Below are positions 1-64,000 of a stretch of DNA of 64,000 nt, piece after piece. The position numbers and the translations under genes were made by a program. Origin of the DNA: Salpingoeca rosetta (Eukaryota > Protista > Choanoflagellata); assembly GCA_033442325.1 (NCBI GenBank), contig JAWQFM010000002.1, forward strand, positions 2,229,315-2,293,314, in the 5' to 3' direction. The number at the start of each line of letters is the position of its first letter. Position 1 is the stretch's first letter. A model generated the notes under the pieces. It worked only from the letters and a program-made list of their open reading frames with translations. It searched no databases and was not told where the DNA came from.

Positions 1-305
1 TGCGCGTTTGGTTTAGGGGAGGAGGAAGGGTGGTGCTGTTCGTGAACACTCGTGTTCCTCCGTGACGACTCGCAACCAGCACGCAATCGTCTTTGTTGGT
101 GTTCGTGAAGTGGCATGACAGTGACGTTTGGGCTTTTTCGTCTTGTGCAACTGTGGTTTGGTGACACTGGGGTTCGTTTATGCGATGATGACGACACAGG
201 TCATGTGGACTTGTGGAATGACGCGACTGTGGTGAATGTGGCGCCTTGCGCAGGGCCAGCATGGTTTGGTGGGAAAGTAACACGGGCAGCTGATGCGCGA
301 GGGAG

Positions 306-1422
<1,117 letters not shown>

Positions 1423-2112
1423 GACAACGGCGATTATGGAAGATTTTCACCAACAATCAGCAATCACATCATCTGAGTTGTTTGCTTCTTGCTTGTTGTC
1501 CTCCCTCCTTCTCTCTGCGCTTCTTGCATACTCGCCAGCCGCCGCTTCGCCTCATCAGACATCATTCAGACACACACCAGCCGTCAGACAGGTAGGAAGT
1601 CACCAAGCAAGCAAGCAAGCAGCCCCACGTTCGTCACATCTCACAGACACGCCGCATTTCCTTGCCAGCTGCGAAATACAAACACAAGGTAAGGGAGACT
1701 GCGGGCAGTGTGCAGCTCACACATCAACCCACGTGGTTTGGATGCGCTGTGTGGCTGCGAGTATTGCCATGTCTCCCAGCACATCACATCGTGCGTGTCA
1801 AGGCACAATTCAAAATCACACCTTTGCGGCAAGGAGGAAGACTAGACAGCCGCTCGCACACAAACACACCCATAGCAAACACACTGCTCGCGGTTGCCAA
1901 TCCCGAACGCATCCCTAAACTCCCCCAGCCTTGCTCCTTCCTGTCACCATTGCACCACACTGGACAGAACTGAACCACTCTTTCGACCATACTCGCTCCA
2001 AGTACCGCACACTACTCTCTGCTAAGCACCACCAGAACCAGAACCACCACCACCACCACCACCACCACCACCACCAAGAAGAGCGGACACCCTTCAATCA
2101 GGCCAGGAAGCC

Positions 2113-7026
<4,914 letters not shown>

Positions 7027-7071
7027 TGATCACCACGATCGTGTCATGATGTCACAACAGCGGCTGCTCAC

Positions 7072-7126
<55 letters not shown>

Positions 7127-7699
7127 CCGAGCATGTGCTCCACAGGTCAGCTATGTCTCATTCCGCCTCTGCTGTTCGTTCCTTCTCGATGTGCGTTGTC
7201 CTTGCTTGTCTTCATGTCACACATGTCACATCACCACCAAGCGTTAACCAACCCCCAGCCAGCCAGCCAGCTTTCCCCCCCTTTTGTTTGCTTGCCACTT
7301 CTCGTTTCTTTTTTGGTGTCGTTCGGAGTTACATAGACTATTATGTAAATCTTCCAAAAACAATCAGCACCCAAATTTCAACGCCTGCTATTTTGGTGAC
7401 CGGGAATTTCAAATCGCACGTCCAACGACAACCACAACGCACCAGCACCAGCCAATACAGGCAACCAACAAGCGAGAAGGAAACGCGTACGTTGTTGCTG
7501 TGCGCGCGCGTGTGTGTGACAGACAGGGAGAGTGTGAGAGAACACAAGGCGGGTAGAGCACACGACCAAGCAAAGACCCTGGTTAGCCGCTCAACACCGA
7601 GTGCAGACAAACTGTTGGTAGTGGTGTTTGTGGAATCCAAGCTCGCCACGAACCACACAACATAGCCCGAAACCTTACTGAAACGTGGCAACCATCAAC

Positions 7700-17503
<9,804 letters not shown>

Positions 17504-18315
17504 GCGTGGTCCTCCAGCTGTGTACTTGCGGGAAGCGTGTGAGCAGTCTGCGTGTGCCATTGTGAGCATGCGCACTGCCGCGCTGCTTTGCTTTGTGTGC
17601 GAGTGTGCGATCGAGTGTACATATTTGTGTGATGGTGATATGCTGATTTCTGTGCGCTGTGTGGCCACCACTTGGCTGCGCACGCATCACGCTTCTTTCC
17701 GGAATGATGGTGATGATAGCGGTGGTGGCGGTCGTCGTCATGGTGGTGGTGCTCTGGTTGACCCTCCCTCCCACTTCATTGTGGCCTTGGCTTTCCTTTT
17801 GGTGTTTTTGCTGTGTTATCCGCGCCATGAATGGCGCTCTTCCTTTCTGCTTTCGGTTCTTCCTCCAATTCTCTGTATTGCCCGCACTTTACGCCTTCCT
17901 TTGTGGCCGGCTCTCTTGTTGATTTGTCAATATGCTCCCACCACCAGTCCTTGCTTGCTGTGTCTCGCTTGCTGCTTGTGTGCTTGCTTCCTTGCTTTTC
18001 TCCACCCGCACATGGTGTGCTCCGTGCACCCAGAAAGCTCCCCTTTGCCTTGTGGATGTTCGCTTGTTTGCTTGCTTGTTTGCATGTGTGGGCATGTTGT
18101 GCTCTTGTGGGGGGCAGCACAGCATCCTGTAGTATTCCGTGGGCCGTACAGTGCCATGGTGGCAGTTTGCACTGCTTTCTTTCCTCCCTTTTGTTTTGTT
18201 TGTTGAATGGTTCCATCGATTGATTGCATTGACTGCTTGGAGGTGCACGCGCCGACTGGCTGATGTGGATGAACGCAAGCGAGTGAAGGGCCAAGCACAC
18301 ATACACGGTGTCATT

Positions 18316-18391
<76 letters not shown>

Positions 18392-18497
18392 GCACTCACA
18401 CGCCAAAATCTGACGTGGCAAGCAAGAAGAGACGCTGCTTGCATTTATTTGGCTGACGAAGCGTTTTCGTTCATCACAACAACAACACAACAACAGC

Positions 18498-20376
18498 ATG
18501 GCGACGACGATGAGGAGGAAGAAGGACGTGCCAGCGCAGACGCAGACGCAGACGCAGCCGCAGCCGCAGCAAGGGGCCGACAAGGTTGCTGGAGCGGGCG
18601 CAAGGACACCAAACAGGGCCAGCAGTAGTGGGAGTGGCAATGGCCGGGCTGTGTGCATGATTGCGTTGGTGCTTGTTACAACTGTAATTGGGGCTGCGGT
18701 TGTCTTCTCGTCCGAGAGCACCGGTGCATCCGTAGCCACGTGGCTGCGGCCCTTCTCCACGAGTTCGCTGCTTCCGCACCCTCCCCATTCACAACAACAG
18801 CAGCAGCAGCAGCAGCGGCAGCAGCAGCGGCAGCACGTGCACACGACTTTGGGTGAAGCTGAGCAACAACAACGACAACGAAAAGAAGATCAGCAGCCAC
18901 GGCAACAGCAACAGCAGCAAGAAGAAGAGGAAGAGCCAGCGCAAGCACAAGCACAAGAAACAAAAGGGCGCACCAAGTCACCGACGGCCACGTCTGACAC
19001 GTGTGACTTTACGTTCACGGACGAGTGCGAGGTGTGCGGTGCTGTGGACGACTGCCTGTGCACGGTGGAGGCTGTGAACGCGTTCAACACGGAGCACTTC
19101 TTCCCCAAGCTGCGTGCGCTGGTGGCACGGCCGTTCTTCAAGTTCTTCTACGTCAACCTGCACGGCCCCTGCACCGTGTGGGGCGATGACGACAGCCTGT
19201 GCACGTCGCCCAACTGCGCGGTGCAGGCGTGCGAAGACACGACGCCGTTTACCTCGTTCGAGACGGAGCCGGCGGTGGTGTCGTACGCCAACTACAGCTG
19301 CCTGGACCTGAACGCCATCAACGACACGGTGACGGCGCGGCAGCTGTCTGTGCTGCAAGGGGAGCAGCGCCGCGACATGCTTGATCGCAGCAACTTCTGC
19401 GTCGCCGACGAGCTTGTGTATCCACAGGAGGAGATGCAGTGGGTGAACCTGCTGGACAACCCGGAGCGGTTCACGGGGTACAGCGGCCCCGCGGCGCGGC
19501 GCATCTGGGATACCGTCTACAGCAGCAACTGCTTCCAGGCGCAGAGCAACCACGACAACTTCTTCCACGACTTGGTCGGTGGCCCGGGTATGAACGTGGA
19601 CATGGATATGGACATGAACGTGGACATGGATATGGACATGGACATTGAGGCGGGCGCTGGTGTTGACACGAGCGCGGGTGCGAGTGGCAGTGGCAACAGC
19701 CGCTACGATGTGGACATGGACTCGCTGTGTCTGGAGGAGCGCTTCTTCTATCGGCTTCTCTCCGGGGTGCACGCGTCCATCAGCGTGCATCTGTCGTACA
19801 AGTGGCTGGACCAGCAGACGGGGGAGTTTCGACCGAACATCACCGAATTCCGTCGGCGCTTCAGCGACAGCACGACGGGCGGGCAGGGCACGCGCTGGCT
19901 GAAGAACCTGTACTTCACCTACCTAACAGTGCTCAAGGCCATTGTCAAGGCGGAGAACCTGTGGCGGTCGTACCCGTTCCCGTCGGGCGACGCTGCGGAT
20001 GACGCGACCACCAAGGCGGCTGTTCTGGAGCTTGTGGACCAAGCCAAGCTGTACTGTGATATGGCTGTGGATGAGGAGGTGTTGTTCCAGACACCAGACC
20101 GCAAGGATGTGCTGGAGGAGATGCGTGAGCACCTTCGCCAGATTACCGAGATTATGAACTGCGTCGGCTGTCACAAGTGCCGTCTCTGGGGCAAACTACA
20201 GGTGTGTGTGTGTGTGTGCGTATGTGTGTGCATGGACGTATGTATGTGTGTGCGTGTTGGAGAGGAGGAGGGGGGGTGTACCGCTTCTTGCGACTTGTAT
20301 GCCTTGAACTGGTGTTGTACCATTTCCCCCCGCCAACACACACCCACACACGCACATACTCACACACGAACACACA

Positions 20377-20434
<58 letters not shown>

Positions 20435-20681
20435 GCACACACACACACACACACACACTCACACATCATATGGCCGCGTTCAGACGCGAGGGCTGGCGAC
20501 GGCGGTGCGCTTGTTGCTGGGGAACAAGATTAGCTCGGATCAGGTTGCGTTTGAGCTCGGCCGCAACGACATTGTGGCGCTGTTCAATCTGTGGGAGCGG
20601 TTGGCCTCCAGCATCACATACATGCACGAGTTTCAGGCCTTTCGACCCACCCAGGAAGACAACTCGCACACCAGCACATGA
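18498..20681 (+). CDS. ERO1: ER oxidoreductin 1, one intron at 20202-20483
   Basis: Motifs FKFFYVNLHGPCTVW, VNLLDNPERFTGYSG, CLEERFFYRLLSGVHASIS, LKNLYFTY, the CxxCxxC active-site region MNCVGCHKCRLWGKLQ|TRGL, and LGRNDIVALFN. N-terminal hydrophobic anchor VCMIALVLVTTVIGAAVVF. Confidence 0.95.
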
Positions 20682-22897
20682 TCGGCACATTGTCCTCCTC
20701 GACACACACACACTACACAGCGACACACACACACATGCACGCCACACAGCGACACACACACACACACACACCACACAGCACCACACAGCACCACACACCC
20801 ACACCCACACATACACACACACACACATACACACACACACACACACACACAGAGCACACAGAGCACACGACACACGACACACAAAACCACACACAACACC
20901 ACGACACACGACACACAAAACCACACCTGGCAACACCACACTTTTGCCTCACAACCAGACCAATCTTGCACACGGCTGACTTGCGGACAATTCGTTAATA
21001 ACATACAGTGATTCTCTGCAATCATGACGCAAGCAAAACCGTGGAAAACGCGCACACGAGCCATCAAGCACACGTTTAGGTGTGAGAAGAGAGGGCGTCA
21101 GAAGCAATGCCGCATGTTGCGTGATGAAAGCGATGCACTTCTTGAGGTGGCTGGCTGGAAGGCACACACAAAACACACGCACATACACATACACACACCC
21201 GACACTGACCTATTGACATACGAGGTTGCTTCGAGAAAGCAGGGCGGGTGGCGTTTGTGCAAGCGAGACCTGTTCTTGGACCAGCGCAACACATGGCAGT
21301 GACGACAACCGGCAGGGACTGGTGTGGTGTGAAGGTGGGGGTGGTCACTCTCGTTGCTTCTTCGCGATCCCTCTCGCGTGCTTCTGCGGCTTCTTTGCCT
21401 TCGCTCACGGATCGAACCTGTCGCCTGTCCCGACCATTCACTGACAAGGCCACCAGGAGGTACGTAGTTGCATGCGGTGGTTGCTCATGATTGTCCCGCT
21501 TCGCACGGGCATGACACATGCGCGAAAGCGAAAGCACCTGTTGCACTTATGCGTGTGCATTCATCCATGCATCCGCGATGTTTTGTTTGACGAAGTAATG
21601 ACGAGATTTGGTAATGCCCCTCCTCGCCCATTGCGCCCCTTTTCCTGCCTTCTGCTCTCACACACCGCCCAACCACTTGCATGTCCTGCTTTCTTGCCCG
21701 CCCGCTTCTGGGCTACCTCTTGCTTCGACTGCGTGTGCGCGTGTGTGCGCGTGGGTGCCTTTGCTTGCTTGATCGCTTGCTTGCTTGCTTCTTGCTTCGT
21801 TGCTTTGACCACTTCACTGCTGCCGTGTGCCGTGGGCCGCGTTCTGTGTGTGCTGTGCATGCGTCATGTCCTCAGGTGTGCTTGGCTTTCTTCCCGCTCT
21901 TGTGGCAAATTGCAAGAGTAACACACAACACAACACCTTTACTCGCAAACTAACTGATTCAGACCTCCCTACCTCCCGCCTTCCTCCTCCTCCTCCTCAT
22001 ACCCCTTTCTGTGATCGCTCTCGCCTTGTCTCGCGCGCGCGTGTGTTTAGCTTGTGCTTGCGCACCACAAATCGTTCCCCTCTTCCCCGTGTCAGCTGCT
22101 TGCTTCTTTCTCTCTTCAGATCAGATCGGCAGCGCCTCTATCGCACACACACACTCTCTCTCCCTCTGCTAGGCAACACTAAGGACGCGCGCCAATAGCC
22201 TGCCTGCCTGCCTGCAGAGCCATTTCTCTTGCTTTGCTCCTTCCCTTTCATTTTTTCACACCAAGAACGCAATTTAGGTTTGTGCTTTCGTGCTTTCGTG
22301 CTTTGCCCGCCACCCCCCTGCGCCCTTGATTACTTCGCCTCCTCTGCCACAGCACACCCCGCTTCTTTTGTTCTCATTCACACGGCAGCCACCCACCGTC
22401 AACCCCAAACAGCCAAACAAAAAGTGCCGACTGTGTCGCTTGCTTCATTCGGCCCTTCTTTGCTCCTTGCCTCTGGCTGTCCTCATCTTTGCCCCTGCCT
22501 GCACCCACTGCACCTCCCTCCACATCAACCTTATTCTTTCGAGCAGCAGCACCAGGGCCGCCGCTCTCTCCCGTGTCTCCCTTTCTTCACGGTCCACGGC
22601 CAACCCAAACCACCGCCTACTTCCATCCTTCCTCGCCCCCGGCGCAAGTTGCCACCACTTCCAACCTTGCACCATCGGACGACGTCAACGCCCACCCGAT
22701 CATACCACACCCCGCCATCACACCCACACACGCACGCCACACACGCACGCAGCTTGCGCTCTCCCCCTCTTCACCTTCCCTCACGCCTCCAATATCGCCA
22801 TCACCTCCCAAGAAAAGAAGAACAAGTGCATGGCGGCGCCCACGCAGGCTCGGCAGTACTCCCAAGCCCTCGAGTCATCGTCCAGTCACACACGTAT

Positions 22898-24305
22898 ATG
22901 AGCATGTCCACGACGCCACCACAGCACCAGTCACTCGTGCCTGTGTCTGTGCCTGACCTCTCATGGCGACAACAACAGCAGCAACAACAACAGCATCAAC
23001 ATCAACAGCAGCAGCAACAACACAAAATACTGCAGCAACAGGGGCAACAGCAGAGCGTTGACGATGTTCAGCCACCCGATGCAGTGTCCAAGCCAGTGGT
23101 CACAAACTCAGCGACACCCTTGTCACCAGTGCCCTTGCGTGAGGAGCGCATCAAGGTCCCCATCGACAGCCGCGATGCACACGCGCACACACGCCCTCGC
23201 CTGCCCTTGCTTCGTGCCAATCCCACAACACTCAGTGCACGCCGCAACCCGTCAAAAACCGCCCGCAACATTGACGCTCCCCCAACCGACCAAGCACCAC
23301 CCGACCAACGACAACAACAACCGGCCCAGCAACAAGGCCGGGGCCAGGCACAACAGCGAGGCCAGCACAGCAACCACACCTCCACCACCTCAACAGAGGT
23401 CTCGGACGAGGATGGCAGTGACACGCAGTCCCAACACAACAACGGCAGTGCTCTCACGGGCGGCCTGCCCAGCGAGGACACCCAGCTCGACGATGAACGC
23501 GACGTGCTGTCGCTGCTCACACGCGCACGCACACGCGCGGATGCCATCGACAGCTCCCCTGCTGCACAGCAACTCAGCACAACCGCTGCGGCACCCACGC
23601 CCGCAATGACAGCGGCAGCGGTGGGGACAGCGACACCGGCAACGAAGAAGATGCGTGCTGCTGCTCTGGCACCACACACGCAGCAGCAGCACGCCCTGAA
23701 CAATGTCGAAAACAGCACGGTGAATACGCACCAAACAAGCATTCCCCGCATCTCGACAATGCCGCCACCTGCCCACACCCACCAGTCCAAGCATGGCCAT
23801 CATGGCCATCATGGCAGCTGCAATCACCAACCACACCACCCCGTGCTTGTGGTGGTTACACCGCAGTCACACGCGCCCTTCACCGGCGTGCGCACGCCTC
23901 ACAAGGCAGCAATGCGTCTGCCAATGGGCACACGATCACTCCTCCGCTCACATCTCTCCGCAGTGCCGCTGTCTCGGCGCCAGTGCCCGCCCTCGCCCCG
24001 CACAGTGCCGTCCACGCCACCAACACCGTCGTCCCCTCAAGCACCCCACCCTTCAACCAAATCCCAGCAGCAGCAACAGATGGATGCGAGCACGACCTCT
24101 AGTGGGGTAGCGGGACCCCGTGAGCAGGGCACTCGCAAGGACACGCGTCGAACACAGACGGCATCCCATGAGCAGCAGAAGCAGAAGCAGCAGAAGCAGA
24201 AGAACAGTCTGCCCCAGCCACAACCAGAAACCACAGCACCTACCTTACGCGTACCAGCGAGGATGCGCTCGCCAGCCCAAGTGACCGCATCACCGACTGT
24301 GTCTC

Positions 24306-24382
<77 letters not shown>

Positions 24383-25356
24383 CCCCAGTCGGCCACTTCT
24401 AAACAAGAGGACGTACGCTCGCCAACACCAGCGCCAGCACCACCTGTGCAAGTTCGCTCCCCGATGGATCTCTTGTTTGAGGCCATCAAGCAGCAAGGCG
24501 ATGACGATGACGATGATGGTGACGACGACAACGGCGAAGATGATGGTAGCGGTCGTCAGCGACGAGGTGGTTTGCACAGCAGACGGCGGAAGCTCGGCCC
24601 AGAGTTTGCGCAAGAGGTGAAGGCGAAGGAGGAGGTGGACGAAGAAAACGTGAGGAATGAACTGGATCGCGGTGGAAGAAGGACAGCCCAGCCATCAGCG
24701 GTAAGGGGCTTGGGCCACAGAATTGCACCCCGCGGTGGGGGCGGTGCGATGGCGCCCTTGCAGATGGACGCAGCGGCAGACGACGGTGACGTGACGACCG
24801 GGGATGAAAGCTGGACAGACCATGGCGGCGGATACACGAGCAGCCAAGACGTGGGCAGCATGCTCAGCCACGACGCACACGCATCTGCGCTCTCCCGCAC
24901 CTCTACCGTGACATCACCGACTCCGTCAGCAGACAACACCGCACACGCCCAGCACGGCCGCTCGGGCAACAGCAGGCGGCGGTCCCGGCGGCGTATGGGC
25001 GAGCTGCCCCAGGACCAGCAGCAGAGGATGCGTGAATTAAACCGCAAGGCGGCACAGCGGCACCGGCAGCTGCTGCGGAAGCGAAAACAGGGCATGCAGC
25101 ATTGCATGCAGGCTGTTGCCCAGCGCAATGCAGAGCTGAAGGTGCAAGCGCGCATGCTTGCGTCGGAGCTGAAACGGCAATTTGCGCTGCTGTGTCACCT
25201 CAACTCCACGGGCCAGCTACGAACGGGCCTGAAGCGGGCAGCGAAGATCCGCGAGAGGAGGAGGAGGCAGCAGCAGTCGGCCGCTAGCGATGGCGAGCGG
25301 GAGGGCGGGGGTGATGGGGATGTGAAGGATGTGGAGCGGCTGGACGATGCTGGTAG

Positions 25357-25451
<95 letters not shown>

Positions 25452-26788
25452 CGAAAAGTGAGCCGCCAAAGGCCAAGACGGGGCGGCGGAAGCGGAAAGC
25501 GAGCGCAACGCCGGCACAGGAGCAGGCGCAGCAACGCGAGGGACACAGCGGGGGAAGACAGGGACAGACGACTGAAGCACGTGACGCAGGCAGTGGCGTG
25601 GGAGATGTTGATGGTGGTCGTGGTGGTCGTGGTGGTCGTGGTGTCAATCGGGTAGAACGGGGAGCAGAAGGAAAAGCCGGTGGTGACATGGTCACTGCCA
25701 AAGAAGCGAGCTCACTCGCCCAAGGAGAAAGGCAGATTGAGAAGAAGACGGAGAAGAAGGCAAACGCGAACGAAGAAGTTGAGGAAAAGAACCGAAAGGA
25801 GGGCAAGGGGCGGGCTGCACACCGACAGCACGACGAGAGCCCGCGTCGGCGCAGAGGCAAGGCGGCAGGACCTTCGTCAGCAGCGACACACACGCGTCGC
25901 CACCGCCACGCATCGCCACAGGCGGAGCGGAGCATGGCGCGAACACTGGCATGGGTCCAACAGCAAGCACAGCAGCAGCAGCAGCAGGAAAATGAGCGGC
26001 AAGAGCAGATGGCGCGGGGCGGTGATAACACGGGCATAACGTTTGCCTCAACACCGACCGGTTGGCCGATGGGCGCTTTTCAAGGCTTGCCTGCAGTAGC
26101 AACGACAACGCCACCAACAGCAACAGCAACGACGGGGTTAACAATAACACCGACAACGGCAGCACTGACGAGCGCATCAGCACCAGTGACACCGTTTGCC
26201 ACGTACGCGCCCACGATGGCCATGGTGGGCTCTTCCCCTTCGCTGCCGTCTGCGTCGTTTCTTCCTGGCGGAGCGCTGGCAATGCCATACGTTCTTCCCA
26301 CATATGCAGGCGGATATGACCCCACGGCGATGCCAGTGCCGCCATACTTGTACGCGTACCAGCTGCCGCTGCAGAACGCCATGCTCATGCAGCCCACACC
26401 CGAGACACAGCAGGGCCAGCAGATGCAGACACCGCCAGGGCCCGCTCCACCAGCAACACCCCAGTCCTCGACAGCAGGGATTGCGGCTGGCAGTAGCAGT
26501 ACCACGGCACCGCCACCGTTCATGTTCATGCCTGCAGGCAGCTTCACGCCAAGCACAACTGCGGCCATGAACCCTCTGGCATATGTTCCGTTCCAAGTGT
26601 CCACCGCACTTGGCCTTCCGATGCCATCACACTCATCGCTGTTCTCGCCTGCAACGACACTGGCGCCTGCTCCTACTACAACAACAGCCACCACCGCCAC
26701 AGCCATATCGGCGACCCCGCGGCCCTGTGACGGTGTACCACCAACGACGTTCCCATCCAGCCAGCCCTCGCAGCCCCCACCGTCGTGA
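22898..26788 (+). CDS. Intronless, low-complexity bZIP transcription factor (~1300 aa; open frame begins at 22229, first ATG at 22898)
   Basis: Basic region RMRELNRKAAQRHRQLLRKRK followed by heptads (…AQRNAELKVQARMLASELKRQFALL) at ~25025-25200. PolyQ, polyD and a P/T/A-rich C-terminus. Confidence 0.75.
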
Positions 26789-27028
26789 GAAGCAGTGAGG
26801 CCTGCCTCCCACGGGGTATTAGTCTTTGCATCATCCGTGTGGTGTTAGGGTAGTAGGGTGTTTGAATTTACTCTACCCGGCACGCCCACGCGGCCCAGAC
26901 ATGATTAACGGGCATTGAGACTTGTGACTTGAATGTACATACGTTTGCATAGCGCTTGGCACCTTGCCCTTATTCGCCGCCGCTTTGTTCATACATACTT
27001 CACCAACCAAGCTACATGTGCTGTGCGG

Positions 27029-27069
<41 letters not shown>

Positions 27070-27905
27070 GCTGTTGTTGTCTCAGTTGTTGTTGTTGTCT
27101 CAGTTGTTGTTGTTGGTCTGTTTGTCGCTTACTTGCTTGCTTGCATCAACGTGCTCAGGCTCCCAGAAAGACTCTGTTGTCATCCCTCAAGCCCTCAACT
27201 TGTTCAATCTGTGTGTGTGTGTGTGTGTGTGTGTCAGGGCTCATTCTTGTACTGATGTACGCTGGCTGGTGAAAGAGACTAGAGGCTTCTCCACTCCACA
27301 GCTTGCACGCGTGTCACTTCTTCACTTGCTTGCCACCTTTTTTCGTGCAACTCACTCACGTCACGCACATGCTTGCTTGCTTGCCTGAATGAATGAGCAC
27401 ATGGTTCTCTTAACCTCCCTGTGTTCTGTTCTGCTGAAGAGAGGTCTTCATTTGTCATTGAACCTTTGAACATTTTGTCCTAAGGTCCAAACGTGGACTT
27501 TCCCACTTTCCAGCCTTGTCCTTCCCTTTCCCCCAGTCCTACTGTGTGACGAACGAGTTTGTGTGTGTGTGTGTGTGTATGTGGTATGGAAGAAAGCGCA
27601 TTTGCAAACAATGGGGGAAGTGGACGTGTGCTGACGCTGGTGCTCGGCACTTGTAGGCTTGTGCATGGCTTGTGCCCCGTAGGTTGCCATGTTCTTTCGT
27701 TGGCACGGATGCAGGGTGGAGTGCGAACGCGTTTTGCTTTCGTCGTGGTGTGGTGTGGTGCGGGTTTGGCGAAATTGCACACAATAGACCCATGCCGCTC
27801 GCGATGAGTCATTCACTCTCCAGCCACACGACAACGACACACAACCACAAGAGGCAAGAAGCAGGCACGCTCAACAGAAGCACAGCCAAAGCGGGATCGG
27901 GGAAG

Positions 27906-28367
27906 ATGAGCGCACCACCACCGCCCTCGTACGAAAGCGCAGTGGCATCTGCGCCACCACCACAGCAGCCAGTGCAACCACCGACTGTGCCGCAGGCACA
28001 ATACCCCCCACCTGCTGCACAACAACAACAACAGCAACAACAACACCAACAACCGCAGTACATGCCTGGCCCTGTGCCACCTCCAAACCCGCCTTCGTAC
28101 AGTCAGTCGACAGCGGGCTTCTCCACCACGCCGCCGCACAGTGGCGCTGTGATCACATCCCACTATCCACCGGCACCCTCGCAGGCAGGCCCTTACACGA
28201 GCCGTGCGCCGCGCGGATACCAGCGACTGCCTTCGCAATATCCGCCTGCAGGCGCCGTCATTGTCCGCACAGACTACGCGAGGCGGAGACGAGCCATCAT
28301 TCGCTTCACATGTTTCTTCATCTTCCTCATCGCCCTCTTCTTCATCATCTACTACAACATTGTCTGA
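27906..28367 (+). CDS. Small proline-rich, tail-anchored membrane protein with PPxY motifs (153 aa)
   Basis: MSAPPPPSYESAV...PPNPPSYSQ... then RRRR, a hydrophobic AIIRFTCFFIFLIALFFIIYY segment, and NIV*. Single exon. Confidence 0.7.
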   Translation: MSAPPPPSYESAVASAPPPQQPVQPPTVPQAQYPPPAAQQQQQQQQHQQPQYMPGPVPPPNPPSYSQSTAGFSTTPPHSGAVITSHYPPAPSQAGPYTSRAPRGYQRLPSQYPPAGAVIVRTDYARRRRAIIRFTCFFIFLIALFFIIYYNIV

Positions 28368-28771
28368 GTTGCGGGGGATAGAGAGAGTGTGTGTGTGTGA
28401 GTGTGTGTGTATATGTGTATGTGTATATGTGTATGTGTATGTGTATGTGTGTGGTTTCATGGGCGAGACGTTCAGAACATATCTTCTAGTGTGGTGGTGT
28501 GATGCGAGTTACAACATTTGTGCAGAAACTGCTTGCTACTGGGCGATGGAGCTGAAGCGTTAGATCCGGATGGACTGTTTGGTAGCCACGTGCCTTGCCT
28601 GTTTGACATGAGGGGAAGCAGCACCTTGCCCGCCCACTTATGAGTGTTGTTCTTCATTTCATATTCCTCCTCTCCCGCATTATGTGCGAGAGGTCGTTGC
28701 TTTCTTCCAATCAACAAACATTCATTCATTCATTCGCATAAACGGACCCATTCACTCTCCTTCCAGTAGTA

Positions 28772-28907
<136 letters not shown>

Positions 28908-28984
28908 CACGTGAGCGGTGATTGTGCATGAGAAGGTCCAAGCCGCAGCGACAACAGCAAGGGTGTTTGCCAGCACATACTGAC

Positions 28985-31703
<2,719 letters not shown>

Positions 31704-31814
31704 CGATTCGTTGCTTCTGGGAGGTGTTGTCAGCGTCGTTTATGATTGGAGTAAGCCCCTGCCCTCTTTCGTGTTTTGCCCCCCCCCCCCTCAACACACA
31801 CACACACACACGTG

Positions 31815-33505
31815 TCACTGGCCCCACGTCTCTGCTGTCTCCAGGTACTTTGCTTCCTCCGCCGTTGTCTCACGGCCCAGGGCCTTGTTCCGATGCGGAT
31901 ATCGTCCAAACTGCTCCAGCACCTGCACAGTGTGTGTGTGTGTGTGTGTGTGTTGGGGGATGAGAGGCTTAACAACACCTCGTTCATCTCCTTCAAACGA
32001 ATGCATAAGCACCACGCACGCACGCATGCCTGCAAGCAAACACAGCCACAAGCAGCCACAAACGTGCACGCATACCTTTGTGTGGGATTGAAGATAGCCG
32101 TATGCTGCGTCAATAAGCTTCACGGCCCCCTGGCCTTCGTCGCCATAGCTTTCTGCCTCCTCCTTCATCTGCTGCAGCTCAGCTGCCATGCGCTCGTGGT
32201 GGGCGAGGTCCTCGCTGTGCTCCAGAGGCATCAGCGCAAACATGCGCTCAACAGGCCGCAGCTCACGCATCCGCCCATCATCTGTGCAACAGCACAACCA
32301 CGGAGAGTGTCGGTGAACGACAGTGGGTGAGGGGTGAGAGAGAGTGTGTGTGTGTGTGTGCGTGTGTGTGTGTGATTAACAAAGTGAAGAAGAGGCAAGG
32401 AAGGAAGAAGGAAGACGAAGGGCAGAGCATATGTAGCACATGTGTATCATGGTGGGGGAAGGGGGGGGTTCTGTGCTCTGTTGAAAGCAAACGCACGTGA
32501 ACACACACACTCTCTCACTCTCTCTCTCACACATACACACACAGAGCACACTCTCTCACTCTCACTCCCTCTCTCACTCTCTCTCACACAGAGCACACTC
32601 TCTCACTCTCACTCCCTCCCTCACTCACTCACTCACACTCACACGCACCAAGGAGTTGTAGCGTCGTGTTCAGAGCCAAGCTGTCGTAGGAAAAGCACTT
32701 TGCGGAACCGCGAAAGATGTTGCGGGTAAACTGGTCGGTGAGCAGGATGAGGGCAAGTGACGCGCGCGGGTTCTCGCACGCAACCCAGCTGTCATATGCC
32801 TTGTTGTCGTCGTCCAGCTTGGCCAGATCCCCAGCAAATTCAGACCGGATTTGCTGCATCGCACAGAGCACATGTGATACGTGCCAATGTGTTGTGTACA
32901 GCATGAATTGTGGGTGCGAATGTATTTTTTGTGAGCGTGTGAGTAACGGTCAAAGCACCCATCCGCTTCGATGCATCAAACAAGCACACACGCACGGACA
33001 CACACACGCACGGACACGCACACACACACGCACCACACGCACCACACACACACACACTAACATACACACACCTGCACACACACACGCACCACAGACGCTG
33101 GTGACACAGCTGTGGACCAACCTCGTCCACTTCTTTGCCGCCAGCAAACCACAGCTTCATTTGGTGCGGAAGAGAAGCAAGGTACGCTGTCCTGGCCACG
33201 ACCTCCTATTAAGCAGTGACAACAATGGCGTTGAGCACTGGGACACGTGGTTGGACTTGAACACGATGAGGCGCAAGGCACCACAAGCCACAAGCTGTGA
33301 TGAAAAGAAGAAGATCACACTTCATCTTGCACAACCAACCAAGCAACGAGCACGAACGTCACGCCATGCTCAATCAGAGTCTCACCGTGGTCGACGGTGA
33401 CGCTGGCCAGTGTGGGTCCTGCCCAAACCAGAAGGTGAGGATGGCGCTTGCTCGCGCAGGTAGTGCTTGTCCAGCAGCCGTCGCTCGTGCGAGGAACGAT
33501 GCCAT
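31815..33505 (-). CDS. DUF924 family protein, 5 exons
   Basis: ILTFWFG, KLWFAGGKEVD, LALILLTDQFTRNIFRGS, RMFALMPLEHSEDL and FGRYPHRNKALGRETTAEEAKYL are characteristic DUF924 motifs. Confidence 0.9.
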
Positions 33506-33722
33506 GGTGATGGCGACGATGAGGGAGGCGACACTTGCGCGGTGGTCGATGATGGTGATGGTGATGGTCTGCACTGCTTCCGCTGCCCTTGTTTGGGTTT
33601 GAAAGCTAATTGAAGATATTGCGAATCCTCCCTTTCTGCAGCCAGTATTTTTTTTTCTTGCCAACCACCAGCGCCAGACAACAAGCACCACCAACCACCA
33701 CCACCAGCCAACAACCAGAACC

Positions 33723-34481
33723 ATGGTGCGTGTGCATGCCGTGTGCGTGTATGCTTGTGTGTGCATGCTTGTGTACGTGTGCGTGTGCGTGTGCGTGTGT
33801 GCGTATATGTGTGCTTATATGTGTGTGCGCTCTTCTGTTGCCTCACGAAACCGTGGAAAACGCTGTGGTGTGTGTGCAGAGCGCCGAAGTTGAGGAGACA
33901 CTCAAGCGCATCTCCGGCCACAAGGGCGTCGAAGGCATTGTGATTCTCAACAAAGAAGGTTCGTGAGTGTGTGTGTGTGGGGAGAGGGAGGGAGTGTGCG
34001 TTCGATGTTGTGTGTGCGTGTGTGTATTTACGAGGGGCATGGGTTGTGTGCGCGCCCACATTACCACCGCCTGACGTTTCCTTGAACATGCTTTGCCTTG
34101 CGCAGGCATTGCCATCAAGTCCACGTTGGATCAGACAGCCACAACACAGTATGCAGGCCTCATTTCCTCGATTGCTGCACAGGCGAGCCACGTCGTGCGG
34201 GAGCTTGACCCACAGGTGTGTTGTTTCGCATGCGCACTATTGCTGCTGCTGCGCTCATGCATGTCGCGTGCTAGCGATGTGGGTGGATGTATGTGTGCGT
34301 GATTGCGTGTGCGTGTACTTTCGTGTGTATGTGTGTACTTTCGTGCATGCGTGCCCTTCAGTTTCATCTTAGTCATTGCGCCAGCTGACACCTTCCACTT
34401 GTGGCTCCCCTTTTGCATACTATAGGATGGATTGACGTTCCTCAGACTGCGATCAAAGAAACACGAGATCATGGTGGCACC

Positions 34482-34532
<51 letters not shown>

Positions 34533-34761
34533 TGCGAGCGAACTTTGTGTGCGTGGGTTTACGTGTGTGTGGTGCACCTGCATACTCAGTGCTGATGCAT
34601 TCAAAGGCCCGTTGGGGCGTTCGTTCCCACGCGTGCATGAACCCCTTGGTTTTGTTGCACCCGTTTCCAACTCACACACCCCTTGTGCGTGTACTGTGGC
34701 ACTGCGTTCAACAGACAACGATTATCTGCTCGTCGTCATCCAAAACCCAACTGACGCCTAA
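33723..34761 (+). CDS. DYNLRB: Dynein light chain Roadblock/LC7, 5 exons
   Basis: M|SAEVEETLKRISGHKGVEGIVILNKE|GIAIKSTLD...YAGLI...VRELDPQ|DGLTFLRLRSKKHEIMVAP|DNDYLLVVIQNPTDA*. Confidence 0.95.
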
Positions 34762-35196
34762 GCTCAAGCTCCCCTTCATCTCCACACTTCCTCATCCTCG
34801 TTGTTCTGCGCTTGCTTCTTTCCTTGATATGTGTGTGCATGCTGCATGCTGAACGGTTGATGTCCTGCTGTGCAATCGTGAGTCTTGTGACTTGGTGTGT
34901 GTGTGTGTGTGTCTGCCTGCCTGTCTGTTCATCTGTGCTGCGTTGCTTTTTTTTTTGGTTACAGTTACGACACATGCCTGTGTGTGATGGCCATGTGCAT
35001 GTGTGACTTGTTGGTGGTAATGTTGTCGCAGCTTGTTGTGTAATAGACGCTCCCCGACACACCTCGTCATCGCTGCCAAGTTTTGTGTATGTACATGTGT
35101 GTGTGCATGTGTGCGTGGATGCGTGCATGCGTGCGCGTGTGTGCGTGTGTGTGTGTGTGTGCGAAGTGAGTGTGTGTGTGTGTGTGTGTGTGCGAA

Positions 35197-35278
<82 letters not shown>

Positions 35279-35396
35279 AACCCCCTCTGATCGTTACGTG
35301 TGGAAATGTAGCCTCTGATTCGTTGTGCTGGTGATACCCGGATCAGCAAGCACGCTCGTGTGGGGCTGTGTGGTTGGTCGTGTATAGATATCCATA

Positions 35397-35498
<102 letters not shown>

Positions 35499-35754
35499 GC
35501 GCGCGCACACACACACACACACAGCGCGGAGATTTCGTTCAGTATGTACACACGCATGTCAAGTCGGCATTGGATCAGAAATGAAGGAAAGGGGCATATG
35601 CCCATGCTGGAAGCTCTGGATAGAATGGAAGGAAATCTAGTGAACAGAAGCAAAAAGCAGAAGAGCACAAGCGGTCGTGGGTGGTGTGCACCCTTGCACT
35701 GTGCCTGGTCTGGTGGTCGTAGATGACACTGGCACAGCACATGAGTTGCGTGCT

Positions 35755-37118
35755 TTACTTGCGATCCGTCGTTTGGAACACCATCAGCATGTGCTTGTCG
35801 TCTGCGCACAGGGTGGATGGGATGCAGATGCACACGATGGGGTTAGCGTGCGTTGAATGTGCGTTGAGTGTGCGTGAGGTGAAAAGAAAGGTGATACGTG
35901 CTGTGGAAAGGTGCAGAGGTCATACGTGATCAGGTTGGCTGAAGACGCCACGCCAAACACACAAGCACGGACTTTGACCAGCTGTCACCCTTCACACTTT
36001 CACACTTCAGCTGTGAACTGCTCAGTGTAGTGTACACACCCTTCTCCCTCGCTCGGGAGCACACAAGGCAAAAAGACCAGTCGACAGCGCACACACCAGG
36101 CGTGATGAGGATCTCGCGCTTCTTCGTGCGGATGCGGAGCACACTCAAGTCGTTCTGGCATGGGGAAGAAAGGTGAGGGGTGATGGGCACTTTCACACTT
36201 TTCACAGTGAGACCATGCACGTCAATGAACGGCCGCCTCACAGGCAGTCACTCTCCAGAAGATCTCGTAGTAGATAGATGAAACATGACACTGACAAGGG
36301 CGCACGGTAAGGCACACCCAGACTCCCATCACCCAGCACACCGCCTCCACATCGCAGAGCTCAAGGAGGCCCAGCTTCACGCACACTGGTTTGGGCTCGA
36401 TACTACTGCCGTACCGTTGGGTCGACTTCGCGCACGACGTGCTTGGCCGTCCTGGTCATCTGTACCCAGTTCTCTGCGCTCTTGAGGGAGCCTTCCATCG
36501 TGGAATGCATCACCATCCCTGTTGCATCGTGGTGCGACGTGACGTGGCAGCAAGCAAGAGCTAATGTGTGAGTGTTGGTGTGCATGCATCCAAGGAAGAC
36601 GCACAACAAGAGGTCTAGCGGTACTCTTGGGATTGGGAGGTGCTGGCTCTTGGAGGTGCGCATCGCTTCATGACAACAAGTGTGTAAGGACGCACACCCT
36701 TACGCACACGCACGCACACTCATACCCTTGTCGCCAACGATAACAACGCCTTCTGTGCCGTCACGCTGGGATATGCGCTCGAGGATGTCTGCCGTCTCCT
36801 TCTGCAGACATGGCGCGTCGCAGAGCAAAGGCAAACAGAGCGCACACCAAGCACGGAAGTGCAGATGAGCCCACCGACAGCGGTAGAGCACACGCGCAAG
36901 TCTACATCTCAACAGTACTGTTGCAAGTGACATCGACGAGAGCCCACAACACGCCGATCGCAGGAGCAGCGCGGTGACAGCATGTCTACAGCAAAGGCCA
37001 GATAACACACACGCAACAACACAAGGTGTGTTTGACCGAGACAAGGGTACTGCATCACTCCAGCATTCCTGCTGCCGACACGCACCACAGCCGACATGTC
37101 TGCCTTTCCGTTGCTCAT
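35755..37118 (-). CDS. Second, divergent Roadblock/LC7 paralogue; first exon tentative
   Basis: (MSNGKADMSAV)|KETADILERISQRDGTEGVVIVGDK|GMVMHSTM...VVREVDPT|NDLSVLRIRTKKREILITP|DDKHMLMVFQTTDRK*. Confidence 0.85.
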
Positions 37119-37561
37119 CTTTGACGCGCGTGTGTTGCGTATAGCGTGTCTTGTTGTGTCTATGAAGAAGCGAGGAGGTGGGTGGTAGGGTGGTGTAAGA
37201 AGGTCTGTCGCAGTGTTGCAGTGTTGCGAATGTACTTGTTGTGCCGTATTCGTCGTTGCCAACGTGAAAAATCAACTGATATCAAGGAAAACCTGAGCAA
37301 GGTCATGTCACGCGCATGATGTGTGTGTGTGTCAGGGCACCTGGCCGCAAGTTGGTTGGGACAGTGCTCAGTTGCACGTTTTGTCCCGCAACGCGGTTGC
37401 ATGTCGATGTGTATGTCTGTGTGTGCATGCGAATGCAACAGGAGAACAGGGGTGGGTCGACTCTCACTTGCGTGATCTGGGTTTAATCATTGAGTGGCTG
37501 TGGTGTGTTCCAGAGCTTTTCGTGTGCATGTGTGTACAGAGGGGTGGCGGCATCAGCCAAA

Positions 37562-37646
37562 TCATTGTGCGTGGGACTTGATGTTCCGAGCAAACCACAG
37601 GGGGATTGCACTCAACTGTAGGCATGTGCGTGGGTGTGTGAGTGTG

Positions 37647-37716
<70 letters not shown>

Positions 37717-39593
37717 GGTGGGTAAGGGTGGGAGTGAGTGTGTGTGAGTGAGCATAGGGTGAGTGAGCTTTGATGTGTCTCGCACTACGAGTACTCGCGC
37801 ACACACGCACGCACGCACGCACGCACACACGCACACATTACAAACTCTTTATCTTACGATGGCTGTGAAGAAGAAAAACGCCTCATAGCCCATGTGCTCT
37901 GCAAACACGCCGGAGAGGATGCTTGCTGCGCTCTTGCCCACCAACTCCACAGTCGTCAGTGTCGTGTAGAATGTCGCCGTGTTTGGCGTCCCAGCGACGC
38001 CTGGCTGGCTCTGAGGGGCACGCACATGCATGAGTATACGGGCCACACAGCAAGGAAGGAGAACAAAAATTGAAGTGGCAGTGGTGGCGACGGAAATGAT
38101 GAGGAGGGTGAGAATGAAGGAAGGACATGCACCCACTACCAACGAAGCAGTACACACTCACAGAGAGGAAGAGGAACAAGCAAGACAGAGAAGGCACACC
38201 CTCACAAACATACGTTCACCCACACACATACATTCACCCACACACATACAGTCACCCACACACATGCATTCACCCACACACATACGTTCACCCACACACA
38301 TACATTCATCCCCCCCCACACACACACACCTGCGCCATCATGAGGGTAAAGACTGCGGTGGTGACAACCCCGCCAGTGATGGCTTCGGTGGCGATGAGAG
38401 TCAATATGGGCAGCGGCGAGTCTGCAGAGACGGTGAGAACAGCAGCAAGCGCACGGCCAAGCTGTGCTGCCACACGTAAGACGCCCGACACCAGCAGCGT
38501 CGTGCGAGCACTGAAACGACCAGAGCAGTAGCCACCTGTAGCACGGCGAAACACAGGTACAGCATGAGACAAGCGGGTGAGGAAGGGAAGGAAACGGAGG
38601 GAGGCAGGAGGAGCCGAGAAGCAAAAAGAGAAAGAAGAGGAGGAAGAAGATACAGACACACACACGCGCGCGCGCACGTACAGACACACACAGGCACACA
38701 CACACACACAGACACACACACGTACAGACACACACAGACACACACACACGCACGCACGCGCAGACACACACACACACGCGCGCGCATACGCACACACACA
38801 CACACACCTGCGAGAGAGCCGACGATGGAAAACGCACTACCGATGACGCCGGTCCAGAGACTGACCAGGTCGGCCTCCACCCCTTCGTCAAGCAGAAACG
38901 GCTTGAACATGACATCCGCCATCACCTCGCCGCTCTTGTAGGTGAGCAGCAGCAGCAGCAGCGGACGAACAGCCGGTTGCTTGAACTGGCGAAGGATCAT
39001 CCCAAACACCTCCTTCATCTTGTGCACAATGTCCTCCACGTCGTGCGCCACCGCAGGCCGGGCTGCTGCTGACGTGGCAGACGCTGTGTCGCCCTTGTCA
39101 GCGGATGTGGCTGGAGCCGACTCCGTGATGGGCCCTTTGTGCATGAGCAGCAGGGCAGCCAGCCCCATTGTGACGACGGCGATGACACCAAAGCACCCGA
39201 GCCACGGGTTGTCGGCAAAGTACCACGGCACGAGCCCACCAGCCAGCATCATGCCGGCCTTGAAGCCCACGACTTGTGCGGCGTTGCCAAAGGCGAGCGA
39301 CTTCTCGTCCGTGAGCACGTCGATGGCCAGGCCATCTGTGGCAATGTCTTGAACGGATGCCGCCAGGTTCATCACAAAGATGACAACCAGCATGTGTGGG
39401 ATTGACCGCGATGGCAGTACAGTCAGCGCCGCACCACCTAATGTCGGTATGGGAGAGAGAGAGAGAGAGTGTGTGTGTGTGTGTTTGTGAGTGTGTGTTT
39501 GTGAGTGTGTGAGTGAGTGAGTGAGTGAGTGAGTGAGTGTGTGTGTGTGTGTGTTTGTGTGTGTTTGTGTGTGTGTGTGTGTTTGTGTGTGTT

Positions 39594-39637
<44 letters not shown>

Positions 39638-40086
39638 AGTGAGTGAGTGAGTGAGTGAGTGAGTGAGTGAGTGAGTGAGTGAGTGAGTGAGTGAGTGAGT
39701 GAGTGAGTGTTTGTGTGTCTCCCCGCATTCTCACTACCTCCTCCGTTTCCGCTGTCTCTCTCCCCTTCTCATTCCACAGTCCTCTCCAGAGACTGACCGA
39801 TGATGATGAGGCAGGGCACAATCCATGACTTGCGACGGCCGAAGCGAGGCCAGTAGTATGAGTCGACGAGCGGCGCCCATGCCAGCTTCACCAGCCACGG
39901 CAGCGAGAGGATGCCCAGAGACGAAATCGCCGACAGGGACACGCCTTCCTGGCGAAGGAGGATGGGCAACGTCTTCACTTGCATGCCAAACGGCAAGCCC
40001 TGCACAAGATACAACATCAACAACAGCACCAGCTCACCCCACCGCACACCGCCACCGCCAGCACCACCAGCACCACCACCTGCCAT
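37562..40086 (-). CDS. MFSD3: MFS transporter, MFSD3/AmpG family
   Basis: LYLVQGLPFGMQ, LSLPWLVKLAWAPLVD, GRRKSWIVPC, ASVQDIATDGLAI, LTYKSGE, MFKPFLLD, ATFYTTLTTVELVGK; last exon LSAIPLWFARNIKSHAQ*. Confidence 0.88.
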
Positions 40087-40286
40087 CTTGCTTGCTTGCT
40101 TGCTTGCTGCTTGCTGCTTGGGTCGTCCTTCTTTCTCTGTCAGAGTGCACGACACACAAAAAAAAACACACAAGAAGCAAGCACACCACAACAACAACAA
40201 GACGGGCACTCCTTTGTGCATCGAATCAAATTTTTGTTGGCCCACGAACAGCCGCCAAAAGAAGAGAAAAGGGACAGACAAGCACG

Positions 40287-40324
<38 letters not shown>

Positions 40325-40905
40325 AGAGAAAGAGAGACAAGCAGACAGAGACGACAGGGGAAGAGACAAGAGGCAGCGTGAAGGGCACGATCAGGTGCAG
40401 TCGGCGAGGGTGACAGTCGGCAAATCCAGAGTCCAAGTAGAAACGAAGAAACGAGGAACCAATGTGCATGCGTGGTGTGTCTGTGAGTAAGTGTGGGTGC
40501 AAGCATGTGCATGTGCATGTGCATGTGCATGTGCATGTGCATGTGTGTGTGATCATTGGAGTGAGAGGAGTTGGTGTTGTTGCAAGGTAGCAAGGTGCTT
40601 ACCTTCCTCGCCGAGGCGAGGATGGCTCGTTGGTTGGGACGCCAAAAATGGCACCATACCAACTCACCAAAACAAAAAAAGGAGGGGAAAAAAGTGAGTG
40701 TCAGCCGTCCACTTCCGGGACTGACTGGTACCTAAGAGAGAGAAAAAAAAGTGTGAGGGTGTGGGGGGCTTAGTACATGTGCATGTGACCGAATGTACAT
40801 GTGTGTGGTGGTGGGGGGGGTTGTGTGCGTGTGTCTTACCTTAATCAGTGCTGAAAGCACTTTTGGGAGGCCCGCGATGTGTTGCCACCACCACCACAGC
40901 GGTGG

Positions 40906-41005
40906 NNNNNNNNNNNNNNNNNNNNNNNNNNNNNNNNNNNNNNNNNNNNNNNNNNNNNNNNNNNNNNNNNNNNNNNNNNNNNNNNNNNNNNNNNNNNNNN
41001 NNNNN
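40906..41005. other. Assembly gap (100 N)
   Basis: Run of N characters. Confidence 1.
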
Positions 41006-41079
41006 GTGTATGTGTGTGTGTCTGCGGTGGTGTTGGTGTTGGTGGTGAGGGAGAAAAAAAAAACAAACTCTTTTCTTCG

Positions 41080-41152
<73 letters not shown>

Positions 41153-41592
41153 ACAAACAAACAAAACACACACACACACACTGGCTGGCTGCTGGGGTTT
41201 TCTCAGCAAAGTTTCTTCCCCCATTTAACCAATCACCTGCGACAAGACAGAAGACACGCCCATCTGTCGAAAGTTTGCCAATTACAAAGCGGCAAGCGGG
41301 AGCGGCATTGACAGATTATCGTCAACGCGCCATTCACAGCCACGCCCCCTTTACCAACATTTTACCACCTGTCTTTCGGTTGGAGGTACGCCACTGCCTT
41401 TGCACAAAAGCCAAAGCTCGAGCTGTCGAGCTTTGTCAGGTATTGTTGTGGTGTCCCATTCTAGCATTCTGAGCTTTCTGTGCATTGTGTGTCAAATCAT
41501 GTCACATCAACACGTTGCCTTTCATCTTTACTCAAGGACCTAAGGACACAAGGCACATGCAGAACCACAGTGCAGCAGCAGTAGCGGTAAGT

Positions 41593-44305
41593 TTAACACA
41601 CGCCTACACAACAACACAGGCAACCAGGGTGCACTGAACGGCCCGCCAACTGCAGCGCGCACTCGCACAACGCACAACGCAGCGGACGGCCACAAGAACC
41701 CATGACAACAGCGTACACCGCATCGTTCCCGGCGAGCGGCAGCCACTCAAACAGGCAGGCCGTCGCGTTGACGCGCACATGCACCTCATTTAGCGCTGTC
41801 ACCGGTGCAGCCGGCAGCGTCGTCACCAGCGCAGGTGCACTGAACGGTCCGGCCACGGCACTCGTCACACCGTGCACGCTCACGTTGTACGGCGTGGCCG
41901 GGCGAAGGTCACTGCTCGTGTATTCCCTGGCGTTGGTGTTGGTGTTGGTGGTGTTGATATTGCGGGTGTTAGTGTTTGTGTTGCTGGTGGTGTTAGGGTG
42001 TGGTGCCATTGGTGGTGAGTGTGATGATGCGGTTGAGGGGCCGGCGGCCAGGGGTTTCCATGCGCGTCTCCACGATTTGCGCATCATACGCCACGATGCG
42101 GCCGTTGGCGGGGGTCGGGACGCTGATGTTCACCCGCACAGCGCGCTGCCGCACCTCCAGCACCAGCGGAGCGGCGGGTCTGCTCGGCACATCCTCCGCA
42201 GTCACAACACCTGCTGTTGTAAACCCGCTCACCCCGCGACCGTGCACAGCGCGCACACGCACGTCGTAGGCGGTGAACGGAAGCAGGCCCGTGATTGTGG
42301 CGTGCAGCGGTGTTGCCAACTCGTCCATACTCGCGGGCTCGTGATCAAGATAGCGACTGCACATGGGGGAGGGGTGCGTGGGTGTGATTTTGGGGGAAGG
42401 GAGGCGTGTGAGGCCAATAGTAGAGAGAGAGAGAGAGCAAAGATGAAGGAGGCGTACTGTGTGCATGGATCAGGTTTGGTGTGGATGTGTGCAGCAGAAA
42501 TGACGCACAGTGGAAGTGCACACATGATCGTTGAGATTCGAATCGGATATGAACGTGCTCTGACACACACACACACACACACACACACATGCGTATATAC
42601 ATACACACATACACACACAACACACACTCAAACTCACACTCCCCTTCACCACACACACACACACTGAGCCTCTTGTCACATACTCGCCACTGGTTGTGCG
42701 GGAGCGGTGTGCGCGTGTCACCAGGAGGGAACGAGGTATTGGTGCAGGTGACGGGGAGCCACGCGTCCGTGGTGTTGTGAAGGCGAACATCGAGCGTGTA
42801 GTAGTCGATGGGAGCAAAGTTGCCGTGGGGCCGCGTCCACGCAGCGGTGGCACTTGTCGGTGCTGCCGATGTCACGTTGAGTGTGGATGGCGCATCAGGA
42901 TCAACTGCACGTCGCGGCATGTGTGTGTGTGTGTGTGTGTGTGTTGGGTGCGTGTGTGTGTGTGCGTGTGCGGGTGGGGTTACGTGTGAGTGTGTCAATG
43001 TGCGCACGTATCTGTGAAGGGATGTGTGACGCTGGTGCTCGCAAGGACAAACCCCATGAGTAAAGGCGTGTGCATGCGTAGTCTGTCTGAGCAAGCAAGT
43101 ACACGTATCATGTCCTCATGCAGTGCGTGTGTGCGGGCGTGTACGTGTGTGTCGTGTGTCTCATGCGGGTAGGTGTGCCACACCTCGGGTGCAAATGGTG
43201 ATTGGCCCCATTGTATCTGCGATGAGGTGACCAGCCACCCTCTGCGGGGCGGCGCATGCGACAAAGGGGAGGTCTTGTACAATGGAAACCGCGTCCCGGA
43301 ACCACTCCATGCCACAGCAGTACCACGGGTTGTCGCGCAAGTACCTGCAAGGTCGCAAGTAGCCAGCCGTCATCATGTCCACATGCGTGTGAGTATGTGA
43401 GTGGCTGACGAAGCAGACAACGTGGCAATGGCGGAGTGATCCAGGCACGCAAACTGTCGAGGTGCAACGTACAGTTGTGTGAGGTTGGCCCAGCGCGTGT
43501 CGTTGTTGTACACCAGCATCTCCAGCGTGTTGTTGTTCAGTCGCCTGTGTGTGTGTGTGTGGGGGGGGGTGTGTGAGAGTGTGTGTGAGAGGCTATGATA
43601 TGAATGCAGATAGGATGAGCAAGGAAACTTGGTGCAAGGCTGCGTTTGTGGACGTGGATGTGGACGTCGGTGTTTAGGGGGTGTGCACGCACGTGTGCCA
43701 TGTGTGTGTGTGTTCAGTGAGGGGTGCTTTCGTTCTCGTCGTCTTCATGTGCACGTACAGGATGCTGAGTGGATTGTTGCCGATGATGTCAATGGAAAAC
43801 GATGCCAGCCGGTTGTCGGCCAGTCTCCTGTCATTTGTCACGCAGGCGCACGTGTTGTGAAGATGAAGACACGTCAGCACATGCACATGAGTAAGTTTGT
43901 AGCAGAAACGTACACAAAGCGAGTGTGCAGGGGTTAGGAAGGTGTGGGCAAGGAATGACGTCGTGCTGAAATACACGCGCATGTACACACACGCATACAT
44001 GCAGGGGCAAACACACACACACACACACACACATACACACGGGCGCGCGCACACACACCTTTGTTGTGCCATGCGCCACTTGGAAGATTCCTGCCACGTA
44101 GCGCCCGCAAGCGTCTGACGTGACTGTCCGTTTGATGTTGCGGCAAGTATGCACGCCGTGCTGATTGACTGCAAACCGCTGGGATGCATCGTGCTGGTAC
44201 GGCAGAAGTGATGTGTCACCCAAGTGGGAGCGGGACGCTAGTGTTCATGTTCACGGCCCCGTTGCTGCACAGGACATGAATGGCGAAAGTGTCTGAAGCG
44301 TACAC
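41593..44305 (-). pseudogene. Disrupted fragment of an LRR + fibronectin type III cell-surface protein
   Basis: LRR exons RLADNRLASFS and RLNNNTLEML; LRR C-cap YLRDNPWYCCGMEWF; FN3 repeats (PDAPSTLNVTS...AAWTRP...YYTL, ITGLLPFTAYDVRVRA, LRPATPYNVSVHG). Stop/frameshift near 41993, frameshift near 41690, stop at 44216. No signal peptide or TM segment found. Confidence 0.7.
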
Positions 44306-45059
44306 CTGCGAGCATGGAAGAGGAAAGAAGAAAAGGGGGGGGGGGTGAAGGACGAAGAAGGTTGAGTAGGTGGAGCGAGAGAGTAAATGAGAGTGTGTGT
44401 TGTGCTGTGCTGTGTAGTGTAGTGTAGTGTAGTGTAGTGTAGTGTAGTGTAGTGTTGTGTTGTGTTGTGCGCGCGAGAGAGAGAGAGAGAGTGTGTGTGT
44501 GTGTGTCTGTGTGTGCGCGCGTGTGTGTTTTCTTCTTGCTTGCATGCAAGCACGCGCACTGATACGAGGAGTGCATGCAGACGCACGCAGTGAGTATAGA
44601 TACAGACACCAATGCAAACATTGTGGGGTCAGTGGCAATGAAAGAGGCAGAAAACGGAGAGAGAGACTCGTGCACACGCTTGCACACACACACACACACG
44701 TACACAGACGTGTAGAGGCTCACGCTCACACGAACAAGCACAAACACACACGCGCGCCTGCATGCATGTGCCTCACTAACCAGGACGTGTCGTGAAATTC
44801 GTCACTGGCTGGGCAACTCAATACGGTGCTCCGATGTTGGTCGCGAAATAGATGCAAGTCTCGCAGAAGTCAAAACGGTGCTGGACTCAATAATTTTACC
44901 AATCGCCAACAGCGGCAGCAGCTCATGCACTTGCCATGTTTGGCAATGACGCCATGTGAGTGTGGCAACGATCAGTTGGCAGGGTGCACCATCACATTTC
45001 ACGGTGAACAGTACACGCAACACGCATTCCAACACCAACACACTGTTCTGCAATCAACG

Positions 45060-45795
45060 ATGGGTGTACGTGGCTTCTGGTCTCTGTTTGCAGACAGCAC
45101 GGTGAGTGTGCACCTCGCAGAATTCAGCGGAAGCAGGGTGGGGGTGGATGCAATGATATACCTGCACAAAGGGGTCGCGGTCGGACGCGGAATTACGGTC
45201 TGCACAGACCTTGTTGGGCGTTGTTCCAGGTTGAATATTGTGCCCGTCCTTGTCCTCGATGGTCAGGCACCGGTTATCAAGGCACCTGTACAAGCGAAGC
45301 GGCAAAGGGCAGCTTACCAACGAGGGATTGCCAGGCCGAGCCAGCACCAGTTAAAGGAATGGGCCGCCAAAAATGGAATCGGTGAGTCTGCTGGTGATAC
45401 AAACTTGCCTTTGTTATGTTGGTGTTGTACAGCATTCGCACCGCACCAATCCTGTCGAAAACCTTCCCACACGTTTCACGACTCCGTCACTGACGCCACC
45501 ACACCCCTACAAGCAAACGCACAGTACACCCCGCCCTAATGCAGTTCATGCACGCACCCATGTCTTGTGTACGTGCGGCGAAGAGGTGATACAGGCGCCC
45601 GGCGAAGCTGATGCCATGCTTGCCCACCTTCAACTTGAAGGCCAAATTGCAGCCATACTCACTGAGGATAGTGACCTGCTGGTGTACGGCGCAAGGTGAG
45701 AACTGGGCGCACGCATGCACATGTAAACAATAACACACACACTCACTCATACACATACACAAGCAAACGCCCACGCATACATTCATATCCACACG

Positions 45796-45829
<34 letters not shown>

Positions 45830-45930
45830 AGCAAACACCCACGCATACATTCATATCCACACAAACACACACACACACACACAAGCAAACACCCACGCAT
45901 ACATTCATATCCACACGAACACACACACAC

Positions 45931-45981
<51 letters not shown>

Positions 45982-48910
45982 AGCAAACACCCACGCACAC
46001 ACATTCGACCACTCACCCGCGCACTCGCATACACACATACCCAGCAATGTGGTGTCACAAATAAAAGGCAATAGAGGAAGACGCCTCTCTGACGCCTTCG
46101 ATGCTGCAAATTGCAGCAATACTGGCAGGCTGTGACTACACCAAAGGCAGGGACAACGTTGGCTTATTGACAATACTGGCAGGCTGTGACTACACCAAAG
46201 GCAGGGACAACGTTGGCTTATTGACAGCACTTCAAGAACCGTTGGCTCAAGCCAGAGCCCACGCCCACGCCCACGCCCACGCCCATGCCCACGCCCACGC
46301 CCATGCCCACGCCCACGCCCACGCCCACGCCCACGCCCACGCCCACGCCCACGCCCACACCTCCGTAGACGAACCCGAGGTAGACAACAATTCCGAGGCC
46401 GACACCAGTCATCGCGCGCACCTTCGTACGTTTTCCTCCATCGGTCTCGGCGTACCACGCGCGAACGTAATCCAAATCTGCAGGTGCGTGAGTGTAAGCA
46501 TAAGTGTGAGTGTGCTTGTGTGAAAATATGTGTGCATGTGTAATATGTGTGTATGTGCAACAGTGTGCGTGTCGATGTGATGTGCGAGAGTGTGAGAGAG
46601 AGACACGCACCAACTGCCACCTCACATGCACACGCGCGCATCTCTATATGACAGACCATTCAAAGCTTGTTCCACTCACCCTTGCCCGTTTGACGCACGC
46701 CTTGCAGATACGTGGGGGATATGCGCTGGGCGGTGACCGAAGCTATTCGGGATATGTACCTGAAGTGCGCGGAGGAGCACGACATACTTGGTGAGTTACA
46801 GGAGCTCGCACAAACAACGAGGAAACGCTACGTTCAAGCCAAGATCGACTTTCGCAAGACAGGCAAGTGGGACAAGGAAGTCAAAACGCCCACCGAGCCA
46901 GCTACGTTTTCAAGCAAGGTCGTTGAGCTGTCAGCCCACGGCATGGGCAGGGTGTGCACCCGCATGCGCCAGCATGCACGCAACAAGGAGGCTCGCCAAC
47001 CTGACCCACAGGGAATCGAGCGTTTCTTCGGCGACCGAGTGCCAACACGGCCATCATTCATGTCTGCCACTGCGGTAAGCCATATTTGCACACTTGAAGT
47101 TGGCGATGTTCTAAACGTAAATGTACCTCGGTGTCTTGTGCGTATGTGTGTGTGTGTGTGCAAGTGGGTGAGAGTGAATGTGTGTGTGTGTGAATGAATG
47201 TGATGTGAACGGGCGTGAGTGTATGCGCTAAACGTGCATGTGTGTTTGTGCAACAGTGCGCATGTTGATGCAAGAGTGAGAGTGAGAGACATGCACCGAC
47301 TGCTACCCCCGCTTCAGCTTACCAGCCACCACGCGCCACATGTTCTTTTGCTTGCAGGCTCACACTCTTCTCAATCTGCAGTTTCGCCTCATGGAGGGAA
47401 ACTGCCGGCTGTACCTTCGAGTGGCGGCCCGAAAGGCAGCAGCGCGCAGTTCGCGAGCCGGTGGCGGATGTCTTGGTATTGATGATGCCCGGCTTGCTTG
47501 TGTGTCTCTGGCGGAACAGGCGCTGTTCGTCGCCGCTTTGACACACAAGCAAGGTGGTGACACTTCAGCAGTTTTCCCGCGCTTCGCTGCTCGGCACCCA
47601 TTCATCACGATCGACAGTTGTGCATGTCATGCACTGAAGTGCCAAGCCAGCGTGCTGTCCAAGAACGTGCGCAGCATCCGCACAAACGGACACATCGCAT
47701 ACCTGATCCAGAAGAAGGCACCTGCGACCTCCACCGCGACCTCCAGTTCCCGCAGCACTGGCACATCAAAGAAGGCGGGGAAGACTGAGGCAACTGATGT
47801 GAAGCCCGATGTGTGTCGAGTGGTGGGGTTGGACCCTGGTACACGTAAGCCGCTCGTCGCCGTAAGGCTGGGAGACGGAAAGAAGTACACAGTTAGCCAG
47901 GCGCGACTAGTGTCTGAGTGCGGAGTGAAGGCTGGCAGAACTTCAGCTCGTGGTGCCACGTCGACAGATGGTGACGATGGTGACAACGATGGTGACGATG
48001 ACGAGGGTGACGACGTCAATTGTGATGATGATGATGATGGCGCCATCAAAGACAGTAAAGTAGGACACGGCCACCCTGAGGACAGGGGCGGTGATGATGC
48101 AAAAGGTGCTTGTGAGGACGCAAGCTCAGGGGACGACGGGCGCGGGCCTCCGGCTTTGTCCGGTCGGCGGCTGAAGCGCAAGCTTCACACCCGGATGAAG
48201 GCAATCCGACCGTATCAGCAAAGAGCTTTGGCGGCGGCTGGGGCCAAGTCAGATTTTCTTTGGAGCCTGGTGCGTTTCATGCCCCGCTAGCTAGCGACAT
48301 TGTTTGTCTGATGCCTGCGTGGTGGCGCTGTTCTAATGAAGGTTCTGTCGCGGCTTGTTTTGGTCAACGTGTGCAGTGTGCATCGTGGTCGGGGTGGTGG
48401 CGCAAAGTCCAGCACCCTTCGGCTCAGAAGGATGCTGGAAGCTCGCGCCCCTTTGCAGACAGTCGATGAGTTTCGAACCACGCGCTACTCCCTGTGTTGC
48501 GCGTGGCCTCGCGACATTGACGCGTCCAGGCAGTCCCGGTGCAAGTCTTGCGGCGACACCCGCGATCGCGACGCGGCAGCAGCGGTCACCATCGCGTGCA
48601 GGTAATTCTACGCTTCACACTCACTGTGCCTGCTCGCTTGTGGCTGCTTTGTTTGATTCTGACAGCTCGGTGTCTCGCTTTCCCTCTGGGACCATGCTGT
48701 AGAACCCTGACGGCGCAAGCGGGGGGGAACCTGGGCGTGTGGCAGCGGCGTACTTGCTCGCCGCAGATACCAGACCGCCACAATGCCTTGCGTCGCACGC
48801 ATCGTCGTGTGCAGCGCATGTGGTCCGTCCGCATGCGAGCTGCCACCGTCGCCAACCGTCTTCTGAAGCTGAACTCCAGGCTAGGGAAGACCTCACCTCA
48901 CCGGCAGTGA
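45060..48910 (+). CDS. XPG/FEN1/EXO1-family nuclease domain fused to Fanzor1-like (TnpB-related) RuvC nuclease; 7 exons (45060-45381, 45584-45695, 46045-46483, 46708-47074, 47358-48269, 48342-48601, 48703-48910); one frameshift near 46088
   Basis: XPG-N: MGVRGFW...VGVDAMIYLHK...VLVLDGQAP. XPG-I: APGEADAMLA...TEDSDLLVYG. H3TH: ILAGCDY...NVGLLTA. Fanzor part: SIRTNG (47673), VVGLDPG (D at 47832), VDEFRTT (E at 48468), CC...CKSC zinc finger, RDRDAAAAVTI (D at 48570). Splice phases are compatible at all six GT-AG introns. Confidence 0.8.
46117..46224 (+). repeat. Perfect 54-bp tandem duplication (2 copies) of the H3TH motif
   Basis: caatactggcaggctgtgactacaccaaaggcagggacaacgttggcttattga at 46117-46170 and again at 46171-46224; encodes ILAGCDYTKGRDNVGLLT twice. 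Confidence 0.95.
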
Positions 48911-49049
48911 CGCAGTCGTGTACCTTTCTTGCGTGTTAGCATTTGTTTGGGTATCACTGGCCCGCAATGCGATGTACTTGTTGGTGCGCGTGTTATGCAT
49001 ACACATTCCACAAGTCGTCACGAAGAGACAGATACATCGTGTACAAGCA

Positions 49050-52000
49050 AAGCTGGGATGGTGGAGAGCCAAGCGCAAGCGCGATGCTCACGTCCAGGAA
49101 CACGTCCTCATACACGGGCTGGCAGTTGTGGTCGCGGAGGCCGGCGAGCGGGCGCGTGGTTGGGCGTGACAGAGACGCTGTGGTCGTCGACGCAAGGGGA
49201 AACCACACACGCACATCCACGGATGCAGCAACGGCCGTGCCAGACACGCGCACCGTCACAGACACCCGTGATTGGCCCTCAATCTCCGTGCCCAGCAGCA
49301 CCACGGCAGTGCAGTCCGCCGCAACACGCACAACGCTCTGCTTGCCACTCTCACATGCAAGTGCTGTGGTTGACGGCGACACGGGCGCGATGGTGCCTCG
49401 TGCTCCGCCGACCACAGAGCAAGCGCACTTGAAACAGTGTTGCCGTCCAGCCTTGCCGTGTTGATGAGCTCCGCTTGCGCCAAGTGCGGAAGAAGCGCAA
49501 CAAGCGTGTTGGCTGCGACGGGGACATACCCAATGCTCTTGGAGGCGAGCACGCCGCGGTTGCGATGCAGGTGCAGTGCGGGGCTGGGCAGTGGGTAGAA
49601 GCCCTCCAGCTGCAGGTTGCGGCCCTGCAGGTCAACAAAGCCCACCACCGTTGCCTGAAGCTCAGAGAAGCGGCCCTCCACGGCCTGTGGCATCACTGCC
49701 ATCTCAATCGTGCACAGCACCTCGGGGCTGGCGTAGCTGCTGCTGCCACCGCCACCCGACTGCTGCACCTGGCGCTGCAAGCTGATGGCGAGGGTGGTGT
49801 TGCCGCTCGTCGATGTGCGGGCGGACCAGCCAGGCGCCGCAACCACGCGCACGAAGCGAAGCGCGTCAGAGTCAATCATGTCCATGCGCAGCACAACAGC
49901 AGACACACCGCGGTCGGCTTGCGCATACACGGCCAGCTGTGTCGTATCCTCGCGATACACCGGTGCAAACGGCACCAGCACAGCCACGGTGTTGCGCACC
50001 CTCGCTGTAATGGCGGGGCGTGACGCAAGCTGCAGCTGTCCTGGCAGCTCTTGCATGAACGCAGAGGCAGAAAGAGAAGCGCCAATGCCGTACGCGACCG
50101 TGACTGCGCGCATGGCAGCCGGTGTGCCGTCGCTGTTCTCAAGGGGGAACCATGACTGAGGCACACTCGTCCACGTAATGCAGCCTGAAGAAGCGGCGCT
50201 CATCTCACACCACGCCTGTACGCTCACGTCCTTCTTGGTGCCGTCACCATCAGTGTCCACACGTGCGCTCAGCGTGATGCTGACAGTGGTGGCAGCAGTG
50301 CGCATGTTGAAGCTGGCGTCGCGCGCTTGCAGGTGCACCCACACGTGCGGAGCGTCAAACCACACCGTGCTGGCAGACAGCAGCGTCGCCACCACGTCGT
50401 GCGCTGGCTGGCGAGGAACATCAACGTCCTCCTCCGCTTGCAAAGATGCCCACGCAGCGCTCAGCCGCGTCGTCACCGTGTCAGTGGTCGCACTGTCGGT
50501 GATGACCTCTGGGTTGGTGCCTGGCAGCAGCAGGTACGGCTGCGTGAAGGCGACAGAGGACACGCGAACGGGCTGCTGCTGGAACAGCGCTGAGTGCTCG
50601 ACCTGCATCTGTGGCACGGGATACACGCTGGAGATGTTGCAGGTTGGGCCCTCAAACTCCACCGGGCACGCGCACATGTAGTGGCGCGCCTGCGCGTCCT
50701 GCACGCACGTGCCGCCGTTGGCGCAGAACGCATCCGAGCCCTCGTTGCAGTCGCACACGTCGCCGATGCCGTTGCTGTCGCTGTCGCGCTGCTGCGGGTT
50801 GAACACGCGCGGGCAGTTGTCCTTGTCGTCAAACACGCCATCGCCGTCTGTGTCTGCGCGCTCGGCGGGGCAGTCGTCACGAGCCAGCATCACGTCTGGG
50901 AACTCCTCGCTGTCGCTGTTCACTTCCAACGAAGCAATGTTCTCCAGCAGGAACGGGCCAATGAAACACAGGTTCGAGTTGTTGGCAATCACCCACGAGC
51001 CACCGTACGACTGCAGGCTCGCCAGTGCACCCACGTCCAGCAAGACGGTGTTGTCGCGAACGAGGATGTCACCGTCCACGCGCGCAAGGTTGGAAGGTCC
51101 ATCGAGCGTCATCAGGCGCAGGTTGTTGCGAACAATCACATCGCCTGCAATCTGCAGTACTGCAGCCAGGCCGTTGACGCGAAGCAGGAAGTCGTTGTTC
51201 TCCAACACAAATGATCCTTGCAGCCACATGGGCAGGTTCACTGCTTCCAGCGACACGAGACTCGAATGGCGAATAATCACGCTGCCGCACGTGCTGGGCT
51301 CCAGGCCCTGCAAGGTGGAAGGGCCAGCATCGGCCACCACCAGTTTGCCATCGATGGTGGTGAGCGCAGAGAGGCCGGACACGGTGCGCAGCTGTGCGTT
51401 GTTCTCAAGCACGAGGCCGCCAACCCATGTCAGGTTTGCAAGGCCACGCAGAGACACAAGATGGTCGTTGTTGCGCAGCGCAAGCACGCCCGCGACACGC
51501 TGCAGGTTTGAGAGCGAAGCGAGGTGGGCGATGGTGGCGTTTGCTGTATCGTCACCCGTGGCGTTCGCAGGTGCAGCCGTAATGGAGATGGTGACGTTGC
51601 TGTGGAAGACACGACACTCTGCAAGCAAGGCCAGGTCTTCGTATGTGGTCACGGTGGCAGTGGCGCCCGCTTGGTCGAGGAAGCAGTCGCGTGCAAATTC
51701 GCATCTGTCACCCGAGAACCCGGATGGGCATTGGCAATAGAAGCCAGCCACGCGGTCCTCACACAGACCACCGTTGAGGCAGGGCTCAGCCAGGCAGTCG
51801 TCAGCATCAATGCAGGACGCCGTGCTGGAGACCATGCCATTGTCCTGGCACACCTCCGTGAACGTGGTGGGCCCGTCCACGAGTCCGTTGGTCGTGTATC
51901 CTTGCAAGCAGGCCACGCCCACTTGCTCCATGAACGCGAGCTGCTGCGATGCGTCGTCGCCATCAACAAGGCTGCCGTTGACGACCAAGGCCGCGTTGGG

Positions 52001-54055
52001 CGGCGGCACAGCCGTGCACATCACGGGCTCGTCGCACACATCGCCACGGAAGCCGGTGCCTGTGCAGTTGCACGTGTACTCGTTAATGCCGTCCACGCAA
52101 ACGCCGGGGCCGCAGGGCTCCGCCTGCTGTGCGCACTCATCCACGTTGATCTCGCACCGCGCGCCATCGTACCCGGGTGGGCACATGCACTCAAACCCTT
52201 CACCTGGGACGTCGACACAGTCCCGCCGTTGAAGCAGCGCGTTGCGTCGCAGTCAACCTCGTTAATCACGCGCACTGTCAGCGTCTGCGTGAGTGTCAAG
52301 GGCGGGCTCACCGCGGTGTCCTCCACGCGGATGGTGATGTTGTGGGACCGCTGCGTCTCGTAGTCCAGCCGCCGTGACAGCACGAGCGAAGTACCAAACA
52401 CGAAGAAGGGAGGATCGCCAGCAGAAAGCGCCACAAAGCGGTGGAAGCGCGCAGCGTCAGCATCCTCATCCTCAGCCCACACATGTGCAACTGTGCTCCC
52501 GACGGAAGCAAACTCGCTCACAGCGGTCGGGCTCAGCGCGATGCGCGTGGGCGGGTCGTTGGCGTTGGTGACGGTGAGAGTGAAGGTGGTCGTCGTCTCA
52601 CGTTGCGGCACGCCGCTGTCCACACAGCGGATGGTCACAGAGGCCGTTTGCGCCTCCTCAAAGTTGAGCGGCTCAGCTCCCGCACGCAGGACAACCTCGC
52701 TTCCGTTGGCCATGGATGACGACGATGACGCTGAGGAGTCGATGGCAAACTGCGACTGCGGTGACACAACCTCACACGTTGCCGTCTGGTCGGCTTCGTC
52801 CGTCACAAGCACGCGTGCCAGCTGCTCGCCCTCTGGCGTGTTCTCCTGCACCGTGGTTGTGATCAGCGCCAGCGTTGGCGGCTCGTTCACGTCCTCCACC
52901 ACCAGCGTGACGTTGGTCGTCGTTGTCGTCGTTCCGTCAGAGACGCCAAGCGTGTACGTGCGCTTGTTGTCGTTTGTGGACGCGACGAGACCCTCGTAGT
53001 CCTGTGCAGGCAGCGTGAACGTTGCGTTGCACGGCGTGAAGGGGGACGTGCGACCTGCGCAGGGCGTGATCTGCACCGCTGTTGCCTCTGGATCCTCCAC
53101 CAGGAACAAGGTCAGGTCATCGCTCAGGTCCTCATCAACCACACCCACATCCACAGGTACGGGCTGGTTCTCGGGTGCTGTGATGAACGCGTTGTCCTGC
53201 GCTGGTTCCGTAAACACGGGTGCATCGTTGGCGTCCGTGACGCGAATGGGGATGCGCGCCTCAGTCTCCAGTCCCGTTGCATCCACAGCAACCACGCCGA
53301 ACCACTGCACACCGTCAGCGCCACCACTGCTTTCCTCAAAGTTGAGTGGCGCAACAAGCGTAACGTTGCCATCGCTGGTCACAGCCAGCACTGCCGGTAC
53401 ACCAGACCGGAACGTAACTGGACCAGACCCTTCAGGGTCAAGCGCGGAGAGTTGGCCGATCCGTGTCGTTGGCACCGTGTTCTCAACGACGGTGGGCTGT
53501 GTCGGTGTGAGTGTGACGTCCACCGGGGGCTCGTTCACATCCTCCACGGTGATGTTGACCAGCTGCTGCACAAACTGACCAGCAGAGTCGATGGCCACCA
53601 GGTGAAGATGCAGCAAGGGCTCCGTCTCGTAGTCGAACAGCGTCGCCGCATCATCGCGCACGTACAGCAGATTCCCGCGCAGTTGCAGCCGCGTGTCCAT
53701 GCCAACGCCGGCAATCGTGTGCGTGTCGTTGACATCTGGGTCTGCAACGACAAGCTCACCCAACAGCATGCCTGCCGCTGCATCCTCACGCAGCTCGCCA
53801 TCAAACGTGATGCCTGTTGGTGGCTCGTTCACATCGCCAATGCGCACCGTCACGCCCTGTGTGACGTTCAGCCGCTGCGGCGTGGTGTCTGTGCACGTCA
53901 CCACCACCTCCACAGTTGGGCTCGTCTCAAAGTCAAGCACTCCGGCTGCATCACTGCGCAGCACAAGCTCGTTGTTGTCTGTCGTCACGGAGAACAGTGC
54001 ACTGCCAGTGGCCGAGGTGTCAGTTACTGCGCACGAGTGCTGTTGTCCGGTGGTG
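49050..54055 (-). pseudogene. Intronless fragment of a coherin-like cadherin: ~6 cadherin repeats, EGF, sushi-like, receptor L-domain, TSP3, EGF, TMEM132/cohesin region; frameshifted and truncated at both ends
   Basis: Cadherin motifs LDFE/DYE, DVNEPP, DANDAP, A.DPD. EGF motifs CMCPPGYDGARCE, PCLNGGLC. L-domain LRGLANLTWVGGLVLENN. TSP3 DGDGVFDDKDNCP...NPQQRDSD.NGIGDVC. TMEM132-like CEM...GCITWTSVPQSWF, AELINTARLDG, VRVWFP. Frameshifts near 52220 and ~49415. Confidence 0.8.
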
Positions 54056-54058
54056 TCT

Positions 54059-55120
54059 TCACACGCCGTCATCGTCCCCCTCCTCACACTCTTCGCCCTC
54101 TTCTCCATCTTCACCCTCATCCATCCGTTCGTCAACCCAATCAACCTCCTCATCGAGCACGACTGCGGCTGCCTTTTCAACGTCCATCTCGTCAGTGCTA
54201 TCAGCGCTCGCAGCTCGGGTGGTTGTACATGGTGCTGCTTGCTCTACTGCCTCCTCTTCGCCCCTGCCATCGATGATGCGCCGCTGCCGCTCCAGCTGCT
54301 TGTCGATCGAGTCAATAATGGCTTGCACGCGCGTCTTGCCATCTTTGCGGTACTGCCCGCGATCCTCGGCCAGGCGTTGGATTTCTTCCTCCAGACGCCT
54401 TCCAACATCCTCGAAGGTTGTATCGAGGCTGTATCTGCGGCCGACGTTGCCCTGATCAGCGCCCACACGAGCTCGATTGGGTTGAGGTCGCTGTAGCACG
54501 GAGGGGAGAAGAGCACCTTGTGGCCCTTGCGCCTCGGCCAGCTGCACCACCTCGGGTTGGACGTGGTTCTTCACCCACAACTTCAGGCGGTCTTTCAGCT
54601 CGCAGGAGAAGTCAGTCTCGCTCACGGTCAGGTTCCTGGCTCGCAGAGCTGCAATGACGTCCGCTTTCTTCATTCTCCCCGGGACTGACGTGTCTGGTGG
54701 GAGGGTGCAGTGGTACGCTGCGTTGTCCATGATGATGAGCGACGGCTGGTGCAGGTTCGGCAGCAACGCATCCTTGAACCAGCTGATGAAGTTGTCAGAA
54801 TTAAAGGCTTTATGATAGTCCCCTGTATGGAAGCTCCCACGAGGGGGCTTCCGGGGACGGCCCTGCTGTTGCTGTGGTTGCTCAGGAAGGTCTTCGTCAG
54901 CGACGGGGCACTTCTTCCGCGTGTGCCCTGGCTGCTTGCATCGACCACACTTGCGTGTGGATGGTTGCTTCTGTGGTTGTTGAGGCAGGTCTTCTTCAGC
55001 GACGGGGCACTTCTTCCGCGTGTGCCCTGGCTGCTTGCACCGTGGTGGTGGTGGTGATGATGATGGCGGCGGTGGCGGTTGAAGTGACGATGATGGTGGC
55101 GGAGGAGGAGGTGGTGGTGC

Positions 55121-55171
<51 letters not shown>

Positions 55172-55224
55172 GTTGAAGTGACGATGATGGTGGCGGAGGA
55201 GGAGGTGGTGGTGCTTGCTGCTGC

Positions 55225-55269
<45 letters not shown>

Positions 55270-55614
55270 CGTTGTTGTCGCCGCTCACGCTGCAGTGCGC
55301 TGCCAGGGTCGAAGATCCAGCTCGTGCCTGGAACAGGACCGGCGAGGGCGCGGTCGTTGCGGTCACTGACGGTGCACACGCGCGGATCCGGGCCCTGAAC
55401 TGCGAGGGCAAAGCAGTAGCGCCGACCCCGCTTGATCTTGCGATGACTGTGCATGTCTTGACCGTCGTTGGGGTCATACAGGGAGTCTCTGTTCCTGTTG
55501 TAGTTCCTGTCAATGTATGATTCATCGAGATACACCTACAGGCAATTGAGCCACGTGAGACACGAAAAGGGAACATTGCACATGCGAAGAAACATCGACA
55601 ACACAGCAGCATGG

Positions 55615-55652
<38 letters not shown>

Positions 55653-56562
55653 CTCTGAGGCGCTCGTCAGGTGGCAACCTCCTGTTTGCATCAAACTCCT
55701 TCAGATACTTCGCCAGCAGCTGCTTGTGCCTCGGGTTCTCTTGAACAACGTGCTTGTTGCCGCGAAGGTAGCCCGCACGACGAAGAAACCGCTGCACTGC
55801 CCGCAGAGCCGCCGCCCTGTCCAGTTCGTCGTCACCATCGCCAGCAAACGAAGGTCGTACGTCCACATGCCTGTGCTTGCGTAGGAAGTCAAGCACCTGT
55901 ACGGCCGTGATGCGGTGTCCACCTTCTCTCTGCATGCGCACGTGATCGCGAACCTGCCTGAGCACACGTTTTGTCGTGGGCACACGTGTCGGCAGCTGTG
56001 TCGCCTTCCCACGGCGGTTCTCAACAGAAAGTGTCTTAAGGCCCTGCAGACACGAAGCACATGGAATATGAGCCAACATGAACAGATCTAAGACAAACAG
56101 CACGCTGGTGTATGAGTTGACCACAGCAGGTACATCTCCTCAACTCACATCTATGCCGTGCTCTTGCAACAGCTTGTTGAGCATTGCATACTTCCGACGC
56201 ACAGTGCTGAGGCCAACCCTGTGTTGTTCCAGACCGAGGTAAAAGAGTGAAGTGAGGTCGGCCATGCGAATGAATCATGTCACAGTTGACACATGCAAAC
56301 ACGTCAGCTTGCACACTAACAAAAGAGTGTCAACATACCCCAACTGCTTAGCAGCACGTTCATCGACCTGGCCATTCGAGCGCTTGCCCTTGGACTTCCT
56401 CCGGTTCTCCAAGTGTGCCAATTTCAACTGCATGTACACATGCAAAACCAGAAGCGTTTCCTTCTCTGTCAGGGTTCCCTGACCCCTCATGTTCCTCAGG
56501 CACGCACATATCTCCACGATCTCCTGAGGAGTCACGTGCTTCTTGGTTACCGGCTTGGGCAT
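54059..56562 (-). mobile_element. IS630/Tc1-mariner-superfamily DDE transposase with 3 introns, HTH and inserted CCHC zinc knuckles; frameshifted (probably inactive)
   Basis: HTH ERAAKQLG|VGLSTVRRKY. Catalytic motifs VYLDESY, GDYH..FN...F..WF, LIIMDNAAYH, VLFSPPCYSDLNPIELVW. Frame changes near 55150, 54525 and 54455. Confidence 0.88.
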
Positions 56563-56878
56563 GTCTTGTCGTGCCCGCTTTGGTGAGTTGGTGGCAGCTC
56601 GCCTTCATCGTCGTCGCTCACCACCTCGGAATCAGGCACAAACTCATCGTCGGTGATGGTGGTTGAAAATTTTTATTTTGCCGACGATTTGCACGAAAGA
56701 TGCAACTTGACAGCGGTCGCTTGGGGCGTGTGCGTCACCCTTGCACCCCAAACCAGCGCAGATGCATGTGCAAGGCCGACGTGGTGCTGCCGGTCAGCTT
56801 TCAAACGACTCAAATCCAACCACAAACGAGAAAAATAAAACCCTACCATTTCGTGTGTCGGGCACTGTCACGTCAGCA

Positions 56879-56916
56879 GTTTGCAAATTGAGGTCATGCT
56901 GTTGCAATTTGCAAAC
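56879..56916. repeat. 12-bp perfect inverted repeat with 14-bp spacer
   Basis: gtttgcaaattg (56879-56890) and caatttgcaaac (56905-56916), lying between the divergent transposase and UTP14 starts. Confidence 0.8.
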
Positions 56917-57047
56917 GTCAATTTGTGGACCTCGGCGGAAAAGCACACGACACACACGTGCACCACCCAACAAGTCAACAAGCTCAACAAGCAAGCAACA
57001 AGGCACAAGCAACCAACAGCGATCTAGCGAGCGTCGGACCAGCCACT

Positions 57048-57610
57048 ATGGGAAGGAGGAAGCAGCGGGGCCGCTCTGGCGGCTCAACCAACAAGAAGAA
57101 GGGATCTCGCAAGCAGGCCATTGACACCGACGAAGATGTGCGTTGTCGCCGGGGAGGGCTAAACCATGCTTGACTTGCCTGCATGTCGCGCACGCACGTG
57201 CACACGTGCACACGTGTGTGCGTGGCTGCATCGTCTTTCCCTTTGCTGCGCTCATTCTGTGGGTCATCCTGCCTTGGGTGCATGTCTTTCTTGATGTTCT
57301 TGTCACAGTTCCAGCGTCGGGACGTGTACAATGCAGATGCCATCGACTTCTCCAAGGTCAAGCCTGTGGATGAAGGCGACTCTGACCAGGAGTATGCCGT
57401 CGGCTCTGGCGAGGACGAGGATATTGACTCCGATGCCGTGAGTATCCTTGTGCCACCACCACATTACATAGCACATGTCCAAGGGCAAGCGCGCCGTCCC
57501 CTGCACGTAGCCATGCACATGCACAAATACACAAACACAGACAAGCGGCACGCATGCAATACTGCCGCTCACCACATCCACGCACACACACTCGCCCACA
57601 CGCACTCACT

Positions 57611-57651
<41 letters not shown>

Positions 57652-58394
57652 ACACTCGCACACGCACACTCACACGCACACGCACACTCACACGCACACG
57701 CACACACACTCTCTCACCCACACATACACACTCTCTCACTCACACACTCGCTCGCCGCACACACGCGCTTTGTACTCCTAGGCGCTCGACTCCGAAGACG
57801 AGCAGATGTTCGAGGACATTATGCAGGGCAAGAAGCCGGCCAAGGCCGCAGCCCGAAAGCAGAGCAAGAAAGCGTCGCTTCGCCCACAGCTCGACCTCTT
57901 GGACGAAGATGACGACAACATGGCCATGCACGCAGACAACGCAGCCTCCGAGGTATTTGGTCTTTGTTCCATTCCGTGTGTACGGCAACCACACTGGCAC
58001 AAGCGCAAACATTATCGTGCGTTGGCATTGTGACAGGCCACCTTGGGTCCACGTGATCAGCACCCTTTAAGGCCTGTTGCTCGTCACTAAGCACCCACCA
58101 CTCATCTGCAGACGTCTGACCTTGTTGTGTGCGGCAGGATGACGATGATGACGCCGATGACTACATGGACCTGTCTGAGATGCTGACACGCGGTGACGGT
58201 ACGCGCTTGTGAACGGGGTGCATGCTTTGGGGTGGGCCGACGTCGTGTATCAACCAGATTTGCACGATTTGCTCGTTGAGTGCGGAACAAACAACAACAG
58301 CAGTGCTGGTTGCACCTCTGTATCCATTCCCAAAGTCGCACACGTACTGACTACAACATCCCTTCATCCCCACCAATACATGCCCACTCACATG

Positions 58395-58469
<75 letters not shown>

Positions 58470-58815
58470 TCCCACTCACATTCCCACTCACATGTCTACA
58501 CACGTTCACGCTCTTGTCCATGGCACAGGCGACGACAAGCCCGCCAAGGAGGGAGGCGAAGCCGCTGCTGGTGGTGTGCCCGCTGATGCTGACGACGATG
58601 ATGATGACGACGACGGTGACGCTCTTGATGATGACGAGGCGCAGGAGAAGTACCAGCAGGTTGTGGACGGCTTTCTCAACATGAGCAAGACCCTTGTTGA
58701 CCGCCACGGTGCGTACGTGTGTTTGTGTGTGCATGTGTGTATGTATATGTGTGTATGTGTTTACAGTGCACTCGTTCATCACACTTCACCGCATTCCAAT
58801 TGCTTGCCGTCCTAA

Positions 58816-58908
<93 letters not shown>

Positions 58909-58943
58909 CATCACCATCGTCATCATCATCATCATCACCATCG

Positions 58944-58995
<52 letters not shown>

Positions 58996-59171
58996 TGCGT
59001 ACATGGTCGATGCTTGCAGAGCGAACGGAGGCCGAGGCGCCGAGCATGGCAAACGTGACCGGCACTGCCGCCACAGACAAGGTCTCCCTCACAGACCTCC
59101 TGGGCACACTCGGCGACGGCGGCGCAAAGATTGGACGTACGTGTGTGTTTTATGTATTGTGTGCTGTGTGT

Positions 59172-59206
<35 letters not shown>

Positions 59207-60379
59207 TTGGTTAGGAGGGGAAGGTACATGTGGGACGAGGAATTAAGGGCTGTTGCGGCTGTGTAATGTCGTGAAATGGGCTCAAGGCAACGTTGTGATG
59301 AGACGTTGTGCTGCGCGCACACGAACTGCATCTGCCAAGCTAACCACCCCAAGTACAACTCAACCCATGTTTGCATGTCTCCCTCACACCCCATCCCCCC
59401 TCGCTCTCTACCTGTACCTCGTCCCTGTGCTGCTGTGGTTGCTCAACAGGCCTGAAGCAGGCGCTGGCGCCCCTCAGCGCTAAACAGAGCACGATGAAGC
59501 TTGACACGCCGCTTGGCCGCGCTGCAAAGGAGAAGATTGCCCGCCAAACGGCATTCACACAGGCAGCAGAGAACGTTTCCCGATGGGTATGTGTCGTCTG
59601 GCCAAGAGAGGATGTATGGATGTGCGTGTGCGTGCGTGTGCATGCGTGATTGCGTGTATGTGTGTATGCATGGGTGTGCGTGCGTGTGTGCGTGTGTGCG
59701 TGTTGCTTTTGACACCCTTGCAACCGTGACTCCGCATCCACGTCGTTCTCACCACCACCATGATGACGACGATCACCACCACCACCACCACCACCACCAC
59801 TGACAGGAACCGATTGTGCGGGAGAACCGGCGTGCGGACTTTGTGTCGTTTGCGGGCGACCCGACAGCCAAGCGTCTCATGTCCACTGTCGCCGCCCTTG
59901 CAACCAAGTTCAAGCCAAAGTACGACGTCGAGAAGCAGGTAACGGCTCGCCCTTCCATTGCACCACCATGTGCTTTGTGATGTTGTTTGTTTGTTTGTTT
60001 GGTTGGTTGGTTGGTTGGTTGGTTGGTTTCTTTCTTGCAATGTCCTGCTTGTGATTGCGCGTTCTGCCCACAGCTGCCTGTGCTCACCTCCAACCGCTCT
60101 CGCTACCTCGCCTCTTCCTCATCTCACCTCTGCGTATGTGCCTGTGCATGTGGACGCGTGTATCAGATTGAGCAAGCGCTTCAGGCGAGCAAGGCGGTTG
60201 AGTCCCAGAAGAAGGCGTTGACAGAAGGAGAAAGCCTTGCCCTCAAAGGTATTATCAACATGTCGCGTGTTGGTGCTGCACATGTGCACACATTTGCACG
60301 CGGATGTGTTTTCACTCCTGTTCACGAAGCGCACGCTCAGCGTTTGGCCACCGTCACCATTCTCAACACACACGCACGC

Positions 60380-60425
<46 letters not shown>

Positions 60426-60673
60426 ACACACACACCAATGACAACAGCGCTGTCGCCAAAGGAGGCTGAGGCGCGCGTGCGTGAACTGGCGCGCATTCGG
60501 GCGCTCAACTCGTACTACGAGGCAAAATGCAGACGCATCAAGAAGATCAAGAGCAAGAAATACAGGAAGATCCGTCGCAAGGTCCGCAGCGTTGTTGCTG
60601 GAGTGTGCACTCTGCCTCTCGTTTGCATGTGTATGTGTGGTCATGTGTGCACGTTTGTTGTTGTTGCTGCTGC

Positions 60674-60706
<33 letters not shown>

Positions 60707-61607
60707 GGTTGTGGTTGTTGTTGATACTCTTATTTGCAGTTTGAAGGCACACATACACACACGCAACCACGCACACGTGTCACACACACATACACAAAAA
60801 CGTGATCCAATTCTCGCGTTATGACCGGCCAGGCTGCGCAGCGGCTTGATGACGAGAGCCTTGAGGAGTTGGACGAGGATGAACGGAAGCAGCGACTGCT
60901 CAAGCAGGAACGCAAGCGCGCAGAGGTACGTGTGACAGTATGGCCGTCATGGCGCTTGGTGTGATGGTGGTGGTGGTGGTGGTGGTGGTGGTTGACGCGA
61001 CCACGGGCGATGATGCCCGCATTTGTTGCCTCACGTGCACCTCACTGGTGTTGCATGCATTCTAGCTGAACGTTTGTCTTCCTCACACACGTGCACAAAC
61101 GCAAACAAAACCACCAACACACACACACGCAACCACACGCACGCGTGTACACACGCTGAATAGGAACGCCTGACGCTGAAGCACAAGAACAAGGGCAAGT
61201 GGGCCAAGCGAATGATGGCACGCGGGAGCATGGACGTGGACACACGCCGTGCCCTCAACGAGCAGCAGCAGCTGAGCCAGCAGCTGCTGAAGAAGGCGAC
61301 GATGCAGGAGTCGGACGACGAGCAGGGCGGCGACTACGACATGAACAGCGACTTTGACGAGGAGGAAGAGACGGTGGAGGACGCTGTTGCCGGTCTGGAG
61401 GAGGAACTGCGTGCGGCGCCGGCGAAGCAGACGGCCACGGGGATCGAGGGCATGAAATTCATGCAGCAGGCCGTGCAGCGGCAGCGCGAGGAGGCCGAGC
61501 AGAGTACGTTGCGATGCGTGTGCTGGCGTAATGCTTGTCGTTGTGTATGTTTGTGTGTTTCTGGTTGTTTGTTGTGTGGGTGGTACACGTGTGTGTGTTT
61601 GGATTTA

Positions 61608-61656
<49 letters not shown>

Positions 61657-64000
61657 AAAACGGCTTGCTGGCTTGTTTGTGTGATCGCTGCAGTCATTGA
61701 CAGCACCACAACCTCGCCACCTCCCTCACTACTTCAATCACCATCACCGCCTGCGCAGTGCTGCGAGAGCTGAAGGCTGAGCTGGCCGGTGGTGCGGCGG
61801 AGACGGACGACGTGTCGACGGCGCACAGGATGAAGCTTGGACCGTCGAGCAGCGGCAAGACAGCACGCGCCCGCAAGAACAAGGCAGATGCAGCAGCGGC
61901 AGCAGCAACGGCAAAGGAGAAGCGCGCAAGCAAGAAAGGTGGCGCTGACGACAGTGACGACGACGATGACAATGACGGCGTTGGTGGTGGTGTTCGCGAT
62001 GGCGCTGTTGCGAGTGACAGTGACAGCGCGAGTGACGATGAGAACGCGGACAGCAGCGCAGTTGTTGGTGGCGGCGATGACAGTGCAGCACCGCGATTCA
62101 GGGGCAAGCGCACGGTGCGGGCACGTGGTGCTGTTGAGGTGAAGATTGGTGCCAGTGGCGAGGATGTGGGCGACATGCAGGTGACAAGCGTGGAGACGCA
62201 CGCGGAAGCCGTGCATGGTGGTCTGGGTGGCACCACCACCAGCACCAGTCAGAAGAAGCAAGCGCGCGCCTCTGATACGCAGCAGGGCGGTGCAACCAAG
62301 TCAACGGGCGGTCCCAGTGCAAAGAACCAACAGCAGCAGAAAGGGAAGGCAGGTCAGGGCCAGCAGAAGCAGAACAAGAAGCAAGAGAAGAAGCAGGCGG
62401 CAGCAGGCACCACAACCAAGGAGAAGCAGAGCACCAAGAAGGCTAAGCAAGGCGATGATGCCACAGCAACAAAATCATCATCAGGAGCAGCAGCAAAGTC
62501 GAAGGCGAAGGCGAAGGCGAAGGAAGCCGCCCCGACGGACGCTGGCGAGACCAACCTGTTTCTTGCTGCCATGTCGCGGAAGCCTGAGGACAACAGCAGC
62601 AAACGCAAGGGCAAGAAGGGCAAGAAGGGCAAGGCAGGTGCTGCCAATACTGATGCTGAGAACCCCTGGATTCAGGCCGCTGCAGGCAACAACGCCGGTG
62701 GGTTACCGTGGTGCTTCTGCATGACTGTGTATGTATGACTGTATGCGTGCAAGAGGGGAGAGAGAGAGAGAGAGAGAGAATGTGCGTGTGTATGTGTGTA
62801 TGTGTAACTGTGTGCGTCTGCCTCTGTGGACGGAAAATACGCCTTCGTCTCTGGCCTGTTTTCCAACATTCGCACGTGTGCGTCATGCTCATCACCACAA
62901 CGTGTCACCATGATGGCAGGCCTGACACCGCAGATGGTGATCACGGACAAGTCGACGGCGAGCGAGAAGCGCATGGCCAAGCTGCAGATGCTGCGCAGCA
63001 AGGCGCACAAGAACAACGGCGCACCGCAGCTCAAGGACGTATGTGCTCGTGTGGCCGTTGCGGCGGTCCTCAGGGCTGCAATGCTGTGTCGGCTATGTTT
63101 GTATGCTCAAACTTGGCCTCTACCTTCACATACATGTGATACATATGCATACATACACTTGCACACACATTTGCACGCGTGCACACGCTGACACGTGCAC
63201 ACACACGGTCAAATGCACACACTTATTCGTACACGTTCATGTACACATTCTCTCGCATGCACATACACATACCGCGCATTGGTATCAGTTGGAAGCGGCT
63301 GTGACGAACACGACCGCGAAGCAGGCGGAGCTTGACGCAATCAAGAACGACGTTCTGGATGAAGACGAGGCGACCGCTGACGCAACGCAGGGACACACGC
63401 GCCTTGATCTCACCAAGTCCAACAAGGAGCTCATTGCACAGGTATGTGTGTATGTTGTGTGTGGTGTGTTGTGTGAGTGAGTCGTGTGGCATGTGGTGTG
63501 TTGTGCGTGTGCGGGTGCATGTTGCACATGCTGTTGGGTACATGCCCGTGTATGTGTTCTCTTCTCATGCGTGTGTTTTGCGTGGCTGGCAGGCGTTTGC
63601 ATCGGACGATGTATTGGCACAGGAGTTTGAGAAGGAAAAGGCCGCAATTGCAGATGCAGAGACGCCAAAGGTACTTGCGTGTGTGCGTACGTGCGTGCAT
63701 GCGTGTGTATTGCGTCTGTGTGTGTGTGTGTATTGCGTGTGCACGAGTGCATAGTCATGTACAATTTGTCATACATTGTATTGATGAATGCGGTGGTATA
63801 ATTTGCAGGACAAGGTGACATTGATGCCTGGTTGGGGCGAATGGGCCGGCGTTGGGATGAAGTCCTCGACCAAAGTCAAGTGCGTGTTCGTTCACAAGTG
63901 GTTGGAGCGGCGCCAACGGGGGAGGAGAGTGAAGAAAGGGGAGGAACACTTGCCGTTAACCCTCATGTTTCACTGGTACATTTGACGTTGTTGAAGCGGA
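57048..64000 (+). CDS. UTP14: U3 snoRNA-associated protein 14 (SSU processome); multi-exon, continues past the window
   Basis: ELARIRALNSYYEAKCRRIKKIKSKKYRKI, ERLTLKHKNKGKWAKRM, GMKFMQ, ENPW, ELIAQAFASDDVLAQEFEKEK, MPGWGEWAGVG. Confidence 0.92.

What the first reader, a model, noticed from the sequence alone, without database searches (positions are those of the whole stretch)
41180..56870. ~15.7 kb decayed island: transposase, XPG-Fanzor and two fragments of adhesion/surface genes between housekeeping genes
Seen in sequence: all four coding units between MFSD3 and UTP14 carry frameshifts or truncations, unlike the flanking genes. The transposase (-) and Fanzor (+) converge on the cadherin fragment. 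Established: Fanzor1 genes are carried by eukaryotic DNA transposons, including IS630/Tc1-mariner types. Inference: this is either one large cargo-carrying Mariner-Fanzor element that captured host surface-protein sequence, or a nest of independent insertions. The gap at 40906-41005 leaves the left context uncertain.
Basis: partly seen in the sequence, partly recalled or inferred. Interest (0 to 1): 0.8.

Follow-up and report, generated by a model that had tools for sequence, protein, structure and literature searches.

The report
Rearranged cadherin locus hosting Fanzor nuclease
In the choanoflagellate Salpingoeca rosetta this stretch is not one big decayed transposon: it is a host adhesion gene cut at both ends, on one side by the stump of a giant transposon and on the other by an apparently intact RNA-guided nuclease (XPG-Fanzor) gene, and several of the reported frameshifts are reference-assembly errors or introns.

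Summary
The genome is Salpingoeca rosetta (GL832958.1). The four coding units exist at the stated places, but "all decayed" is only partly right.

- **Frameshifts:** the cadherin frameshift at 52221 and two transposase frameshifts (54452, 54524) are contradicted by contigs of four public read sets. The Fanzor frame changes I checked are canonical introns, and the gene is annotated (501 aa).
- **Real damage:**
  - The DDE_3 transposon copy (54061-56863) lacks both ends.
  - The cadherin/EGF/TMEM132-module gene starts inside a cadherin repeat exactly at that junction.
  - The same gene has a genuine 1-nt frameshift at 49403 and stops being TMEM132-like near 49061, beside the Fanzor 3' end.
- **Not one element:** transposon homology ends sharply at 54061 and 56863, the right terminal repeat is absent, and the local XPG-Fanzor is a different lineage in the opposite orientation.
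- **Elsewhere in the genome:** the same transposase family heads a ~17.7-kb repeat (at least 5 copies) that carries a UTP20-like gene plus the XPG-Fanzor SAl-2. The proposed Mariner-Fanzor link therefore exists, just not here.
- **Second form:** all four read sets also hold a form joining 43119 to 50044. It lacks 6,924 bp, including the whole XPG-Fanzor.

The scan has noted XPG-Fanzor pairs before on other pieces of this genome.

The parts
40906..41005 (.). Assembly gap of 100 N between the MFS transporter gene and the fn3 exons.
   Evidence: The same gap appears in L007.
41593..43094 (-). Exons for about 2.5 fibronectin type III domains. One frame change lies near 41997 in a C3 run. The third domain is incomplete and no transmembrane segment follows. 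The annotation puts part of this into a 479-aa model (41993-46412) that runs antisense to the XPG exons.
   Evidence: Pfam fn3 E 4e-7, 1e-4 and 2e-3. Frames. Gene calls.
43120..50043 (.). 6,924-bp segment that is missing in a second DNA form (43119 joined to 50044). GCAG stands at both borders (43120-43123 and 50044-50047). The segment holds the whole XPG-Fanzor and the last ~262 codons of the cadherin/TMEM132 ORF.
   Evidence: Loose ends at 50044 in all four runs match window 43090-43119 with 1 mismatch. Border sequences.
45069..46484 (+). XPG/FEN1/EXO1-type nuclease exons. They comprise XPG_N in one exon, an intron 45382-45583 (GTGAGT..AG), the first part of XPG_I, a CA-repeat intron, and an H3TH-like exon. 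The XPG_I-to-H3TH joint has no clean in-phase GT..AG solution that keeps the conserved residues.
   Evidence: Pfam hits. Colinear with the annotated XPG gene of L005. Splice candidates.
46117..46224 (+). Perfect 54-bp tandem duplication, in frame (18 aa, ILAGCDYTKGRDNVGLLT twice), inside the H3TH-like exon.
   Evidence: Repeat family D20. Not covered by the reads I laid.
46707..48910 (+). Fanzor (TnpB-like RuvC nuclease) part, annotated as a 501-aa gene at 46721-48910. The motifs are RuvC-I VVGLDPGTR, then EFRTT, a CC..CxxC zinc finger, and RDRD. A 72-nt intron lies at 48270-48341 (GTGCGT..AG), and a donor GTAATT lies at about 48600-48601. An acceptor at 46707 would join it in frame to the XPG exons.
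   Evidence: PF07282 E 1.3e-6. 56.6% identity over 76 aa to SAl-2 protein P0168. Introns. Gene call.
48911..49061 (.). Stretch between the annotated Fanzor stop and a breakpoint (49061|49062) seen in run X15 only. Beyond the breakpoint a variant contig continues the TMEM132 reading frame with other sequence. This is the candidate right border of the Fanzor unit.
   Evidence: Loose end at 49062. The sequence is absent from the window and the fetched loci. Sibling notes place omegaRNA candidates at 48750-49056; I did not test them.
49062..54060 (-). Adhesion-gene body with 6 cadherin repeats (the first cut short), EGF, receptor-L domain, TSP3, EGF, TMEM132-type cohesin-like domain and Ig_TMEM132_4th. 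No signal peptide, no 5th or 6th Ig domain, no transmembrane segment. Annotated as part of a 2,239-aa model that I infer (from product length only) also swallows the transposase.
   Evidence: Pfam hits. Gene call. Long contigs of 3.1-3.9 kb in four runs. 24 of 33 differences are synonymous in the ORF-B frame (P = 4e-7); one more becomes synonymous in the corrected frame.
49403..49403 (-). Genuine 1-nt frameshift inside the Ig_TMEM132_4th domain. Run X15 has an extra A here that keeps the frame open to 48996.
   Evidence: Profile positions 2-35 lie in one frame and 36-96 in the other.
52221..52224 (-). Reference error. The reference has CCC where all four read sets have CCCC. Corrected, the EGF domain reads NGGDCVDVPGEGFECMCPPGYDGARC.
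54061..56863 (-). Stump of a DDE_3 (IS630/Tc1-mariner superfamily) transposon. It is 91-98% identical to copies L001, L002, L004 and L008, and colinear with intact transposase P0108 to residue ~607 of 664. It lacks the first 9 nt (CATCATCGC) of the element and everything after the junction. The junction itself creates the stop codon.
   Evidence: Contigs reach k-1 letters across 54061 in all four runs.
54452..54524 (-). Two reference indels (+T behind 54452, one letter too many at 54524) that scramble the HKVLFSPPCYSDLNPIELVWALIK motif of the transposase. No read-set contig shows the reference state.
   Evidence: Caveat: these contigs may come from the other copies.

Best explanation
The island is a mosaic made by several separate events around one host gene. 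It is not a single mobile element.

**Step 1, host gene (inferred).** A large cadherin gene with EGF domains and the ancient TMEM132 module lay on the minus strand between UTP14 and the MFS transporter gene. The fn3 exons were probably its downstream part.

**Step 2, XPG-Fanzor.** A third-lineage XPG-Fanzor2 gene, distantly related to SAl-2, sits antisense in the 3' part of that gene. The TMEM132 module breaks off after its fourth domain at about 49061. This is shown by domain mapping. The exact border rests on one read set.

**Step 3, transposon stump.** A copy of a ~17.7-kb DDE_3 composite transposon landed next to UTP14. Elsewhere that composite carries a UTP20-like gene and its own XPG-Fanzor (SAl-2). 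A later deletion removed about 15 kb of it together with the 5' end of the cadherin gene. What remains is the 2.8-kb stump fused to the middle of a cadherin repeat at 54060|54061. The truncation and the junction are shown. The order of events is inferred.

**Step 4, second form.** A second form of the locus exists in every read set. In it a 6,924-bp deletion with GCAG microhomology removed the XPG-Fanzor and the cohesin/Ig4 coding part. It is most likely a second genomic copy missing from the assembly (inferred).

**State of the genes.** The XPG-Fanzor itself looks like a live, intron-bearing gene rather than a wreck. Much of the apparent decay is reference indel error plus introns.
For: **Organism and transposon**
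- Organism and paralogues.
- Transposon homology limits and truncation.
- No right terminal repeat in the window.
- No cadherin or fn3 in other copies.

**Read evidence**
- +C at 52221, +T at 54452 and -1 at 54524 in 4 of 4 runs.
- Contigs cross 54061 by k-1 letters in 4 of 4 runs.
- The junction 43119|50044 is present in 4 of 4 runs.

**Domain order**
- The order conserved region, cohesin-like, Ig 4th matches the fixed TMEM132 order reported for choanoflagellate cadherins (PMC6030884). The reference form is therefore ancestral at 50044, and the short form is a deletion.

**Fanzor integrity**
-, and the annotation.

**Composite elsewhere**
- Colinear blocks, three coinciding left ends and four coinciding right ends with different flanks.
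- Neighbouring locus tags PTSG_04010/04012, 11539/11538 and 12555/12556.

**Constraint**
- Synonymous bias of the differences, 24 of 33 against 29.5% expected, P = 4e-7. One more is synonymous in the corrected frame.
Against: - All read evidence comes from Logan contigs (k = 31 unitigs with popped bubbles), not raw or long reads. Copy number, phasing and the run kinds (DNA or RNA) are guesses.
- The 49061 border is seen in one run only, and its other flank was not found.
- A stump of a Fanzor-carrying transposon lying 5 kb from an unrelated XPG-Fanzor is unlikely by chance (rough estimate well under 1%). "Independent events" does not explain that.
- The strong synonymous bias in a gene lacking both ends is odd. 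Gene conversion from intact paralogues, or two diverging copies, could explain it, but neither was shown.
- The XPG_I-to-H3TH exon joint has no clean splice solution, and the H3TH exon carries an 18-aa duplication. The XPG half may be impaired.
- I obtained no RNA evidence of expression.
Confidence: 0.75

Rival explanations
1. One large cargo-carrying Mariner/IS630-type element spans about 41.2-56.9 kb. It carries the XPG-Fanzor and captured host surface-protein sequence.
For: - The same transposase family does carry an XPG-Fanzor plus a host-like gene (UTP20-like) in ~17.7-kb units elsewhere.
- The transposase and a Fanzor lie within 5 kb of each other here.
Against: - Homology to the other copies ends at 54061 and 56863.
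- The window copy is cut at both ends.
- There is no right terminal repeat in the window.
- The cadherin and fn3 pieces are absent from the other copies.
- The local Fanzor is another lineage and is inverted relative to the composite layout.
- The cadherin domain order continues across 50044 as in normal host genes.
Confidence: 0.04
2. The 6.9-kb segment 43120-50043, or a shorter unit ending at 49061, is itself a mobile XPG-Fanzor unit. It is present in some genome copies or cells and absent in others. The short form would be an empty or excised site, and the closeness of the DDE_3 stump would reflect Fanzor-linked targeting or repair.
For: - Both forms occur in all four read sets. The long-form-specific depth is about one half of the shared part in X1 and X15 and about one quarter in X17.
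- A 4-nt repeat, GCAG, stands at both borders.
- The X15 breakpoint at 49061 lies 151 nt after the Fanzor stop. That is where a transposon right end and guide RNA would be expected from TnpB/Fanzor biology (established knowledge; sibling notes).
Against: - The segment contains 262 codons that continue the host gene in frame and in the canonical TMEM132 domain order. They show synonymous-biased variation. That fits a deletion, not an insertion.
- I saw no terminal repeats at the borders.
- No second copy of this Fanzor lineage was found. The big protein search gave only SAl-2 relatives at E about 1e-7.
Confidence: 0.12
3. The reference arrangement is partly a misassembly. Two near-identical loci were collapsed, so the apparent neighbourhood (stump, cadherin, Fanzor, fn3) never exists on one molecule.
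For: - Two structural forms are present and depth steps occur at 50044.
- The reference has many indel errors in 6 kb.
- An assembly gap lies at 40906-41005, and large gaps follow every other transposon copy.
Against: - Each individual junction of the reference form (43119|43120 inferred from branching, 50043|50044, 54060|54061) is backed by contigs in several independent runs.
- Contigs of 2.8-3.9 kb cover 47280-50073 and 50234-54089 without a break.
Confidence: 0.09

Closest known systems
Fanzor2 family SAl-2 of Salpingoeca sp. ATCC 50818 (Bao & Jurka 2013, PMC3627910; proteins PTSG_12014, PTSG_04012)
   Same: - Same organism.
- Same TnpB-type motif set: D ... TT ... C4 zinc finger ... RD.
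- Colinear N-terminal blocks: LAQTTRK, FP.F...HPFI, SIRT.G..AYL, VVG.DPGTR.
- An XPG-type nuclease lies directly upstream on the same strand.
   Different: - Only about 30% identity in the N-terminal half and 57-61% in the C-terminal 50-76 residues, so it is a separate lineage.
- I found a single copy only.
- It lacks the CCHC knuckle of SAl-2.
- It is not inside the DDE_3 composite. It sits in a host cadherin gene.
Fanzor-bearing Mariner/Tc1 transposons (Bao & Jurka 2013; Jiang et al. 2023, PMC10530073)
   Same: Elsewhere in this genome, a DDE_3 transposase and a Fanzor lie in one repeat unit with imperfect terminal inverted repeats of about 28 nt.
   Different: - In the window only a stump without ends is left.
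- The composite is far larger (about 17.7 kb against 2-5 kb).
- It carries a Fanzor2-type protein with an XPG nuclease and a UTP20-like gene.
- It shows no TA duplication. Published Mariner/Tc1 links are mainly Fanzor1.
Choanoflagellate cadherins with the TMEM132 module (coherin, lefftyrin and hedgling families: Nichols et al. 2012; Sanchez-Pulido & Ponting 2017, PMC6030884)
   Same: Cadherin repeats and EGF, followed by the conserved region, the cohesin-like domain and an Ig domain in the canonical order.
   Different: - Truncated at both ends: no signal peptide, only one of the three Ig domains, no transmembrane segment.
- The fn3 exons are separated from it by the XPG-Fanzor.
SrosTm, the Tc1/mariner family described in S. 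rosetta (Southworth et al. 2019, PMC6875170)
   Same: - Same superfamily.
- 28-nt terminal repeats.
- No identifiable target duplication.
- Relatives in stramenopiles. My search also found diatom DDE_3 proteins.
   Different: SrosTm is 2,071 bp, intronless and single-gene. The family here has an intron-bearing ~3-kb transposase gene with a CCHC knuckle and heads a ~17.7-kb unit. I did not test whether the two are related.

Membership tests
Fanzor / TnpB RNA-guided RuvC nucleases | Motif D-X(125-275)-[TS][TS]-X-X-C4 zinc finger-X(5-50)-RD (Bao & Jurka 2013). | tested here: met
   VVGLDPGTR, then about 194 residues after removing the 72-nt intron, then EFRTTRYSLCCAWP..CKSCG..RDRD. PF07282 E 1.3e-6.
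Fanzor / TnpB RNA-guided RuvC nucleases | Sequence kinship to an accepted Fanzor. | tested here: met
   The only two hits among 1.84 billion representatives are SAl-2 proteins P0168 and P0169. tblastn gives 56.6% identity over 76 aa, E 1e-19.
Fanzor / TnpB RNA-guided RuvC nucleases | Guide (omega) RNA encoded at the 3' end and a defined transposon right end. | not tested
   Only a lead: a breakpoint at 49061 in one read set and sibling notes.
XPG/FEN1/EXO1 5' nucleases | XPG_N and XPG_I catalytic regions plus an H3TH motif. | tested here: inconclusive
   XPG_N is complete (profile 1-97 of 101, E 3e-9). XPG_I covers only profile 3-39 of 89 (E 6e-12). The H3TH-like ILAGCDY is present but duplicated. 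No clean splice joins XPG_I to H3TH.
Tc1/mariner/IS630 transposon (the copy in the window) | DDE_3 transposase. | tested here: met
   88-94% identical to P0108, which hits PF13358 at E 6e-10.
Tc1/mariner/IS630 transposon (the copy in the window) | Terminal inverted repeats at both ends. | tested here: not met
   The left end lacks 9 nt. The right end is missing, and no match to the right repeat occurs in the window.
Tc1/mariner/IS630 transposon (the copy in the window) | TA target-site duplication. | tested here: not met
   No TA at 56864 or 54060. The two full copies with both flanks known show no consistent duplication either.
Single composite cargo transposon spanning 41180-56870 | The same content and the same ends in other genomic copies. 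| tested here: not met
   Other copies share only 54061-56863 with the window.
Cadherins with a TMEM132 module (coherin/lefftyrin/hedgling type) | Cadherin repeats followed by the five TMEM132 domains in fixed order, then a membrane anchor. | tested here: not met
   Cadherin E 6e-23. TMEM132_3rd is weak (E 0.035-0.1) and Ig_TMEM132_4th scores E 1e-10. The 5th and 6th domains and the membrane anchor are absent from the window. It is a fragment of such a gene, not a complete member.

The most novel reading that the evidence does not exclude
Two linked ideas remain open.
- XPG-Fanzor units in S. rosetta may still be mobile or may still provoke rearrangement. The 6.9-kb Fanzor-bearing segment is present in one form of this locus and precisely absent in another in every public read set. 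A possible Fanzor-free border also shows at 49061.
- The ~17.7-kb DDE_3 element may be a previously undescribed giant Tc1/mariner-type transposon that uses an XPG-Fanzor2 pair as cargo. Its stump beside a resident XPG-Fanzor would then reflect nuclease-linked targeting or repair rather than chance.
Probability: 0.15. Interest if true: 0.8.

Novelty: new variant of a known kind. Interest (0 to 1): 0.55.

Why it matters
**For annotation.** Three of the frameshifts in this locus are assembly errors. The public gene models look wrong: a 2,239-aa product that I infer fuses transposase and cadherin, and a 479-aa gene antisense to the XPG exons.

**For Fanzor biology.**
- S. rosetta is a genetically tractable close relative of animals, and all its Fanzor lineages seem to be paired with an XPG/EXO1-type nuclease.
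- One lineage rides in a ~17.7-kb DDE_3 element. The S. rosetta transposon survey (PMC6875170) and the Fanzor papers I could read do not describe it. Those papers tie Fanzor2 to IS607, Helitron and hAT, not to Mariner/Tc1.
- The two co-existing forms of this locus, with and without the Fanzor, give a concrete and PCR-testable handle on whether such units move or get deleted.

Tried and rejected
- **Terminal repeats of the island.** The inverted and direct repeat search of 40.5-57.5 kb returned only microsatellites.
- **Cadherin ORF word search.** It was swamped by EGF proteins. It found no S. rosetta paralogue and no self hit, because the annotated product (2,239 aa) lies outside the length window.
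- **Big protein search with the Fanzor RuvC-I piece.** Only two weak hits, both SAl-2. No close paralogue of this lineage turned up, and oddly not the window's own 501-aa model either.
- **First linkage test.** It seemed to show that the transposase copies have no Fanzor nearby. I rejected that result after finding that each copy is followed by 7-9 kb of N. Cluster members and further loci reversed it.
- **Junction 43119|50044 as an intron.** Rejected. No GT..AG or GC..AG fits at any of the five possible cut positions, and at least two of the runs look like DNA (contigs over 150 kb).
- **Brute-force exon enumeration for the 501-aa model.** It timed out. I checked the junctions one by one instead.
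- **TA or other target duplications of the composite.** None was consistent.
- **Not done: RNA evidence.** All runs are contigs of uncertain kind.

Full report
**Identity and layout**

The window is Salpingoeca rosetta, scaffold GL832958.1 of GCA_000188695.1. The MFS transporter protein P0170 maps back to the window at 100% identity (L007). The transposase paralogues are PTSG_ proteins.

From left to right the region holds:
- MFS/Acatn transporter exons on the minus strand.
- A 100-N gap at 40906-41005.
- fn3 exons on the minus strand, 41593-43094.
- XPG_N, XPG_I and a TnpB/Fanzor nuclease on the plus strand, 45069-48910.
- A long cadherin/EGF/receptor-L/TSP3 ORF on the minus strand, 49256-54180.
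- A DDE_3 transposase on the minus strand, up to 56863.
- Utp14 on the plus strand.

**How decayed is it?**

I laid contigs of four public runs from four studies on 48650-54640 (5,991 letters).
- All four put a C behind 52221. That is exactly the missing base I had inferred inside an EGF domain (CCC becomes CCCC). The "two cadherin ORFs" are one ORF of about 1,640 codons.
- All four also contradict the two indels (54452, 54524) that scramble the transposase motif HKVLFSPPCYSDLNPIELVWALIK. Those contigs may stem from other copies, but no contig shows the reference state.
- The Fanzor frame changes I checked are canonical introns. One is 48270-48341 (GTGCGT..AG, the only solution). Another is the donor GTAATT just before 48602. 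XPG_N joins XPG_I through 45382-45583 (GTGAGT..AG).
- The public annotation calls a 501-aa Fanzor gene at 46721-48910.

Real defects remain.
- **Frameshift at 49403.** It is shared by the reference and three of four runs. It splits Ig_TMEM132_4th between profile positions 35 and 36.
- **XPG_I to H3TH.** This joint has no clean splice solution, and the H3TH exon has a perfect 54-bp duplication.
- **fn3.** The fn3 frame change near 41997 sits in a C3 run and could not be tested.

**The transposon is a stump**

blastn against four paralogous loci shows 91-98% identity over exactly 54061-56863 and nothing else.
- The other copies start 9 nt earlier (CATCATCGC).
- They run on past the window's junction, first through the last ~57 codons of the transposase.
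- The junction 54060|54061 creates the stop codon and falls about 20 residues into a cadherin repeat.
- In all four runs the unique-side contig ends k-1 letters inside the repeat, and no other branch occurs at 54060. The junction is therefore real at the k-mer level.

**Linkage of transposase and Fanzor elsewhere**

My first test found no Fanzor within 10 kb of the other transposase copies. It was void, because each copy is followed by 7-9 kb of N. Further evidence reversed it.
- The SAl-2 Fanzor loci L005 and L006 turned out to be colinear with the sequence downstream of the transposase.
- Cluster members gave neighbouring locus tags: transposase PTSG_04010 with Fanzor 04012, 11539 with 11538, and 12555 with 12556.
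- Locus L008 shows the whole unit on one scaffold: the transposase (+), two UTP20-like gene calls (-), and an XPG plus Fanzor stretch (+).
- Three left ends (L001, L002, L004) and four right ends (L005, L006, L008, L009) coincide to the base and have different flanks.
- The ends form an imperfect inverted repeat of about 28-30 nt.
- The unit is about 17.7 kb, with at least five copies at 90-99.7% identity. One copy holds a Copia-type insertion.
- I found no target duplication.

The S. rosetta transposon survey describes only a 2,071-bp, single-gene Tc1/mariner family, also without target duplications (PMC6875170). Bao & Jurka listed SAl-2 with only its right end defined.

**Why the window is not such a unit**

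- The window has only the first 2.8 kb of the composite.
- Its right terminal repeat is absent.
- Its own XPG-Fanzor shares just ~30% (N-terminal half) to 57-61% (C-terminal part) protein identity with SAl-2.
- That XPG-Fanzor is inverted relative to the composite layout.

The XPG-Fanzor pairing itself is conserved. The window and L005 are colinear from the XPG start through the nuclease. The L005 XPG model includes the block that forms the N-terminus of the Fanzor models in the window and in L006. An acceptor at 46707 allows an in-frame fusion.

**The host gene**

- Downstream of the second EGF block, the ORF shows a weak TMEM132 cohesin-like domain and then Ig_TMEM132_4th.
- That is the fixed order known from choanoflagellate cadherins (PMC6030884).
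- The module breaks off after the fourth domain. There is no 5th or 6th Ig domain and no membrane anchor.
- From memory of Nichols et al. 2012, lefftyrin-type cadherins continue with FN3 repeats. The fn3 exons may therefore be the severed tail of the same gene. This is inference, not tested.
- Differences between the reference and the read-set contigs are clustered and strongly synonymous: 24 of 33 against 29.5% expected, P = 4e-7, with one more synonymous in the corrected frame. That points to constraint, to conversion from intact paralogues, or to two diverging copies.

**A second form of the locus**

- In all four runs a contig joins 43119 directly to 50044. The loose end equals window 43090-43119 with one mismatch, and GCAG stands at both borders.
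- No splice-site pair fits, and at least two runs look like DNA.
- This form lacks 6,924 bp: the entire XPG-Fanzor and the cohesin/Ig4 coding part.
- The reference form keeps the canonical domain order across 50044. I therefore read the short form as a microhomology-mediated deletion.
- Contig depth of the long-form-specific part is about half that of the shared part in X1 and X15, and about a quarter in X17. That suggests two genomic copies, one of them missing from the assembly. A mixed culture cannot be excluded.
- Run X15 alone has a contig that leaves the window at 49061|49062 while keeping the TMEM132 frame open. This is a possible Fanzor-free border, 151 nt after the Fanzor stop.

**Verdict**

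- The single-element reading is rejected for this locus.
- The "nest" reading is supported.
- The Mariner-Fanzor link is real elsewhere in the genome and is apparently undescribed in that form.

- Read laying was given under 6,000 letters.
- No toxin or virus material was involved.

Noticed in passing
L008:1-15711 (GL832970.1); also L001+L006 (GL832963.1), L002+L009 (GL832955.1), L004, L005: A repeat unit of about 17.7 kb with at least 5 copies. In order it holds a DDE_3/CCHC transposase gene, UTP20-like gene calls on the other strand, an XPG-type nuclease and the SAl-2 Fanzor. Left ends (CATCATCGCGCCCGACAC...) and right ends (...GTGTCGCCCGCGGTCA) coincide to the base. The terminal inverted repeat is imperfect, about 28 nt. 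No target duplication was found.
   Followed up: partly
L009:10001-18009: Gene model PTSG_11538 (1,523 aa) fuses a Copia-type polyprotein (rve, RVT_2) with SAl-2 Fanzor sequence. This is a retrotransposon inserted into one composite copy.
   Followed up: no
window 46117-46224: Perfect 54-bp tandem duplication inside the H3TH-like exon of the XPG part. It may be a recent event or an assembly artefact. It was not covered by the reads I laid.
   Followed up: no
window 49104, 49759, 52221, 54452, 54524: Reference indels contradicted by read-set contigs: +TCC at 49104 (3 of 4 runs), +CTG at 49759 (4 of 4), +C at 52221 (4 of 4), +T at 54452 (4 of 4) and -1 at 54524 (4 of 4). That is about one per 1.2 kb, so frameshifts read from this assembly need checking.
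   Followed up: yes
window 41993-46412 (-) and 48993-~56600 (-): Public gene models look wrong. A 479-aa model runs antisense through the XPG exons into fn3 exons. A 2,239-aa model appears, by length only, to fuse the transposase stump with the cadherin ORF.
   Followed up: partly
window 46694-46725 and L005:9521-9545: The residues just upstream of the annotated Fanzor start codon are conserved between lineages (RYVGDM against RYAGQM). They are preceded by an acceptor site. This supports one XPG-Fanzor reading frame rather than two genes.
   Followed up: partly
window 54867-55042: The CCHC zinc-knuckle segment of the transposase (CKQPGHTRKKCPVA) is duplicated (77 nt, 91% identity). It is flanked by long poly-N, poly-Q and poly-P coding repeats that are absent from paralogue P0108.
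   Followed up: no
window 50147-50263, 51095-51131, 51215-51395, 49796-49838: Differences between the read sets and the reference come in short clusters, and the clusters differ from run to run. This fits two near-identical copies whose bubbles were resolved differently, or gene-conversion tracts.
   Followed up: partly
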